DNA from: an uncultured Pelagibacteraceae bacterium
GTDB lineage: Bacteria > Pseudomonadota > Alphaproteobacteria > Pelagibacterales > Pelagibacteraceae
Direction: 5' to 3'
Assembly (NCBI GenBank): GCA_902610115.1
Contig: CACLUK010000004.1
Span: 515 to 64,514 of the forward strand
Length of the DNA stretch: 64,000 nucleotides
In this document: positions 1-64,000 of the stretch, one piece after another
Numbering within the stretch: position 1 is the stretch's first letter
How the letters are laid out: the number at the start of each line of letters is the position of its first letter
Program-made: the position numbers and the translations under genes
The notes under the pieces: model-generated
Database searches by the model: none
What the model was told of the DNA's origin: nothing
Seen by the model: only the letters and a program-made list of their open reading frames with translations

Positions 1-1209
1 AAAAACTCACTACTTACAAAAAATTTTTTTAATTCAAAGACATCTGTTTGGATGAGCCATGAAGATGCCGTAGTAAAGTTACCAAAGAATTTTAGAGCAA
101 TTGCCTCTACAAAGGACTCTAAATTAACAATCATAGAAAACAATAGAGAAAAGATTTACGGCGTTCAATTTCATCCAGAAGTCACACATACGCAAAATGG
201 AAAACAAATTTTTAAAAATTTTTTATTTTTAATCTGTAAAGTAAAGCGGAACTGGGATGTAATTTTTCAGAAGGAAAGACTTATCCAGGAAATTAAAAAA
301 ACCGTAAAAAATGAAAAAGTAATTTGCGCTCTATCAGGAGGAGTTGATAGTAGTGTTGCGGCATTATTAATAAATAAAGCGATTAAAAAAAATTTAATCT
401 GCATTATGGTTGATACAGGTTTGATGCGAAAAGACGAGTTTAAGTATACTTATAAGATATTTAAAAAGCGGTACAATCTTAATGTAAATTTAATCGATGC
501 ATCAACAATTTTTTTAAAAAAACTGAAAAATATTTCTAATCCAGAACGAAAAAGAAAAATTATAGGAAAACTTTTCATTAAAATATTTGAAAAAGAGTCA
601 AAAAAATTTAAAAATGTTAAGTTTCTTGCTCAAGGAACTCTTTATCCCGATATTATTGAAAGTAGATCTTCAACAGGGAGCAAAACATCAAAGATAAAGT
701 CTCACCATAATGTTGGTGGTTTACCAAAAAAAATGAACTTAAAATTAATTGAACCGTTAAAAGATTTTTTTAAAGATGAAGTAAGAGTATTAGGCACTAG
801 TTTAGGCTTAACTAAGGATATCTGTTTTAGACATCCTTTTCCAGGCCCCGGGTTGGGTATAAGAATTATTGGAAGTATTACACAAGAAAAAATTAAGATA
901 CTGCAGGAGGTAGATAATATCTATATTAATGAAATTATTAAAAATAACCTTTATGAAAAAATATGGCAAGCATATGCAGCGCTTTTACCTATTAAAACTG
1001 TTGGTGTAATGGGAGATTCAAGAACTTACGAGTATATATGTTTGTTGAGAGCTGTTACCTCAGAGGATGGAATGACTGCAGATTACTTTAGTTTCCCTAA
1101 AAAATTTGTAGACAAAATTTCTAACAAAATTGTCAATAATGTTAAAGGTGTAAACAGGGTGGTTTATGATATAAGTTCAAAACCCCCAAGTACGATTGAA
1201 TTAGAGTAA
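1..1209 (+). CDS. guaA: GMP synthase (glutamine-hydrolysing), 5'-truncated by the window edge
   Basis: Frame is open from base 1 ([17 protein letters not shown] then MSH). Motifs [14 protein letters not shown]-loop [16 protein letters not shown] and C-terminal KPPSTIE. Confidence 0.97.
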
Positions 1210-1217
1210 TATCTTAT

Positions 1218-1997
1218 ATGATTAAAAAAATTCAAAATATAATTGATAAAAAAAATAAATCAAAAATTGTTTGCTTGACAGCCTACTCAAAAAATATTGC
1301 TAAAATATTAGACAAATATTGCGATATAGTTTTAGTAGGAGACTCAATGGCTAATGTCCTTTATGGCTTAAAAGATACTCATAAAATTAGTATGAAAAAT
1401 ATTATTCAACATTCAAAAAGTGTAAAAATGGGAATTATAAAATCTCTATTAGTTGTAGATATGCCTAAAGGCACATATCCTAACATAGAAACAGCAAAAA
1501 AAAATGCAAAACAAATTATAAAAATAACGAAATGTGACGCTGTAAAAATTGAGAGTAATAACAAAAATTTTAATATAATAACAGAGCTCGTAAAATCTAA
1601 TATACCAGTTATGGGTCACATTGGTTATACACCACAATTCAAAAAAAAATTTAAAATTGAAGGAAATACAGTAAAAAAAGCAAAAAAACTTTTAAAAGAA
1701 GCCTTACAAATAGAAAAGGCTGGAGCTTTTTGCATAGTATTAGAATGCCTAGCACCTATTGCGTCGCAATTAATCTCTAAAAAATTAAAAATACCAACTA
1801 TTGGAATAGGATCTTCAAATTATTGTGATGGACAAATTCTTGTTACAGATGACATGTTAGGTTTAAGTGGTTTTTATCCAAAATTTGTGAAAAAATATGC
1901 TTCTTTAAATAGAATAATTGAAAAAGCTGTAAAAAAATATACTAGTGAAGTGAAGTTAGTTAAATTTCCTACAAGAAAATATTTTTTAAATGAGTGA
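1218..1997 (+). CDS. panB: 3-methyl-2-oxobutanoate hydroxymethyltransferase
   Basis: LTAY, LVGDS, VVDMP, VMGHIG, PTIGIG and DGQILV motifs. Confidence 0.95.
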   Translation: MIKKIQNIIDKKNKSKIVCLTAYSKNIAKILDKYCDIVLVGDSMANVLYGLKDTHKISMKNIIQHSKSVKMGIIKSLLVVDMPKGTYPNIETAKKNAKQIIKITKCDAVKIESNNKNFNIITELVKSNIPVMGHIGYTPQFKKKFKIEGNTVKKAKKLLKEALQIEKAGAFCIVLECLAPIASQLISKKLKIPTIGIGSSNYCDGQILVTDDMLGLSGFYPKFVKKYASLNRIIEKAVKKYTSEVKLVKFPTRKYFLNE

Positions 1998-2499
1998 AAA
2001 TTTAGATATTAAGAATGAGAATAAAGATAAATTTACTTTATTTTTGAAAGAAAATTTAAAAAAAATAATAATTTTAATAATTATAACGGTAATTATTTTC
2101 TCTTTTTTTATTTTTTTTAAAATATCTGATGAAAATAAAGATAAATTAATTTCAGAAAAATATATTCAAGCTGGAATATATTTATCTAAAAATAAAAAAA
2201 TCGAGTCTAAAAAATTATTTGAGGAAATTATTTACGAAAAAAATAAATTTTATTCTGTCTTAGCTTTAAATACTATTTTAGAAAAAAAATTAGAGAATAA
2301 TAAAAATAAAATTATGGAGTATTTCGAAATTATAGAAAAATTGAATTACTCAAGTGAAAAAAAAGATCTTATTAATTTAAAGAAAGCTTTATATTTGATA
2401 AATAATTCTGAAGAGGATGAAGGTAAAAAATTATTAAATAGGATAATTGACTCTGACTCTAAACTTAAAAATATAGCAGAAGAAATTAATAAACAGTAA
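1990..2499 (+). CDS. YfgM-like/TPR membrane-anchored protein
   Basis: Single N-terminal TM segment followed by helical TPR-like repeats; usual position upstream of the BamB-like gene. Confidence 0.6.
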   Translation: MSENLDIKNENKDKFTLFLKENLKKIIILIIITVIIFSFFIFFKISDENKDKLISEKYIQAGIYLSKNKKIESKKLFEEIIYEKNKFYSVLALNTILEKKLENNKNKIMEYFEIIEKLNYSSEKKDLINLKKALYLINNSEEDEGKKLLNRIIDSDSKLKNIAEEINKQ

Positions 2500-2513
2500 G
2501 TATTAAAAGTAAT

Positions 2514-3836
2514 ATGAAGTTAGTATTTGTTATAACAATATTTATTGTATTAAAAGCTTGTTCATTTGATAACAAATCTGGAATTTGGAGAAATGATAAA
2601 GGATCTGTAGTTGAAAGAAAGATTTTTAAGGATTTTAAAAATTTATCAAGTATCAATAAAAATTTTGATCAAATAAAAAAAATTGACGAAAATTTTAAAT
2701 TCCAAACATTAAAAGAAATAAAAAGTATTTCATGGAACGACATTTTTTATAATTCAAATAATAATATTAAAAACTTTGATTATACCAATTCAAATTTTTT
2801 GACTTTTAGAAGTAAAAAAATTTCTAATTCAGTTTCATCAGACTATCTATTATCAGATGGAGAAAATATCTTTTTAAGTGATGAAAAAGGAAATATAATT
2901 ATCTTTTCTTTAAAAAATAATCAAATAATTAAAAAATTTAATTTTTATAAAAAAAGATTTAAAAAAATAAAAAAAAAACTCAATTTAATTCTTTATGAAA
3001 ATATTTTATATATATCTGATAATATAGGTTATCTATACGCTTATGATTACAGAAGAGATAAAATTATTTGGGCTAAAAATTATAAAATTCCCTTTAGATC
3101 TAATTTGAAAATATCTAGAAATAAATTAATTGCAGCTAACCAAAATAATAATTTATTTTTTTTCAATAAAAAAAATGGAAATATTATCAAGATGATACCA
3201 ACTGAAGAGTCTAAAGTTAAAAATGATTTCATAAATAATTTAGCAGTCCAGGAAAATATAACAATTTTTTTAAATACATACGGATCTCTTTATGCAATAA
3301 ATAATGAAACTTTAAGAATAAATTGGTTTCTAAATCTAAATGAAAATCAAGATATAAATCCAAGTAATTTATTTTTTGGTAGTAATGTGATGATAGTAGA
3401 TAAAAAAGTAATATCACCTTCAAAAAACTTTTTACATATTTTTGATATTGAGACAGGTTCTTTACTATACAAAGAAAAGTTCAGCACTGAATTGAGTCCT
3501 ATTGCAACTAATGAAAATATTTTTTTAATTTTAGACAACGATTTACTAGTATGTTTAAACATTAAAAACGGGAATATAATTTACTCTTACGATTTAAATC
3601 AAAAAATTGCTGATTTCCTTAGAACAAAAAAAAAAAGAGCTACATTTAAAGATTTAAAAATATTAAATAGTAAATTATTTATATTTTTACAAAATTCTTA
3701 TGTAATACAATTAGACTTAAAGGGAGAGATAGAAGAGATTAAAAAACTACCCTCAAAAATTAAGACAAAACCAATAATTCTAAATAGTTCTATTATGTAT
3801 TTAGATAATAAAAATAAATTATCGATAATTAACTAG
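2514..3836 (+). CDS. BamB-like PQQ-repeat beta-propeller lipoprotein
   Basis: Lipobox LKA-C; repeated G-x-L-Y-A...G...W blades; synteny with the YfgM-like gene. Confidence 0.7.
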   Translation: MKLVFVITIFIVLKACSFDNKSGIWRNDKGSVVERKIFKDFKNLSSINKNFDQIKKIDENFKFQTLKEIKSISWNDIFYNSNNNIKNFDYTNSNFLTFRSKKISNSVSSDYLLSDGENIFLSDEKGNIIIFSLKNNQIIKKFNFYKKRFKKIKKKLNLILYENILYISDNIGYLYAYDYRRDKIIWAKNYKIPFRSNLKISRNKLIAANQNNNLFFFNKKNGNIIKMIPTEESKVKNDFINNLAVQENITIFLNTYGSLYAINNETLRINWFLNLNENQDINPSNLFFGSNVMIVDKKVISPSKNFLHIFDIETGSLLYKEKFSTELSPIATNENIFLILDNDLLVCLNIKNGNIIYSYDLNQKIADFLRTKKKRATFKDLKILNSKLFIFLQNSYVIQLDLKGEIEEIKKLPSKIKTKPIILNSSIMYLDNKNKLSIIN

Positions 3837-5284
3837 TTATTTGACTTACCACTTAACAGAGACAATTGTTGCACCTTTAGACCTTTAATATTATCTGAGG
3901 GTTTGATTGGATAGTCGCCAGTAAAATAATGATCGCTGAATTGAGGGTAATTTAAATTTCTTTTTGAATTAGTAAGAGCATAATATAGACCATCCAAGCT
4001 TAAAAATTTTAAACTTTTGGCTTTAATATAGTTACACATTTCCTGATTTGTTTTTTTATACGCCAATAATTCCTCTTTAGTTGGCATATCTACTCCATAA
4101 AAATCAGGATACTTAATTTCAGGACATGCAATCCTTACATGAACTTCTTTAGCACCTGCCTCGTAGAGCATTTTAACAATTTTGTGACATGTAGTTCCTC
4201 TAACAAGTGAATCGTCGATTAATATAATTGATTTATTATTAACTATTGATTTGGTCGAGCTAAGTTTCAACTTCACACCTAAACTTCTAATATTTTGAGT
4301 AGGCTCGATGAAAGTTCTTCCCACATAGTGATTCCTGATCAAACCTAATTCAAATTTTATTTTAGATTGCTCAGCATAGCCTAAAGCTGCGGGTACCCCT
4401 GAGTCTGGAACTGGAACTACCAAATCTGCGTTAATATTTCCCTCTTTTGCTAACTCAATACCAAGTTTTTTTCTGTATTCATAGGCACATTTTCCATCAA
4501 TTAAACTATCTGGTCGAGCAAAATATATATATTCAAAAACACATGGTCGTGTTTTTTGTTTTGGAAATGGTTTTATACTCTTAATTTTTTTGTCTTCAAT
4601 ATAGACAATTTCACCATTTTCCACCTCTCTTATAAAGGTTGCTCCTACAATATCTAAAGCACAAGTTTCAGATGCGAAAATAAAAGAGTCTTTTAACTTT
4701 CCGATCACCAAAGGCCTTATTCCAAAAGGATCTCTTACACCCACTAGTTTTTTATTTGTCATTAATATTAAAGAATATCCACCTTGTATTTGAAACAAAG
4801 CATCAATCAATTTTTCTAAAAATTTATCTCTCTTAGATTTCGCTATCAACTGAACTATTGTTTCCGTATCACTAGTAGTTCTAAAAATCGCACCATCTTT
4901 TACTAAACTTTCTCTGAGCAATAAAGCATTCGTAAGATTTCCATTATGAGCAACACTTAGGCCTCCCATATGTAAATCTGCAAAAAACGGTTGGATATTT
5001 CTCAACGATGTTTCACCGGTTGTTGAATATCTATTGTGGCCAATCGCAAAAGAACCTGGTAGTTTTTTAATTATATCTGGATTAGTAAAATGATCTCCAA
5101 CTAGACCTTGTCTTTTTTCTGAATGATAATTTTTTCCATCAAATGATACTATTCCACATCCTTCTTGACCTCTATGTTGTAATGCGTGTAAACCTAATGC
5201 AACTAAAGCAGAAGAGTCTGAGTGGTCAGAAATTCCAAAAATTCCGCACTCCTCTCTTAATTTATCAATATTAAATTTTTTCAA
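3833..5284 (-). CDS. purF: Amidophosphoribosyltransferase
   Basis: Propeptide then CGIFG; LQHRGQE, GHNRYST, HNGNL; PRPP-binding loop IDDSLVRGTT. Confidence 0.97.
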   Translation of the reverse strand: MKKFNIDKLREECGIFGISDHSDSSALVALGLHALQHRGQEGCGIVSFDGKNYHSEKRQGLVGDHFTNPDIIKKLPGSFAIGHNRYSTTGETSLRNIQPFFADLHMGGLSVAHNGNLTNALLLRESLVKDGAIFRTTSDTETIVQLIAKSKRDKFLEKLIDALFQIQGGYSLILMTNKKLVGVRDPFGIRPLVIGKLKDSFIFASETCALDIVGATFIREVENGEIVYIEDKKIKSIKPFPKQKTRPCVFEYIYFARPDSLIDGKCAYEYRKKLGIELAKEGNINADLVVPVPDSGVPAALGYAEQSKIKFELGLIRNHYVGRTFIEPTQNIRSLGVKLKLSSTKSIVNNKSIILIDDSLVRGTTCHKIVKMLYEAGAKEVHVRIACPEIKYPDFYGVDMPTKEELLAYKKTNQEMCNYIKAKSLKFLSLDGLYYALTNSKRNLNYPQFSDHYFTGDYPIKPSDNIKGLKVQQLSLLSGKSNN

Positions 5285-5816
5285 TTTGTTCTTTCGTGTC
5301 TATAAAATCTTCACTTGAGGGAAATTCATCAATCAATATTTTACTTCCTTTGTTTATTAAGTTAAATGAAATTGCTTCTTCAGCTGATATACCCCAATTC
5401 TTATAAGGATAAAACCAATTTAATATAGAAAATATACACACTGAAACTATATAACCTTTGAAAAAACCAAATAAAAGGCCGAATGATTTATCAATTGAAC
5501 CTACCCCTGTCCAAGTAACAGTTTTGCTTACAACCTTCCCTAATAAAATTATTGAGAAAAGAGTAAAGGTAAATATGGCAATTCCTAAACCAACATTATT
5601 GATAAATTCTGACTCAATATATTCACTTACAATTGGCTGAAGTTTTGGAACAAATATAATGGTTACGACTGTTGATATTACCCATTTCATAAAAGAAATC
5701 AAACTTAAGGAAAAACCTTTTAGAAAACATTGAATTATACAGTAAAAAAAAATAAATATTATTGCGACATCAAAAAAATTTATTACACTAAAAAAATCTT
5801 TAATAAAATTATCCAT
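5271..5816 (-). CDS. cvpA: CvpA (colicin V production) family membrane protein
   Basis: Four TM segments, KGF and DKSFGLLFG motifs, directly upstream of purF. Confidence 0.85.
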   Translation of the reverse strand: MDNFIKDFFSVINFFDVAIIFIFFYCIIQCFLKGFSLSLISFMKWVISTVVTIIFVPKLQPIVSEYIESEFINNVGLGIAIFTFTLFSIILLGKVVSKTVTWTGVGSIDKSFGLLFGFFKGYIVSVCIFSILNWFYPYKNWGISAEEAISFNLINKGSKILIDEFPSSEDFIDTKEQIEKI

Positions 5817-5827
5817 AATTTATAAAA

Positions 5828-8290
5828 TTAGTTTTTACCAAAAGGTTTATAAATTAATAATAATTTTGGAAGCAAAGTGAGAACCGAAATCATAGCCAAT
5901 AACATTGCTAAACCAGTAAAAATTCCAAAATATATTGTTGGAATAAAATTAGATAATATTAAGATAGAAAAACCAAATACAATTGTGATGGATGTATTTA
6001 ATATAGCTATACCAACAGTGTTATGGCATCGATCTAAAGTAGTATTATAGTCTTTAATTTTTTTATACTCTTCTTTAAATCTATAAATATAATGAATACT
6101 ATTATCTACTGCTATGCCAATAGTAATTGCAGCTATTGTAATTGTCATCATATCCAAAGGAATGTTCATTAAACCTATTACTCCAAGAATAAATAATGCT
6201 GCTATAAAATTTGGAACAATACCAATTAGAGATAAAGTTAAATTTCTAAACAAAACGAAGAACATCATAAATATTCCAATCATCACAATTCCTAGTGTTA
6301 AAATTTGTGATTTAAATAAACTTTGCAACAAATTATTGAATAAAATAAGAACACCAGCTAATTTGTACTCATTTTTATCAAGCCCAAGTTTTGTTTGAAG
6401 ATCATTATTTATTTTTTTAATTAAATCATTTCTTTTTATATCTTTTAAAGAGTCTTTAATTCTTAAATTTATTCTTGCTTCATCTTTATCTACCGAAATA
6501 TAAGGCGAGATGATTTCATTCTTAATTTCTTTTGGTATTTTACTATACAAGACTGCAATTTCTAGACTTTGCAATTCTTTATTGTTTAAGTCCTCGGCGA
6601 CTCTCAATATTGATCCAAATGATAAAACTTTACCAATTTCTGGTAAATTTTCTAAATAATCGTGTACTTTTAAAATCCTGTCCATTTTATCTCTTGTAAA
6701 CCAATATTTCGATTTTTCCTCATTAATGTTTTCTTCATCATCTTCCCACTCTGAAAACTCATCATCATTTTCACTTATTTTTTTTGTTGGAAATTTTAGA
6801 ATTACATTTAAAGGCGTTGTTCCACCAAGTTTATCATCAATAATTTTCATACCTTTGTAAATCTCAGTTTCCTTATCAAAATAGTTTATGAAACTATTTT
6901 CAACTTCAAGTTTTGAAATTCCAAAAACACTAGCAATAATGATTGTTAAAGTTGTAAAAAATATTAATAAAGTTTTTTTCTTTGCTATTGAGCCCAGAAA
7001 AGAGGTTATCAAAGAATTCTCAGAATTTTTAATATTAATGTCATTTTCAGAAGAAAAAATATTTAGTAAAGTTGGCAATAACATAAATGTAACTATTAAA
7101 GAAACAATTAAGCCTAACGTCATCATCCAACCAAAATCAATGATAGGTTTTATTCCGCTAAAGATGAGTGAGAGAAATGCGCAAACTGTAGTAAGGACAG
7201 TATAAAGAATTGGTAAAATCATTTTTTTACTTGCCTCTATAATTGCTTCTTTTTTTGATAATTCAGGATATTCTTTTTTTAATTGTAAAAATCTGACTGT
7301 TAAGTGAATATTCATTGCCATATTTAAAATTAACATCAAGGCAATAAAATTTGACGAAATAACTGTTACTTTCCATCCGATTAATCCTAGTAAACCTATC
7401 ATAATGATTACAGATGTTGCACAACCGAGTAACGGCATTATCACCCATTTTAAATTTTTAAAAATAAACCAAAGTGTGAGGATAATAAAAACGAATACAC
7501 CAAAACCAAAAACAATAATATCATTTTTAATAAATGTCATCATATCATCAGCTATCATTGGGATTCCTCCTAAATGTATTTTTGCACTTTCTCCGTATTT
7601 GCTGATTACATCTCTTATCTCATTTATATTTTGATGATTTCTTTTATTATAAAGATTTTTGTATTCTTCATATTCTTTTGAAAAAACTTTGTAATTTGCT
7701 TTTTCCTCTTTGGTTAAACCTGATTCTTTTAATTGATTATAATATTTATCCTTAACTTTTATATACTCAGATAATCTCTCATCTTTCTTTAAGTAAACAA
7801 CGATACCTGAGGTTTTGCCATCTTCACTAATTACATAATTTTTGTAAATTGGACTATTTAGTATTTCTTCAAATCCTCTTTTTCTATCAATTTCAGGATA
7901 AGCTAATGTTTTATAATTTTTTAATCTTTCCATCAAACCCTCATCTGTACTTTTCAGTAAAGGGACGTCTATAATAGTAACAACACTATCTACCCATGAT
8001 AATCTCTCTATTTTTGATTTTAAAAGTTGTAAATTAAGTATAGTTTCTTTTTCAATAAAACTTGATACCGGGGTGTAGGTAAGCACTAAAAAATCCTTTG
8101 ATCCATATCTATCATTAATTTCTCTTAAATATTTAAGATCTTTGTCACCTTCTAAAAGAAGAGCATCAGATGAAGCATCTAGATTAAAATTTTTTGCATG
8201 ATAAAAAGACATTGCTGTAATCAGCATTAAAAAAAACAGAGTAAATTTTGGAAAATCAATTGTTAATTTTTTATAAATATAAGAAAACAT
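5828..8290 (-). CDS. MMPL/RND-family transporter
   Basis: Two repeats of (1 TM + large periplasmic loop + 5 TM); GIAVDNSIH motif. Confidence 0.85.
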   Translation of the reverse strand: MFSYIYKKLTIDFPKFTLFFLMLITAMSFYHAKNFNLDASSDALLLEGDKDLKYLREINDRYGSKDFLVLTYTPVSSFIEKETILNLQLLKSKIERLSWVDSVVTIIDVPLLKSTDEGLMERLKNYKTLAYPEIDRKRGFEEILNSPIYKNYVISEDGKTSGIVVYLKKDERLSEYIKVKDKYYNQLKESGLTKEEKANYKVFSKEYEEYKNLYNKRNHQNINEIRDVISKYGESAKIHLGGIPMIADDMMTFIKNDIIVFGFGVFVFIILTLWFIFKNLKWVIMPLLGCATSVIIMIGLLGLIGWKVTVISSNFIALMLILNMAMNIHLTVRFLQLKKEYPELSKKEAIIEASKKMILPILYTVLTTVCAFLSLIFSGIKPIIDFGWMMTLGLIVSLIVTFMLLPTLLNIFSSENDINIKNSENSLITSFLGSIAKKKTLLIFFTTLTIIIASVFGISKLEVENSFINYFDKETEIYKGMKIIDDKLGGTTPLNVILKFPTKKISENDDEFSEWEDDEENINEEKSKYWFTRDKMDRILKVHDYLENLPEIGKVLSFGSILRVAEDLNNKELQSLEIAVLYSKIPKEIKNEIISPYISVDKDEARINLRIKDSLKDIKRNDLIKKINNDLQTKLGLDKNEYKLAGVLILFNNLLQSLFKSQILTLGIVMIGIFMMFFVLFRNLTLSLIGIVPNFIAALFILGVIGLMNIPLDMMTITIAAITIGIAVDNSIHYIYRFKEEYKKIKDYNTTLDRCHNTVGIAILNTSITIVFGFSILILSNFIPTIYFGIFTGLAMLLAMISVLTLLPKLLLIYKPFGKN

Positions 8291-8343
8291 TAGAATATTT
8301 CAGATATATCTTAATTTTCTTATAACTAAAGAGAAAATTAAGT

Positions 8344-9771
8344 CTAATTTTTCGTTAAATCTTTGAATTTAGTATAAATTCCCTCAAACTCAACTTTGAC
8401 AGTGCCTGTAGGACCATGTCTTTGCTTTCCTAAAATTATATCTGCAAGGCCGTTTACATCATTCATTTTTGATTGCCATTCTGCGTGTTCAATTGAGCCT
8501 AATTTTGGTTGTTTCCTCTCTAAATAATAAGCTTCCCTATATACAAACATGACTACATCCGCATCTTGCTCTATTGAACCAGATTCTCTCAAATCAGATA
8601 ATTGAGGTTGTTTATCATCTCTTTGCTCAACAGCCCTTGAAAGCTGTGATAATGCTAAAACTGGAACGTTTAACTCTTTAGCTAGAGCTTTTAAACCCTG
8701 TGTAATTTCAGAAATTTCCTGAACCCTACCTTCATTTTTGATTAAATTAGATCTCATCAATTGAATATAATCAACTACTATCAAACTTAAACCAAATAAT
8801 CTTTTAATTCTCCTAGCTCTGTTACTCAATGTGGCTATAGAAATTGCTGGTGTTTCATCAATAAACAATGGAAGATTGTAAATATTTCTAGAGGCTTCAA
8901 TATATCTATTGATTTCTTCTTCGGTAACTTTACCTTTTCTAATATCATCAGATTTAATTTTAGCTTGTTCAGATAGTATTCGAGTTGAAAGTTGCTCTGA
9001 TGACATTTCAAGAGAAAAAAAGGCTACAGAGGATTTCTCTTGTTTGTTTAAAATATTTTGAGAAGCATGATACGCTATATTTGTAGCTAGCGCAGTTTTA
9101 CCCATAGATGGTCTACCCGCAAGAATTATTAAATCCGATTTATGCAACCCACCAAGTTTTTGATCTAAATCTGTCAAGCCAGTCGGTACACCAACTACCC
9201 CTTGATCACTTTTCATAGCAAGAGTAGCCATTTCAATAGTTTGATCTATTGCTTTATTAAATTTTACAAACGATTGAGAAAAACTCCCCCTTTCGGCTAA
9301 ATCAAATAAGGATTTTTCTGTACTTTCAATTATATTTTCTGCATTTTGTTCTTGAGAACTTGCATTGATTGTATCCGATGATAATTTATCAGAAATTAAA
9401 ACAAGTTCTCGTCTTAAATACATTTCATGAATTATTTTTGCATAATCAACTGCCTGTTTTGTAGATCCAGAAAATCTAGTAAGTTTAACCAAATATTCTG
9501 TTCCACCAACTTCACCAAGCATATTATCTTTTTCGAAATAATTTTTTAAAGTAATAGGGTTTGCAATCATTCCCTTGTTATTTAAATTTTCTATTACTTC
9601 GTAAATTTTTATATGCGCTGGATCATAAAATATTGATGAATTTATAATCGACGCTATTTCATCTATGATATCATTATTAACTAGAATTGATCCTAGCAAA
9701 GCTTGTTCAGCTTCCAAGTTTGACGGTTGCTTATTTTGCAGATTATTTTTAATATTTCTGATTTCTTCCAC
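8344..9771 (-). CDS. dnaB: Replicative DNA helicase
   Basis: EAEQALLG, Walker A GRPSMGKT, FSLEMS, VDYIQL, LRESGSIEQDAD; GTG start. Confidence 0.97.
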   Translation of the reverse strand: MEEIRNIKNNLQNKQPSNLEAEQALLGSILVNNDIIDEIASIINSSIFYDPAHIKIYEVIENLNNKGMIANPITLKNYFEKDNMLGEVGGTEYLVKLTRFSGSTKQAVDYAKIIHEMYLRRELVLISDKLSSDTINASSQEQNAENIIESTEKSLFDLAERGSFSQSFVKFNKAIDQTIEMATLAMKSDQGVVGVPTGLTDLDQKLGGLHKSDLIILAGRPSMGKTALATNIAYHASQNILNKQEKSSVAFFSLEMSSEQLSTRILSEQAKIKSDDIRKGKVTEEEINRYIEASRNIYNLPLFIDETPAISIATLSNRARRIKRLFGLSLIVVDYIQLMRSNLIKNEGRVQEISEITQGLKALAKELNVPVLALSQLSRAVEQRDDKQPQLSDLRESGSIEQDADVVMFVYREAYYLERKQPKLGSIEHAEWQSKMNDVNGLADIILGKQRHGPTGTVKVEFEGIYTKFKDLTKN

Positions 9772-9822
9772 GATTACATTCTAAAAAAAAGAGCCTATCT
9801 TGGAAGTAAAAAGTTACACACT

Positions 9823-9844
9823 TTTTCCAAAACTCTGTGGAAAA
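9823..9844. promoter_or_regulatory. Inverted pair of DnaA-box-like sites upstream of dnaB (alternatively an rplI terminator hairpin)
   Basis: TGTGGAAAA at 9836-9844 reads TTTTCCACA on the minus strand and matches TTWTNCACA; TTTTCCAAA at 9823-9831 is a 1-mismatch copy in the opposite orientation. Confidence 0.45.
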
Positions 9845-9845
9845 G

Positions 9846-10301
9846 TTATTTGGATTGTATTTTGTCTATTTTGATTGAAATGCTAGCTTTTACTTCAGAG
9901 TGAAAATTTATTAGTGCTTTAAATACACCAATTTTATTTAAATCCTCTTTTAAAATAATTTGTGATGGGCTTACTTCAGCATTTGCAGTACTTTTGATTA
10001 AATTTGTAATTTCTTTTGGCTTAATTGATCCGTACAACTCACCGTTTTCTTTGCTTTCTTTATTAAATTTAAATATCTTATTATTCACTAATTTTGCGAT
10101 TTCTTTAAATTTATTTTTTAATTCTGTATTTTTTTTATTTAATTCATCTTTTTTTTTATTTACAAACTCAAGATTTTCTTTATTAAATCTTAAAGCCTTT
10201 CCCTCTCTAAGAAGAAAATTTCTTCCGTAACCGTCCTTAACTTTTACTTTATCTCCAATATTTCCTAAATTTGAAATATTTTCTAACAATATAATTTCCA
10301 T
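9846..10301 (-). CDS. rplI: 50S ribosomal protein L9
   Basis: MEIILLE...VKVKDGYGRNFL; LYGS. Confidence 0.96.
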   Translation of the reverse strand: MEIILLENISNLGNIGDKVKVKDGYGRNFLLREGKALRFNKENLEFVNKKKDELNKKNTELKNKFKEIAKLVNNKIFKFNKESKENGELYGSIKPKEITNLIKSTANAEVSPSQIILKEDLNKIGVFKALINFHSEVKASISIKIDKIQSK

Positions 10302-10302
10302 A

Positions 10303-10575
10303 TTAAAGTAATCCCAATATTTTAGCTCTTTTGATTTCGCGAGTAAGTTTTTTTTGTTTGTTAAATGAAACAGAAGTGATTTTTGATGAAATTATTTTAC
10401 CATTATCAGACATATATTTTTTTAATAAATTTACATTTTTATAATCTATAACTGGAGCATTTTTCAAAGAAAGGGGACATTTTTTAGAGAATCTTCCGTC
10501 TGCTTTTTGGAATAAACTTAATTTATTTAATGAGTTTGAACCTCTTTTATGAAATTTACTATTTTTCCTTTTCAT
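10303..10575 (-). CDS. rpsR: 30S ribosomal protein S18
   Basis: CP...IDYKN..LL..Y.S..GKI...IKRA..LGLL; lies between rpsF and rplI. Confidence 0.92.
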   Translation of the reverse strand: MKRKNSKFHKRGSNSLNKLSLFQKADGRFSKKCPLSLKNAPVIDYKNVNLLKKYMSDNGKIISSKITSVSFNKQKKLTREIKRAKILGLL

Positions 10576-10580
10576 ATTAA

Positions 10581-10904
10581 TTATTTAGTTTTATTAAAAT
10601 ATTCGCTTTTAGTGTCTAATTTTTTATACTTTACAGTTAAATATCTAATTATGGAACTATCTAATCTAATTTTTTTCTCAAATTCAGCTAATGTATCTTT
10701 ACCTCCCTCAAATTTATAGTGAATATAAAATCCTTTTTTATAATTTTTAATTTTGCTAGCTAAGTTTAGCAATCCCCATTCTTCGATTTTTACAACTTTT
10801 CCAGATGAATTGTTTATAAGGTTGTTATATTTTTCTTTAATCAATTTAAGATCTTTAGTAGGTAAATCTTGTTTAGCTATAATAGTGTTTTCGTAAAATG
10901 CCAT
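10581..10904 (-). CDS. rpsF: 30S ribosomal protein S6
   Basis: YE..II, E.WG...LA..I..KKG.Y, IIRYL. Confidence 0.93.
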   Translation of the reverse strand: MAFYENTIIAKQDLPTKDLKLIKEKYNNLINNSSGKVVKIEEWGLLNLASKIKNYKKGFYIHYKFEGGKDTLAEFEKKIRLDSSIIRYLTVKYKKLDTKSEYFNKTK

Positions 10905-11004
10905 TATTTAGTATTAAATTTGTTTTAATTTTATTTTAAAAAGTGGTTTATACTATAATAATAAATTATATCAATACTAATAATTTTAAATTAAACTTAA
11001 TTAA

Positions 11005-11946
11005 ATGAGCTCTTTATTATTTCCAGGACAAGGTTCTCAAATTGTAGGCATGGGAGCAGAGTTTTTTAAAAATTATAAACAAGCAAAAGAAATATTTAAA
11101 AGAGCTGATGAAAAATTAGGTTTTCATATTTCTAAAATGATCCTTGAAGGACCCATGGATGAATTACAATTAACAAAAAATACACAACCAGCAATTCTAA
11201 CAGTCAGTTATTCAATTTTTAAAATTATGCAAGATGAATTTGGATTAAACTTAGATTTATTTAAATCTCTCGCAGGTCATTCATTGGGGGAATACACTGC
11301 TTTAGTTTGTAGTGAAGCTCTTAATTTCGAGGACGCATTATTTTTGTTACACGAAAGAGGAACAGCTATGCAAGAAGCTGTTCCAGTTGGAAAAGGAAGC
11401 ATGTTAGCAGTTCTGGGTATTGATATTTCTAAAGTAAAAGGATTGATAATTAATTCTAACTTAAATAACGGGATTTGTGAGATTGCAAATGATAATGCTG
11501 AGGGACAAGTCATAGTAAGCGGAGACACTGAAACTATAAATTCATTTCAATCTAATTTAAAAAAAGAAAAAATTAAAACTATACCTCTTAAAGTAAGCGC
11601 TCCTTTTCACTGTTCTTTAATGAAGCCTGCCGCAGACAAAATGAGGGAAAAAATTAATCAAACTAATTTTTTAAAACCTAAAATTGATATTATAAGCAAT
11701 GTTACAACCAAACCTGAAAAAGACCCTACAACAATTAAAAAGCTTTTAATTTCCCAAATTTTCTCAACTGTAAGGTGGAGAGAAAGTATAATAAATATTT
11801 CAAAGATGGGAGTAGGTAACTTTATTGAGATTGGTCCCGGTAAAGCATTAACAGGAATGGTAAAAAGAACAATTAAAAATGTAAATTGCTTTTCAATTAA
11901 CTCAATTGCTGATATTAAAATTTTAAAAGATGAACTTAAAAAATAA
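11005..11946 (+). CDS. fabD: Malonyl-CoA:ACP transacylase
   Basis: FPGQGSQ, GHSLGEY, VSAPFHC, EIGPG. Confidence 0.97.
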   Translation: MSSLLFPGQGSQIVGMGAEFFKNYKQAKEIFKRADEKLGFHISKMILEGPMDELQLTKNTQPAILTVSYSIFKIMQDEFGLNLDLFKSLAGHSLGEYTALVCSEALNFEDALFLLHERGTAMQEAVPVGKGSMLAVLGIDISKVKGLIINSNLNNGICEIANDNAEGQVIVSGDTETINSFQSNLKKEKIKTIPLKVSAPFHCSLMKPAADKMREKINQTNFLKPKIDIISNVTTKPEKDPTTIKKLLISQIFSTVRWRESIINISKMGVGNFIEIGPGKALTGMVKRTIKNVNCFSINSIADIKILKDELKK

Positions 11947-12661
11947 AAAAATTTTAATTACTGGGGCTACAGGAGGAATCGGTTATTGTTTAGTTGAAAG
12001 GTTTAATGAACTAGGCTCGGTAATTTTAGCCACAGGAACTAGCAATGAAAAATTAGAAAACTTAAAAAAAAAATTTACCAAAATTCATGTAAAACAATTT
12101 AAACTTAACGAACATAGTAAAATTGAAGAGTTTATAGATGATATGGAAAAAAAATTAGATGGAATTGATATTTTAGTTAACAATGCAGGTATAACTTTAG
12201 ATAATTTATCAATAAGATTATCAGAAGAAGATTGGAAAAAAGTCTTAGATATAAATTTAACCTCCACTTTTTTGATGTGCAAACATACTATTAAGAAAAT
12301 GTTAAAAAGAAAAAATGGAAAGATAATAAATATTACTTCCATAGTTGGTCATACTGGAAACTTAGGTCAGGCCAACTATTCTGCATCAAAAGCGGGCATA
12401 GTTGCGTTTTCAAAAAGTTTAGCAATAGAATATGCAAGAAAAAATATTAATATAAATTGTGTGTCTCCTGGTTTTATTAAAACAGATATGACAGATAAGA
12501 TTAGCGAGGAATTTAAAAAAACGCTGATTGCTAAAATTCCATCGGGAAAATTGGGGACCGGAATAGATGTTTCTAATTGTGTAGCATTTTTAGCCTCCGA
12601 TATGGCCAATTATATTAATGGAGAAACAATACATGTTAATGGCGGAATGTATATGGCTTGA
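11930..12661 (+). CDS. fabG: 3-oxoacyl-ACP reductase
   Basis: TGATGGIG, NNAGIT, YSASK, VNGGM. Confidence 0.96.
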   Translation: MNLKNKKILITGATGGIGYCLVERFNELGSVILATGTSNEKLENLKKKFTKIHVKQFKLNEHSKIEEFIDDMEKKLDGIDILVNNAGITLDNLSIRLSEEDWKKVLDINLTSTFLMCKHTIKKMLKRKNGKIINITSIVGHTGNLGQANYSASKAGIVAFSKSLAIEYARKNININCVSPGFIKTDMTDKISEEFKKTLIAKIPSGKLGTGIDVSNCVAFLASDMANYINGETIHVNGGMYMA

Positions 12662-12685
12662 CAATTTCTATTATTAATCTAATAA
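12658..12685 (+). promoter_or_regulatory. Putative sigma70 promoter of acpP
   Basis: Perfect TTGACA at 12658-12663, overlapping the fabG stop; weak -10 (TAATAA) 16 nt downstream; AAGGA SD before the acpP ATG. Confidence 0.45.
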
Positions 12686-12706
12686 GAATTAAACCGAAAG
12701 GAATTC

Positions 12707-12946
12707 ATGTCAGACGATATTAAAAGTAAAATTAAAAAGATAGTAGCAGATCATCTAGGTATAGAAGAGGAAAAAGTTACTGAAGAAGCAAGCTTTATTG
12801 ATGATTTAGGGGCGGATAGCTTAGATACAGTTGAGTTAGTAATGGCTTTTGAGGAAGAATTTGGTTCAGAAATATCTGACTCCGAAGCTGAAAAAATTCT
12901 GACTGTTGGTGATGCGATTAAATTTATTGAAAGTAAATCAAATTAA
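12707..12946 (+). CDS. acpP: Acyl carrier protein
   Basis: [20 protein letters not shown]. Confidence 0.98.
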
Positions 12947-12966
12947 ATCTAGAATTTTTTGTTAAC

Positions 12967-13560
12967 ATGAGACGTGATGGAGAAAATATCATGGTCATTT
13001 TATCATCTCCATCAGGTGTAGGAAAAACTACTTTAACAAAAAAAATTCAACAAAAATACCAATCATTCAAAATTTCAGTCTCACATACAACGCGTCAGCC
13101 AAGATCAAATGAAGTTGATGGAGTTGATTATTTCTTTGTTTCAAAAGATGAATTTAAAGATTTAATAAAAAAAGATAAATTTTACGAATATGCTAAAATA
13201 TTTGAAAATTATTATGGAACATTGAAGGAAACCGTAGACAAGGCAATAATTAAAAACGATATTTTATTTGATATTGATTGGCAAGGAACAAAACAACTTT
13301 CAAAGTTTATTAATTTAAATTTAATAAAGATTTATTTAATCACTGACAAAAAAGAATTAAAACAGAGATTAATTAAAAGAAACCAAAATAGTGAAGAGGA
13401 ATTAGAAAAGAGACTCAAAGCTTATGATGAAGATATAACACACTGGAGTGATTATGATTATGTCATCATTAATAAAAACTTAGAAGTATGCTTCAAACAA
13501 ATTGAACAGATAATAAATTCTTACAAAAAAAAATTTAATTTTCCTCAAAAATTTGGGTAA
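12967..13560 (+). CDS. gmk: Guanylate kinase
   Basis: SSPSGVGKTT, SVSHTTR.PR..EVDG.DY, YYGT, DIDWQG. Confidence 0.96.
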   Translation: MRRDGENIMVILSSPSGVGKTTLTKKIQQKYQSFKISVSHTTRQPRSNEVDGVDYFFVSKDEFKDLIKKDKFYEYAKIFENYYGTLKETVDKAIIKNDILFDIDWQGTKQLSKFINLNLIKIYLITDKKELKQRLIKRNQNSEEELEKRLKAYDEDITHWSDYDYVIINKNLEVCFKQIEQIINSYKKKFNFPQKFG

Positions 13561-14317
13561 TTTTAAAGTATATACTTGGACTTATATCAGAGGGCCTAAG
13601 ATTAGTTTTCAATTCAGGGATTTGCTTAATTTCATCTTTACTTAAAATTTTTATAATGGACTTATTAATCATTTTTCTTTTTTTTGAAAACAAATAATTT
13701 GTAATTTTTTCCAAATTAGAAACATTATTGATTTTGAAAGTATTTTTTTTTGGTTTAAAATGAATTACCATTGATTTTACTTTTGGTTTTGGAAAAAAAC
13801 AATTTTCTGAAACAATAAATTTTGCAATATTATCAAGCCTAAAATTTGAAATTATAGATAATCTCCCATATTTTGAAGAGGGAAATTTACTCGTTATTTT
13901 TTCACCAAGTTCCTTTTGAAACATTAAAATTAAATCTGAAAACTTTGGAGGCCAAGTTTCAAATTTTATCAATTTTACAAGTATTTGAGATGAAATATTA
14001 TACGGTAAATTACCGAATATAACCGAGTTTGATTTCATCTTTTTTTCCAAATCAAATTTTAAGATATCTGCGTTTACCACTTTTACATTTTTAAATTTAG
14101 AGTATTTTTCAATGAGAGAATCAAATAATAGATTATCTTTTTCAATAATTAATAATGTTTTAGGTTTTTTTTTGATTATTTCATCTGTCAGCGCACCTTT
14201 GCCAGGGCCAATTTCAACAATATTCCTATCCTTTACTTTTGTAAAATTCATTATTTTACTTATAATGTTTTTATCTATTAAAAAATTTTGACCTAAAGAT
14301 TTTTTAGGTCCTATCAT
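13535..14317 (-). CDS. rsmA: 16S rRNA m6,2A dimethyltransferase (KsgA)
   Basis: KKSLGQNFL, EIGPGKG, NLPYNIS. Start moved to the ATG at 14317, which forms an ATGA overlap with the pdxA stop. Confidence 0.95.
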   Translation of the reverse strand: MIGPKKSLGQNFLIDKNIISKIMNFTKVKDRNIVEIGPGKGALTDEIIKKKPKTLLIIEKDNLLFDSLIEKYSKFKNVKVVNADILKFDLEKKMKSNSVIFGNLPYNISSQILVKLIKFETWPPKFSDLILMFQKELGEKITSKFPSSKYGRLSIISNFRLDNIAKFIVSENCFFPKPKVKSMVIHFKPKKNTFKINNVSNLEKITNYLFSKKRKMINKSIIKILSKDEIKQIPELKTNLRPSDISPSIYFKITQIFEEN

Positions 14318-15279
14318 TTTCCGAATTTTAGAATGAATTTTATACATCTAAAAAGGCTTAAAGGATTTGCAATTTTTTTTAAAATTAACTTTCTTGCAGT
14401 GCCATGGTCAGGAGAGACTCTTAAATATTTTAGACCTAATGTTATGTTTATAGCATCGAATTTAAATAAAGTTTTAAAAGGAGCAAGGACTTGATCATGA
14501 AACATACCAACTATAACATTATATTTTTTATATTCATTTATAAATACAGTATCTGAAATTAAAGGTCCCTTTACTTTTATTTTATTTCTTTTTAATTTTT
14601 TGATTATTGGAATTATTATTTTTACTTCCTCAGATTTTTTTCTTAGTTCTGCATTGTGAGGATTAAGTCCCATCACACCTATATTTGGTTTTATCTTAAA
14701 TGATTTTTTAAAAAAATTCTCTATAGTTTTAATTTTGTTATAAATTAAATTTTTATTTAATATTTTTGAAATCTTTTTAATATCAATATGGGTTGTAACT
14801 GGAGCCACTGATAAATTTTTGTTAAAGATAAGCATCACTTCAGATTGATTTTTTACTTTACATTTCTTTGAGAGATATTCTGTAACACCGTAATTTTTAT
14901 TTGATAACAGTTTTTTGTCTATTGCACAGTTAATTATTCCCATTACGTCTTTTCTTAATGCAAGTTTATGTGCTTTCTCTAAAGACTTAATTACAAATTT
15001 TGAGCTTGATTTAAAGGGCACATTAAAAGCATTATTAAAATTTAAATCAATATTAATTATTTTAAGACTATCATTTAAAACTTCTTCATCAATATCATTT
15101 ACTTTAGTTAATTTTGCTGAATAACCAAGCTTAAAAAATTGTTTTCTGAGTAGATCAAAATTTGAAATTATATATATACTTCTTTTAATTTTTTTACTTA
15201 ATTTTTTCCAACATTTATAAATTAATTCAGAATTAATACTGTTTGGATCACCACTTATAATGATTATTTTTTTTTTCAT
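14314..15279 (-). CDS. pdxA: 4-hydroxythreonine-4-phosphate dehydrogenase
   Basis: GDPNSI, TTHI, GLNPH, MFHDQ, RVSPDHGTA. Confidence 0.93.
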   Translation of the reverse strand: MKKKIIIISGDPNSINSELIYKCWKKLSKKIKRSIYIISNFDLLRKQFFKLGYSAKLTKVNDIDEEVLNDSLKIINIDLNFNNAFNVPFKSSSKFVIKSLEKAHKLALRKDVMGIINCAIDKKLLSNKNYGVTEYLSKKCKVKNQSEVMLIFNKNLSVAPVTTHIDIKKISKILNKNLIYNKIKTIENFFKKSFKIKPNIGVMGLNPHNAELRKKSEEVKIIIPIIKKLKRNKIKVKGPLISDTVFINEYKKYNVIVGMFHDQVLAPFKTLFKFDAINITLGLKYLRVSPDHGTARKLILKKIANPLSLFRCIKFILKFGK

Positions 15280-16199
15280 TTGTAATCAATAAAACTAGTA
15301 TTTTTAAGTTTAGATAGATGACTTCTAGAATATAAATTAAAAAGCTCATTTTTCTTTTGATTTATTAATCTATTTTTTAGTTTTTCAATATCAACATCAT
15401 TAACTTTTGAAATTCGTTTATCATTTAATTTTAAAAATAAAATACTATCTTGTCTTTTAATAGGATTTGATATGTCTCCAATATTCATTTTGTCTAAAAT
15501 TTTGTAAATTTGTTCTGATAACGATTTGCCATTAATCCATCCTAAGTCTCCTTTTTTAGATGCAGTAGTCGAATTACTAATTTTTAAAGCAGTATTTTCA
15601 AATCCATTTTCTTCTATTTGCTTTTTTATATTTGCTATAATTTTTTCACTTTCAGATTTGTTATAATCAGATACTTCAATTTCTGAAATACGAAATTCTT
15701 CTAAATCTGATTTATTTTCTATTATTTTTTGGAGTTCTAGTTGAATTGAGTTTTCGTCTAATTCAATTTTATTAGAATAAAATTTATATATAAATTTTTG
15801 CCATTTAAAATTAATTTCTACCTCTTTTAAATATAGATCGAAATCGGCATCATTTTGTTTAAATTTTTCTTTTAGTAAATCAATATTATTTGAAGAAATA
15901 TTTCTTAAATAATTATTAATCTGCGTCCTATCATCTTGAAAATCAAATCTTTCTAGTTCTATTTTTTTAAGTTTTTGAAAAATTAAATCATTTAACGATT
16001 GTTCTTTTAAAAAATTAATATTTTTTTGATTAATTTCCTGTCCTGACAATATTAAGGTTCTTAGAATTTTATTTTTAATATCGTAATTTGTTATTATTTC
16101 ATTTTCTACCTTAAGAATTATATTATTTTCAATTTTTGCTTTAGAAGCGCTTGAAATAAAAAATAAAATAAAAATAAATAATACTTTTTTTTTTATCAT
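15276..16199 (-). CDS. surA: SurA-like periplasmic chaperone/parvulin PPIase
   Basis: Signal peptide, V.NEIIT.YD N-domain, GDLGW parvulin motif; lptD-surA-pdxA-rsmA synteny. Confidence 0.85.
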   Translation of the reverse strand: MIKKKVLFIFILFFISSASKAKIENNIILKVENEIITNYDIKNKILRTLILSGQEINQKNINFLKEQSLNDLIFQKLKKIELERFDFQDDRTQINNYLRNISSNNIDLLKEKFKQNDADFDLYLKEVEINFKWQKFIYKFYSNKIELDENSIQLELQKIIENKSDLEEFRISEIEVSDYNKSESEKIIANIKKQIEENGFENTALKISNSTTASKKGDLGWINGKSLSEQIYKILDKMNIGDISNPIKRQDSILFLKLNDKRISKVNDVDIEKLKNRLINQKKNELFNLYSRSHLSKLKNTSFIDYK

Positions 16200-18595
16200 T
16201 GACTAAATGATGGAGAACTTATGTTTCCAAAAGGAGTAAGAGTAACTTTAAACATCAGTGAGTTTTCTGGTTCCAATTCAGAGTCCGTATAAAATTCCCT
16301 CCTATAAACTATTCCTGCTCTCAAACAATCGTTTAAATATTCGTAACTTAAATTGTAGAACTCTGCAGAATTAGTTATAAGATTTCTTTTTGTTTCAATT
16401 GAAATTAATCCATCCTTATTATTAAAATCAACCTTAGTTTTGAAATATTCCTTGTCACCTATATGTTTGTTTTCTAAAAGGTAATTAAAGTCCAATTTAA
16501 ATGGATCAAAATTCAATTTAGTACCGAATTCGTTATAATTTAACTCACTATAATTTTGATCTAAAGAAAAATTATAATTGAATGAAAAATTATCATTCAA
16601 ATTGTATATTGCAGATCCAACTACATCAGAAAGTTTTTCATCTAAACTAGTTTCTGGATGCATTTTTTTATTCTCTGTGTCATTAATTATTTGTGCTACC
16701 GAAAAATCAAAATCACTGTTTTTTGATTTAATTTTATAATCGAATCCTAGAGTACTACTTAATCCATTTTCAAAATTATTTTTATCATCTGCTCTGTTAA
16801 TATTAAATGCATTAATTGGATCCAATCTGTAGCCGAATTCCTCCTTTCTCATACCTCCAGGAGAATATCTTATAAGCATTTTTGGTTTTAAAAGATATTC
16901 TGATGAGCCAGCTCTTTTTAATAAATTTATTTCTGACAAATGACCTATTGCACCATACATTTCACTGGTCATATCCTTTTTGTAAGTATCTATATTTTTT
17001 GTTTCATAATTTACATTTTTTATATTTCCTAAAAGCTTAGTTTTAAAACCATTCAAGAAATTAATCTCTTTAAAATTCCAATTTAAATCATTTACCAAGA
17101 AATTTGAGAATTTGTTTGTATCATACTTTCTTACTTTATAATTTGATTGTAAATCTATATTTCCTATTTTTTGATTACTAATTAAATTTTTATCTAAAGT
17201 AACTTCTGGATATATATACTCATATTTATCATTATATCCCTCTGTTAAGGTTTCATAAATACTTGCATTAATACCTAAAAACATATCTTCGTCCTCATGA
17301 TTAAATTTTATTGAATTTTCTAACGTATTTGTTTTGTCATCTACTAATCTTGATTTAACTTTATAAAGTTTTAAATATTTATCATCCGAAACATTTTGCA
17401 AATCAATTTCCAATAAATTTTCTGAGTCTTCCGTTAAACTAAAATTTTTTGAAAATTTTGCAAAAAGATGAGACCTATCTCCCTTTTTTTTCGTAGAAGT
17501 AGTTTTTTTATAACCCTCAGTAAATCCAAAATCTGTAAATAAAAATGAGTTTTTAAATGCTTGATGGTATTCACCCATTAATAGTGGATTTTCTGATACA
17601 TAATATCTGCTTGTTAATGTAAAATTTTTATCATCATTTAAAGCCCAGAAGTAAGGGATTGAAATACTTGATCCTAAATTTTTTGTATTAGAAAATGATG
17701 GAGGTAAAAAACCCGATCTTCTATCTACAGTAGGATCAGGATGAGATAGTTTGGGAAAATAAAAAATAGGAATATTGTAAACTTTTACGATCGCATTATC
17801 ATAATAAATTGTTTTCTTTTTACTATCGTGAAGCATTTTTTTTGATTGTATAGTCCAAGGAGGACATTTATCTTTTTCTCGATAGTCACATAAAGTGAAT
17901 ATACTTTTTCCAAAAGAACTTTTTTTCTCTTCTATTTTTAAAGTATTAGCAAATACCCTTGGTTTATTTTTCTCATTAATTTTAAAATTTTCTTCATTAA
18001 GATAAGCCTTAATATCAGTTCCTAGTAATTCCTTTTTATTAGTGTCAATATATATTTGAGAAAATTCATATGTATTATCTAAATTATCATTTATTTTAAC
18101 GTAGCCAACTGATTTAAAAATATTACTCTCAGTATGATACTCAAATTTTTCTAAAAATATTTTATTATTATTTCGGTCAATAATAACCGTATCATTTTTC
18201 GAACTTATCATTTTTTTAGTATCATCTAAAATTATATTTTCACCCTCTAATTTATACATCTCAGAGGTAACAATTTTTGTGAGTCCTACCGTTTTTAGCA
18301 CTCTTAAATTCTCGTTATACTCAGCGTATTCAGCATTAATAGTATTATTTTTATTGTCTATCGCGTTAACATTTTTTCTAAGTTTGATTATGCCTGTAGA
18401 TTTGTTGTATTCAGCAAAATCACTTTTTATTGTTTTGTTATCACTGGTAATAATCAACACCTCATCTTCAAAAATAGACGTTTGGTTGTTTTTATTTATA
18501 GTAATTTTTTTTGACTCAATTTTTAAATTTTCGGCTAGCAAGTCAATTTGAAATAAAAAGCAAAAGATAAATATTATTAATATTTTATTTTTCAT
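16196..18595 (-). CDS. lptD: LPS assembly protein LptD
   Basis: N-terminal OstA-like jellyroll, FTLC...CPPW, R.SGFL.P, C-terminal beta-barrel with YLNDC. Confidence 0.9.
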   Translation of the reverse strand: MKNKILIIFIFCFLFQIDLLAENLKIESKKITINKNNQTSIFEDEVLIITSDNKTIKSDFAEYNKSTGIIKLRKNVNAIDNKNNTINAEYAEYNENLRVLKTVGLTKIVTSEMYKLEGENIILDDTKKMISSKNDTVIIDRNNNKIFLEKFEYHTESNIFKSVGYVKINDNLDNTYEFSQIYIDTNKKELLGTDIKAYLNEENFKINEKNKPRVFANTLKIEEKKSSFGKSIFTLCDYREKDKCPPWTIQSKKMLHDSKKKTIYYDNAIVKVYNIPIFYFPKLSHPDPTVDRRSGFLPPSFSNTKNLGSSISIPYFWALNDDKNFTLTSRYYVSENPLLMGEYHQAFKNSFLFTDFGFTEGYKKTTSTKKKGDRSHLFAKFSKNFSLTEDSENLLEIDLQNVSDDKYLKLYKVKSRLVDDKTNTLENSIKFNHEDEDMFLGINASIYETLTEGYNDKYEYIYPEVTLDKNLISNQKIGNIDLQSNYKVRKYDTNKFSNFLVNDLNWNFKEINFLNGFKTKLLGNIKNVNYETKNIDTYKKDMTSEMYGAIGHLSEINLLKRAGSSEYLLKPKMLIRYSPGGMRKEEFGYRLDPINAFNINRADDKNNFENGLSSTLGFDYKIKSKNSDFDFSVAQIINDTENKKMHPETSLDEKLSDVVGSAIYNLNDNFSFNYNFSLDQNYSELNYNEFGTKLNFDPFKLDFNYLLENKHIGDKEYFKTKVDFNNKDGLISIETKRNLITNSAEFYNLSYEYLNDCLRAGIVYRREFYTDSELEPENSLMFKVTLTPFGNISSPSFSQ

Positions 18596-19673
18596 TGATT
18601 TGAAGAATTCCTATAAATGTGAATAAACTTAAAGCAATTACTGGAGCCCAAACAGCCAAAGTTAAAGGTATTCTGTCCGTTTGTCCCAAAGCAAGTGATA
18701 AATCTTTAAAATAAAAAGTAATTACACAAGTTATCAACCCTAAAATAATCAATCTAAAATTGTCTGATTTTTTAAGAGTATTCATTGTAAAAATGGAAGC
18801 TAAAGCAGTCATTACAAATAAAAAGAAAGGCAATGAAAGCATAGAGTGTAAGCTTTGGTTTAAAGATCTTTTATTGTAACCCTTTTCAAGTAAAGATTTA
18901 TATCTTGTTGCCAAATCAATGAACGACATAGTATCGAAATTTTTGAATAAACTGTTGATTTTTTCATAATCGTAATTTGATTTAATTACATATTCATCGA
19001 TTTTTTTACTTTTGATAATTCCGTCATTTGATTTAAAAATTTTGACATCTTTTAGTATCCATTCTTTACTCTCAATATTTGCTGATTTAGCTTGAATTTT
19101 TTCTAATAAACTAGATTTATCATCTAAATGAAAAATTGTAACATTTATTAAGTCAAAATTTTGAGGTTTCTCAGCTGAGATTATTCTTTGCGTTGCATCA
19201 AAATTCTCTTTAATCCAAAGACCGTTTCTATTGAATGTTACTAAATGATCTATATCTCTTGAAAAATTTGATTTGGTTTTTTCATAGTATTTGGACAATG
19301 TAGAAGTAACTGGATTAATCATAATTAAAATAAACCATCCTAAGAAGAATGATGTTGTAGCAAGTATAAAAAAAATTTTTAAATTTGAGTATCCGAATGT
19401 TTTTAAAGTTAAAAGGTCTCTATTATTTCTAATCTTCATCATAAACCACATGCTAGAAATAAATATGATAAATGGTAATATATTTATAATCATACTAGGT
19501 ATAAATATACTTGTAAGAATAAGTGGTGTAATTATTCCAACTTCTAAGTTTTTAAAAAACTCTATTTCTTCAAATAAATTTAAAATCATACCAAAGCAAT
19601 AGAAAACTAAAATTACTATAAAAAAAGTTTTTAAAAAATTCTTTAGAAGATAATTAAATAAAATTTTATTCAT
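18585..19673 (-). CDS. lptG: LPS export ABC permease LptG
   Basis: 3 TM + periplasmic jellyroll + 3 TM; LAVWAP; operon with lptF and lptD. Confidence 0.85.
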   Translation of the reverse strand: MNKILFNYLLKNFLKTFFIVILVFYCFGMILNLFEEIEFFKNLEVGIITPLILTSIFIPSMIINILPFIIFISSMWFMMKIRNNRDLLTLKTFGYSNLKIFFILATTSFFLGWFILIMINPVTSTLSKYYEKTKSNFSRDIDHLVTFNRNGLWIKENFDATQRIISAEKPQNFDLINVTIFHLDDKSSLLEKIQAKSANIESKEWILKDVKIFKSNDGIIKSKKIDEYVIKSNYDYEKINSLFKNFDTMSFIDLATRYKSLLEKGYNKRSLNQSLHSMLSLPFFLFVMTALASIFTMNTLKKSDNFRLIILGLITCVITFYFKDLSLALGQTDRIPLTLAVWAPVIALSLFTFIGILQINEK

Positions 19674-20788
19674 ATTTTTAATTCTTTTGAAAATTTATGA
19701 TTCATAAATAAATAGAGAAAAATTATTAAGATAAGAGGCAGTACCATAAAAGCTATTAAAATATAATGATTAAGACCAGTATATCTAACTGCTAACTCAG
19801 TAAATAATAAAACAATAAAACTATAGCTAAAAATACTAATCTTATTTAAATAAATCTTATTCGATTTTATTAAAAGTAAAGCACAAATTAAAGTCAAAGC
19901 AGGGATATAAAGAGGAATAATAATTCTTCTATTAAGTGTAGAAATTATCTCTCTCTTATAGTCATCTTTACAAAATTTATTTTTTAACTCTATAAAATTA
20001 AAGCATTTTAAAAGAGTAATTGTTGATGTTTCTTGAATTTTTGGTTTTTTTATTGTTGCAGTACTTAGGTCACTTAAATCAATATTTAGCTGTTCAAATT
20101 TTATAATTTCATTTTCGGAATTCTTTTTTGAAGACATTATTATGCCATTAAATAAAAACATTTTTTTACTTTCAACAACTCCATTCTCAGCCAAAACAGT
20201 AGTTTCGTAAATTTCAGAGACGTTAGAAGAAAGATTTTTTAAATTATTACCTTTATCATGTAGAAAAATTTGTTGAATTTCATTATCAACTTTTTTTTCT
20301 ACAATAAAAGTGAAACCTTTAAAAGAGTCACTAAACTGTTGAGATTTAATTGTTGGTAAAAAAGTATTAAGATTATCTTCTGTTAATAATTGTCTTGATT
20401 TATTTAAAGCTAAAGGAGTAATAAACGTTGAAAGTACTAAGTAAAGAATTAAAACAATTATAGAGGCGAAAAAAAATAAATTTACTAATTGAATTTTTTT
20501 TACTCCAGATGTCCATAAAATTATAAATTCACTATCTTGGATATGTTTTATTATAAAAATTGACAAGGCCAACAGGAAAGATAATGGTACAAACTTTGGA
20601 GCTATACCAAATAAATTCAAAAATGAATATTTAAAATATATACCTATAGGATAGCCATTATCTACAATTAAATCTAGGAAACTTACCGCCCTAACTGTAA
20701 GAGCAATTAAGGACAAACCAAACAAAATGATTAAAAATGTTTTAAAAATTTCGATTAAAAAATTATGATAAATTTTGTTTTGAAGCAT
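19670..20788 (-). CDS. lptF: LPS export ABC permease LptF
   Basis: YjgP/YjgQ topology, DSEFIILWTSG. Start taken at MLQNK (20788); the ORF extends to 20818. Confidence 0.85.
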   Translation of the reverse strand: MLQNKIYHNFLIEIFKTFLIILFGLSLIALTVRAVSFLDLIVDNGYPIGIYFKYSFLNLFGIAPKFVPLSFLLALSIFIIKHIQDSEFIILWTSGVKKIQLVNLFFFASIIVLILYLVLSTFITPLALNKSRQLLTEDNLNTFLPTIKSQQFSDSFKGFTFIVEKKVDNEIQQIFLHDKGNNLKNLSSNVSEIYETTVLAENGVVESKKMFLFNGIIMSSKKNSENEIIKFEQLNIDLSDLSTATIKKPKIQETSTITLLKCFNFIELKNKFCKDDYKREIISTLNRRIIIPLYIPALTLICALLLIKSNKIYLNKISIFSYSFIVLLFTELAVRYTGLNHYILIAFMVLPLILIIFLYLFMNHKFSKELKI

Positions 20789-20860
20789 TGAATTATATTG
20801 TATAAATAATGCATCCATAAGTTAAATTCAACTAATGGTTTAACTATGATAAATTTTCCA

Positions 20861-20889
20861 TTGAAAACATGAATAATTGGTCTTATATC
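20861..20889 (+). promoter_or_regulatory. Putative pepA promoter
   Basis: TTGAAA-N17-TATATC; also resembles the alphaproteobacterial RpoH form TTG...CTTATAT. Confidence 0.4.
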
Positions 20890-20918
20890 ACTGACACAAA
20901 TAGGTTTTTTTAAAAATT

Positions 20919-22376
20919 ATGTCTATAAAAATTAGCTATCAACAAAAAACGACGAATAATTTTTCGTCAAATATAGTATTGTTTTCAGATGATAAATTCA
21001 AATTAAACTCTTTAAAAAAATATTTTTCGAACACAGAATTTTCGTATATTAATGAATTATTAAAAAGTAGTGATTTAAAAAAAAATCTTTTAATTTTCGA
21101 GGTTAATTCAAAAAAAAAAATCATATTAATATCAATTAAAAAAAACTTAAAAACTGCTGATATAGAAAATTTAGGAGCGGAATTTTTTGGGCGTATTAAT
21201 TATGGAAAAAATTGCACTTATTTTATTCTCTCGGATAGTATTATTAGCAATGAAAATAATTTTTTAGGACACTTTCTTCACGGATTAAAATTAAAATCGT
21301 ACGAATTTAAAAAATATAAGTCAAAAAAAGATAATAGAATTTTATCCATAAATGTTTTAGGCAATAAAAATAAACCTTCATCTAAAACTCAACTAAAGTT
21401 TAAATCTTTGGAGGAAGGAACATTTTTTGCAAGAGATTTAGTGTCAGAGCCTGGCAATGTCTTACATCCAGATGAATATGCCAAAAGAATAAATTCTTTA
21501 AAAAAAGACGGTTTAAAAATAAATATTCTTGATGAAAAAAAGTTAAGCAAACTAGGTATGCATGCTTTACTTGGAGTTGGACAAGGAAGTATAAGAGGTT
21601 CTTACCTTGTGACAATGGAGTGGAACGGTGCAAATGATAATTCAAAACCTTTAGCTTTTGTTGGAAAGGGAGTTTGTTTTGATACTGGAGGATATTCTCT
21701 TAAACCCGCAAAGTTTATGGAAGACATGACATACGATATGGCAGGTTCTGCAACAGTTGTAGGTCTGATGAAAAGTCTTGCACTTAGAAAAGCAAAAATA
21801 AATGCTGTTGGGGTTGTTGGTTTAGTAGAGAACATGGTAAGTGGAAATGCTCAAAGACCTGGAGACATAGTTAAATCGTATAGTGGTAAAACGATAGAAG
21901 TATTGAATACTGATGCTGAAGGAAGATTAGTTTTGGCAGATGCACTAACTTTTACTGAAAAAAAATTTAAACCAAAATTTATAATTGATCTAGCAACATT
22001 GACGGGAGCTATTATAGTTTGTTTAGGGTCTGAATATGCAGGCTTATTTTCAAATGATGATAATTTATCTAAACGAATATTTGAAGCTGGTGAGAAAGTT
22101 GAAGAAAAAGTTTGGAGAATGCCACTTCATAAAAATTATGATAAACTAATGAATTCAAAAAATGCCGATGTGCAAAATATTAATTATGTTGGTGGAGCTG
22201 GATCAACAACTGCCGCACAATTTTTACAAAGATTTATTTTAAACAAAACACCTTGGGCTCATTTAGATATAGCTGGAATGGCTTTTTCAAAATATGGTGG
22301 AGCTTTAAACTCAGGAGGTGCTACTGGTTTCGGTGTTAGATTATTAAATCAACTTATAGAGGATAATTATGAGTAA
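20919..22376 (+). CDS. pepA: Leucyl aminopeptidase (M17)
   Basis: VGKGVCFDTGG, DMAG, NTDAEGRLVLAD, WAHLDIAG. Confidence 0.96.
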   Translation: MSIKISYQQKTTNNFSSNIVLFSDDKFKLNSLKKYFSNTEFSYINELLKSSDLKKNLLIFEVNSKKKIILISIKKNLKTADIENLGAEFFGRINYGKNCTYFILSDSIISNENNFLGHFLHGLKLKSYEFKKYKSKKDNRILSINVLGNKNKPSSKTQLKFKSLEEGTFFARDLVSEPGNVLHPDEYAKRINSLKKDGLKINILDEKKLSKLGMHALLGVGQGSIRGSYLVTMEWNGANDNSKPLAFVGKGVCFDTGGYSLKPAKFMEDMTYDMAGSATVVGLMKSLALRKAKINAVGVVGLVENMVSGNAQRPGDIVKSYSGKTIEVLNTDAEGRLVLADALTFTEKKFKPKFIIDLATLTGAIIVCLGSEYAGLFSNDDNLSKRIFEAGEKVEEKVWRMPLHKNYDKLMNSKNADVQNINYVGGAGSTTAAQFLQRFILNKTPWAHLDIAGMAFSKYGGALNSGGATGFGVRLLNQLIEDNYE

Positions 22377-22779
22377 TACAGAACAAACATTATCTATTAT
22401 TAAACCAGATGCTGTTGAACGTAATTTGGTAGATGAAATTAAATCAATTTTTCAAAAAAACGGGTTCAAGATAAAAGATAGCAAAAAAATTCATATCACC
22501 AAAGACGAAGCTTCAGAGTTTTATAAAGTTCACCAATCAAAACCATTTTATAACGACCTATGTTCATACCTTTCATCAGGGCCAATATTTGTTATGATTT
22601 TGGAGGGTGAAAATGCTGTCTTGAAAAATAGAGAATTAATGGGATCTACTGATCCAAAAAATGCAAGTGAAAATACCATTAGAAAACTATTTGGCATATC
22701 AATAGATAAAAACTCGGTGCATGGATCAGACTCACCAGATAATGCAAAAAAAGAAATAAACTTTTTTTTTAAATCCTAA
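22369..22779 (+). CDS. ndk: Nucleoside diphosphate kinase
   Basis: TLSIIKPDA, NSVHGSDS. Confidence 0.97.
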   Translation: MSNTEQTLSIIKPDAVERNLVDEIKSIFQKNGFKIKDSKKIHITKDEASEFYKVHQSKPFYNDLCSYLSSGPIFVMILEGENAVLKNRELMGSTDPKNASENTIRKLFGISIDKNSVHGSDSPDNAKKEINFFFKS

Positions 22780-23339
22780 TTATATCTGTAGATTTTAAAA
22801 ATAGCCTCTGGAAAAACTACCCGCTCCAACCTTTGAGTTTTTATTTTTAAAGAAAATTCATCATCGTTGGGCGCTACATAAAATGTTTTTTGGCAGATTG
22901 TGTTACCACTGTCTAACTTCTTATTGACATAGTGAACTGTACATCCTGTTTTTTTTTCTTTATTTTCAAGCACTCTTTTATAAGTATTTAGCCCCTTGAA
23001 CTTAGGTAATAGAGAGGGATGAATGTTTATAATTTTCTTTCTAAATAAATCAAAAAACTTTTTTGGTAAAATTTTCATAAATCCAGCTAGGCAAATCAAT
23101 TCTATTTTTTCCTTTATTAAAGTATTTGTTAATTGGTGAATGTATTTATCATTTTTAGTATTAATTAAAAAATATCGAATTGCATTTCTCTTTGCATAAA
23201 TGAGACCAAATGCATTTCTATTATTTGAAATCACTATTTTTATATTTATTGGAAAGTTATAATTTCTTGATTGAAGAATTAGGTTTTTTAAATTTGAACC
23301 AGTTCCGGAAATAAAAACACATGCATTTTTTTTCACCAT
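22776..23339 (-). CDS. purN: Phosphoribosylglycinamide formyltransferase
   Basis: ISGTGSNL, LAGFMKIL, NIHPSLLP, GCTVH...LDSG. Confidence 0.95.
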   Translation of the reverse strand: MVKKNACVFISGTGSNLKNLILQSRNYNFPINIKIVISNNRNAFGLIYAKRNAIRYFLINTKNDKYIHQLTNTLIKEKIELICLAGFMKILPKKFFDLFRKKIINIHPSLLPKFKGLNTYKRVLENKEKKTGCTVHYVNKKLDSGNTICQKTFYVAPNDDEFSLKIKTQRLERVVFPEAIFKIYRYN

Positions 23340-24361
23340 TGCAATGAATTTATTAATTTAAATTTTTTATTATTTTTTGAGATATAACCAATTTCATATG
23401 GCATAAAACTTTTTGTAAAATATTTTTTTATTTTTTGAACATTATACTTTGGAACGATCAAACAAAAACCAACTCCACAATTGAAAGTTTTTATCATCTC
23501 TTTTTCGGAGACATCATTTTTTTTAATCCATTTAAATATTTTTTTTATCTTAATTTTAGATAGGTCAACATTTGCACATAAATTTTTAGGTATAGATCGA
23601 ATTAGATTTTCGATTAATCCTCCCCCAGTGATATGGGCAGCGGCATTAATCAATTTTTTTTCTGAAAGTTTTATAATTTCGTTTGAGTAAATTTTTGTCG
23701 GCTTTAAAAGTTCTCTTTTTAAATTTTTATCAGGTTTATTTTTTTTCAAAATAGTTCTTATCAAAGAATAACCATTTGAATGGATCCCACTTGAAGGAAT
23801 TGCTAAAATTAAATTTTTATCTTTGACATTATTTTTATTCAAAATTTTTTTTTTTGAGACAATACCCACACTAAATCCAGCTAGGTCAAACTTATTTCTT
23901 GGATAAACGCCTGGCATTTCAGCAGTTTCACCTCCAATAAGTTCACAATTTGATATTTTACAACCTTTAAATATTCCTTTTAAAATATTCTTCATCTTTC
24001 TTAAATTAATTTTATCTACAGCAATGTAGTCTAAAAAAAATAAAGGTTTTGCACCTTGAACTATTAAGTCATTCACACACATTGCTACTAAATCGATACC
24101 AATTGTATCAAACCTATTTAACATATTAGCTATTTCAATTTTTGTACCGACACCATCAGTGCATGAAACAATCACTGGATCTTTTATTTTTGTTTTGCTT
24201 ATATCATATAAAGATCCAAAACCACCAATTGCGTCGCCTTTAAAAGGTTTTTTCTTTTTTTTGACATTTTTCTTGGATAAACTTGAAATATGTTTAACTA
24301 ATTTATTAGCTAATGAAATATTAACACCACTTTTTTTGTAACTATTTTGCATTTTTTTCAT
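23333..24361 (-). CDS. purM: AIR synthase
   Basis: Y..SGV, DGVGTK, GGETAEMP, HSNGYSL, HITGGG, TFNCG; start could be the second Met. Confidence 0.96.
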   Translation of the reverse strand: MKKMQNSYKKSGVNISLANKLVKHISSLSKKNVKKKKKPFKGDAIGGFGSLYDISKTKIKDPVIVSCTDGVGTKIEIANMLNRFDTIGIDLVAMCVNDLIVQGAKPLFFLDYIAVDKINLRKMKNILKGIFKGCKISNCELIGGETAEMPGVYPRNKFDLAGFSVGIVSKKKILNKNNVKDKNLILAIPSSGIHSNGYSLIRTILKKNKPDKNLKRELLKPTKIYSNEIIKLSEKKLINAAAHITGGGLIENLIRSIPKNLCANVDLSKIKIKKIFKWIKKNDVSEKEMIKTFNCGVGFCLIVPKYNVQKIKKYFTKSFMPYEIGYISKNNKKFKLINSLQW

Positions 24362-24385
24362 TTATAAATGGTACTTTGAGTCAAT

Positions 24386-25429
24386 ATGAAAAGTTATAAA
24401 TTAATAATTATTATTTTAGTGATTTTTGCAAAAAGTGGAAACGTTTTATCAAACGAAAAAATATTTAATGTTAATAATATTGAAATTACCAAAACTCCAA
24501 AAATGTCGAATGAATTTTTAGCTAATAAAGCTTTAAAAGTTGGTTACATCCAACTTATGGAAAAGATACTGCTTTCAAAAGATATTAAAAAGGTATCAGA
24601 TTTAAATTTTCAACAAATTAAAGAATTAGTTTCATATTATCAAGTAATCGAAGAGGAAAAGACTGAAAAAGAAAATACAATAAAATTTAATATTTTTTTT
24701 GATAAAGATAAATTACATAAATTATTTTTTCAAAGGGGAATTTTATATTCAGAAATTATTCAAAAAGAGTTATTTATTCTACCAATATTAAAAAAAAATG
24801 ATCAGCTGTATGTGTTTAATAACAATTTTTTTTATGAAAATTGGAATAAAGTTTACTCAGCTAAATTAATAGAATTTGTGCTACTTTTAGAAAATATCGA
24901 AGTAATACAAGAAATTAATATTAATAAAAATAGTCTTTTAGATTTAAATATTAGAAATTTATTTAAAGAGTATACAAAAAAAAACTTAGCTTTAGTATTA
25001 ATTGAAGAAATCCAAAAGGGTAATTATAAAGTTTATTTAAGGGCAAACATATTAGGAAAAAAAATTGATAAAAATTTAGTAATAGAAAAGTCAAATCTCG
25101 CAAAAAGAGACTATGAAAATAAGATAATAAAAGAAGTAAGTGAAGAAATTATTAATTTTGTAAAGTCGCAAAATTTAATTGATATTAGAGTTCCATCGTT
25201 TTTAAATGCAAAACTTTCTACAAGTAAAGTAAATAATTTAGTTGAGTTTAATAATAGAATTAAAAAAATAGACTCGATTGACAGCATTTATGTCCAAGAA
25301 TTTAATAAAAGCAATGTTTCCTTAAAAATTAAATATTTAGGCAAACTTGATAAAATTATGAAACAGCTTGAGGAACAACGAATTATATTAAAGTTGATTG
25401 GAGATCAATGGAGCTTAAAATTAATATGA
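24386..25429 (+). CDS. DUF2066-like exported protein
   Basis: Signal peptide; conserved position between purM and hdaA in alphaproteobacteria. Confidence 0.55.
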   Translation: MKSYKLIIIILVIFAKSGNVLSNEKIFNVNNIEITKTPKMSNEFLANKALKVGYIQLMEKILLSKDIKKVSDLNFQQIKELVSYYQVIEEEKTEKENTIKFNIFFDKDKLHKLFFQRGILYSEIIQKELFILPILKKNDQLYVFNNNFFYENWNKVYSAKLIEFVLLLENIEVIQEININKNSLLDLNIRNLFKEYTKKNLALVLIEEIQKGNYKVYLRANILGKKIDKNLVIEKSNLAKRDYENKIIKEVSEEIINFVKSQNLIDIRVPSFLNAKLSTSKVNNLVEFNNRIKKIDSIDSIYVQEFNKSNVSLKIKYLGKLDKIMKQLEEQRIILKLIGDQWSLKLI

Positions 25430-26082
25430 GCCAACTCGTTTTTAAATTCCCATTCAAAACAAAGTATTTCGAACAAGATTTTTATGTTTCAAGTAATAAT
25501 TTTTCAGCATACAAACTTATTGAAAGTTGGCCAAATTGGCCTGGAAAATGGCTAAACATTTTTGGAGACCAAGGTTCTGGAAAAACACACTTATCAAAAA
25601 TTCTCGAAAAAAAAATTAATAAAGTAAAGCTTATTGAAGCTAATAGTATTAATGATGAAATAATTAACCAATTAAATCACCTAGATTGTTTAATTATTGA
25701 AAATTTTAAAAATAATATTGAGGAAAAATTATTTTATTCAATTTTAAATCAGTCAAAACAATTAGAAAATTTTATTCTAATCAACAGTGTTACATCTTTA
25801 AAAAAAAATAATTTTGTATTAAGAGATTTAAAATCAAGGGTTAACAGTTTTCTCGATATTGGAATTGAACTTCCAACTGATGACTTACTTAAAGTTATTA
25901 TTTCCAAATCTTTTTCTGATAAACAAATAGAATTAAGCCCAAAAATATCTGAATATATTATCAAAAACATAGATCGATCATATAAAAAAATCTTTGAATT
26001 TGTTAAAATTATTGATGAGACATCTTTATCTTCTGGAAAATCCATTAATATTAATTTAATAAAAAAAGTACTTAATAAATGA
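25426..26082 (+). CDS. hdaA: DnaA regulatory inactivator HdaA
   Basis: N-terminal clamp-binding QLVFKF, Walker A GSGKTHL, DLKSR arginine finger; start at the ATGA overlap (25426). Confidence 0.85.
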   Translation: MSQLVFKFPFKTKYFEQDFYVSSNNFSAYKLIESWPNWPGKWLNIFGDQGSGKTHLSKILEKKINKVKLIEANSINDEIINQLNHLDCLIIENFKNNIEEKLFYSILNQSKQLENFILINSVTSLKKNNFVLRDLKSRVNSFLDIGIELPTDDLLKVIISKSFSDKQIELSPKISEYIIKNIDRSYKKIFEFVKIIDETSLSSGKSININLIKKVLNK

Positions 26083-27866
26083 ATAAATTTAGAACACATA
26101 ATTGCTCTCAATTAAGTGAGAAAGATATTAATAAGGAAGTTACCTTATCTGGATGGCTTCATCGAAAGAGAGATCACGGTAATCTTTTATTTGTAGATCT
26201 AAGGGATCATTTTGGTATGACACAATGTGTTATAGAAAATAATAATAAATTTTTTCCTGTGTTGGAAAAAGTAAAACCAGAGTCCGTTTTACAGATTTTT
26301 GGAAAAGTTGTTAAAAGAACAAATGAAACTGAAAATTTAGAACTTAAAACTGGAAAAATAGAAATAACGATCAAATCAGTTACTGTCCTCTCAAATGCAA
26401 AGGAATTACCCATCCCAGTTTTTGGTGAACAAGATTATCCTGAAGATATTAGATTAAAATATAGATTTTTGGATTTACGTAGGGATGAAATGCATAGAAA
26501 TATTATATTAAGGTCACAAGTAATTTCATTCATTAGATCAGAGATGTTAAATCTGGGATTTCTTGAGTTTCAGACTCCAATATTAACTTCTTCAAGCCCT
26601 GAGGGAGCTAGAGATTTTCTAGTTCCAAGCAGACTAAACCCGGGCAAGTTTTATGCTTTACCACAAGCACCACAACAATTTAAACAATTAATTATGGTTT
26701 CCGGTTTTGACAAATATTTCCAAATAGCACCTTGTTTTAGAGACGAAGATGCAAGAGCGGACAGAAGTCCCGGTGAATTTTATCAATTAGATTTAGAGAT
26801 GTCATTTGTTGAACAAGAAGATGTTTTTGAAGTAGTTGAAACATTGATGGTTAAGCTATTTAAAAAATTTTCCTCTAAGAAAATAGTCGAAGAAAAATTT
26901 CCAAGGATTCCATATAAAGAGGCTATGCAAAAATATGCAACAGATAAACCAGATTTAAGAAATCCATTAGTAATAAATGATATTACAAATATATTTGAGA
27001 CTGAAGAAGTGACTTTTGATATTTTTAAAAAATTAGTTAAATCAGGAGCTAGGGTAAAAGCAATAATTACAAAGAATACTAAAGAAAAACCTAGAAGTTT
27101 TTTTGATAATATTGATAAATGGGCTAAAGATCAGGGAGGTTCTGGATTAGCTTATTTTACAATTGAAAATGAAGGCTCAATAAAAGGAAAGGGTCCAGTT
27201 GGAAAGTTTTTTTCTGAAAAAGCAATAAATGAAATCATGAAAATTTGTGATGCTGAGGTAGGCGATAGTGTATTTTTATCATGTGGAAAAGAGAACGAAA
27301 TCCAAAAAATTTTATCAATAGCTAGAAATAAAATTGGAAAAGAATTAAAATTAATTGACAACAATAAATTTGCATTTTGTTGGATTGTTGACTATCCAAT
27401 GTTTGAACTTGATGAAAAAACTAAAAAAATAATTTTTAGTCATAATCCTTTTTCAATGCCACAAGGAGATTTAAACAAATTAGATTTTAATAAACCTCTT
27501 GAGATGAAAGCATTTCAATATGATATTGTTTGTAATGGTGTCGAATTATCATCTGGAGCCATAAGAAATCATAAACCCGAATTAATGTATAAATTATTTT
27601 CTATTGTTGGTTATACTGAAAACGATGTTAGAAAAAAATTTTCGGGCATGATAAATGCCCTGAGTTTTGGAGCACCACCCCATGGTGGAATAGCGCCGGG
27701 AATAGACAGAATTGTTATGCTACTAGCTGACAAACATAATATAAGAGAAGTTACTTTGTTTCCAATGAATCAAAACGCTGAGGATTTAATGATGAATGCG
27801 CCATCAGACGTTGATGAAAAACAACTTAAAGAATTAAGTATAAAAACTGTTAAAAAAGACAACTAA
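26079..27866 (+). CDS. aspS: Aspartate-tRNA ligase, probably non-discriminating (Asp/Asn)
   Basis: RTH.C, RDHG (His typical of ND-AspRS), [23 protein letters not shown]. Confidence 0.97.
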
Positions 27867-28687
27867 TTTTTTGTTTTTAGATTTATCCTTACATCAGATA
27901 GATCAACAAGTTTTTCTTCAAGGTTGCTTCTCACAAAACCTTTAGATGTAATATTTTTTACAATTTTAATAAATTTTTCATCAGTATTTTCGCTTGAGAT
28001 ATTTTTTGAGCTAGAAATTGATGGTGTATGTGCTAATTCTTCTTTACCAAGATATGAAATAGCTAATTCTCTGAATACGTAATCCAAAATAGATGAAGCA
28101 CTTAAAATTCTGTCGTTCCCAAGAACATTTCCTGAAGGTTCAAATTTTGTATCTATAAATGCATCTACATATTCCTCAAGAGGAACTCCGTATTGTAAAC
28201 CAAGTGATATTGCTATAGCAAAATTATTCATCATAGCTTTAACAAGTTCTCCCTCTTTGTTAGTATCAATAAAAATTTCACCAATTTTTCCATCGTCATA
28301 TTCACCGGTGTGTAAATATACTTTATGGTCACCTATTTGAGCTTTCTGAATATATCCTTTTCTTCTATCAGGCATTTTAAATCTAGATTTATTTTTTATT
28401 TTTAAATTTGGAGCATTTTCAATATTATTCTGATTTTTATTATGAATTATACTTTTGCTAATATTTTTAGATATATTGTTTTCAGTTTTTGATTTTTGCT
28501 CTATTTTATTATTTTTAATATCAGTAGTTTTTCTCGTTTTCCTATTATTTAATTTAACATCAATTACTTCTACCTCTCCATCTGTTCTATTATCAATTTT
28601 AGACAATTCATTTTCATTAAGATTTTCTAAAGAGTGAACTGTCTTAAAGGTACAAGTATAGTAAGTTTCAACTATATATTTTTTCAT
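27863..28687 (-). CDS. Stand-alone NrdJ C-terminal (TSCPD-like) domain protein
   Basis: [34 protein letters not shown]....[32 protein letters not shown] is the C-terminal block of alphaproteobacterial class II RNR; no catalytic barrel is present. Confidence 0.85.
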
Positions 28688-28731
28688 ATTTATTTGGATT
28701 CTATTAGATAAAGATATATATTAATTATTAT

Positions 28732-28755
28732 GTGTGTCTATAATTTTAGACACAC
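28732..28755. repeat. 24-bp inverted repeat (9-bp perfect arms) in a divergent promoter region
   Basis: GTGTGTCTA-TAATTT-TAGACACAC followed by TTTTT on the + strand. Confidence 0.85.
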
Positions 28756-28792
28756 TTTTTGATTGTGTGGATTTAAAATCTTTTATTGAAAT

Positions 28793-29140
28793 ATGAAAAT
28801 TTTTTTTACTTGGTGGAACAAACAAACTTTTGGAACTTTTCTTAAAACTTTATTTACCGGAAAATATGTTGGAAAAGACAATTTTGGAAACAAATATTAC
28901 AAAAATAAAAATGATCAGAGGTGGGTCATTTACGCAAATAACATCGAAGCGACTAAAATTTCTTCTGAGTGGTATCTTTGGATGCACCATACTATTGATA
29001 AATTGCCTGACACAAAGGAATTAAAAAAATATTCCTGGGAAAAAGATCATCAAGAAAATTTAACAGGAACTTCTAAAAGTTTTAAGCCTGTGAAAATAAA
29101 AAAAAATGAAAATTTAAAAAAATATGAAACTTGGAAATAA
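28793..29140 (+). CDS. NADH:ubiquinone oxidoreductase NDUFA12-family subunit
   Basis: FTWW, G..VG.D.FGN.YY, RWVIY, W..W.HHT, W.K.H..NLTGT. Confidence 0.92.
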   Translation: MKIFFTWWNKQTFGTFLKTLFTGKYVGKDNFGNKYYKNKNDQRWVIYANNIEATKISSEWYLWMHHTIDKLPDTKELKKYSWEKDHQENLTGTSKSFKPVKIKKNENLKKYETWK

Positions 29141-29624
29141 TATCTGTATTATTTTATTTTTTTTTTTAATGATGCCAAATAATTTTGCAGAAGACGTAAT
29201 TACAACCTCGCCATTAATAAATCTGGATGAAATTAAACCAAGTTTTGAGGATGTAGAGGAAAAAAGTGAAAAAGAAGTAAGAAAAAATCTCAAGGAAAAA
29301 AAAAAAGAAAATATAAACCTTGATGTTGCTCATGCAGTTTTAATCGGACTAGACAAAATTACTGCAAAATCATCAAAAATTATTGTGAACATTGACGAAA
29401 CAAAAAAATTTGGACCACTTGAAATTAAAATTTTAAAATGTGAAAAAGCAAAAGTACATAATAAAATCACAAATGTCGCATATATGCAGGTAAAAGATTT
29501 GACTAAGAATGAAAATGAAAAAGTTTTTATATTCAATGGATGGACTTTTTCTTCAGATCCTAGTCTCACCCCGTTTGATCATGCTATCTATGATTTACAG
29601 TTGTTAAACTGTTTCAACGTTTAA
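29124..29624 (+). CDS. DUF2155 family exported protein
   Basis: GLDKITA, FG.L.I....C, IF.GW.FSS.P.L..FDH.IYD..L..C. Confidence 0.85.
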   Translation: MKLGNNICIILFFFLMMPNNFAEDVITTSPLINLDEIKPSFEDVEEKSEKEVRKNLKEKKKENINLDVAHAVLIGLDKITAKSSKIIVNIDETKKFGPLEIKILKCEKAKVHNKITNVAYMQVKDLTKNENEKVFIFNGWTFSSDPSLTPFDHAIYDLQLLNCFNV

Positions 29625-30958
29625 TAAAATTTTTCTTTTCCAAGCCAATTCGTATCAAAGTCAGAATCGATAAATTTTTTATGTCTTAAAATTTTTTTAT
29701 GTAAATCTATAGTAGTTGTTATTCCTTCTAGTACAAATTCATCGAGCGATCTTAATGTCCTTTGAATAGCTTCCGTTCTATTTCTTCCTTTGCATATTAC
29801 TTTAGCGATAAGACTATCGTAATAAGGTGTTACTTTACATCCTTGAAATACAGATCCATCTACTCTAGTTCTAAAACCCGAAGGTTGATGGCAAACACTA
29901 ATTATACCTGGACTTGGTTGAAAATTTAATGCAGGATTTTCTGCATTTATTCTGCATTCAATCGAATGGCCACGAGGAATAATATCATTCTGACTAAGCG
30001 CTGTATCACCAGTATAAGCGATCCACAATTGCTCTTTTACAATATCAATACCAGTCTGAACTTCAGTTACCGGATGTTCCACTTGAACCCTTGTATTCAT
30101 CTCAAGAAAATAAAATTTTCCATTTTCGTAAATGAATTCTACTGTGCCAGCACCTTCATAATTAATTTGTTCTACCATTTTCACAGTTTTTTCTAATAGT
30201 TCCTTTCTCTGATTATCTGTAATTACAGGACTAGGAGTTTCTTCAATTAGCTTTTGATGCCTTCTTTGAACTGTGCAGTCTCTTTCTCCTAAATGAACAG
30301 TTTTATTTTTTCCAGACATTACCTGCACTTCTATATGCCTAGGATTTTTAAAATATTTTTCTATATACAATTCATCTTTACCAAAAAATTTCTTTGCTTC
30401 AGTTTTAGCTGTTAAAAATAGTTCCTCTAATTTATTTTCTTGTTCAACTACTTTCATTCCTTTACCACCTCCACCGCCAGCAGCTTTTATAAGAACTGGG
30501 AAACCTATTTTCTTACAAATAGATTTTGCCTCATTAATTGATTTAACACTTCCCTCAGAACCCTCAATGACAGGAAGACCATATTTTTTCGCTATTCTTT
30601 TCGCTTCAATTTTATCTCCCATTTTTGAAATTATATCTGCACTAGGCCCTACAAATTTGATTCCGTGCTTGTTTACAATTTCAGAAAATTTAGCATTTTC
30701 AGATAAGAAACCATAACCTGGATGAATTGCTTCGGCACCTGTAAGATCAACAGCAGACATTATCGATGAGATATTCAAATAACTATTTTGAGGTTGATGT
30801 GACCCTATACAAACACTTTCATCTGCAAGTCTTACATGCATTGAGTCCGAGTCAACATCAGAGTGAACTGCAACGGTATTTATACCCCATTCTTTACAAG
30901 CTCTAATAATTCTAACAGCTATTTCACCTCTATTAGCAATTAATACTTTTTTGAACAT
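29621..30958 (-). CDS. accC: Acetyl-CoA carboxylase biotin carboxylase
   Basis: ANRGEIA, HPGYGFLSEN, GGGGKG, RDCTVQRRHQK, EMNTRVQVEH. Confidence 0.97.
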   Translation of the reverse strand: MFKKVLIANRGEIAVRIIRACKEWGINTVAVHSDVDSDSMHVRLADESVCIGSHQPQNSYLNISSIMSAVDLTGAEAIHPGYGFLSENAKFSEIVNKHGIKFVGPSADIISKMGDKIEAKRIAKKYGLPVIEGSEGSVKSINEAKSICKKIGFPVLIKAAGGGGGKGMKVVEQENKLEELFLTAKTEAKKFFGKDELYIEKYFKNPRHIEVQVMSGKNKTVHLGERDCTVQRRHQKLIEETPSPVITDNQRKELLEKTVKMVEQINYEGAGTVEFIYENGKFYFLEMNTRVQVEHPVTEVQTGIDIVKEQLWIAYTGDTALSQNDIIPRGHSIECRINAENPALNFQPSPGIISVCHQPSGFRTRVDGSVFQGCKVTPYYDSLIAKVICKGRNRTEAIQRTLRSLDEFVLEGITTTIDLHKKILRHKKFIDSDFDTNWLGKEKFY

Positions 30959-30962
30959 TTAA

Positions 30963-31388
30963 TTATTTAAGAAGAATAAGTGTTTGACCAAATTCAACAG
31001 GTTGCCCGTCAACAACTAATATTTCTTTTACTTCCCCATCACCTGTAGAAGGAACGTGATTCATAGTTTTCATCGCTTCAACAATCATAACAGTTTGACC
31101 TTTTTTAACTTTATCTCCTATCTCAACAAATTTTTTCGCACCTGGCTCAGGAGCTAGATAAGCAGTGCCAATAATTGGGGATTTCACTCTAATACCCTCG
31201 ACATTTTCGGAATTTTTTAAAACAGTTTTATTTTGAGAAACTACCGCGCTTGTTTTTGGAGTGTCTATTGATTTTAATGATCTAGAAACTTTAATTTTGG
31301 TTGTACCATCCTGATACTCTAGCTCAGTTAAATTAAACTCTTTTAAATTTTCTACCAATTCTTTGATTAATTTTTTTTCAATTTTCAT
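30963..31388 (-). CDS. accB: Biotin carboxyl carrier protein
   Basis: EAMKTMN biotinylation motif. Confidence 0.96.
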   Translation of the reverse strand: MKIEKKLIKELVENLKEFNLTELEYQDGTTKIKVSRSLKSIDTPKTSAVVSQNKTVLKNSENVEGIRVKSPIIGTAYLAPEPGAKKFVEIGDKVKKGQTVMIVEAMKTMNHVPSTGDGEVKEILVVDGQPVEFGQTLILLK

Positions 31389-31825
31389 TACTTTAAAATT
31401 TTTCTCATTGCCTCTAAAGCCATCAAATATCCATCAACTCCAAATCCACAAATAACACCTTGAGCAACTTTACTAATTAAAGATTTGTGTCTGAATTCCT
31501 CTCTATTATAAATATTGCTTATGTGCAATTCAATAATTGGAATTTTAATTATTTTTAAAGCGTCATGAATAGCTACAGATGAGTGTGTATACCCACCAGC
31601 GTTTATAATTAGGCCATTTTGCTTATTTCTAGAATCTTGTATTTGATTTACTAATTCTCCCTCAATATTTGATTGAAAAAAAGATAGTTTAACATCATTC
31701 TTTTTTGCAAAATTTTCACAATTATTTTCAATATCAGCTAAAGTAGAACTTCCGTATTGACTTTTTTCTCTTTCACCTAAAAGGTTGAGATTTGGGCCAT
31801 TAAGAATTATAATTTTTTTCATCAA
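31388..31825 (-). CDS. aroQ: Type II 3-dehydroquinate dehydratase
   Basis: NGPNLNLLG.RE..YG, QSN.EG, THSS, E.HISN..REEFRH.S. Confidence 0.96.
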   Translation of the reverse strand: MMKKIIILNGPNLNLLGEREKSQYGSSTLADIENNCENFAKKNDVKLSFFQSNIEGELVNQIQDSRNKQNGLIINAGGYTHSSVAIHDALKIIKIPIIELHISNIYNREEFRHKSLISKVAQGVICGFGVDGYLMALEAMRKILK

Positions 31826-31855
31826 TATTTTTTATTAGCATTGATTAGCTGAATT

Positions 31856-32059
31856 ATGGCAAAAATACAATTAAATGGTAAGAAAATTACAATCAAAACA
31901 AACATTTCAATACTTGAATTGTTGAAAAAATATAAGCTCAATAATAAAAAAATAGCGGTTGAATACAATGGTACTATAGTTCAAAAAATAAATTACAAAA
32001 AAAAGTTTTTAAAAAATAAAGATAAATTAGAGATAGTTCATTTTATAGGAGGCGGATAA
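31856..32059 (+). CDS. thiS: Sulfur carrier ThiS
   Basis: Ubiquitin-like fold ending EIVHFIGGG; adjacent to thiG. Confidence 0.93.
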
Positions 32060-32060
32060 A

Positions 32061-32834
32061 TTGAAAAGAGATTATTTTAAAATTTCTAATAAAGTATTTA
32101 AATCAAGATTAATAGTTGGAACTGGAAAGTATAGAAGCTTTGTAGAAACTGCTAAAGCAGTTAAAGCGTCTGGTGCTGATATGGTTACAGTCGCAGTAAG
32201 AAGAATAAATATCTTAGATAAAAAAAAACCTATTTTAACAGATTATTTAAACCCAAAAAAAATTACTTATTTACCTAATACAGCTGGGTGTTTTAATTCT
32301 AAAGACGCGCTTAGAACTTTAAGACTTGCTAGAGAAATGGGAGGTTGGAAGCTAGTAAAATTGGAGGTTCTTGGAGATAAAAAAACCTTATACCCAAATA
32401 TGATCGAAACAATTAAATCAACAAAGGTTCTTGTTAAAGAAGGATTTAAAGTTATGGTTTATTGTACTGACGATCCGATTTTAGCTAAAGAATTAGAGAA
32501 CTGTGGAGCATGCGCGATTATGCCTTTAGCTTCTCCAATTGGTTCTGGTCTAGGTATACTAAATAAAACAAATATTTCGTTAATTATTAAACAATCAAAA
32601 GTTCCTGTTATAGTCGATGCGGGAATAGGAACACCATCTGATGCAACAATTGCGATGGAGTTGGGATGTGAAGGAGTTCTTATAAATAGTGCTATTGCAA
32701 ATTCGAAGAAACCAATAATTATGGCTGAAGCTTTTAAAAATTCGGTAATCTCAGGTCGTCAAGCATTTTTAGCTGGTAGAATGAAAAAAAACCTTATTGC
32801 CAAAGCGAGTTCTCCTAAAAAAGGTATTATTTAG
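32061..32834 (+). CDS. thiG: Thiazole synthase
   Basis: [38 protein letters not shown]; TTG start. Confidence 0.96.
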
Positions 32835-34647
32835 TTTTTCTTTTTCTTCTAACCCAAAGAGTTCTTAGTTGTTTTTTTGATTTGATTTTTTTTGTCTCTT
32901 TTTTATTTTTTTTGATATTTTTTTTCTCCTTTTTTTCTTCTTTGTTTCCTCTTTTTATCTCTAAAATTTTCTTAAAATTTTCAATTACATTTAAAACTTT
33001 CTTTGATTTATTTAAAAGTTCAATTTTATATTCTGGTATTAATAAATTACTATCTGAAACTAATTCAATTTTTAATGAATATTTCTTTTGAAAATATTTT
33101 AACTCTTCGAGAAAGTTTTTTTCAATATAAAATTTTACTTTTTCAGGAATATACGATTTTATAATTTTTACTTTTTCGGTAAATGCTAAATATTGTATTT
33201 TTTTTATTATTTTTTGAGAAAATGAACTCAAAGAAAGTTGTGTTTCCCACTTAATAGAACCCTCTCTTAATCTTTGCCTGGTCATCTCAAGTAAGCCAAA
33301 ATTACTTATTCTACCAATCTGTATTCTAGCTCTGTCTTTTCTGATGCTATCACGCATTTTTCTTTCTACGTTACGTCTGTTGTGAAAGTTATTCATGTCA
33401 ATAAAATCAATTACAATCAAACCTGAAAGATCTCTTAGTTTTATCTGACGTGCAATTTCTTCTGCTGCTTCAAGATTTGTATTTAACGCAGTTTTTTCTA
33501 TATTTATTTGCTTAGTAGACTGTCCAGAATTAATATCAATTGAAACCAAAGCTTCAGTGGGATTAATAACTAAGTAGCCCCCAGATTTAAGTTTTACTGT
33601 TGGTTCAAAAATATTATTTAAGTCTCTTTCGATGTTCGCGTCATGAAAAAGTGGAATTTTTCCTCTATATTTTTTAATATTTTTCACACTTTTTGGCATA
33701 AGCTCCTTCATAAATTTTTTTGCCTTTTGATATGCATCATTTCCTTCGATGAAAACATTTTTTGTTTCGTTGTCATAAATATCTCTCAATGTTCTTTTGA
33801 TTATATCTCCCTCTTCATAAACTAATGAAGGCGCATTAGACTCTAAGGCTTTATCTCTGATATCTTCCCATGTTTTTAAAGTATTTTGAAAATCTTTATC
33901 TATCTCATTTTTTGTTTTATTTGCTCCTGCAGTTCTCACAATTACTCCCATACTCTTTGGAATATTGATTTCATTTAATATCGATCTTATTTTTTGCCTA
34001 TCTGTAGAATTATAAATTTTTCTAGATATTCCGCCTCCTTTTGGAGTGTTGGGCATAAGAACAATATATTTACCTGCTAAAGAAATAAAAGTTGTAAGTG
34101 CAGCTCCCTTTTGTCCTCTTTCCTCTTTAATTACTTGTATAAGAATTACTTGACCAGGTTTAATAACCTCTTGAATACGATATTTTTTAATACCATAAGA
34201 TGATTTAACTTCTTCTCTTAATTCTTTTTTTTCATCATCAGTACTTTTTATTAAACCATTTTCAGTTGGCTTTATATTCAACTCATTAGAATTTTGAGTA
34301 TTATCCTGTGAAATATTTTCCTGAGATAGTTCTATGTTTTGTTTTTTTAAATCTTCTCTAATTTTTTCTTCAACAACCTTTATTTTTTCTTTATCCTCAT
34401 GAGGTATTTGATAGTAATCGGACTGGATATCATTAAAAGCTAAGAAACCATGCTTTTCTCTTCCGAAGTTTACAAAAGCTGCTTGAAGAGATGGCTCTAC
34501 TCTACTAATTGTTCCTAAATAAATATTATTTTTAAAATTTAAATTATTTTTATCTTCAAATTCATATTCTTCAATTGAATTATCTGATTTAAGAACGATT
34601 CGAGTTTCATTTGGATGCGATGCATCAATAAATAAATTTTTTTCCAT
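32827..34647 (-). CDS. rne: Ribonuclease E (short form)
   Basis: [15 protein letters not shown], alpha-type S1 insert, [28 protein letters not shown]. Confidence 0.93.
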
Positions 34648-34792
34648 TTTATTTGAATTCCTTTGAATTTTTTGAAATCTGTGAATTTACAATTTGTCAT
34701 TATTATATTTTATACGATTTTATAAATAAATACAGATATTTTAAACTTTTGATGCCCAAAGATGGTCTAATTTATCACTGATAACCAAGGAT

Positions 34793-37153
34793 ATGATTAA
34801 ATTTATAAATTTTTCTTTTAAATTTATAATTGTATTTTTGGTTTCCATCTTATTTTTTGGATTTTCCACATTATGGTATTTTTCAATTGGCCTACCGGAC
34901 TACAAAAAACTATCAAATTATCAACCACCTATCTCAAGCAGAGTTTACTCTGAAGATGGTAAATTAATTGCCGAATACGCTTTGCAAAAGAGATTATTTG
35001 TTCCCTACGAATCTATTCCTGAAGTTGTAATCAATTCTTTTTTGTCAGCAGAGGATAAAAATTTTTTTAGTCATCCTGGAATAGATGCTAAAGGGATTTT
35101 AAGAGCTTTATTTAAAAATATTAAAAATATAACACAAAACAAAAGATTAGAGGGTGCATCAACAATTACTCAGCAAGTTGCTAAAAACTTTCTTTTAACA
35201 AATGAAGTTTCTTTAAAAAGAAAAATTAAAGAGGCAATTTTGGCATTTAGAATCGAACGAGCATATTCTAAAGAAAGAATTTTAGAATTATATCTAAACC
35301 AAATTTATTTAGGTCAAGGGACATATGGTATAGCTGCAGCTAGTTTAGAATATTTCGATAAATCCATAAAAGAACTGAATTATCCTGACTCTGCATTACT
35401 TGCAGCTTTACCTAAAGCTCCAAGTAAATATAATCCTTATAGATATCCTGATATTAGTAAATTTAGAAGAAATTTAGTTCTTCAAAATTTAAAAGAAAAT
35501 AATTTTATCACTAAAAAAGAATATAACAAATTTAAAAATTCAGAATTAAATTTAAAAAGAAGGAAGATTGAAATATTAAATGAAGCTAATTCATACACGG
35601 AGGAAGTAAGAAGATCTGTCAACGAAAATTATGGTTTTGAAAAATTATACTCTCAAGGCTTAAGCATAAGAACTCCTTTAAATATTAAATATCAAACAGA
35701 AGCCATAAATTCATTAAGAAAAGGAATTGAAGCTTATGATAAAAGACATGGATGGAGGGGACCTATAACAAATAAATTTAAACAAAAAAATTGGAAAAAA
35801 ATAATTGATAACTATAAATTAGATCCAACCTTAAATTGGGAATTTGCAGAAATTACTCAAGTAAACAATTCTAATTTAGAATTTCAAACTGTTGATGAAA
35901 AAAAAATAAAAAAAAAAGGTATTATTAATTCTGTTGATCTTAAATGGACTATTCCGAAGAAAAAATTAATTTCGAATATTTATAATTTGGGAGATATAAT
36001 TTTAGTTAAAAGAGAAAAAGATTCATGGAATTTAAAACAGTATCCAAAAGTAAATGGCGGGATCGTAGTTCTCGACCCTTTCTCGGGTGACATAAAAGCA
36101 TTAGTTGGGGGTTTTAATTTTAAATCAAGTGAATTTAATAGAGTAACTCAAGCAAAAAGACAACCCGGTTCAGCTTTTAAACCAATTGTTTATGCAGCTG
36201 CACTTGAAAATGGTTTTTCACCAAATTCAATAATCTTAGATGCACCATTTGTTGAAAGTCAAGGTGTGGGTTTAAAAAACTGGAAGCCAGAAAACTACGG
36301 AAAAAAATTTTACGGACCTACTACATTGAGAAAAGGTATTGAGTACTCAAGAAATTTAATGACAATAAGAATAGCAAAAATATTAGGACTTGATAAAATT
36401 TTAGAATTATCAAAAAATTTAGAAATTTATAATGATATACCTGAATTATTATCTGTTTCTTTAGGAGCAGCAGAAACAACTCTTTTAAATCTTACTTCAG
36501 CATATGCATCATTTGTTAACGGAGGGAAGAAAATAAGACCAAATTTAATTTCTAGAATTCAAGACAGAAGAGGAAAGACTATTTTTCAAAGAGAAAATAT
36601 TGAGTGTAGTGGCTGTGATAATTTTATAAACCAAACTTCAAAACTTCCAAAAATCGAAAATACTCATAAGAGAGTTTTTAGTGAAGAAACAGCTTTTCAA
36701 ATGACAAATATATTAAGTGGTGCAGTTCAAAGAGGAACTGCAAAAAAACTTAAATCATTAAATGTTCCTCTTGCAGGAAAAACTGGAACTACGAATAATA
36801 ATTTTGATGCTTGGTTTATTGGTTTTTCTTCTAATCTAGTTGTAGGAGTTTATATTGGATTTGATAATCCAAAAACTTTAGGTAAATATGAGACTGGTTC
36901 TAAGGCAGCTCTTCCAATATTTAAAAATTTTGTAGAAAATGCTTTATATAAAGAAGATTTTAAAGATTTTTACATACCTAAAAATATTTATTTGACATCA
37001 ATTAATTACGACACAGGGTTAAAATCTTCACCTGGAGATAAAAAAACAATTTTGGAGGCTTTAAAGGTAAAAGATATTAACAATATAAATAATAATAATT
37101 TAATATCAATTGATGGTCATGATAGTCTTATTAAATTTAGACAATTTTACTAA
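34793..37153 (+). CDS. mrcA: Penicillin-binding protein 1A
   Basis: Glycosyltransferase motifs AEDKNF and GASTITQQ; transpeptidase motifs SAFK, SRN, KTGT. Confidence 0.93.
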   Translation: MIKFINFSFKFIIVFLVSILFFGFSTLWYFSIGLPDYKKLSNYQPPISSRVYSEDGKLIAEYALQKRLFVPYESIPEVVINSFLSAEDKNFFSHPGIDAKGILRALFKNIKNITQNKRLEGASTITQQVAKNFLLTNEVSLKRKIKEAILAFRIERAYSKERILELYLNQIYLGQGTYGIAAASLEYFDKSIKELNYPDSALLAALPKAPSKYNPYRYPDISKFRRNLVLQNLKENNFITKKEYNKFKNSELNLKRRKIEILNEANSYTEEVRRSVNENYGFEKLYSQGLSIRTPLNIKYQTEAINSLRKGIEAYDKRHGWRGPITNKFKQKNWKKIIDNYKLDPTLNWEFAEITQVNNSNLEFQTVDEKKIKKKGIINSVDLKWTIPKKKLISNIYNLGDIILVKREKDSWNLKQYPKVNGGIVVLDPFSGDIKALVGGFNFKSSEFNRVTQAKRQPGSAFKPIVYAAALENGFSPNSIILDAPFVESQGVGLKNWKPENYGKKFYGPTTLRKGIEYSRNLMTIRIAKILGLDKILELSKNLEIYNDIPELLSVSLGAAETTLLNLTSAYASFVNGGKKIRPNLISRIQDRRGKTIFQRENIECSGCDNFINQTSKLPKIENTHKRVFSEETAFQMTNILSGAVQRGTAKKLKSLNVPLAGKTGTTNNNFDAWFIGFSSNLVVGVYIGFDNPKTLGKYETGSKAALPIFKNFVENALYKEDFKDFYIPKNIYLTSINYDTGLKSSPGDKKTILEALKVKDINNINNNNLISIDGHDSLIKFRQFY

Positions 37154-38245
37154 TGCAAAATTTCGAGAATAAATTGTTAAAAGCAAATAACTCTTTAAAA
37201 AATATTAGGGGGTATCTTTGAATCTAATAAGGTTGAATTAAGATTAAAAGAAATCGAAGAGATTCTTCAAGAAGATAATTTTTGGAAAAATAAGGAATTA
37301 GTAAAAAAAACCATAAAACAGAAGAAAATATTTGAGGACATTTTAAACTCATTTAATATATCTTCAAAAGAATTAGCAAATTTAAAAGACTTGTATTCAT
37401 TAGCATCTCAAGAAAAAGATGACGAAACTATTGAGGATTGTTTTAATAAGATTGATGAAATCCAACAAAATCTAAAAAAAAATGAAATTAATTGTTTTTT
37501 ATCTGGAGAAAACGATGGATTAGATATTTACCTTGAAATTCACGCAGGCGCGGGAGGAACTGAGAGTCAAGATTGGGCTGACATGTTGAGAAGAATGTAC
37601 ATGAAATGGTTCGATAAAAAAAACTTTAAATATCAAATTATAAGTGAACATAAAGGTGAAGAAGCGGGCATCAAGTCTTCTATCATAAAAGTCGAAGGCA
37701 ATTATTTATACGGACTAATGAGATCTGAGTCAGGTGTTCATAGATTAGTAAGAATTTCTCCTTTCGATAGCGGCGCGAGAAGACACACAAGCTTTGCTAG
37801 TGTCTGGGTTTATCCAGTTGTTGAAGATGATATTAAAATTAAAATAGACGAAAAAGATCTTAGGATTGATACTTACAGATCAAGCGGTGCCGGGGGCCAA
37901 CATGTTAATACTACAGATAGCGCTGTAAGAATCACTCATATTCCAACAAAAATTGTTGTTCAATGTCAAAATGAAAGGTCACAACATAAGAATAAAGAGA
38001 CTTGTTTCAAAATGTTAAAAGCAAGGCTATATGAGCATGAAATTCAGAAGAGAGATCAGGAAAATCAAAAACAACTTGATACAAAAACTGAAATAGGCTG
38101 GGGACATCAAATACGTTCATATGTTTTGCAACCCTATCAACTAGTTAAAGATTTAAGAAATAAAATAGAAAACACAAATCCAATTAGTGTACTGGACGGA
38201 AATATTGATCAATTTATCGAAGAGGGAATTAAGAGTCGTAAATGA
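37153..38245 (+). CDS. prfB: Peptide chain release factor 2 with programmed +1 frameshift
   Basis: ATG 37153 opens a 22-codon ORF ending AGG GGG TAT CTT TGA. The +1 frame (GAA at 37220) is open into the 37391..38245 ORF, which carries SPF and GGQ. Confidence 0.95.
37207..37222 (+). promoter_or_regulatory. RF2 +1 frameshift cassette
   Basis: Internal SD AGGGGG (37207-12), 3-nt spacer, slippery CTT-TGA (37216-21), next base A. Confidence 0.93.
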
Positions 38246-40428
38246 ATAAATTATTTTTAAAATTAATTATTTTTTTATTATTTATTTGTATTTCAATAAT
38301 AGGAATTTTATCTTCGGTTGGTATTCAAACTGATAAGTTCAACAAATTAATATCAAATAAAATAAATCAAGCTAATAAAAATACTAATCTTACTGTTGAA
38401 ACAATTAAATTTAAAATAAATTTAAAAGAATTGAGTCTTTTCTTAGAAACAGACAATCCAAAAATAATTTATAGAAAAACTGAAATACCAGCAAAAAATA
38501 TTAAAGTTTATATTGATTTTATATCTTTGTTAAAATCGAAACCTAAAATTAAAAAAATAAGATTGGTTTTATTTCAGGTTAACTTTGAACAATTCAAAGA
38601 AATCTCTTCAACATTCAAACCCTCAAATTTTACAAGTTTTGTTAATAACAAAATAATTTCAGGTAAAATTGACACAGAGATTGAGTTTTTCTTTAATAAC
38701 GAAAATAATTTAGACGATTTTATTGCAAGAGGGAAAATTACAAATTTAAAGGCTGAAATTAAGGAAAATTTCGTTTTACAAAATACTGATTTTAATTATT
38801 TAGCAGATAAAACTGATATTCTCATCAAGAATATTTCAAGTGAAGTCTTTCCATTTAAACTTTATGAGGGCGATATTAAGATTAATTTATCAAAAGAATT
38901 AAAAGTAAAAACAAATTTTAAATCAAAATTAAATTTTAAAAGCGCAGAGTTTAAAGATAAGGATATTTTTAAAAATATTGAATATTTTAAAACCTTAAAA
39001 GATTTTAATGCCAGTTTAAATAATAATTTGAGTATTACTTTTGATAATACATACAAAGTGAAAAGATTTAATTATAAAAATTCTGGTAAAATTTCTGAGG
39101 CCTCTATTTTTATAAATAATTTATTACCTTCAGAATTTCATCATAAAAGTATTGATAAATTATTTTTAAGAAATTCAAATATTGAAACAAACATAGAAAA
39201 TGGAAAAAGTGTAATTAATTTAAATGGCGATTATTCTTTCGATAATAAAAACTATTTAAAATTTGGTTTAGAAACCTCTTTAAAAGAAAAATTAATCGAT
39301 TTAAAAATAAATGCAAAAAGTAACAGAGAGATAAATTTAGGAATGATTAATTACAAAACATCAATTAACAATATTTCAGATGTTTCGATAGAGTTACAAA
39401 AAAATAAAGAAAATATCAAAATACATAGGGTGAGTTTACTTGATGGAGATAATTCGATTTTAGTCAACGATCTAAGATTTAAGAAAGGTAAATTTCAGTC
39501 ATTTAAAAAAATTGAGGTAAAAACATCAAAAAATGGAAAAATAAATAATAATTTCAAAGCAAACTTTGCTAAGAAAATATTTGTAAAGGGAACTAGTTTT
39601 GATGCAACTAACTTACCAAAAATTTTTAGCAAAAAAACAAATAATAAAATATTTTCAATATTAAATGCAGAAATTGATATAGATTTTAAAAATATATTAG
39701 TCCCTTTTTCTGAGCCATTAAAAAGTTTTAAACTTTTGGGAAAGATAGAAAATGGAAAATTTATTAAAGTTTCCTCAAAAGGAGATTTCGGAAATAATAA
39801 ATTTTTAGACATCACAATGAAAAATGACAAAAACAATAAAAAACAATACTTGGAAGTTTACTCAGATTTACCCAAACCCCTTTTAACAGGCTTTGATTTC
39901 TTTAAAGGTCTTAATGGAGGAAAACTTTTATACTCTGTAATTATTGAGGAACAATATTCAAATTCGAAATTAACTATTGAGGATTTTAAAGTAATTAATG
40001 CTCCAGGTTTGATAAAGTTACTGTCCTTGGCAGATCTTGGAGGTTTAGCAGATTTAGCTCAAGGAGAAGGTTTAACATTTGATATTTTAGAAATTCAATT
40101 TGAAAAAAAAAATGACAACTTAAAAATTAACGAAATACTTGCCCTAGGTCCTAGTGTTTCAATTCTAATGGAAGGTTACCAAAATAAAGAAATTACAAGT
40201 TTGAGAGGTACACTGGTACCAGCCAAAACATTAAACAAATTAATTTCTAAAGTTCCATTAATTGGAGATATCATTATTCCCAAGGAAGTTGGTGAAGGAT
40301 TATTCGGTATAAGTTTTAAAATGAAAGGTCCACCTGGTAAAATCAAGACTACTATTAACCCTATAAGAACTATTACTCCACGTTTTATACAAAAAATTAT
40401 CGATAAAAATAAAAAAAAGTCTAAATAA
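38242..40428 (+). CDS. AsmA-like (YhdP/DUF3971-type) intermembrane lipid-bridge protein
   Basis: N-terminal TM anchor, long beta-rich body, C-terminal G..F....GP.....G....LRGTLVPA..LN..I.K.P.IG; position next to tyrS. Confidence 0.7.
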   Translation: MNKLFLKLIIFLLFICISIIGILSSVGIQTDKFNKLISNKINQANKNTNLTVETIKFKINLKELSLFLETDNPKIIYRKTEIPAKNIKVYIDFISLLKSKPKIKKIRLVLFQVNFEQFKEISSTFKPSNFTSFVNNKIISGKIDTEIEFFFNNENNLDDFIARGKITNLKAEIKENFVLQNTDFNYLADKTDILIKNISSEVFPFKLYEGDIKINLSKELKVKTNFKSKLNFKSAEFKDKDIFKNIEYFKTLKDFNASLNNNLSITFDNTYKVKRFNYKNSGKISEASIFINNLLPSEFHHKSIDKLFLRNSNIETNIENGKSVINLNGDYSFDNKNYLKFGLETSLKEKLIDLKINAKSNREINLGMINYKTSINNISDVSIELQKNKENIKIHRVSLLDGDNSILVNDLRFKKGKFQSFKKIEVKTSKNGKINNNFKANFAKKIFVKGTSFDATNLPKIFSKKTNNKIFSILNAEIDIDFKNILVPFSEPLKSFKLLGKIENGKFIKVSSKGDFGNNKFLDITMKNDKNNKKQYLEVYSDLPKPLLTGFDFFKGLNGGKLLYSVIIEEQYSNSKLTIEDFKVINAPGLIKLLSLADLGGLADLAQGEGLTFDILEIQFEKKNDNLKINEILALGPSVSILMEGYQNKEITSLRGTLVPAKTLNKLISKVPLIGDIIIPKEVGEGLFGISFKMKGPPGKIKTTINPIRTITPRFIQKIIDKNKKKSK

Positions 40429-41659
40429 TTTTTACTAAATAATGCTTCTTTTTTCCAAATGAAATTTTCAGGTTTTTTTCTTTAAAATCGTCATACTGAA
40501 TTAATTTTTTCTCATCAGTAACAACTAAATTATTTACTTTTAAACCGTTATTAATAATAGCTCTCTTAGCTTCACTTTTAGAAGACATAATCTTATTTCT
40601 TGATAAGAAATCTAGCAGGCTTAATCCTTTTTTTACATCAGATAGTTTAACTCTTATTGTTGGCAGGTTTTCTCCAAGTCCTTTTCCTTCAAAAGTCTCC
40701 TTAGCAGTTTTAGCTGCCTTTTTAGCACTTAAATCTCCATGTAAAATTTTTGTTGCCTCATTAGCTAAAATTATTTTTAGATTATTTATATTTTTTTCAC
40801 CCTCGCAAAGCATATTGACTTCATTTGATTTTAGATCTGTGAAAAAGTTTAAAAATTTCCTTACATCTCTATCATCGGTGTTTCTCCAAAATTGCCAATA
40901 ATCGTAAGGAGAATATAAATCTTTATTTAACCAAATTGCACCTTTTTCAGTTTTACCCATTTTTGCTCCTGAGGCTAAAGTTATTAAAGGAGAAGTTAAA
41001 CCGAATGACTCCTTTTTAAGCATTCTACGGATCAACTCTACTCCACTAACTATATTTCCCCATTGATCAGATCCACCTATTTGTAAAATACAATTTTTTG
41101 TCTTAAAAAGCTGATAAAAATCATATGCTTGTAAAATCATATAGTTAAATTCCATGTAACTTAATGACTGCTCCCTTTCTAATCTAAGTTTGACACTATC
41201 AAAAGCAAGCATTTTATTAATAGTAAAATGGCTTCCTATGTCTCTAAGAAATTTAATGAAATTTAATTTAGTTAGCCACTTAGCGTTGTCAACAAATATT
41301 GGTTTAGTTTCTTTTTTTGAATTATCTAAAATTTTAGTAAAAACTTTTTTAATACTCTTTATATTTCTTTTTATTTCATCTTGTTTTAAAATTTTTCTTG
41401 TGGAGTCTTTACCAGAGGGATCACCGATCATTGTAGTTCCACCGCCTAATAATACAATAGGCCTATGACCGTATTTTTGCATTAATCTTAAAATCATTAT
41501 TTGTAATAAACTTCCCACATGAAGACTGCGAGCAGTACAGTCAAAACCTATGTAAGCTGAAATAGGTTTTTTGTTGCAGATTTCCTTTAATTTATCGATA
41601 TCTGTGCACTGATTAAGATATCCACGGTTTTCCATTTCATTTAAAAATTCATTTTTCAT
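40421..41659 (-). CDS. tyrS: Tyrosine-tRNA ligase
   Basis: YIGFDCTA.SLHVG, QIGGSDQWGN, KMGKT, C-terminal S4 domain. Start moved to MKNEF (41659) to avoid overlap with anmK. Confidence 0.97.
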   Translation of the reverse strand: MKNEFLNEMENRGYLNQCTDIDKLKEICNKKPISAYIGFDCTARSLHVGSLLQIMILRLMQKYGHRPIVLLGGGTTMIGDPSGKDSTRKILKQDEIKRNIKSIKKVFTKILDNSKKETKPIFVDNAKWLTKLNFIKFLRDIGSHFTINKMLAFDSVKLRLEREQSLSYMEFNYMILQAYDFYQLFKTKNCILQIGGSDQWGNIVSGVELIRRMLKKESFGLTSPLITLASGAKMGKTEKGAIWLNKDLYSPYDYWQFWRNTDDRDVRKFLNFFTDLKSNEVNMLCEGEKNINNLKIILANEATKILHGDLSAKKAAKTAKETFEGKGLGENLPTIRVKLSDVKKGLSLLDFLSRNKIMSSKSEAKRAIINNGLKVNNLVVTDEKKLIQYDDFKEKNLKISFGKKKHYLVKII

Positions 41660-41717
41660 AGAGTAATTTTTTTTTGTATCCACTATTATACAAAAATTAC
41701 TATAAATAAATAAAAAT

Positions 41718-42830
41718 ATGCATAAGAGATATATATCTTTGGGATTAATGAGTGGCACATCAGGAGATGGTGTTGATGCGTCATTAATTTATTCGGATGG
41801 AATGGAGGAGTACGAATCAATTAAAGATAAATATTATGAATATGACAATAATATTTATAAACAGTTTCATTCATTGAAGGATAAAATAAACTGTAAAAAA
41901 GATCTTACAAAATTTTCCTCAGAAATATCAGTTTTAGAGCGTGAAATTACCATTTTTCACGCTAAGATAATTAAAGATTTAAATATAAAAGAGGATTTTT
42001 TGGTAGGTTTTCATGGGCAGACTATTTACCATAACTCAGATGAAAAAATTTCAAGTCAATTAGGTGATCCAAAACTTTTATACCAACTTATTCAAAAAAA
42101 AATTGTCAGTAATTTTAGAGATAATGATTTAATGAACGGAGGCGAGGGAGCTCCTTTAGTTCCTATATTTCATCAACTCATTGCAACACAAAATAAAATT
42201 AATCTACCAATATGCATTATGAACATTGGTGGTATATCTAATATAACTATTATTAATAATCCTGTTGGATCAATTGATTTTTTTAGTAAGGATATCGGTC
42301 CTGGGAATTGTCTAATCGATAAATGGGTTAGGGCAAATTCAAAAAATAAATATGATGTTAATGGTAAATTAGCTAGCATTGGAAAAAAGAATGAAATTAT
42401 ATTAGAACAAGCACAAGATCTTTTTTTAAATCGTATAAACAAAAAAAAATCTTTTGATGTGAGCGATTTTGACATTTCATTTGCCCGAGGTCTTTCATTG
42501 GAAGATGGAGCTAAAACTTTAACAGACTTTACAGCAAGATTAATAGCTGATTCTTTATCAGATAATATTTCTAAATATAAATTAATAAAAGATATTATTT
42601 TATGTGGCGGAGGAAGGAAAAATAAAATTTTAATCAATCAAATTCAAAAATATTTAAGTCCTAATTTGAAGCTAAAGCTAATAGATGATTATAAAATTGA
42701 TGGTGACTTTATAGAGTCCCAAGCATTTGGATTTCTTGCTATTAGAACAATTTGTAAATTACCTATTAGTTTTCCGAATACGACAGGCTGCACAAAACCA
42801 ACGATTGGCGGTCAAGTAACTGAAAATTAA
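41718..42830 (+). CDS. anmK: Anhydro-N-acetylmuramic acid kinase
   Basis: GLMSGTSGDGVD, GFHGQT, FR..D...GG.GAPL, NIGGISN, GPGN, CGGGRKN. Confidence 0.93.
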   Translation: MHKRYISLGLMSGTSGDGVDASLIYSDGMEEYESIKDKYYEYDNNIYKQFHSLKDKINCKKDLTKFSSEISVLEREITIFHAKIIKDLNIKEDFLVGFHGQTIYHNSDEKISSQLGDPKLLYQLIQKKIVSNFRDNDLMNGGEGAPLVPIFHQLIATQNKINLPICIMNIGGISNITIINNPVGSIDFFSKDIGPGNCLIDKWVRANSKNKYDVNGKLASIGKKNEIILEQAQDLFLNRINKKKSFDVSDFDISFARGLSLEDGAKTLTDFTARLIADSLSDNISKYKLIKDIILCGGGRKNKILINQIQKYLSPNLKLKLIDDYKIDGDFIESQAFGFLAIRTICKLPISFPNTTGCTKPTIGGQVTEN

Positions 42831-43483
42831 ATGAGAGCTGTTTTATCTTTTAAATATTTTTCAATTTCAATCGATAACTCTTTTTCTTTATTTTTGAAAA
42901 AATGATTTGAACTTTTAATCTTTGAAAATAATACTTCGACACCTTTTTGATTTTTAATTCTATTATCTAGTTCCACAATACTCTCTTTTGTAACCAGTTC
43001 ATCGTTTTCACTATATATAACCTGACCAGAAGTTGGGCATGGAGCCAAAAAAGAAAAATCATATACATTTGGTTGTGGTGAGACTGCTATAAAATTATTT
43101 ACCTCAGGTCTTCTCATAATTAATTGCATGCAAATAAGAGAACCAAATGAGAATCCAGATACCCAACATTGACTGTAGTCTAGATTTTGTCTTTCAATCC
43201 AATCAAGAGCCGCTGCAGCATCTGATAGCTCTCCTTGACCATTGTCAAAAACTCCTTCACTTTTTCCAACTCCTCTAAAATTAACTTTTATTACAGAAAA
43301 TCCATTCTCTAAAAAAATATTATACATAAGTTGTACAATCCTATTATTCATAGTTCCACCATACTGTGGATGAGGATGAAGCACGATGGCAACAGGTGAC
43401 CCAAATTTTGGATTTTTATAATATTTTGCCTCAAGTCTTCCAGCAGGACCAGGGATAAAAATTTCTAAACTTTTTGGCTTCAT
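42827..43483 (-). CDS. Alpha/beta hydrolase (conserved suf-adjacent family)
   Basis: HPHP.YGGTM.N, NFRGVG.SEG, nucleophile elbow GFSFG, NHFF. Confidence 0.9.
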   Translation of the reverse strand: MKPKSLEIFIPGPAGRLEAKYYKNPKFGSPVAIVLHPHPQYGGTMNNRIVQLMYNIFLENGFSVIKVNFRGVGKSEGVFDNGQGELSDAAAALDWIERQNLDYSQCWVSGFSFGSLICMQLIMRRPEVNNFIAVSPQPNVYDFSFLAPCPTSGQVIYSENDELVTKESIVELDNRIKNQKGVEVLFSKIKSSNHFFKNKEKELSIEIEKYLKDKTALI

Positions 43484-43557
43484 AACTGATAATGATTATT
43501 ATTAAAAAAAAAAGTACTGAGTTATAGCATGTTTTTATGCGACAAATATTTTTTTTT

Positions 43558-43582
43558 AATCCTGACTAAATAAGTAGGAATT
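43558..43582. promoter_or_regulatory. IscR type-1 binding site upstream of the iscR-suf operon
   Basis: AATCCTGACTAAATAAGTAGGAATT matches about 18/25 positions of ATASYYGACTRWWWYAGTCRRSTAT. Confidence 0.65.
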
Positions 43583-43614
43583 CGCCAAAAATTATTATAT
43601 TACAACGTTAATTT

Positions 43615-44025
43615 ATGAAACTTACTAATAAAGGTAGATACGCAGTAATGGCTATGGCCGATTTAGCGTCTAACACAAGTAAAGGACCAATTAGTCTTTC
43701 AGAAATTTCTTTAAGACAAAATATATCTTTAGCTTATTTAGAACAAATTTTTTTACAATTAAAAAATAATAGGTTAGTCAAAAGTTCCAGAGGTGCCAAC
43801 GGTGGATATGTTCTAGAAAAACCAGCATCTGAAATTAAATTATCTAATATTATTTATGCTGTTGATGAAGAAGTAAAAACTCTTAATTGTAAAAAAAATT
43901 CGAAACGAGGATGCAATCATAAATCTGTGAAATGTATAACACATAATTTATGGCATCAATTAGATCAACATATCAATGGTTTTTTTGAGAGTGTAAAATT
44001 ACAAGACTTAACTAAAAATAATTAA
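43615..44025 (+). CDS. iscR: Rrf2-family Fe-S regulator IscR
   Basis: MKLT.KGRYAV.AM.DLA, YLEQ, RG..GGY; three Cys plus His (C..C..CITH). Confidence 0.9.
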
Positions 44026-44029
44026 ATTT

Positions 44030-45463
44030 ATGAAAAGTGAGGAATTAAAAAATCAAGAATATAAATACGGTTTTACTACTGAGATCGAAAATTTTAAAGC
44101 TCCAAAAGGACTTTCAGAGAAAACTATTAGGTTTATTTCTGAAGTAAAAAAAGAACCTAAATGGATGCTTGATTGGAGATTAAAGGCATTTAACAGATTA
44201 AAGGTTTTAAAAGAGCCTAACTGGCAAAAACCAAAATATCCTAAAATTAATTATCAAGATTTATATTATTATTCAGCTCCAAAAAGCATGAAAGACAAAC
44301 CTAAAAGTTTAGACGATGTAGATCCAAAACTTATTGAAACATATAATAAACTTGGCATTCCTCTCAAAGAACAAAAAAGATTAAGTGGCGTAGCAGTTGA
44401 TGCAGTTTTTGATTCTGTTTCTGTGGCAACCACCTTTAAAGGAGAACTGGATAAAAAGGGGATAATTTTTTGTCCTATTTCTGAAGCTATTCAAAAACAT
44501 CCAGATTTAGTAAAAAAATATTTAGGGTCTGTTATTCCTTTAAGTGATCATTATTTTGCAACGCTTAACTCAGCAGTATTTACAGACGGTTCTTTTGTTT
44601 ACATTCCACCTAATACAAGATGCCCAATGGAGCTTTCTACCTATTTTAGAATAAACGCATCAGAAACAGGTCAATTCGAAAGAACTTTAATTATCGCAGA
44701 CAAAGGTAGTTACGTAAGTTATTTAGAGGGTTGTACAGCTCCAATGAGAGACGAAAATCAATTACACGCAGCTAATGTGGAATTAGTTGCTTTAGATGAC
44801 GCAGAAATAAAATATTCAACTGTTCAAAATTGGTATCCTGGAGACAAAGACGGGGTTGGTGGAATTTATAATTTTGTAACCAAGAGAGGTGCATGCAGAG
44901 GCAGAAATTCAAAAATTTCATGGACCCAAGTAGAGACTGGCTCCGCGATAACTTGGAAATACCCAAGCTGCATTTTACAGGGAGATAATTCCGTAGGTGA
45001 ATTTTACTCAATTGCTATAACTAATAATTATCAGAAAGCAGACACTGGAACCAAAATGATTCATTTAGGCAAAAATACAAAGAGTAAAATCATTTCTAAA
45101 GGAATTTCTGCTGGACAAGCTGATAATACATATAGAGGTCTTGTAGATATTGGACCAAAGGCTAAAAATTCCAGAAATTATACCCAATGTGACTCATTAT
45201 TGATGGGCAATAAATGCGGGGCACATACCGTTCCATATTTAAGAAATAAAAACTCATCCTCGACAATTGAGCATGAAGCTACGACATCTAAAATAAACGA
45301 GGACCAATTATTTTATTGCAATCAAAGAGGCTTAAACCAGGAAGAAGCAGTGAGTCTTATCGTAAATGGTTTCTGTAAAGAAGTATTACAGCAACTTCCC
45401 ATGGAATTTGCAGTTGAGGCACAAAAATTAGTTTCTATTAGTTTAGAAGGGAGCGTCGGATAA
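44030..45463 (+). CDS. sufB: Fe-S scaffold SufB
   Basis: [36 protein letters not shown]. Confidence 0.97.
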
Positions 45464-46197
45464 TGTTACAATTGCAAAATCTCAAGGCTTCAGTGAATGA
45501 TAAGTCAATTTTAAATGGATTAAACTTAGAAATCAAATCTGGAGAGGTCCATGCTATCATGGGGCCAAACGGATCGGGAAAAAGTACTTTAGCAAATATT
45601 TTATCTGGTAAAAGTGGATACGATGTAAGTGGAACTTTAAAATATGAGGGCAAAAACTTACAGGAAATTCCTATCGAAGAGCGCGCTCAAAAAGGAATTT
45701 TTTTAGCTTTTCAATATCCTTTAGAAATACCAGGTGTTAATACAACTAATTTTCTCAAAACTTCGTTAAATTCGATTAGAAAAGCTAAAGGTGAAAAAGA
45801 ATTAGATACATTAAATCTTTTAAAATTAATTAAAAAAAAAGCCACTGAATTGAACATCGATGAAAAATTTTTATCTAGGCAATTGAATGTAGGGTTTTCA
45901 GGAGGGGAGAAAAAGAAAAATGAAATACTTCAAATGAAACTCTTGGAGCCCAAATTAGCCATCTTGGATGAAACAGACTCAGGCTTAGATATAGATGCAT
46001 TAAGAATTGTCGCTGATGGGGTAAACTCTCACAAAAATAAGAACAATGCATTTCTAATTATTACACATTATCAAAGACTACTTGATTATATTAAACCAGA
46101 TTTCATTCACGTGTTGTCAAAAGGTAAGATTATTAAAACAGGATGTGCCGAATTAGGTCAAGAACTAGAAAAAACAGGTTATGAAAATTTAAAATAA
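45463..46197 (+). CDS. sufC: Fe-S assembly ATPase SufC
   Basis: GPNGSGKST, FSGGEKK, LDETDSGLDID. Confidence 0.97.
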   Translation: MLQLQNLKASVNDKSILNGLNLEIKSGEVHAIMGPNGSGKSTLANILSGKSGYDVSGTLKYEGKNLQEIPIEERAQKGIFLAFQYPLEIPGVNTTNFLKTSLNSIRKAKGEKELDTLNLLKLIKKKATELNIDEKFLSRQLNVGFSGGEKKKNEILQMKLLEPKLAILDETDSGLDIDALRIVADGVNSHKNKNNAFLIITHYQRLLDYIKPDFIHVLSKGKIIKTGCAELGQELEKTGYENLK

Positions 46198-47441
46198 TGG
46201 AACAATTATTCAATATAGATTTTAAAAGAATAAATTCCTCGAATGATAAAGAGTCAGAGGATAGAAAAAAAAATTTTGAACTATTTTTAAAAGAAGGTTT
46301 TCCGAATAAAAAAAATGAAAATTGGAAATTTTCTGATCTAAATTATATAATTACTAAAAATTTCAAAAATATCACAAATAACGTTGATTACAAATTTCAT
46401 GAAAAAATTGAGTCAATCCATGACTTTGACCATAATAAAGTTATTCTTGTAAATGGATCGTTGAAATCTAGCGATTTAAATTTTGAGGAAAAAGGAAAAG
46501 TAAAAATTGAAACTTTAAAATCACTTGAGGGCTTTCATCATCAGTTAAATAATAATCTTGATTATCTTAATAAAGCTTTATCAATTGGCGGGTTTAACTT
46601 GGAAGTTCAACAAAACTACAAATGTAAAAAACCAATAATAATTTATAATTATTTTACTGCAAACTTAGATAACAAGATTATTAATAACACAAATAAGATA
46701 AAAGTAAGCCAAAACTCCGAACTAACTTTAATTGAGTATAATATAAGTGAAAAAAGCAAATTTATAAAAAATACCTTTGAAAAAATTAATATTGATAGAG
46801 GTGCAGTGTTAAAAAATATTGTTTTACAAAGAACAAAATGCAACGGCTATTTTTATAAGAGTATTTCTGGAATACAAGATTTTAACTCGAGTTATCAAAA
46901 TTTCATATTAAGTTCAGGACTTAAATTTAATAAAATTGAGATTGATATGATCCTGAAAAAAGAGAAAAGTAGTTGTCATATTTTATCTGGATTAAATTTA
47001 AGCAAAGAGGAACATCAGGAAATTAAAACTCAAATTAATCATTTGGCACCAAATTGTAAAAGTTATCAAAAAATTAAAAACGTTTTAGAAAGTGATAGCA
47101 AGGGAGTTTATCAAGGAAAAATATTTGTTAAAGATATTGCTCAAAAAACAGATGCATATCAACTAAGCAAAGCTTTAATTTTAAATGACCAAGCTGAATT
47201 CAATGCTAAGCCAGAGTTGGAAATTTATGCTGATGATGTTAAATGTTCTCATGGGTCTTCTTCTGGCAGCTTAGATGAGGAAGCTATACATTATTTAATG
47301 ACTAGAGGAATTGAATTAAAGGCAGCAAAAAAACTTTTGATTAAAGGTTTTCTTAATGAAATTTTTGAAAACATACCTGAAGAGAAAATTAGAACTTTTT
47401 TAGAAAAAAGCATAGCGGTGCAGATTGATGAAATTCAATAA
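46197..47441 (+). CDS. sufD: Fe-S assembly protein SufD
   Basis: P..K.E.WKF, KPELEIYADDVKCSHG, YLMTRGI. Confidence 0.93.
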   Translation: MEQLFNIDFKRINSSNDKESEDRKKNFELFLKEGFPNKKNENWKFSDLNYIITKNFKNITNNVDYKFHEKIESIHDFDHNKVILVNGSLKSSDLNFEEKGKVKIETLKSLEGFHHQLNNNLDYLNKALSIGGFNLEVQQNYKCKKPIIIYNYFTANLDNKIINNTNKIKVSQNSELTLIEYNISEKSKFIKNTFEKINIDRGAVLKNIVLQRTKCNGYFYKSISGIQDFNSSYQNFILSSGLKFNKIEIDMILKKEKSSCHILSGLNLSKEEHQEIKTQINHLAPNCKSYQKIKNVLESDSKGVYQGKIFVKDIAQKTDAYQLSKALILNDQAEFNAKPELEIYADDVKCSHGSSSGSLDEEAIHYLMTRGIELKAAKKLLIKGFLNEIFENIPEEKIRTFLEKSIAVQIDEIQ

Positions 47442-48645
47442 TATAAAATCAAAATTTCCAATTTTTAAACAAAAGATCAAAGGCAAACCATTAATTTACT
47501 TGGATAGTGCTAATTCTTCACAAAAACCAAAAGAAGTCATAGATGAGATGTCCAGGTTTTATGAAACTGAATTTTCAAATGTAGGAAGAAGCGTACATAC
47601 TTTAGCAGTTAAAGCTACAAATAAATTTGAGGAAACTAGAGATATAGTAAAATCTTATGTTAACGCTCAATATAGAGAAGAAATAATTTTTACAAAAGGA
47701 GCTACAGAAGCAATTAATTTAGTTGCTAGCACTTACGGAGATAAATTTATTAAAGAAGGCGATGAAATTCTTGTGACTGAGTTAGAGCATCATTCAAATT
47801 ATGTACCTTGGCATTATTTAAGAAAAAAAAAGGGAGCAGTAATAAAATTCGCTTCTGTAAATGAAAATGGAGAAATAGATATTGATGAGTTTAAAAAACA
47901 AATTACTGAAAAAACTAAGATGATTGCTTTTACTCATATTTCAAATGTAACGGGAGCTATTATGCCAATTAAAAAGGTTACAGATTTAGCAAATTCAAAA
48001 AACATTCCGGTTTTAATTGACGGGACGCAGGGTGCACCTCACTCAGTTCTAGACGTACAAGATTTAGGTTGTGATTTTTATGCTATTTCTTGTCATAAAA
48101 TGTATGGCCCAAATGGATTAGGAATTCTATATGCTAAAAAAAAATGGGTAGATGAATTGCCTCCTTATCAAGGAGGTGGAGGAATGATTAATGAGGTAAA
48201 AAAGAATGAAATCACTTACGCTGACTCGCCTAATAAATTTGAAGCAGGAACAATGCAAACTGCAGAGGTAGTAGCTTTCGCAAAATCAATAAAGTTTATT
48301 CAAGATTTTGGAATAAAAAACATTGAAAAACATGAAAGTCAAATTCTTGAGTATGGTTTAGAAAAATTAAGAAAAGACAATTCTGTCAAAATTATTGGCA
48401 ATCCAAAAAATAGAGCATCTATAATTTCTTTCACAATAAATGGAATTCATCCTCATGACATAGCTACAATTTTAGATAATGATGGTGTTGCAATTCGAGC
48501 TGGCCATCATTGTTGTCAAATTTTACATGATAAATTAGGCATTCCTGCTTCTGCAAGAGCTTCAATTGGAGTTTATAACAACAAAGAGGATATTGATGTT
48601 TTGAGCGAGTCAATTAAAAAATGTAAGAAAGTATTTCAGATTTAA
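47428..48645 (+). CDS. sufS: SufS cysteine desulfurase
   Basis: YLDSA.SSQKP, EHHSN, SCHKMYGP, HPHD, RAGHHC. Confidence 0.95.
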   Translation: MKFNNIKSKFPIFKQKIKGKPLIYLDSANSSQKPKEVIDEMSRFYETEFSNVGRSVHTLAVKATNKFEETRDIVKSYVNAQYREEIIFTKGATEAINLVASTYGDKFIKEGDEILVTELEHHSNYVPWHYLRKKKGAVIKFASVNENGEIDIDEFKKQITEKTKMIAFTHISNVTGAIMPIKKVTDLANSKNIPVLIDGTQGAPHSVLDVQDLGCDFYAISCHKMYGPNGLGILYAKKKWVDELPPYQGGGGMINEVKKNEITYADSPNKFEAGTMQTAEVVAFAKSIKFIQDFGIKNIEKHESQILEYGLEKLRKDNSVKIIGNPKNRASIISFTINGIHPHDIATILDNDGVAIRAGHHCCQILHDKLGIPASARASIGVYNNKEDIDVLSESIKKCKKVFQI

Positions 48646-49095
48646 ATGGAACTAAAAGAATTATATCAAGAAATTATTTTAGATCACGCAAAGAACCCTA
48701 GAAATAAAGGCAAATGCGAAGGATATAATCATGATGCCAAAGCACACAATCCTCTTTGCGGAGATAAAGTTCATATTTATTTAAAATTAGACAAAGATAA
48801 AAGTATTTCAGGTCTAAGTTTTGAAGGCGAAGGATGTGCTATATCTTTGGCATCAGCCTCAATTCTAACAGATACTTTAAAAGGTAGAGATTTACAATTC
48901 TCAAAAAAAGTAACCGACGACTTTTTAAATATGTTAAAAAATAAATCAAAAATCACTTTAAATAGCTTATCAGAAGATCAAATAACAACCATATCCTCTC
49001 TATCAGGAGTTCAGGAATTTCCAATGAGAATAAAATGTGCTACCATGGCATGGCACACACTTCTATCGGCGCTTGAAAAAAAAGGTTCAAAATAA
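48646..49095 (+). CDS. sufU: SufU-type sulfur-transfer protein
   Basis: LYQEIILDH..NPRN, NPLCGD, GCAIS, RIKCA, with the SufU-type insertion before the third Cys. Confidence 0.88.
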   Translation: MELKELYQEIILDHAKNPRNKGKCEGYNHDAKAHNPLCGDKVHIYLKLDKDKSISGLSFEGEGCAISLASASILTDTLKGRDLQFSKKVTDDFLNMLKNKSKITLNSLSEDQITTISSLSGVQEFPMRIKCATMAWHTLLSALEKKGSK

Positions 49096-49097
49096 TA

Positions 49098-49400
49098 ATG
49101 AGTGAGTTGAAAGAAAAAATTATTACTGAAATCAAAAAAATTTATGATCCAGAAATTCCAGTTAATATTTATGAATTGGGTTTAATATATAAAATCGAAA
49201 TTATTGAGGAAAATAAAGTTATTATCGAAATGACATTAACTTCACCCAATTGTCCTGTCGCTGAAAGTTTGCCAAACTCAGTTAAAGAGAATATATTAAA
49301 GATTGAGGGTATAAATAATGTTGATTTAAAATTAGTTTGGGATCCTCCATGGACAAAAGATAAAATGTCTGAAGCAGCAAAACTTGAATTAAATTTATGA
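49098..49400 (+). CDS. sufT: SufT (DUF59) Fe-S assembly protein
   Basis: DPEIPVNIYELGLIY, MTLTSPNCP, WDPPW. Confidence 0.88.
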   Translation: MSELKEKIITEIKKIYDPEIPVNIYELGLIYKIEIIEENKVIIEMTLTSPNCPVAESLPNSVKENILKIEGINNVDLKLVWDPPWTKDKMSEAAKLELNL

Positions 49401-49732
49401 GTGAGCAAGTAATTAAACTTAGTGACAACGCAGCTGAAAGAATTAAACATATTATGTCTAAAGCTGAACAATCCGCGGTAGGTGTCAGAGTTGGTGTAAA
49501 ATCAGGCGGATGTGCTGGAATGTCTTATGTAATGGAGTATGCAAAAGAAATAAAGCCAAATGAAGAGATAATAGAGGAAAAGGGAGTTAAAGTTTTTATA
49601 GATCCAAAAGCTATAATTTATTTGTTAGGGACAGAGATGGATTATAAGGAGGATAAATTCTCTTCTCAATTTGTTTTTAAAAATCCAAATGAAACTGAGA
49701 GATGCGGTTGTGGAGAGTCTTTTAAAATTTAA
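49397..49732 (+). CDS. sufA: A-type Fe-S carrier (SufA/IscA)
   Basis: GGCAG.SY and CGCGESF. Confidence 0.9.
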   Translation: MSEQVIKLSDNAAERIKHIMSKAEQSAVGVRVGVKSGGCAGMSYVMEYAKEIKPNEEIIEEKGVKVFIDPKAIIYLLGTEMDYKEDKFSSQFVFKNPNETERCGCGESFKI

Positions 49733-51135
49733 CCACTATAATACATCTCAAATTCAATTGGATGAGGTGTATGCTCAAAATTATAGATTTCCTGAAATTT
49801 TAATTCAATGTAGGCATCAATTTGATCATCTGTAAAAACACCGCCTTCAGTTAAGAATTTTCTATCCTTATCAAGGTTCTGCATAGCCTCTCTCAAAGAG
49901 CCACAAACTGTCGGAAGTTTTTTTACTTCATCTTCAGATAAAGAATATAAATCTTGATCAAATGGTTTACCAGGATCTATCTTGTTTTTTATTCCATCTA
50001 TACCCGCCATCAACATAGAAGCAAAAGTTAAGTAAGGGTTTCCAGCTGCGTCTGGAAATCTTATTTCCATTCTTGCTGCTTTTGGATTCATTATAACCGG
50101 AATTCTACAAGAAGCAGATCTATTTCTAGCTGAGTAAGCTAAGATGACAGGAGCCTCAAATCCTGGAATTAATCTTTTGTAACTATTTGTTGTAGCATTA
50201 GCAAACGCGTTTATTGCTCTGGCGTGTTTTAAAATTCCTCCGATATAATAAAGTGCCTCTTTTGAAAGTCCTGCGTACTCTTTTCCCATAAATAGTGGAG
50301 TACTGCCTTTCCATATTGATTGGTGGCAATGCATACCAGATCCATTATCACCCTTAACTGGCTTAGGCATAAAAGTTGCAGTCTTCCCGAACGAATGAGT
50401 TACCATCTGGACGGCATATTTATATAACTGAACATTATCTGCTTGATTTGTTAATGTTCCAAAATACATTCCCAACTCATGCTGACTTGGAGCAACCTCG
50501 TGGTGATGCTTCTCTACTTTTACGCCCATATCTTTTAAAGCTTTTAAATATTCACCTCTCATGTCTTGAGCGCTATCTACCGGAGGAACTGGAAAATAGC
50601 CTCCTTTAATTCCAGGTCTGTGTCCCATGTTACCGTTTTCATATTTTTTGCCAGTATTGTATGGTCCTTCCGAACTGTCTATTGTAAAGCTCGTTTCGTT
50701 CATATCATTTTTAAATCTAACATCATCAAAGACAAAGAATTCTGGTTCAGGTCCAAAATAAGATTTGTCACCAATACCTGTTTTTTTTAAGTATGCTTCT
50801 GCTTTTTTTGCTGTTCCTCTTGGATCTCTTTCGTAGGGATCTTTTTTTACTGCATCCAAAATATCACAAAAAATATTAAGAGTTGTGTGAGAATTAAATG
50901 GATCAATTATTGGTTTATCCAAATCTGGTTTTAAAATCATATCTGACTCGTTTATAGCTTTCCAACCTGCAATTGAAGAACCATCAAAAAAAACTCCTTT
51001 GTCGAGCATATCCTCGTCCACAACAGTCGCGTCAATTGTTAAATGTTGCAGCTTACCTTTGGGATCTGTGAATCTTAGGTCAACAAACTCGACTTGTTTG
51101 TCTTTCATAAGTTTAAGAATGTTTTTAGAACTCAT
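49729..51135 (-). CDS. glnA: Glutamine synthetase type I
   Basis: VDLRFTD, FDGSSI.GW, HHEVA, FMPKP..GDNGSGMH, RLIPGFEAP; strong SD AAGGAG. Confidence 0.97.
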   Translation of the reverse strand: MSSKNILKLMKDKQVEFVDLRFTDPKGKLQHLTIDATVVDEDMLDKGVFFDGSSIAGWKAINESDMILKPDLDKPIIDPFNSHTTLNIFCDILDAVKKDPYERDPRGTAKKAEAYLKKTGIGDKSYFGPEPEFFVFDDVRFKNDMNETSFTIDSSEGPYNTGKKYENGNMGHRPGIKGGYFPVPPVDSAQDMRGEYLKALKDMGVKVEKHHHEVAPSQHELGMYFGTLTNQADNVQLYKYAVQMVTHSFGKTATFMPKPVKGDNGSGMHCHQSIWKGSTPLFMGKEYAGLSKEALYYIGGILKHARAINAFANATTNSYKRLIPGFEAPVILAYSARNRSASCRIPVIMNPKAARMEIRFPDAAGNPYLTFASMLMAGIDGIKNKIDPGKPFDQDLYSLSEDEVKKLPTVCGSLREAMQNLDKDRKFLTEGGVFTDDQIDAYIELKFQEIYNFEHTPHPIEFEMYYSG

Positions 51136-51256
51136 TTATTCTCCTTAAAAATTTGTTTTAATTTTGACCTGAACATATATAAGGAACTTTTTTATAGTAA
51201 TATTAAAAATATATACCAGCTATGCAATTATTACATATATACAATTTAAACTTGAA

Positions 51257-52144
51257 ATGAGAGAAGCAAATACATTTGATTTATCACTTTTAATTTTGTT
51301 AGCTATTATTTGGGGATCCTCATTTTTTAATATAAAGATAGCAACTTATTCTTACGATCCAATTACACTCGCGCTTGTAAGAGTTATTTTTGCTAGCATA
51401 CCCCTTTTACTTATATGCAAATTAAGGAAAATAAAGATTGAAGCTTTTACAGAAAACTGGAAATGGTATGCATTGATTGGATTGTTTAATATCGCTATAC
51501 CATTTGTATTAATAGCAATCGGAACTGCAAAAATTAATAGTTATCTTGCTGCAATTTTAATGAGCACTACCCCTCTAAGCGGATCTATTTTAGCACATTT
51601 TTTTACGAGAGATGAAAAATTGTCTTTTTACAAATCAACTGGAGTTTTAATAGGCTTTGCTGGAATTATATTATTATTTTTTGATAGGGTAATAATAAAT
51701 AGTGAAAATTACATTTATGCTTTAATTACTATTTTAGGCTCCACATTCTATTGTATTGGTGGTTTACTAACTTTAAAACTCAAGAACAAAAAAAACGAGA
51801 ATGTAACTACCTCTACTACCCTTTGGTCTGTTCTTTTTTTACTCCCATTTTCTTTAATTTTGGAGAGCCCATGGAACTCTGAGCCAACAATAGCCTCAAC
51901 TCTGTCTTTATTGTATTTAGGAGTTGTCGCAACAGGGTTTGCATGGTTAATCAGATTTAGAATATTAACAGTAAATGGTTTGGTATTTCAAACACAAGTA
52001 GCTTATTTGATACCTATATTTGGAATAATTTTTGGATATTTTCTAATGAACGAAATAATAACATGGAGAGTCTTAGTATCATTAGTTATAATTCTAATTG
52101 GAATATATATTTTTAAAAAAAACAATAAAACAATAGAGAATTAA
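51257..52144 (+). CDS. EamA/DMT family transporter
   Basis: About 10 TM segments in two repeats; IWGSSF. Confidence 0.88.
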   Translation: MREANTFDLSLLILLAIIWGSSFFNIKIATYSYDPITLALVRVIFASIPLLLICKLRKIKIEAFTENWKWYALIGLFNIAIPFVLIAIGTAKINSYLAAILMSTTPLSGSILAHFFTRDEKLSFYKSTGVLIGFAGIILLFFDRVIINSENYIYALITILGSTFYCIGGLLTLKLKNKKNENVTTSTTLWSVLFLLPFSLILESPWNSEPTIASTLSLLYLGVVATGFAWLIRFRILTVNGLVFQTQVAYLIPIFGIIFGYFLMNEIITWRVLVSLVIILIGIYIFKKNNKTIEN

Positions 52145-53206
52145 ATGGGATCAGAATCTATAGAAGCAAGTTTTTTATCAATTTTTGCTCTAATAAGTTT
52201 TTTTATCTTCTTAATTATTAGTAAGTATTCCTTTAAAATTAACAAAGGAGCATTACTTGATAATGATTTTACTAAGCCTCAAGCATTTCACAAATATCCC
52301 GTAACTAGAAGTGGTGGCATGGGATCTATAATTTGTCTAATCATATTTTTCTATTTTTATTATTTGCTCTTTGGAAAAATTTTGTACGAATATATCTTAA
52401 TAAGTTTTTCTATGTTTTTGATAGGGTTTTTAGATGATTTAAAAATAAATATAAAACCCTTTAAAAGACTTCTTGCTATGGTTTTTTTGCTATTTATATT
52501 TATATTTTTTTTACCAGTTAAAATATTAAATGTTGATATTCAGTTTTTAAAATTTTTAATGAATAGTCATTTATTTTCTTCAATTTTTGTGCTACTCTGT
52601 TTTTTATTTGTAATAAATGGTGCAAATTTAATTGATGGTTTCAATGGCCTATTATCAATTAACCTTTTGATTGTAAATGTAGTTCTAGCATACATTAATC
52701 TAAATAGCGCTAATCAAGAATTTTCTTTTTTAATAATCGGTCAAATAATTATTTTATTAATTTTTTTGTTTTTTAATTTCCCATACTCTAAAATTTTTTT
52801 AGGAGACAGTGGGGCATATCTCATGGGTTCTTTAGTAGCTTTAAATACAATAATTACTAATAATCTAAATCCAAATATTTCTTCATTTTTCTTTTGTACA
52901 CTTTTATTTTACATATTTTTCGAGGTATTTTTTTCATTTTTTAGAAAGTTAACTCAAAATAAATCACCAATTTATCCTGATGAACAACATTTACATATGT
53001 TGAGTTATTACAAAATTTCATCATACTATGGTAAAGAGAAAGCCAATTTTATTAATTCAATATTTCTAAACCTTATTTATCTAATTCTTATTACTCCAGG
53101 ACTGTATTTTATTGAAAGTCCAAATTTGAGCAGGTATTGGTTTTTTACACTACTGATACTTTATATGATATCTTATTCTAGACTTTATCGTTTAACAAAA
53201 AATTAA
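52145..53206 (+). CDS. WecA/MraY-family polyprenyl-phosphate N-acetylhexosamine-1-phosphate transferase
   Basis: R.GG, GFLDD, NGANLIDGFNG, FLGDSGAY, PD..HLH; polytopic membrane protein. Confidence 0.88.
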   Translation: MGSESIEASFLSIFALISFFIFLIISKYSFKINKGALLDNDFTKPQAFHKYPVTRSGGMGSIICLIIFFYFYYLLFGKILYEYILISFSMFLIGFLDDLKINIKPFKRLLAMVFLLFIFIFFLPVKILNVDIQFLKFLMNSHLFSSIFVLLCFLFVINGANLIDGFNGLLSINLLIVNVVLAYINLNSANQEFSFLIIGQIIILLIFLFFNFPYSKIFLGDSGAYLMGSLVALNTIITNNLNPNISSFFFCTLLFYIFFEVFFSFFRKLTQNKSPIYPDEQHLHMLSYYKISSYYGKEKANFINSIFLNLIYLILITPGLYFIESPNLSRYWFFTLLILYMISYSRLYRLTKN

Positions 53207-53232
53207 ATTGTTATATAAAGCAACGGCAAAAT

Positions 53233-53317
53233 GGGCAAGTGGCGGAATTGGTATACGCGCTGGTCTTAGAAACCAGTGCCGCAAGGCTTAAGAGTTCGAG
53301 TCTCTTCTTGCCCACCA
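53233..53317 (+). tRNA. tRNA-Leu (anticodon TAG)
   Basis: Acceptor stem GGGCAAG/CTTGCCC, anticodon arm CTGGT-CTTAGAA-ACCAG, long variable arm, TTCGA loop, encoded CCA. Confidence 0.96.
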
Positions 53318-53325
53318 ATTTTTTT

Positions 53326-54690
53326 ATGAAAGTAGAAGTTAAATCAAAAAAAGGACTTAAAACAATTTTATCTGTAATAGTTGATAAAAAAAACATACAG
53401 TCCAAAATGGAAGAAAGACTTAATGAGCTTCAAAAAGAGGTAGCTTTGAAAGGTTTCAGACCAGGAAAAGTTCCCCCTGCGGTTATTAAAAGTCAGTTTG
53501 GTAAATCTATTTATGGCGAAGTAGTAGATAAAATATTAAGAGAAACGTCTTCTAAAGCTATAGCCGAAAAAAAATTAAAAATTGCAGGTCAACCAAAAAT
53601 TGATTTAAAACAATTTGGGGAAGGCAAAGATCTTAATTATGAACTTCAAATAGATTGTTTACCAAATGTAAATTTAAAAAGTTTTGATAAATTTAAAGCT
53701 ACTAGTTTTAAAGTAAAAGTTGAAGATAAAATTATTGATGAAAAACTAAAAGAAATTGCAAATCAAAATAAACAATTTGAAGAAAAAAATGAAAAAGCAA
53801 TGAATGGAGATCAAGTTACTTTTGATTATTCAGCTACAATTGATGGAAATAAATTTGATGGAAGTGAGGGAAAAGGTATTCAAATAGAGTTAGGTAAAGA
53901 TCTTTTTTTAAAAGGATTTGATGAAAAATTAATGGGAGCTAAAAAAGATGAAATGAAACAAATATACGCAGTGCTTCCACCCAATCACCCAAAAAAAGAA
54001 CTTGCTAACAAAAAAACAAAATTTGAATGTAAAATCTTAAATGTGAAAAAACCCAAAACTCGTAAAATTGATGACGATTTTGCTAAATTGATGGGGGCAA
54101 AAGATATTAAAGATTTAAAAACTTTAATTGAAAAACAAATTTCAAGTCAATATTCGCAAGCCTTAAACTCGATTACTAAAAAAGAAATTTTAGATCAAAT
54201 AGAAAAAAATCACCAAGTAGATTTACCTCAAAATTTAATAGACCAAGAAATTTTGATCATGACCCAAAATCTTAAAACAGAGGAAAAAGAAAAATATAAA
54301 TCAAAAAATGAAAAGTTGGCAAAATCAAGGATTAAACTTGGCTTATTATTAAATGAATATGGGGAAAAAAATAACCTAAAAGTATCAGACGAAGAGGTTA
54401 AAACTGAGATACAAAAACAAATAAAAGGAATGCCTGGTCAAGAAAAAATGGTTGTTGACTATTACCAAAAAAATCCAAGTGCATCTCAAAGTCTTAAAGG
54501 ATCTTTATATGAAGAAAAAATTTTAAATCTTATCAAATCGAAAATTAATCTTTCATCTCAAGAGGTAAGCACAAAAGAAGCTGAAAAAATAATTGCTAAT
54601 TTTAATAAACCAAATATAGACACTGAGGAATCAAAAACCACATCACCTACAAAAATTAAGCCAAAATCAAAAAAAATTAGTAAAAAGTAA
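53326..54690 (+). CDS. tig: Trigger factor
   Basis: GFRPGKVP ribosome-binding motif, FKBP domain. True start is MKVEV at 53326; the longer ORF runs through the tRNA. Confidence 0.95.
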   Translation: MKVEVKSKKGLKTILSVIVDKKNIQSKMEERLNELQKEVALKGFRPGKVPPAVIKSQFGKSIYGEVVDKILRETSSKAIAEKKLKIAGQPKIDLKQFGEGKDLNYELQIDCLPNVNLKSFDKFKATSFKVKVEDKIIDEKLKEIANQNKQFEEKNEKAMNGDQVTFDYSATIDGNKFDGSEGKGIQIELGKDLFLKGFDEKLMGAKKDEMKQIYAVLPPNHPKKELANKKTKFECKILNVKKPKTRKIDDDFAKLMGAKDIKDLKTLIEKQISSQYSQALNSITKKEILDQIEKNHQVDLPQNLIDQEILIMTQNLKTEEKEKYKSKNEKLAKSRIKLGLLLNEYGEKNNLKVSDEEVKTEIQKQIKGMPGQEKMVVDYYQKNPSASQSLKGSLYEEKILNLIKSKINLSSQEVSTKEAEKIIANFNKPNIDTEESKTTSPTKIKPKSKKISKK

Positions 54691-54712
54691 TCAATAGTTG
54701 TATAAACCAACC

Positions 54713-55324
54713 ATGAGTCGCGAATTAGAAGAAAAAATGAATAGTTTGATACCAATGGTTGTTGAACAAACAAGCAAGGGAGAAAGAGCGTATGATATTT
54801 ATTCAAGACTTTTGAAAGAAAGAATAGTTTTTTTAGTTGGCCCTGTAAATGATGCTGTTGCATCGCTAGTTACAGCACAACTGTTATTTTTAGAGTCAGA
54901 AAATCCTAATAAAGAAATAAACTTTTATATTAATAGCCCTGGAGGTTTAGTGACAGCAGGATTAGGTATTTATGACACAATGCAATATATAAATTCTCCT
55001 GTCTCAACTTTATGCATAGGTCAAGCATCTTCAATGGGTTCCTTTTTGTTAGCTGCAGGAGCAAAAGGTAAAAGATACTCTTTACCTAATTCAAGAATTA
55101 TGGTGCATCAACCATCTGCAGGTTTTCAAGGACAAGCAACGGATATCCAAATACACGCTAAAGAAATTTTATCTCTAAAAGAGAGATTAAACAAAATTTA
55201 CTCAAAACATACAGGAAAAAATATTGACGAAATCTCAGATGCTTTAGAAAGAGATAATTTTATGACCGCAGAAGAGGCAAAAAAATTTGGTTTAATAGAC
55301 TCTGTTGTGGAAAAAAGAAAATAA
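54713..55324 (+). CDS. clpP: ClpP protease
   Basis: DIYSRLL.ER, YINSPGG, ASSMG, MVHQP; start at 54713 or 54737. Confidence 0.97.
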
Positions 55325-55357
55325 ATCACAATATATAGATTTAATTACAACTTCAAC

Positions 55358-55386
55358 TTGATATGAATTCCTAGTGAAATTATATT
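55358..55386 (+). promoter_or_regulatory. Putative sigma70 promoter of clpX
   Basis: TTGATA-N17-TATATT. Confidence 0.55.
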
Positions 55387-55403
55387 AACTATATTGATTC
55401 GCT

Positions 55404-56657
55404 ATGACTGATAAAAATAATAAAAATATACTTTATTGTTCCTTTTGCGGAAAAAGCCAACATGAAGTTAGAAAGCTTATAGCTGGACCAACTGTTTTTA
55501 TATGTGATGAGTGTGTGGAATTATGCATGGACATCATTAAGGAGGAAAACAAAGGTTCATTAATAAAACATCAAGACGGGGTGCCTTCACCAAAAGAGAT
55601 TTGTAAAGTTTTAGATGATTATGTTATAGGTCAAAAACTTGCTAAAGAAATATTATCTGTTGCAGTTCACAATCATTACAAAAGATTAAATCATGAGACT
55701 AAGAGCAATAAAGACATTGAACTATCTAAGTCGAATATATTATTAGTAGGGCCTACTGGATGTGGAAAAACTCTTTTAGCTCAAACTCTAGCAAGAATTT
55801 TAGATGTTCCTTTTACAATGGCTGATGCCACAACTTTGACAGAAGCAGGATATGTTGGTGAAGATGTAGAGAATATAATTTTGAAATTGTTACAGGCTGC
55901 TGATTATAACGTTGAGAAAGCACAAAGAGGCATAGTCTACATTGATGAAGTAGATAAAATAAGTAGAAAATCCGAAAATCCATCAATCACTAGAGACGTT
56001 TCTGGTGAAGGTGTGCAACAAGCATTGCTGAAAATAATGGAGGGAACTGTAGCAAGTGTTCCACCACAAGGAGGAAGAAAACATCCCCAACAAGAATTTT
56101 TACAAGTGGACACAACAAATATTTTGTTTATTTGTGGAGGTGCATTTGCTGGTTTAAACAAATTAATTGAAAGCAGAGGTAAAGGTAGTTCAATAGGATT
56201 TGGAGCAAAAGTTAAAAACTTTAAAGAACAACCTTTATCAGAAATAATGAAATTGTTAGAGCCAGAGGATTTAATTAAATATGGTTTGATACCGGAATTT
56301 ATAGGAAGGATGCCGATAATAGCAACTCTTGATGACCTCGATGAGAAATCTTTAGTTAAAATACTTAAAGAGCCAAAAAATTCTCTAATAAAACAATATC
56401 AAAGACTTTTTGAATTTGAGGAAGTTGAACTTGAGTTTAAAGATGAAGCAATTTCAGAAATAGCAAAAAAAGCAATCGCCAAAAAAACTGGAGCAAGGGG
56501 TTTAAGATCAATTTTAGAAAATATTCTTCTCAAAACAATGTTTGAATTACCGGATATGGAAAATGTAATAAAAGTAACAGTTGATAAGCCAGCAGCTCAA
56601 GGCTCCTCAGAACCCATTGTCACATATGGCAATAAATCAACAACATCTGTGGCTTAA
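55404..56657 (+). CDS. clpX: ClpX ATPase
   Basis: CSFC...CDEC zinc domain, [14 protein letters not shown] loop. Confidence 0.98.
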
Positions 56658-56669
56658 ATAAATTTGTTT

Positions 56670-56698
56670 CTTGAAATTAGTATATTAATTGCCATATA
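56670..56698 (+). promoter_or_regulatory. RpoH (sigma32)-type promoter of lon
   Basis: CTTGAA-N16-CCATATA directly upstream of the lon ATG at 56707. Confidence 0.7.
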
Positions 56699-56706
56699 AA
56701 TTAATA

Positions 56707-59091
56707 ATGAAAACTTCTTATGTTAAACCTCTCCTGCCTTTGAGGGATATAGTTATTTTTCCTTCTATGGTTGTTCCTCTGTTTGTAGGACGAGAAAAAT
56801 CTATCAAAGCTCTTCAAGAAGTTATGAAATCAGATAAGTCAATTGTCTTAATAACTCAAAAAAATTCTGAGGTAGATGATCCAATAGGAAAAGATTTATA
56901 TCAATACGGCTGCTTAAGCAAAATTTTGCAACTGTTAAAATTACCAGACGGCACAGTAAAAGTTTTAGTTGAGGGTGAAAAAAGAGTTAAAATAATAAAG
57001 CATTTTGATAAAAATGAGAATTTTTTAACCTGTGACGTTGAAATTGTTGAAGATCAAAACCATTCTAAAGATAATGATCAATTGGCTCAAGGCCTAGTTA
57101 AAAAATTTGAAAAATTACAAATACTAAATAAAAAAGATATTAATGATGGAACAAATAATTTAAGAAATTTAAAGGACCCATCTCAAATTTCGAATAACAT
57201 TTCTTCAAATCTCAATATACAAATTTTTGAAAAACAAGAATTACTTGAGATTACTGATTTAAAAAAAAGATTAGAAAAAATACACTCTCTTATAGAAAAA
57301 GAAACTAGTGTTCTATCAGTTGAGAAAAAAATTCGAGGAAGGGTTAAAAACCAAATGGAAAAAACCCAAAGAGAATATTATTTAAACGAACAATTAAAAG
57401 CTATTCAAAAAGAGCTTGGCGAAATTGATGAAGGTAAAGATGAACTTACATCTCTAAACAAAGCAATAACTGAGGCTAAAATGCCAAAGCTTGCTAAAGA
57501 GAAGTGTTTGTCAGAATTAAAAAAACTCAAATCTATGAGTCCAATGTCTGCTGAGGCAACAGTTGTAAGGAATTATTTGGATTGGATGACAGAGCTACCT
57601 TGGTCAAATAAAACAAAAATCAACACAGACCTAAATAATGCGCAGAAAATTCTTGATGAAGATCACTACGGTTTAGAAAAAGTTAAAGAGAGAATTATTG
57701 AATTTTTAGCAGTACAAAAAAGAATACAAAAAATGCGTGGTCCAATTTTATGTCTTGTTGGTCCACCAGGGGTTGGCAAAACATCTTTGGGAAAATCTAT
57801 AGCAAAAGCTACCAACAGGAAATTTATAAGAATTTCTTTAGGAGGAATTAGAGATGAAGCAGAAATAAGAGGTCACAGAAGAACTTATATTGGTTCGTTA
57901 CCTGGAAAAATAATTCAGATGATGAAAAAAGCTGGTACAAAAAATCCTTTATTTCTTTTAGACGAGATAGATAAAGTAGGAAATGATTATAGAGGCGATC
58001 CTTCATCAGCATTATTAGAGGCCTTAGATCCTGAACAAAACAAAGAGTTTAACGATCATTACTTAGAAGTTGATTATGATTTGTCCGATGTGATGTTTGT
58101 GACAACAGCAAACACTTTAAATATTCTACCACCACTTTTAGATAGGATGGAAGTAATAAGACTATCTGGGTATACTGAAGATGAAAAAGTTAATATTTCT
58201 CAAAAGTTTTTAATACCTAATCAAAGTAAAAATAACGGATTAAAAAAAGATGAGTGGAATATAAATGAAGAAATAAATAGAAAAATTATAAGAAATTATA
58301 CAAGAGAGTCAGGTGTAAGAAATCTAGAGAGAGAGATTTCTAAAATTGCAAGAAAACTAGTAAAAAAAATTGATAATAATGAGTCTATTAATAATCCTAT
58401 TGATGAGAAAGATTTAAAAGAGTTACTAGGAGTTCAAAAGTTTAATTATGGGGAAATCGAGGAAGAGAATAGAGTTGGAGTAGTAACAGGTTTAGCATGG
58501 ACAGAGGTTGGTGGAGAAATCTTAAAAATTGAAACGGTGATTATGCCTGGGAAAGGAAAAATGCAAATCACTGGAAAGCTAGGCGATGTGATGCAAGAGT
58601 CCGTCAAAGCTGCTAAATCATATATAAGATCAAAAAGTTTAGATTTTGGAATAATACCTCCAATATTTGATAAAAAAGATTTTCACATTCATGTTCCGGA
58701 GGGGGCTACACCTAAAGATGGTCCTTCTGCTGGAATAGGAATGGTAACTTCAATCATTTCAGCTATAACGGATATTCCAGTAAATAAAAACGTAGCTATG
58801 ACAGGTGAAATTACTTTAAGAGGTTTAGTTCTTCCAATTGGAGGGCTTAAAGAAAAATTATTAGCTGCACATAGAGCCGGTATTAAAAAAGTATTAATTC
58901 CTAAAGAAAACAAAAAAGATTTGATTGAAGTTCCAAAAACTATTTTAGAGTCTATGGAAATAATACCGGTCAAGAATATTGAGGAAGTCTTAAAAGTAGC
59001 TCTAATTAAACCATTAAAAAGAGTTGAATGGGTAGAAGTTGATCAAATTTCCAAAAAACAAAAAAATAAAGAAGAACTTAGTACTCATTAA
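56707..59091 (+). CDS. lon: Lon protease
   Basis: LPLRD, GPPGVGKTS, RGHRRTYIG, PKDGPSAG, catalytic Lys in GGLKEK. Confidence 0.98.
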   Translation: MKTSYVKPLLPLRDIVIFPSMVVPLFVGREKSIKALQEVMKSDKSIVLITQKNSEVDDPIGKDLYQYGCLSKILQLLKLPDGTVKVLVEGEKRVKIIKHFDKNENFLTCDVEIVEDQNHSKDNDQLAQGLVKKFEKLQILNKKDINDGTNNLRNLKDPSQISNNISSNLNIQIFEKQELLEITDLKKRLEKIHSLIEKETSVLSVEKKIRGRVKNQMEKTQREYYLNEQLKAIQKELGEIDEGKDELTSLNKAITEAKMPKLAKEKCLSELKKLKSMSPMSAEATVVRNYLDWMTELPWSNKTKINTDLNNAQKILDEDHYGLEKVKERIIEFLAVQKRIQKMRGPILCLVGPPGVGKTSLGKSIAKATNRKFIRISLGGIRDEAEIRGHRRTYIGSLPGKIIQMMKKAGTKNPLFLLDEIDKVGNDYRGDPSSALLEALDPEQNKEFNDHYLEVDYDLSDVMFVTTANTLNILPPLLDRMEVIRLSGYTEDEKVNISQKFLIPNQSKNNGLKKDEWNINEEINRKIIRNYTRESGVRNLEREISKIARKLVKKIDNNESINNPIDEKDLKELLGVQKFNYGEIEEENRVGVVTGLAWTEVGGEILKIETVIMPGKGKMQITGKLGDVMQESVKAAKSYIRSKSLDFGIIPPIFDKKDFHIHVPEGATPKDGPSAGIGMVTSIISAITDIPVNKNVAMTGEITLRGLVLPIGGLKEKLLAAHRAGIKKVLIPKENKKDLIEVPKTILESMEIIPVKNIEEVLKVALIKPLKRVEWVEVDQISKKQKNKEELSTH

Positions 59092-59103
59092 AAATTATTT
59101 CAA

Positions 59104-59994
59104 TTAATCCAACCAAGCTTTATATTTTTCAAGATTTTCTAATACAGTAAATGGCAGCTGATCATAATTTATTTTTTTAAGAGTAGATTTACCAGACCAT
59201 TTATAACCTTTTTGGTCCACATTGTGGTCATACATTACTCTTTTTTCTGAAATAAGTTTTTTTAAATCACTTATTTTTAAACCACTTTCTTCAAATTCGT
59301 AATGATGAGCAAAATTAAGAAGTTTTTTTTCTAGTTCTTCGGGTGTTCGTAAACAAGTAAAATGCCAGCCACCATTTTTTACAAAATATAAGTTTGAGTA
59401 CTTTTTTTTTGAGAAGAGTACATCAATTCTCCATTTAGAATATTTTTTCCCCTTAATATTTCTCAGCCATTGTGGAGAAATAAAATTTTTATTTTTTACT
59501 GCTTTAGTTCCATGCCAAGTATAATCACTATAAAGTAAATTTAATTTGTAGTAGAACATTTTTTGCTCAAAAATTAAGATATTATTATTAATTTTTGCAA
59601 AATTTACATTAGACAAGTTTGGAATTTCATCTAAATCACTTATTAAAACTAAATCATCTTCGCTTAGATTTTCTAATCCTCTTTTTAAATTTTCCCTTTG
59701 AAAGTAGTCTCTCGCCATTCCATTAAGTATCAATTTTTCACCTCTTTTACCCTTCGTATCTGTCTCACATAATTCTAAAATGTTATCAGGTTTTTTATCA
59801 ACAACTATATAAATTATTTTATCTTTAAATTTACTGAATTTTTTAATGTCAAACCTTAGGTTCTTTTTGCTACCGTTATGGGTGTATGTTGCCTCAGTTA
59901 TGACAAATTTTTTTACAAACTTATTTAACGTATTTAACCTTAAATCTAAAAGTAAATCTTCGTCGAAATACATAAAGCAGTCATAAATATTCAT
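59104..59994 (-). CDS. Glycosyltransferase family 17 (GnT-III/MGAT3-like beta-1,4-GlcNAc transferase fold)
   Basis: IYDCF.YF.E..LL.LRL..L...V..FVI.E...TH.G..K, FQR, DxD motif SDLDEIP, GGWHF; start at MNIYD (59994). Confidence 0.82.
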   Translation of the reverse strand: MNIYDCFMYFDEDLLLDLRLNTLNKFVKKFVITEATYTHNGSKKNLRFDIKKFSKFKDKIIYIVVDKKPDNILELCETDTKGKRGEKLILNGMARDYFQRENLKRGLENLSEDDLVLISDLDEIPNLSNVNFAKINNNILIFEQKMFYYKLNLLYSDYTWHGTKAVKNKNFISPQWLRNIKGKKYSKWRIDVLFSKKKYSNLYFVKNGGWHFTCLRTPEELEKKLLNFAHHYEFEESGLKISDLKKLISEKRVMYDHNVDQKGYKWSGKSTLKKINYDQLPFTVLENLEKYKAWLD

Positions 59995-60046
59995 GATATT
60001 TGAGTTATAATAAAATATAATATATGTAAATGCATATTTAAATCTT

Positions 60047-62599
60047 ATGAAAAAGAAAATCATAATTACAGGTGGATTAGGATATATAGGTACAGAATTA
60101 TGTAGATTGTATTCAGGCGTAAGTTGGCATCATAATATTTTGGTGGTTGATAATAGATTTATATCTGAAAGAGTAAATCAAATTAGAAATTGGAATATGG
60201 AATTTATTCATGGAGATATTTTGAATAAAGACTTAGTTAATAAATATTTTAAGAACGCGGATGTTGTACATCACTTGGCTGGAATAACTTCAGTACCAAG
60301 AACCAAAAGTGAGTCTTCAAAAGAAATAGATGATAAAATAAAATTAGTAGCTGTAGAGGGCACACAAAATATTTTAGATGCAATAAGCAATGAATGTAAG
60401 TTAATTTTTCCCTCTACTCATGTCGTGTACGAGGGAATATCTGAAGTCAAAAAAGACATTAAAGAGGATGAAGCTACCTTACCAGTTTTATCATACTCAC
60501 TATCTAAAGCTGAAAACGAAAAACAATTGAAAGAGTCTGGTAAAAATTATGTAATCCTAAGATTAGGATCTGTATATGGATACTCAAACGATACAATGCG
60601 AATAGATATTATGCCTAATTTATTTTCTAAAATTGCATCTCAAAATGGAACAATTAAATTGTTTGCAGCTGGCAGACAAATAAAAAGTTTGGTTCCTCTG
60701 GTTGACGTCGCAAGATGTTTTAAGTTTATTGAGGAAAGTGATCAAATAAAGTCTGATTTATTCAACTTAACAAAAGATACTTTAACAGTAAAAGAGGTAG
60801 CGGAAATTTGTAAAAAACATAACCCAAAAATCCATCTAAGGGAAACCAACGATGAAATTCCAAATTTGGGTTTTTCTTTGTCAAACAAGAAGATATTAAA
60901 AACGGGATTTAAATTTCTTTATAATATTGATCAAAATATAAAAGAAATGATTGATAAGTGGTCAAAACAAAATTTAATAAAAGATCTGGAGTATATAAGA
61001 GATGGTGAGAATTTGTTTATCGATAATAGAGGTAAAATAAGTAACCATGAGCTTACAGAGCCAATCAATTTAATTGGACTAATAGATTCGAAAAAAGGAA
61101 CTATCAGAGCAAACCATTATCACCCACAACAAGAACAAAAATGTTTATTCACTAAAGGGCAAATCATAGAAATTTTTCAAGATGTAATAAATCCAGACTC
61201 CCCAAAAGTAACCCAGGTAGTGAATGAAGGACAGCTTTCAATTATAAAACCTAATGTTGCTCATACAATGGTTTTTACAAAAGACACTACTTTCTTAAAT
61301 TTAGTGAGAGGAGAGAGGGACCATGAAAATTATGGCATAACCCATACTGTAAAGCACGTTTTTGTAGATGAAAAAGAAAAAAATTTATTATTATCTTGTT
61401 ATAAATTTAATTGCAGATCCTGTGGAAATGGAGAATTAAAAAGAGTTGTATCTTTAGGTTATCATCCATTAGCAAATAATCTTCTTAAGAAACAAAATGA
61501 AAAATGCGAATTGTATCCTCTTGAAGTAAATTATTGTAGCAAATGTCATAACTGCCAATTATCTGTCTCTGTTGATCCAAAAAAAATGTTTTCCAAATAC
61601 CTTTATACTTCTTCAACTTCAAAAGTATTTAGAGAACATTTTGTCAAAGCATCAAAAAAATATATTAAGGATTTAAAATTAAATAAAAAATCTTATATTA
61701 TTGATGTTGGAAGTAATGATGGTGTTGCTTTAAAACCATTTTTAGATCAAGGCTTTAAAAGACTACTTGGCGTAGAACCAGCAAAAAATTTAGCTAAATT
61801 GGCAAATAAAAATGGAGTTAAAACTTTTAATGGTTTCTTAGACAAAAAAAATATTAAAAAGATAAAAAAAGGTGCAGATTTGATTTTAGCCTCAAATGTT
61901 TTTGCACACTCTGATAAATTACATGAAATGGCGGAGTGTATGCTTAAACTTCTTAGTAAAAAAGGCACAATTATTATTGAGGTTCAATACTTAATGAATA
62001 CATTGAAAGATCTTACATTTGATAATATTTACCATGAGCATTACAACTATTGGTCTCTTACTTCACTTACTAATTTTTTTGAAAAATTTGATAGTAAAAT
62101 ATTTAGATCAGAAAAAGTCGATACTCATGGTGGTTCAATAAGAGTTTATATTAAAAAAGGCAAAAATACTAAAATTGAAAAAAGCGTGAAGCAAATGCTC
62201 AAAGAGGAGGAAAAATTTGGAATTAAGAAATTTGAAACATACAAAAAATTTGGTGAAAAAGTTTACGAAATTAGAGAAAATGTGAGAAAAAATATAAAAA
62301 AAATTAGTAAAGAAAATAAATTAATTATAGGTTATGGTGCACCCGCAAAAGCAACTACAGCTTTAAATTTTTTTGGAATTTCAAAAGAAATAGATTTTAT
62401 AGTAGAAGACAATCCATTAAAACATAATAAATTTATTCCAGGAGTAAAAATTCCTATTAAAAATAAATCTCAAATTAAAAATAGAAAAAATACATTAATT
62501 GTTTTAGCCTGGAACTTTTATGCAGATATTAAAAAAAATAATACTAAACTCTCAGAAAATTTTATTAATATAAAAGATTTAGAAATTATTAATAAGTGA
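60047..62599 (+). CDS. Tri-domain nucleotide-sugar enzyme: extended SDR + cupin + Zn/SAM NDP-sugar C-methyltransferase
   Basis: SDR: GGLGYIG, HLAG, ST, YSLSK. Cupin: DNRG, RANHYH, PNVAH. C-methyltransferase: CRSC/CSKC, DVGSNDG, NVFAH, FDNIYHEH, THGGS, GYGAPAK, LAWNF. Confidence 0.85.
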   Translation: MKKKIIITGGLGYIGTELCRLYSGVSWHHNILVVDNRFISERVNQIRNWNMEFIHGDILNKDLVNKYFKNADVVHHLAGITSVPRTKSESSKEIDDKIKLVAVEGTQNILDAISNECKLIFPSTHVVYEGISEVKKDIKEDEATLPVLSYSLSKAENEKQLKESGKNYVILRLGSVYGYSNDTMRIDIMPNLFSKIASQNGTIKLFAAGRQIKSLVPLVDVARCFKFIEESDQIKSDLFNLTKDTLTVKEVAEICKKHNPKIHLRETNDEIPNLGFSLSNKKILKTGFKFLYNIDQNIKEMIDKWSKQNLIKDLEYIRDGENLFIDNRGKISNHELTEPINLIGLIDSKKGTIRANHYHPQQEQKCLFTKGQIIEIFQDVINPDSPKVTQVVNEGQLSIIKPNVAHTMVFTKDTTFLNLVRGERDHENYGITHTVKHVFVDEKEKNLLLSCYKFNCRSCGNGELKRVVSLGYHPLANNLLKKQNEKCELYPLEVNYCSKCHNCQLSVSVDPKKMFSKYLYTSSTSKVFREHFVKASKKYIKDLKLNKKSYIIDVGSNDGVALKPFLDQGFKRLLGVEPAKNLAKLANKNGVKTFNGFLDKKNIKKIKKGADLILASNVFAHSDKLHEMAECMLKLLSKKGTIIIEVQYLMNTLKDLTFDNIYHEHYNYWSLTSLTNFFEKFDSKIFRSEKVDTHGGSIRVYIKKGKNTKIEKSVKQMLKEEEKFGIKKFETYKKFGEKVYEIRENVRKNIKKISKENKLIIGYGAPAKATTALNFFGISKEIDFIVEDNPLKHNKFIPGVKIPIKNKSQIKNRKNTLIVLAWNFYADIKKNNTKLSENFINIKDLEIINK

Positions 62600-63119
62600 T
62601 TAGATTTTTCCAAATTTCAAAAATATTTCTAATACTTTCAAAAAAATAATTCAAATAGTATTCTGATGCTGGTATATTTGAGACTATAAATCCCTGGGAA
62701 AAATATAAAATTCGTGACAAAGCAATCACGAAAAAAATCAGTAAAATAAGAGAGTTATAAAATCCAAAAGAAATATCTCCTTTTTCTTTTTTAATAACCT
62801 TTTTTGTAGGTTGTGAGTCTTCAATTTTGATGCCATGCTTTTTTGCTAAATATTCGGGTGAGTACAAACTGATTTCTCTTTGTTTTTTTGGAGTAGTTTT
62901 TTTAACTTTTTTCGGTTTTTGTATTTTTTGTTGAACCGGCTGAGGTTTTGAGACTATTTTTTGTGGTTGAGAAATTGTTTGAGGATTTTTAACTTCACCT
63001 ACAGGAAATTGTTTCCATTTTAATCCACAAAAACCACACTGAACCAGTCTGCCAGATAATGGAATCGAGTTATCTGGAAGTGTAAATTTTTTTTCACCAC
63101 AATTACAAGTTATAATCAT
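62589..63119 (-). CDS. MJ0042-type zinc-ribbon membrane protein (ZitP-like N-terminus)
   Basis: MIITCNC...F......IP..GR.VQC..C...W, Pro/Lys/Gln linker, C-terminal TM helix. Confidence 0.75.
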   Translation of the reverse strand: MIITCNCGEKKFTLPDNSIPLSGRLVQCGFCGLKWKQFPVGEVKNPQTISQPQKIVSKPQPVQQKIQKPKKVKKTTPKKQREISLYSPEYLAKKHGIKIEDSQPTKKVIKKEKGDISFGFYNSLILLIFFVIALSRILYFSQGFIVSNIPASEYYLNYFFESIRNIFEIWKNLITY

Positions 63120-63219
63120 AATATTTCAATAATACTGCTATTTATATAAATTACACGAAAAATTAAATACTTTTTTACTTTATAAAATTTTTATTGTATA
63201 CCTCGGTTTTATTTAATTT

Positions 63220-63295
63220 GGGCGGTTAGCTCAGTTGGTAGAGCATCTCGTTTACACCGAGAGGGTCATAGGTTCGAGTCCTTTACCGCCCACCA
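63220..63295 (+). tRNA. tRNA-Val (anticodon TAC)
   Basis: Acceptor stem GGGCGGT/ACCGCCC, anticodon arm TCTCG-TTTACAC-CGAGA, encoded CCA. Confidence 0.96.
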
Positions 63296-63304
63296 TTAAA
63301 TAAT

Positions 63305-63382
63305 GGGGGTGTAGCTCAGTTTGGTTAGAGCGCCTGCCTGTCACGCAGGAGGTCGCGGGTTCGAGTCCCGTCACTCCCGCCA
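63305..63382 (+). tRNA. tRNA-Asp (anticodon GTC)
   Basis: Acceptor stem GGGGGTG/CACTCCC, G73, anticodon arm CCTGC-CTGTCAC-GCAGG, encoded CCA. Confidence 0.96.
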
Positions 63383-63547
63383 CCAGTTGATAATCATTTT
63401 CATCTAAAAAGTTTAAAATCAACATTTATTCGTCAACAGAAATGCTTCCTTCTGTCCTGTACTCTTTAAAGATAAATGCTATAAATAAACATTATTAATA
63501 TAAGAATCCTTAAACCACGGTATTGAGGTAGATATTAATAAAAAAAC

Positions 63548-63916
63548 ATGATTTACAATTTTTTATCAGACTATTTATCAATTATAATATTTTTATTTAT
63601 AGCTTTATTCTTAAGCACAGGTTTTATTTTAGCCAATTATTTTGCTTCACCCTCAAATCCTGATCCTGAAAAATTGTCCGCATACGAATGTGGATTTGAG
63701 GCATTTGATGACTCGAGGATGGAATTTGATGTCCGATTTTATTTAGTTGCAATTTTATTCATAATTTTTGATCTTGAAATTGCATTTCTTTTTCCCTGGG
63801 CAATTTCGCTTGGAAGCTTAGGCGCACTTGGTTTTTGGTCGATGATGGTCTTTTTAGGAGTTCTTACAATTGGATTTATTTATGAGTGGAAAAAAGGAGC
63901 TTTGGAATGGGAATAA
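63548..63916 (+). CDS. nuoA: NADH-quinone oxidoreductase subunit A
   Basis: [33 protein letters not shown]. Confidence 0.97.
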
Positions 63917-64000
63917 AATTTAGTTTAAATCCAGAAAAAGAAAATAAAATTCCGGAAGAGTTTAAAGATCTAGCAAAAGATTTTGCTGAAAAGGGTTTCA
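63907..64000 (+). CDS. nuoB: NADH-quinone oxidoreductase subunit B, 5' part (truncated by the window edge)
   Basis: ATG 63907 overlaps the nuoA end; MGIKF...DFAEKGF resembles an alphaproteobacterial NuoB N-terminus; operon order. Confidence 0.75.

What the first reader, a model, noticed from the sequence alone, without database searches (positions are those of the whole stretch)
60047..62599. Single-polypeptide branched-chain sugar synthase: SDR reductase + cupin + C-methyltransferase fusion
Seen: one uninterrupted 850-aa ORF with three apparently intact modules. These are an extended SDR (about aa 1-305; GGLGYIG, Ser/Thr, Y150xxxK), a metal-binding cupin (about aa 315-440; DNRG, R354ANHYH, PNVAH) and a TcaB9/NovU-family C-methyltransferase (from C456RSC; CSKC, SAM motif DVGSNDG, NVFAH, IYHEH). 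Known: SDR+cupin is the CapF/WbjC epimerase-reductase architecture, and in noviose- or mycarose-type pathways epimerase, C-methyltransferase and 4-ketoreductase are separate proteins (e.g. NovW/NovU/NovS). Inference: the protein converts an NDP-4-keto-6-deoxyhexose to a C-methyl branched sugar (virenose/evalose/noviose-like) for surface decoration, which could matter for phage or grazer recognition. I do not know of a characterised protein with this three-way architecture.
Basis: partly seen in the sequence, partly recalled or inferred. Interest (0 to 1): 0.8.

Follow-up and report, generated by a model that had tools for sequence, protein, structure and literature searches.

The report
Three-in-one branched-sugar enzyme in SAR11
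A real, conserved 850-residue SAR11 protein joins a sugar-nucleotide oxidoreductase, a small epimerase/isomerase-type barrel and a sugar C-methyltransferase, most likely makes a methyl-branched sugar for the neighbouring glycosyltransferase, and is also carried by many marine phages.

Summary
The domains are an extended SDR (aa 1-305), a cupin (about 315-440) and a TylC3/TcaB9/MtmC-type NDP-sugar C-methyltransferase (456-840).

It is not a chimera. The same full-length gene lies between lon and nuoA in nearly all genomes of this SAR11 genus. It is an accessory gene in another genus of the same family, and it occurs on at least 50 IMG/VR viral contigs.

A fast-diverging GT17-like glycosyltransferase is its divergent neighbour. 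In one metagenomic relative that transferase is fused to the C-terminus.

Best reading (about 0.45): it takes an NDP-4-keto-6-deoxyhexose, epimerises or isomerises it, C-methylates it and reduces C4.

Close rival (about 0.37): the SDR, whose best solved relative is a chain I recall as the Cj1427 C4-dehydrogenase, makes the 4-keto group itself. The enzyme would then be self-contained.

I found no characterised protein with this architecture. The other first-reader note on this stretch (GT17 plus synthase as a two-gene unit) agrees with my result. I rate it a new variant of a known kind, of moderate interest.

The parts
60047..62599 (+). Whole 850-aa fusion gene (SDR + cupin + sugar C-methyltransferase)
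   Evidence: full-length orthologues
60047..60961 (+). Extended SDR domain, aa 1-305: GGLGYIG, Asp35 (NAD-type), Ser123/Tyr150/Lys154. It lacks the Asp-Glu pair of 4,6-dehydratases (reads STHVV).
   Evidence: (6vo6: 99.7 bits over aa 1-305)
60989..61366 (+). Cupin domain, aa 315-440: DNRG, RANHYH, PNVAH, conserved Tyr429/His433
61412..61591 (+). Four-cysteine zinc-binding domain of the C-methyltransferase, aa 456-515 (Cys456, 459, 497, 500)
61592..62116 (+). SAM-binding Rossmann core of the methyltransferase, aa 516-690 (DVGSNDG; NVFAH; IYHEH)
62117..62557 (+). C-methyltransferase C-terminal domain (PF08484), aa 691-837
   Evidence: (144 bits)
59104..59994 (-). GT17-like glycosyltransferase (296 aa from the ATG at 59994), divergent neighbour and probable user of the product
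   Evidence: present in 68 of 77 loci; fused to the C-terminus in P0123
59995..60046 (.). 52-bp divergent intergenic region between the two genes; one promoter-like match, no more than chance gives

Best explanation
The protein is a trifunctional NDP-sugar enzyme that makes a C-methyl branched sugar nucleotide. All of its chemistry turns on a 4-keto intermediate.

Most likely route: an NDP-4-keto-6-deoxyhexose made elsewhere by a 4,6-dehydratase enters. RmlB was found in every genome tested, and GMD in many hosts and phages. The cupin epimerises C3 and/or C5, or shifts the keto group. The TylC3/TcaB9-type domain methylates the enolate carbon with SAM (C3 by analogy; C5 is possible). The N-terminal SDR then reduces C4 with NAD(P)H. 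The finished sugar nucleotide goes to the adjacent glycosyltransferase (GT17-like here, GT2 in other genomes) for an envelope glycan.

Shown: the three domains, their conserved catalytic residues, conservation of the fusion, and the link to a transferase.

Inferred: the substrate, the order of steps, the carbon methylated, the direction in which the SDR works, and the acceptor.
For: Methyltransferase: it aligns over 374 residues with MtmC (4rv9, 210 bits) and TcaB9 (3ndi, 171 bits). The residues I recall as catalytic in TcaB9 (His181, Tyr222, Glu224, His225) align with conserved residues here (NVFAH, IYHEH), as do the four zinc cysteines.

Cupin: the model (pLDDT 84) matches only NDP-4-keto-sugar isomerases and epimerases at the top of the list. 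The profile search hits the CapF cupin (E 3.9e-5) and FdtA (E 8e-4), and the two histidines I recall as FdtA's catalytic pair align with His357/His359.

SDR: the Ser-Tyr-Lys triad is invariant.

Selection: all domains are similarly conserved among orthologues, at 67-78% mean pairwise identity.

SDR followed by cupin is the same domain order as in CapF, which I recall as a reductase-epimerase.

A GMD-like gene lies within 5-6 kb in about 12 of 50 viral loci and 6 of about 30 metagenome loci. It is also found in 3 of 5 whole phage records.

RmlB scored over its curated cut-off in all 5 GMD-less host genomes tested.

Transferase link: the neighbour is GT17-like in 68 of 77 loci. P0123 is SDR+cupin+MT+GT17 in one chain and P0216 is GT2+cupin+MT. 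A GT2 gene lies directly upstream in two other-genus loci (L087 and L090; L089 and L094 have an unscanned ORF of similar size there).
Against: No dehydratase is encoded at the locus, and no single dehydratase family tracks the gene. GMD was not found in 9 of 24 fusion-positive genomes of this genus, nor in 12 of 26 of the other genus, including closed or near-closed genomes (G082 and G083 one contig each, G054 two).

The SDR is far closer to 6vo6 (which I recall as the Cj1427 C4-dehydrogenase) and to NAD-retaining epimerases and dehydratases than to any solved 4-ketoreductase. RmlD-type reductases score 33 bits or less.

Asp35 suggests NAD rather than NADPH.

In relative P0130 the same N-terminal position holds a dehydratase-like SDR, that is, a maker of the keto group.

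Nothing here shows which carbon is methylated.
Confidence: 0.45

Rival explanations
1. Self-priming, redox-neutral enzyme. The SDR keeps NAD bound and first oxidises C4 of an ordinary NDP-sugar, as Cj1427 does with GDP-heptose. The cupin and the methyltransferase act on the 4-keto intermediate. The same SDR then returns the hydride. The net reaction is NDP-sugar + SAM giving NDP-C-methyl-sugar, with no 4,6-dehydratase and no 6-deoxygenation needed.
For: The best solved relative of the SDR is 6vo6 (30% identity, 99.7 bits over aa 1-305), with the next best at 58 bits. The following hits are all enzymes I know as NAD-retaining (4-epimerases, dehydratases, tyvelose 2-epimerase). Cj1427 is a C4-dehydrogenase with non-exchangeable NADH (PMC10680097). 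The GxxGxxG motif plus Asp35 in VVDN resembles GalE, UXS and Cj1427 (and own knowledge). P0130 keeps the cupin and methyltransferase (41-57% identity) but carries a dehydratase-like SDR (21% identity; the TSDK motif as I recall it from CDP-glucose 4,6-dehydratases; best NCBIfam matches are dTDP-glucose and CDP-glucose 4,6-dehydratase, both below their cut-offs) at the same position, as if that position supplies the keto group. GMD is absent from many fusion-positive genomes. Phage records G323 and G324 show no dehydratase. The gene is a core gene set among housekeeping genes.
Against: A C4-dehydrogenase and a 4-ketoreductase catalyse the same reaction in opposite directions, so likeness to Cj1427 does not fix the direction. 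RmlB is present in every host genome tested. GMD is a recurrent neighbour in phages. I know of no precedent for C-methylation through transient oxidation. That 6vo6 is Cj1427 rests on my memory; the PDB name reads only 'putative sugar-nucleotide epimerase/dehydratase'.
Confidence: 0.37
2. Only part of the chain is catalytic in the way assumed. For example, the cupin may be a 3,4-ketoisomerase, so that methylation or reduction happens at another carbon. Or the SDR may be a plain epimerase and the product stays a keto sugar for a further enzyme such as an aminotransferase.
For: The closest folds to the cupin are 3,4-ketoisomerases (7n67 Z 13.4, rmsd 1.8 A over 117 residues; QdtA, FdtA, WlaRB Z 12-13), ahead of RmlC-type epimerases (Z about 11, rmsd above 3 A) and CapF (Z 10.8). 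The HxH pair aligns with the two histidines I recall as FdtA's catalytic pair (His49/His51). Variants lacking one domain exist: SDR+cupin, cupin+MT, SDR+MT. Some phage loci have a second SDR directly downstream.
Against: Solved members of the methyltransferase family act on 4-keto sugars. By sequence profile, CapF (which I recall as a 3-epimerase) is the best match to the cupin. No aminotransferase lies at this locus.
Confidence: 0.15
3. Artefact: an assembly chimera or a missed stop joins separate genes.
For: None. Short split forms in the databases are fragments from short or error-prone contigs.
Against:: the full-length open frame occurs in many independent single-cell, metagenome and complete genomes, and in phages.
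Confidence: 0.01

Closest known systems
TylC3 / TcaB9 / MtmC / KijD1 NDP-hexose C3-methyltransferases (PDB 3ndi, 4rv9, 5t64)
   Same: Full-length alignment of aa 455-829, with the zinc-cysteine domain, SAM core, C-terminal domain and catalytic His/Tyr/Glu/His conserved.
   Different: Those are stand-alone proteins of about 410 aa from actinomycete antibiotic pathways, acting on dTDP-sugars. Here the domain is the C-terminal third of a fusion in a marine alphaproteobacterium and its phages. The nucleotide and the carbon methylated are unknown.
CapF / Cap5F (WbjC) of Staphylococcus aureus (PDB 2zkl, 3st7, 4yrd)
   Same: An SDR followed by a cupin in one chain. The cupin is the best PDB match to the cupin profile (E 3.9e-5), sharing the D-x-R-G and N-H-x-H...E-K...G motifs, with fold Z 10.8.
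   Different: CapF's SDR is not among the 60 best sequence matches of this SDR. CapF has no methyltransferase. Whether this cupin binds metal, as I recall CapF does, was not tested.
Cj1427, GDP-D-glycero-D-manno-heptose C4-dehydrogenase of Campylobacter jejuni (I recall it as PDB 6vo6/6vo8)
   Same: Best solved relative of the SDR domain: 30% identity over the whole domain, with the same NAD-type motifs and Ser/Thr-Tyr-Lys.
   Different: Cj1427 is a stand-alone enzyme that recycles its bound NADH with alpha-ketoglutarate and hands the keto-heptose to a separate cupin epimerase and a separate reductase (PMC10680097). The direction of the reaction here is unknown.
FdtA / QdtA / WlaRA-RB / HCAN_0198 3,4-ketoisomerases
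   Same: Closest folds to the cupin model (Z 12-13.4, rmsd about 2 A over about 117 residues). The HxH pair aligns.
   Different: Sequence similarity is marginal (E 8e-4 by profile). The Pfam FdtA model does not hit this protein. No activity data.
Proposed virenose pathway of Coxiella burnetii (PMC3539893)
   Same: A Gram-negative envelope 6-deoxy-3-C-methyl-hexose proposed to be made by a dehydratase, a TylC3-like methyltransferase, and an epimerase/reductase.
   Different: There the steps are separate genes, and the pathway itself is an in-silico proposal. Here three of the steps are one polypeptide.

Membership tests
TylC3/TcaB9-type NDP-sugar C-methyltransferase | N-terminal four-cysteine zinc domain (PF08421) | tested here: met
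   PF08421 E 5.9e-16. Cys456, 459, 497 and 500 are invariant and align with the TcaB9 cysteines.
TylC3/TcaB9-type NDP-sugar C-methyltransferase | Class I SAM-binding core with glycine-rich motif, plus the C-terminal domain PF08484 | tested here: met
   PF13489 E 7.4e-14 and PF08484 E 4.5e-42. DVGSNDG is invariant.
TylC3/TcaB9-type NDP-sugar C-methyltransferase | Catalytic residues equivalent to TcaB9 His181, Tyr222, Glu224, His225 (residue roles from my own knowledge of the Holden-laboratory work) | tested here: met
   NVFAH aligns with NTLCH and IYHEH with IYDEH in the HMMER alignment to 3ndi. These residues are invariant in 25 homologues.
TylC3/TcaB9-type NDP-sugar C-methyltransferase | SAM-dependent C-methylation of an NDP-4-keto sugar | not testable with these tools
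   Needs an enzyme assay.
Extended SDR (NDP-sugar epimerase/dehydratase/reductase superfamily) | GxxGxxG nucleotide fold and Ser/Thr-Tyr-Lys triad | tested here: met
   PF01370 E 1.4e-25. G9, G12, S123, Y150 and K154 are invariant.
NDP-hexose 4,6-dehydratase | Acid/base pair directly after the catalytic Thr (TDE in RmlB, TSE in GMD, SDK in the CDP-glucose enzyme; own knowledge), and a score over NCBIfam cut-offs | tested here: not met
   The sequence reads S123-T124-H125-V126-V127. TIGR01181 scores 61.8 bits against a cut-off of 365.
Cj1427-like C4-dehydrogenase | Specific sequence kinship and non-exchangeable NAD(H) | tested here: inconclusive
   Best PDB hit is 6vo6 at 99.7 bits and 30% identity, too distant for orthology. 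Cofactor retention is not testable here.
CapF/WbjC epimerase-reductase | SDR followed by a cupin in one chain, with a homologous cupin | tested here: met
   Domain order. The cupin profile hits Cap5F at E 3.9e-5.
CapF/WbjC epimerase-reductase | SDR domain homologous to CapF's reductase domain beyond superfamily level | tested here: inconclusive
   CapF chains are not among the 60 best of the 101 PDB hits at E up to 1. Only Cap8E appears, at E 0.017.
FdtA/QdtA 3,4-ketoisomerase (PF05523) | Small cupin with a catalytic HxH pair and a Pfam FdtA match | tested here: inconclusive
   Fold Z 12-13.4. HxH aligns with the FdtA pair. PF05523 does not hit this protein; it hits only relative P0216, at E 2.9e-5.
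RmlC-type 3,5-epimerase (PF00908) | Pfam match and RmlC fold | tested here: inconclusive
   PF00908 E 0.023, below threshold. Fold Z about 11 with rmsd above 3 A.

The most novel reading that the evidence does not exclude
The fusion is a self-contained machine that oxidises, methylates and reduces. Its SDR, of the type I recall for Cj1427, transiently oxidises C4 of a common NDP-sugar with a bound NAD. The cupin and methyltransferase then remodel and C-methylate the keto intermediate, and the hydride is returned. This would be a redox-neutral route to branched sugars that needs no 4,6-dehydratase. SAR11 and its phages would have exchanged it as a single gene.
Probability: 0.37. Interest if true: 0.75.

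Novelty: new variant of a known kind. Interest (0 to 1): 0.55.

Why it matters
SAR11 is among the most abundant bacterial groups in the sea, yet the chemistry of its envelope glycans is almost unknown. This is a single conserved gene, core in one genus and accessory in another. It predicts a C-methyl branched sugar on the cell surface.

It sits next to a glycosyltransferase that diverges much faster (35-87% identity, against 77-90% for the fusion). That pattern fits diversifying pressure on the surface.

The same fusion is carried by many marine phages, some inside their replication modules. The sugar may therefore matter in phage-host conflict, for example through surface remodelling or modification of phage components.

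For enzymology, it is a natural one-chain version of a multi-enzyme branched-sugar pathway. If the rival reading holds, it is a new way to C-methylate sugars that are not deoxygenated.

Isolate-named genomes carry the gene (HIMB1456, and Uisw_137 with a complete chromosome), so it can be tested.

Tried and rejected
1. Assembly chimera or missed stop: rejected.

2. I tried to decide the SDR's role by showing that hosts lack 4,6-dehydratases. This failed. Dehydratase-type SDRs are present in all five genomes of the genus that I searched. RmlB is over its cut-off in all five GMD-less genomes.

3. Phylogenetic profile against GMD. GMD was found in 14 of 26 fusion-positive genomes of the other genus, against 163 of 226 overall, and in 16 of 25 genomes of this genus. 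There is no positive association, so GMD is not required. This does not exclude dTDP-sugars.

4. A search for stand-alone relatives of the cupin returned only fragments of the fusion.

5. The apparently stand-alone SDR P0148: none of its metagenome relatives proved stand-alone. All those not cut off by the contig end continue into the cupin, as full fusions or SDR+cupin forms, so it gave no independent context.

7. The Cj1427 structure papers are not held, and the code 6VO6 is not found in the held literature. Its identity with Cj1427 is from my memory.

8. The weak Pfam hit to PF14667: in the papers that cite it (from their titles and abstracts) and in my memory it is a flippase family, yet here it hits cupins. 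I did not rely on it.

9. The promoter scan of the 52-bp divergent region gives one match, but the region as a whole has no more matches than shuffled sequence.

10. The Atlas search of the SDR part gave only generic epimerase/dehydratase clusters, several of them viral.
Full report
**Observation**

Window 60047-62599 (+) is a single ATG-initiated ORF of 850 codons with no internal stop. The window has about 28% G+C, where long open frames do not arise by chance.

Pfam places these domains:
- an NAD-dependent epimerase/dehydratase (extended SDR) domain at aa 5-233
- the C-methyltransferase zinc domain PF08421 at 456-515
- a class I methyltransferase core at 544-682
- the C-methyltransferase C-terminal domain PF08484 at 693-837

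Residues 315-440 have no Pfam hit over threshold; Cupin_2 and dTDP_sugar_isom score only weakly. In an alignment of 25 homologues reaching down to 36% identity, all of them are invariant.

**It is not an artefact**

- The 120 best database relatives are all 848-853 aa long, at 82-96% identity, and come from many independent assemblies.
- A scan of one genome per species found relatives in 238 genomes. The best 80 are all near-full-length copies in SAR11 records: Pelagibacteraceae single-cell genomes, MAGs, the isolate-named HIMB1456, and the complete chromosome of Candidatus Pelagibacter sp. Uisw_137.
- Among Pelagibacterales genomes at least 80% complete, the gene is present in 24 of 25 of the window's own genus. 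It is present in 26 of 226 of the largest genus of the same family, in 3 of 4 and 1 of 1 of two small genera, and in 0 of 27 of a second family.
- The single positive in genus g7 is G303, an unpublished genome. That one count rests on it.
- Mean pairwise identity among SAR11 orthologues is similar in all parts: SDR 0.68, cupin 0.78, zinc domain 0.77, methyltransferase core 0.76, C-terminal domain 0.67. The two linkers are lower. No domain is decaying.

**Context**

The gene lies among housekeeping genes: glnA, an EamA transporter, a GT4 transferase, tig, clpP, clpX and lon upstream, and nuoA downstream.

Its divergent neighbour (59104-59994, minus strand) is a GT17-family glycosyltransferase of 296 aa. 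A zinc-ribbon gene overlaps the 3' end on the other strand.

In 86 loci the order lon, GT17(-), fusion(+), zinc-ribbon(-), nuoA recurs. Among 77 loci holding both lon and the fusion:
- 68 have a gene-sized gap (about 930-1000 bp in 66 of them, longer in 2) between lon and the fusion; every case I sampled holds a GT17-family gene there
- 9 have no gene in that position

The transferase diverges far more than the fusion: 35-87% identity, or undetectable by BLAST, against 77-90%.

In the larger genus the gene sits in other places. In two loci (L087 and L090) a GT2 transferase lies directly upstream on the same strand; two more loci (L089 and L094) have an unscanned ORF of similar size there.

Metagenomic relatives fuse the partners. 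P0123 (1162 aa) is SDR+cupin+MT+GT17, and P0216 is GT2+cupin+MT. I take this as good evidence that the product of the fusion is the donor for the adjacent transferase.

**The methyltransferase**

Residues 455-829 align end to end with MtmC (4rv9, 210 bits), KijD1-type enzymes (5t64) and TcaB9 (3ndi, 171 bits). The four zinc cysteines align. So do the residues I recall as mechanistically important in TcaB9: His181 with NVFAH, and Tyr222/Glu224/His225 with IYHEH. All solved members of this family methylate an NDP-4-keto sugar next to the carbonyl. Membership by sequence is met. The carbon methylated (C3, or C5 as in NovU) cannot be read from the sequence.

**The cupin**

An AlphaFold model of aa 306-458 (pLDDT 84.4) is a small jelly-roll. 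Foldseek and the second-look aligner place only NDP-4-keto-sugar enzymes at the top:
- 3,4-ketoisomerases: HCAN_0198 at Z 13.4 with rmsd 1.8 A over 117 residues; WlaRB, QdtA, FdtD and FdtA at Z 12-13
- RmlC-type 3- and 3,5-epimerases, including the Campylobacter heptose epimerases: Z about 11, rmsd above 3 A
- the CapF cupin: Z 10.8, rmsd 2.1 A over 96 residues

A profile of 13 cupin segments from hosts and phages gives a different order by sequence. CapF/Cap5F is best (E 3.9e-5), sharing D-x-R-G and N-H-x-H...E-K...G. FdtA is second (E 8e-4), and the two histidines I recall as its catalytic pair (His49/His51) align with His357/His359.

The domain is therefore an epimerase or isomerase module for 4-keto sugars. 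Which of the two it is, and whether it binds a metal, remain open.

**The SDR**

The Ser123/Tyr150/Lys154 triad and the GxxGxxG motif are invariant. The residues after the catalytic Ser-Thr read His-Val-Val, not the acid/base pair of 4,6-dehydratases, and dehydratase models score far below their cut-offs. So it is not a dehydratase.

Its best solved relative by a wide margin is 6vo6: 99.7 bits and 30% identity over aa 1-305, with the next hit at 58 bits. The following hits are enzymes I know as NAD-retaining (4-epimerases, dehydratases, tyvelose 2-epimerase). RmlD-type 4-ketoreductases score 33 bits or less, and CapF is not among the best 60.

I recall 6vo6 as Cj1427, the GDP-heptose C4-dehydrogenase. 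I could not confirm the code in the papers held. The enzyme's function and its non-exchangeable NADH are documented in PMC10680097. Asp35 at the end of the second strand suggests NAD rather than NADP; this is from my own knowledge of SDR motifs.

**Two mechanisms fit**

An NDP-4-keto-6-deoxyhexose made elsewhere is epimerised or isomerised, C-methylated and finally reduced at C4 by the SDR.

(2) A self-priming route. The SDR itself oxidises C4 of an ordinary NDP-sugar and later returns the hydride.

I tried to separate them.

Evidence bearing on route 1:
- Dehydratases are not missing. All five genomes of the genus that I searched have several dehydratase-type SDRs.
- GMD was not found in 9 of 24 fusion-positive genomes of this genus. 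It was also not found in 12 of 26 of the other genus, among them the closed or near-closed genomes (G082 and G083 one contig each, G054 two). So GMD is not required.
- RmlB is over its curated cut-off in all five of the GMD-less genomes I tested. A dTDP-4-keto-6-deoxyglucose supply cannot be excluded.
- A GMD-like gene lies within 5-6 kb of the fusion in about 12 of 50 viral loci and 6 of about 30 metagenome loci. It occurs somewhere in 3 of 5 whole phage records. This favours route 1 with a GDP-sugar.

Evidence bearing on route 2:
- Relative P0130 keeps the cupin and methyltransferase (41-57% identity) but has a different, dehydratase-like SDR (21% identity). It carries the TSDK motif, as I recall it from CDP-glucose 4,6-dehydratases, and its best NCBIfam hits are dTDP-glucose and CDP-glucose 4,6-dehydratase, both below their cut-offs. 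It sits at the same position. This suggests the N-terminal slot supplies the keto group.

A caution applies to the Cj1427 likeness. A C4-dehydrogenase and a 4-ketoreductase catalyse the same reaction in opposite directions, so the likeness does not fix the direction.

My odds are about 0.45 for route 1, 0.37 for route 2, and 0.15 for variants in which the cupin is a ketoisomerase or the product stays a keto sugar.

**Phages**

A scan of IMG/VR found the full three-domain gene (52-60% identity, aa about 3-846) on at least 50 viral contigs of up to 194 kb.

These include real phages. In L137 (a 166.6-kb contig) the gene lies between ribonucleotide reductase, a DnaB-type helicase and an exonuclease on one side, and DNA polymerase on the other. 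Other loci carry sugar genes beside it: a nucleotide-sugar epimerase, a beta-1,4-glycosyltransferase, UDP-glucose dehydrogenase and GT17-like genes.

In a maximum-likelihood tree all SAR11 copies form one clade (SH-aLRT 100). That clade is nested among viral lineages when the tree is rooted on P0130. P0130 is a long branch, so one host-phage exchange is likely but its direction is not shown.

The SDR subfamily seems tied to this architecture. Relatives of the apparently stand-alone SDR P0148 were never stand-alone: wherever the contig continues they run into the cupin, as full fusions or SDR+cupin forms.

**Whole-chain model**

AlphaFold gives mean pLDDT 83.4 and pTM 0.63 for the 850 residues. 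The low-confidence parts are the two linkers and some SDR loops (80-89 and 182-199). This fits three folded domains with a moderately defined arrangement. I did not analyse the interfaces.

**Comparison with what is known**

Each domain belongs to a known enzyme family. The logic matches branched-sugar pathways in which the steps are separate proteins, such as noviose, mycarose and the proposed virenose route of Coxiella (PMC3539893).

SDR plus cupin recalls CapF, and the cupins are homologous. The SDRs are not specifically related.

Searches of the held literature found no characterised protein with SDR+cupin+C-methyltransferase. Database names are generic, for example 'nucleoside-diphosphate-sugar epimerase/SAM-dependent methyltransferase'.

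I rate it a new variant of a known kind. Interest is moderate, at 0.55. It would be higher if the self-priming mechanism or a role in phage-host conflict were shown.

**Earlier scan notes**

The other first-reader note on this same stretch (e1-5458161) reads GT17 and the synthase as a divergent two-gene unit with a shared -10 element. My synteny and fusion data agree on the unit. The shared -10 element is not supported beyond chance.

Noticed in passing
L099-L151 (IMG/VR viral contigs), e.g. L137:4986-7556: The full three-domain fusion is carried by at least 50 viral contigs. In L137 and its identical copies it sits inside the replication module (RNR, DnaB, exonuclease, DNA polymerase). What a phage does with a branched-sugar synthase is open: host-surface remodelling, or modification of virion or DNA.
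   Followed up: partly
window 59104-59994 (-) and the homologous position in L002-L086: The GT17-like neighbour diverges far more than the fusion (35-87% identity, sometimes undetectable by BLAST). It is duplicated in some loci (L079, L091) and missing in 9 of 77. This looks like diversifying evolution of the transferase beside a conserved donor-sugar gene.
   Followed up: partly
G000:C11:2985-9574 (own genome, outside the window) and many relatives: SAR11 genomes hold further stand-alone TylC3-like C-methyltransferases (30-40% identity to this one), often next to SDR and dehydratase genes. One relative (G017) has three. The own-genome copy (C11:3490-4656) shows a TAG inside the match. Branched C-methyl sugars may be common in SAR11 glycans.
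   Followed up: no
L092:2838-4805, L093:7739-9706, L095:7775-9739: In a small sister genus the GT17 gene is absent. A 655-aa gene lies between the fusion and the zinc-ribbon gene; the L093 copy scans as an AMP-binding (adenylate-forming) enzyme.
   Followed up: no
window 62589-63119 (-): A 176-aa zinc-ribbon protein (PF13717, E 3.2e-6, just under Pfam's gathering score) overlaps the 3' end of the fusion by 11 bases. It keeps its place next to the fusion in most loci (35-61% identity). Function unknown.
   Followed up: no
L096:4959-6656 (-) in genome G039: In the second SAR11 family a stand-alone 145-aa cupin and a 415-aa C-methyltransferase are adjacent genes. They sit in a cluster with a PglF-like membrane dehydratase, a GFO/IDH/MocA oxidoreductase, GT1, GT2 and GT4 transferases and a PIG-L deacetylase. 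This is an unfused version of part of the module, probably acting on a UDP-2-acetamido sugar.
   Followed up: partly
Pfam PF14667 hits in P0216 (aa 292-400) and L096:6219-6656: The model labelled 'Polysaccharide biosynthesis C-terminal domain' hits these cupin domains over its cut-off. Yet the papers that cite PF14667 appear, from their titles and abstracts, to concern flippase- or MATE-type membrane transporters. Either the label or the model deserves a look.
   Followed up: partly
L167, L172, L173, L192 and P0128: Variants with the SDR and cupin but no methyltransferase following them exist in metagenomes, some near GMD-like genes. They may be CapF-like epimerase-reductases, or epimerases that work by transient oxidation.
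   Followed up: no
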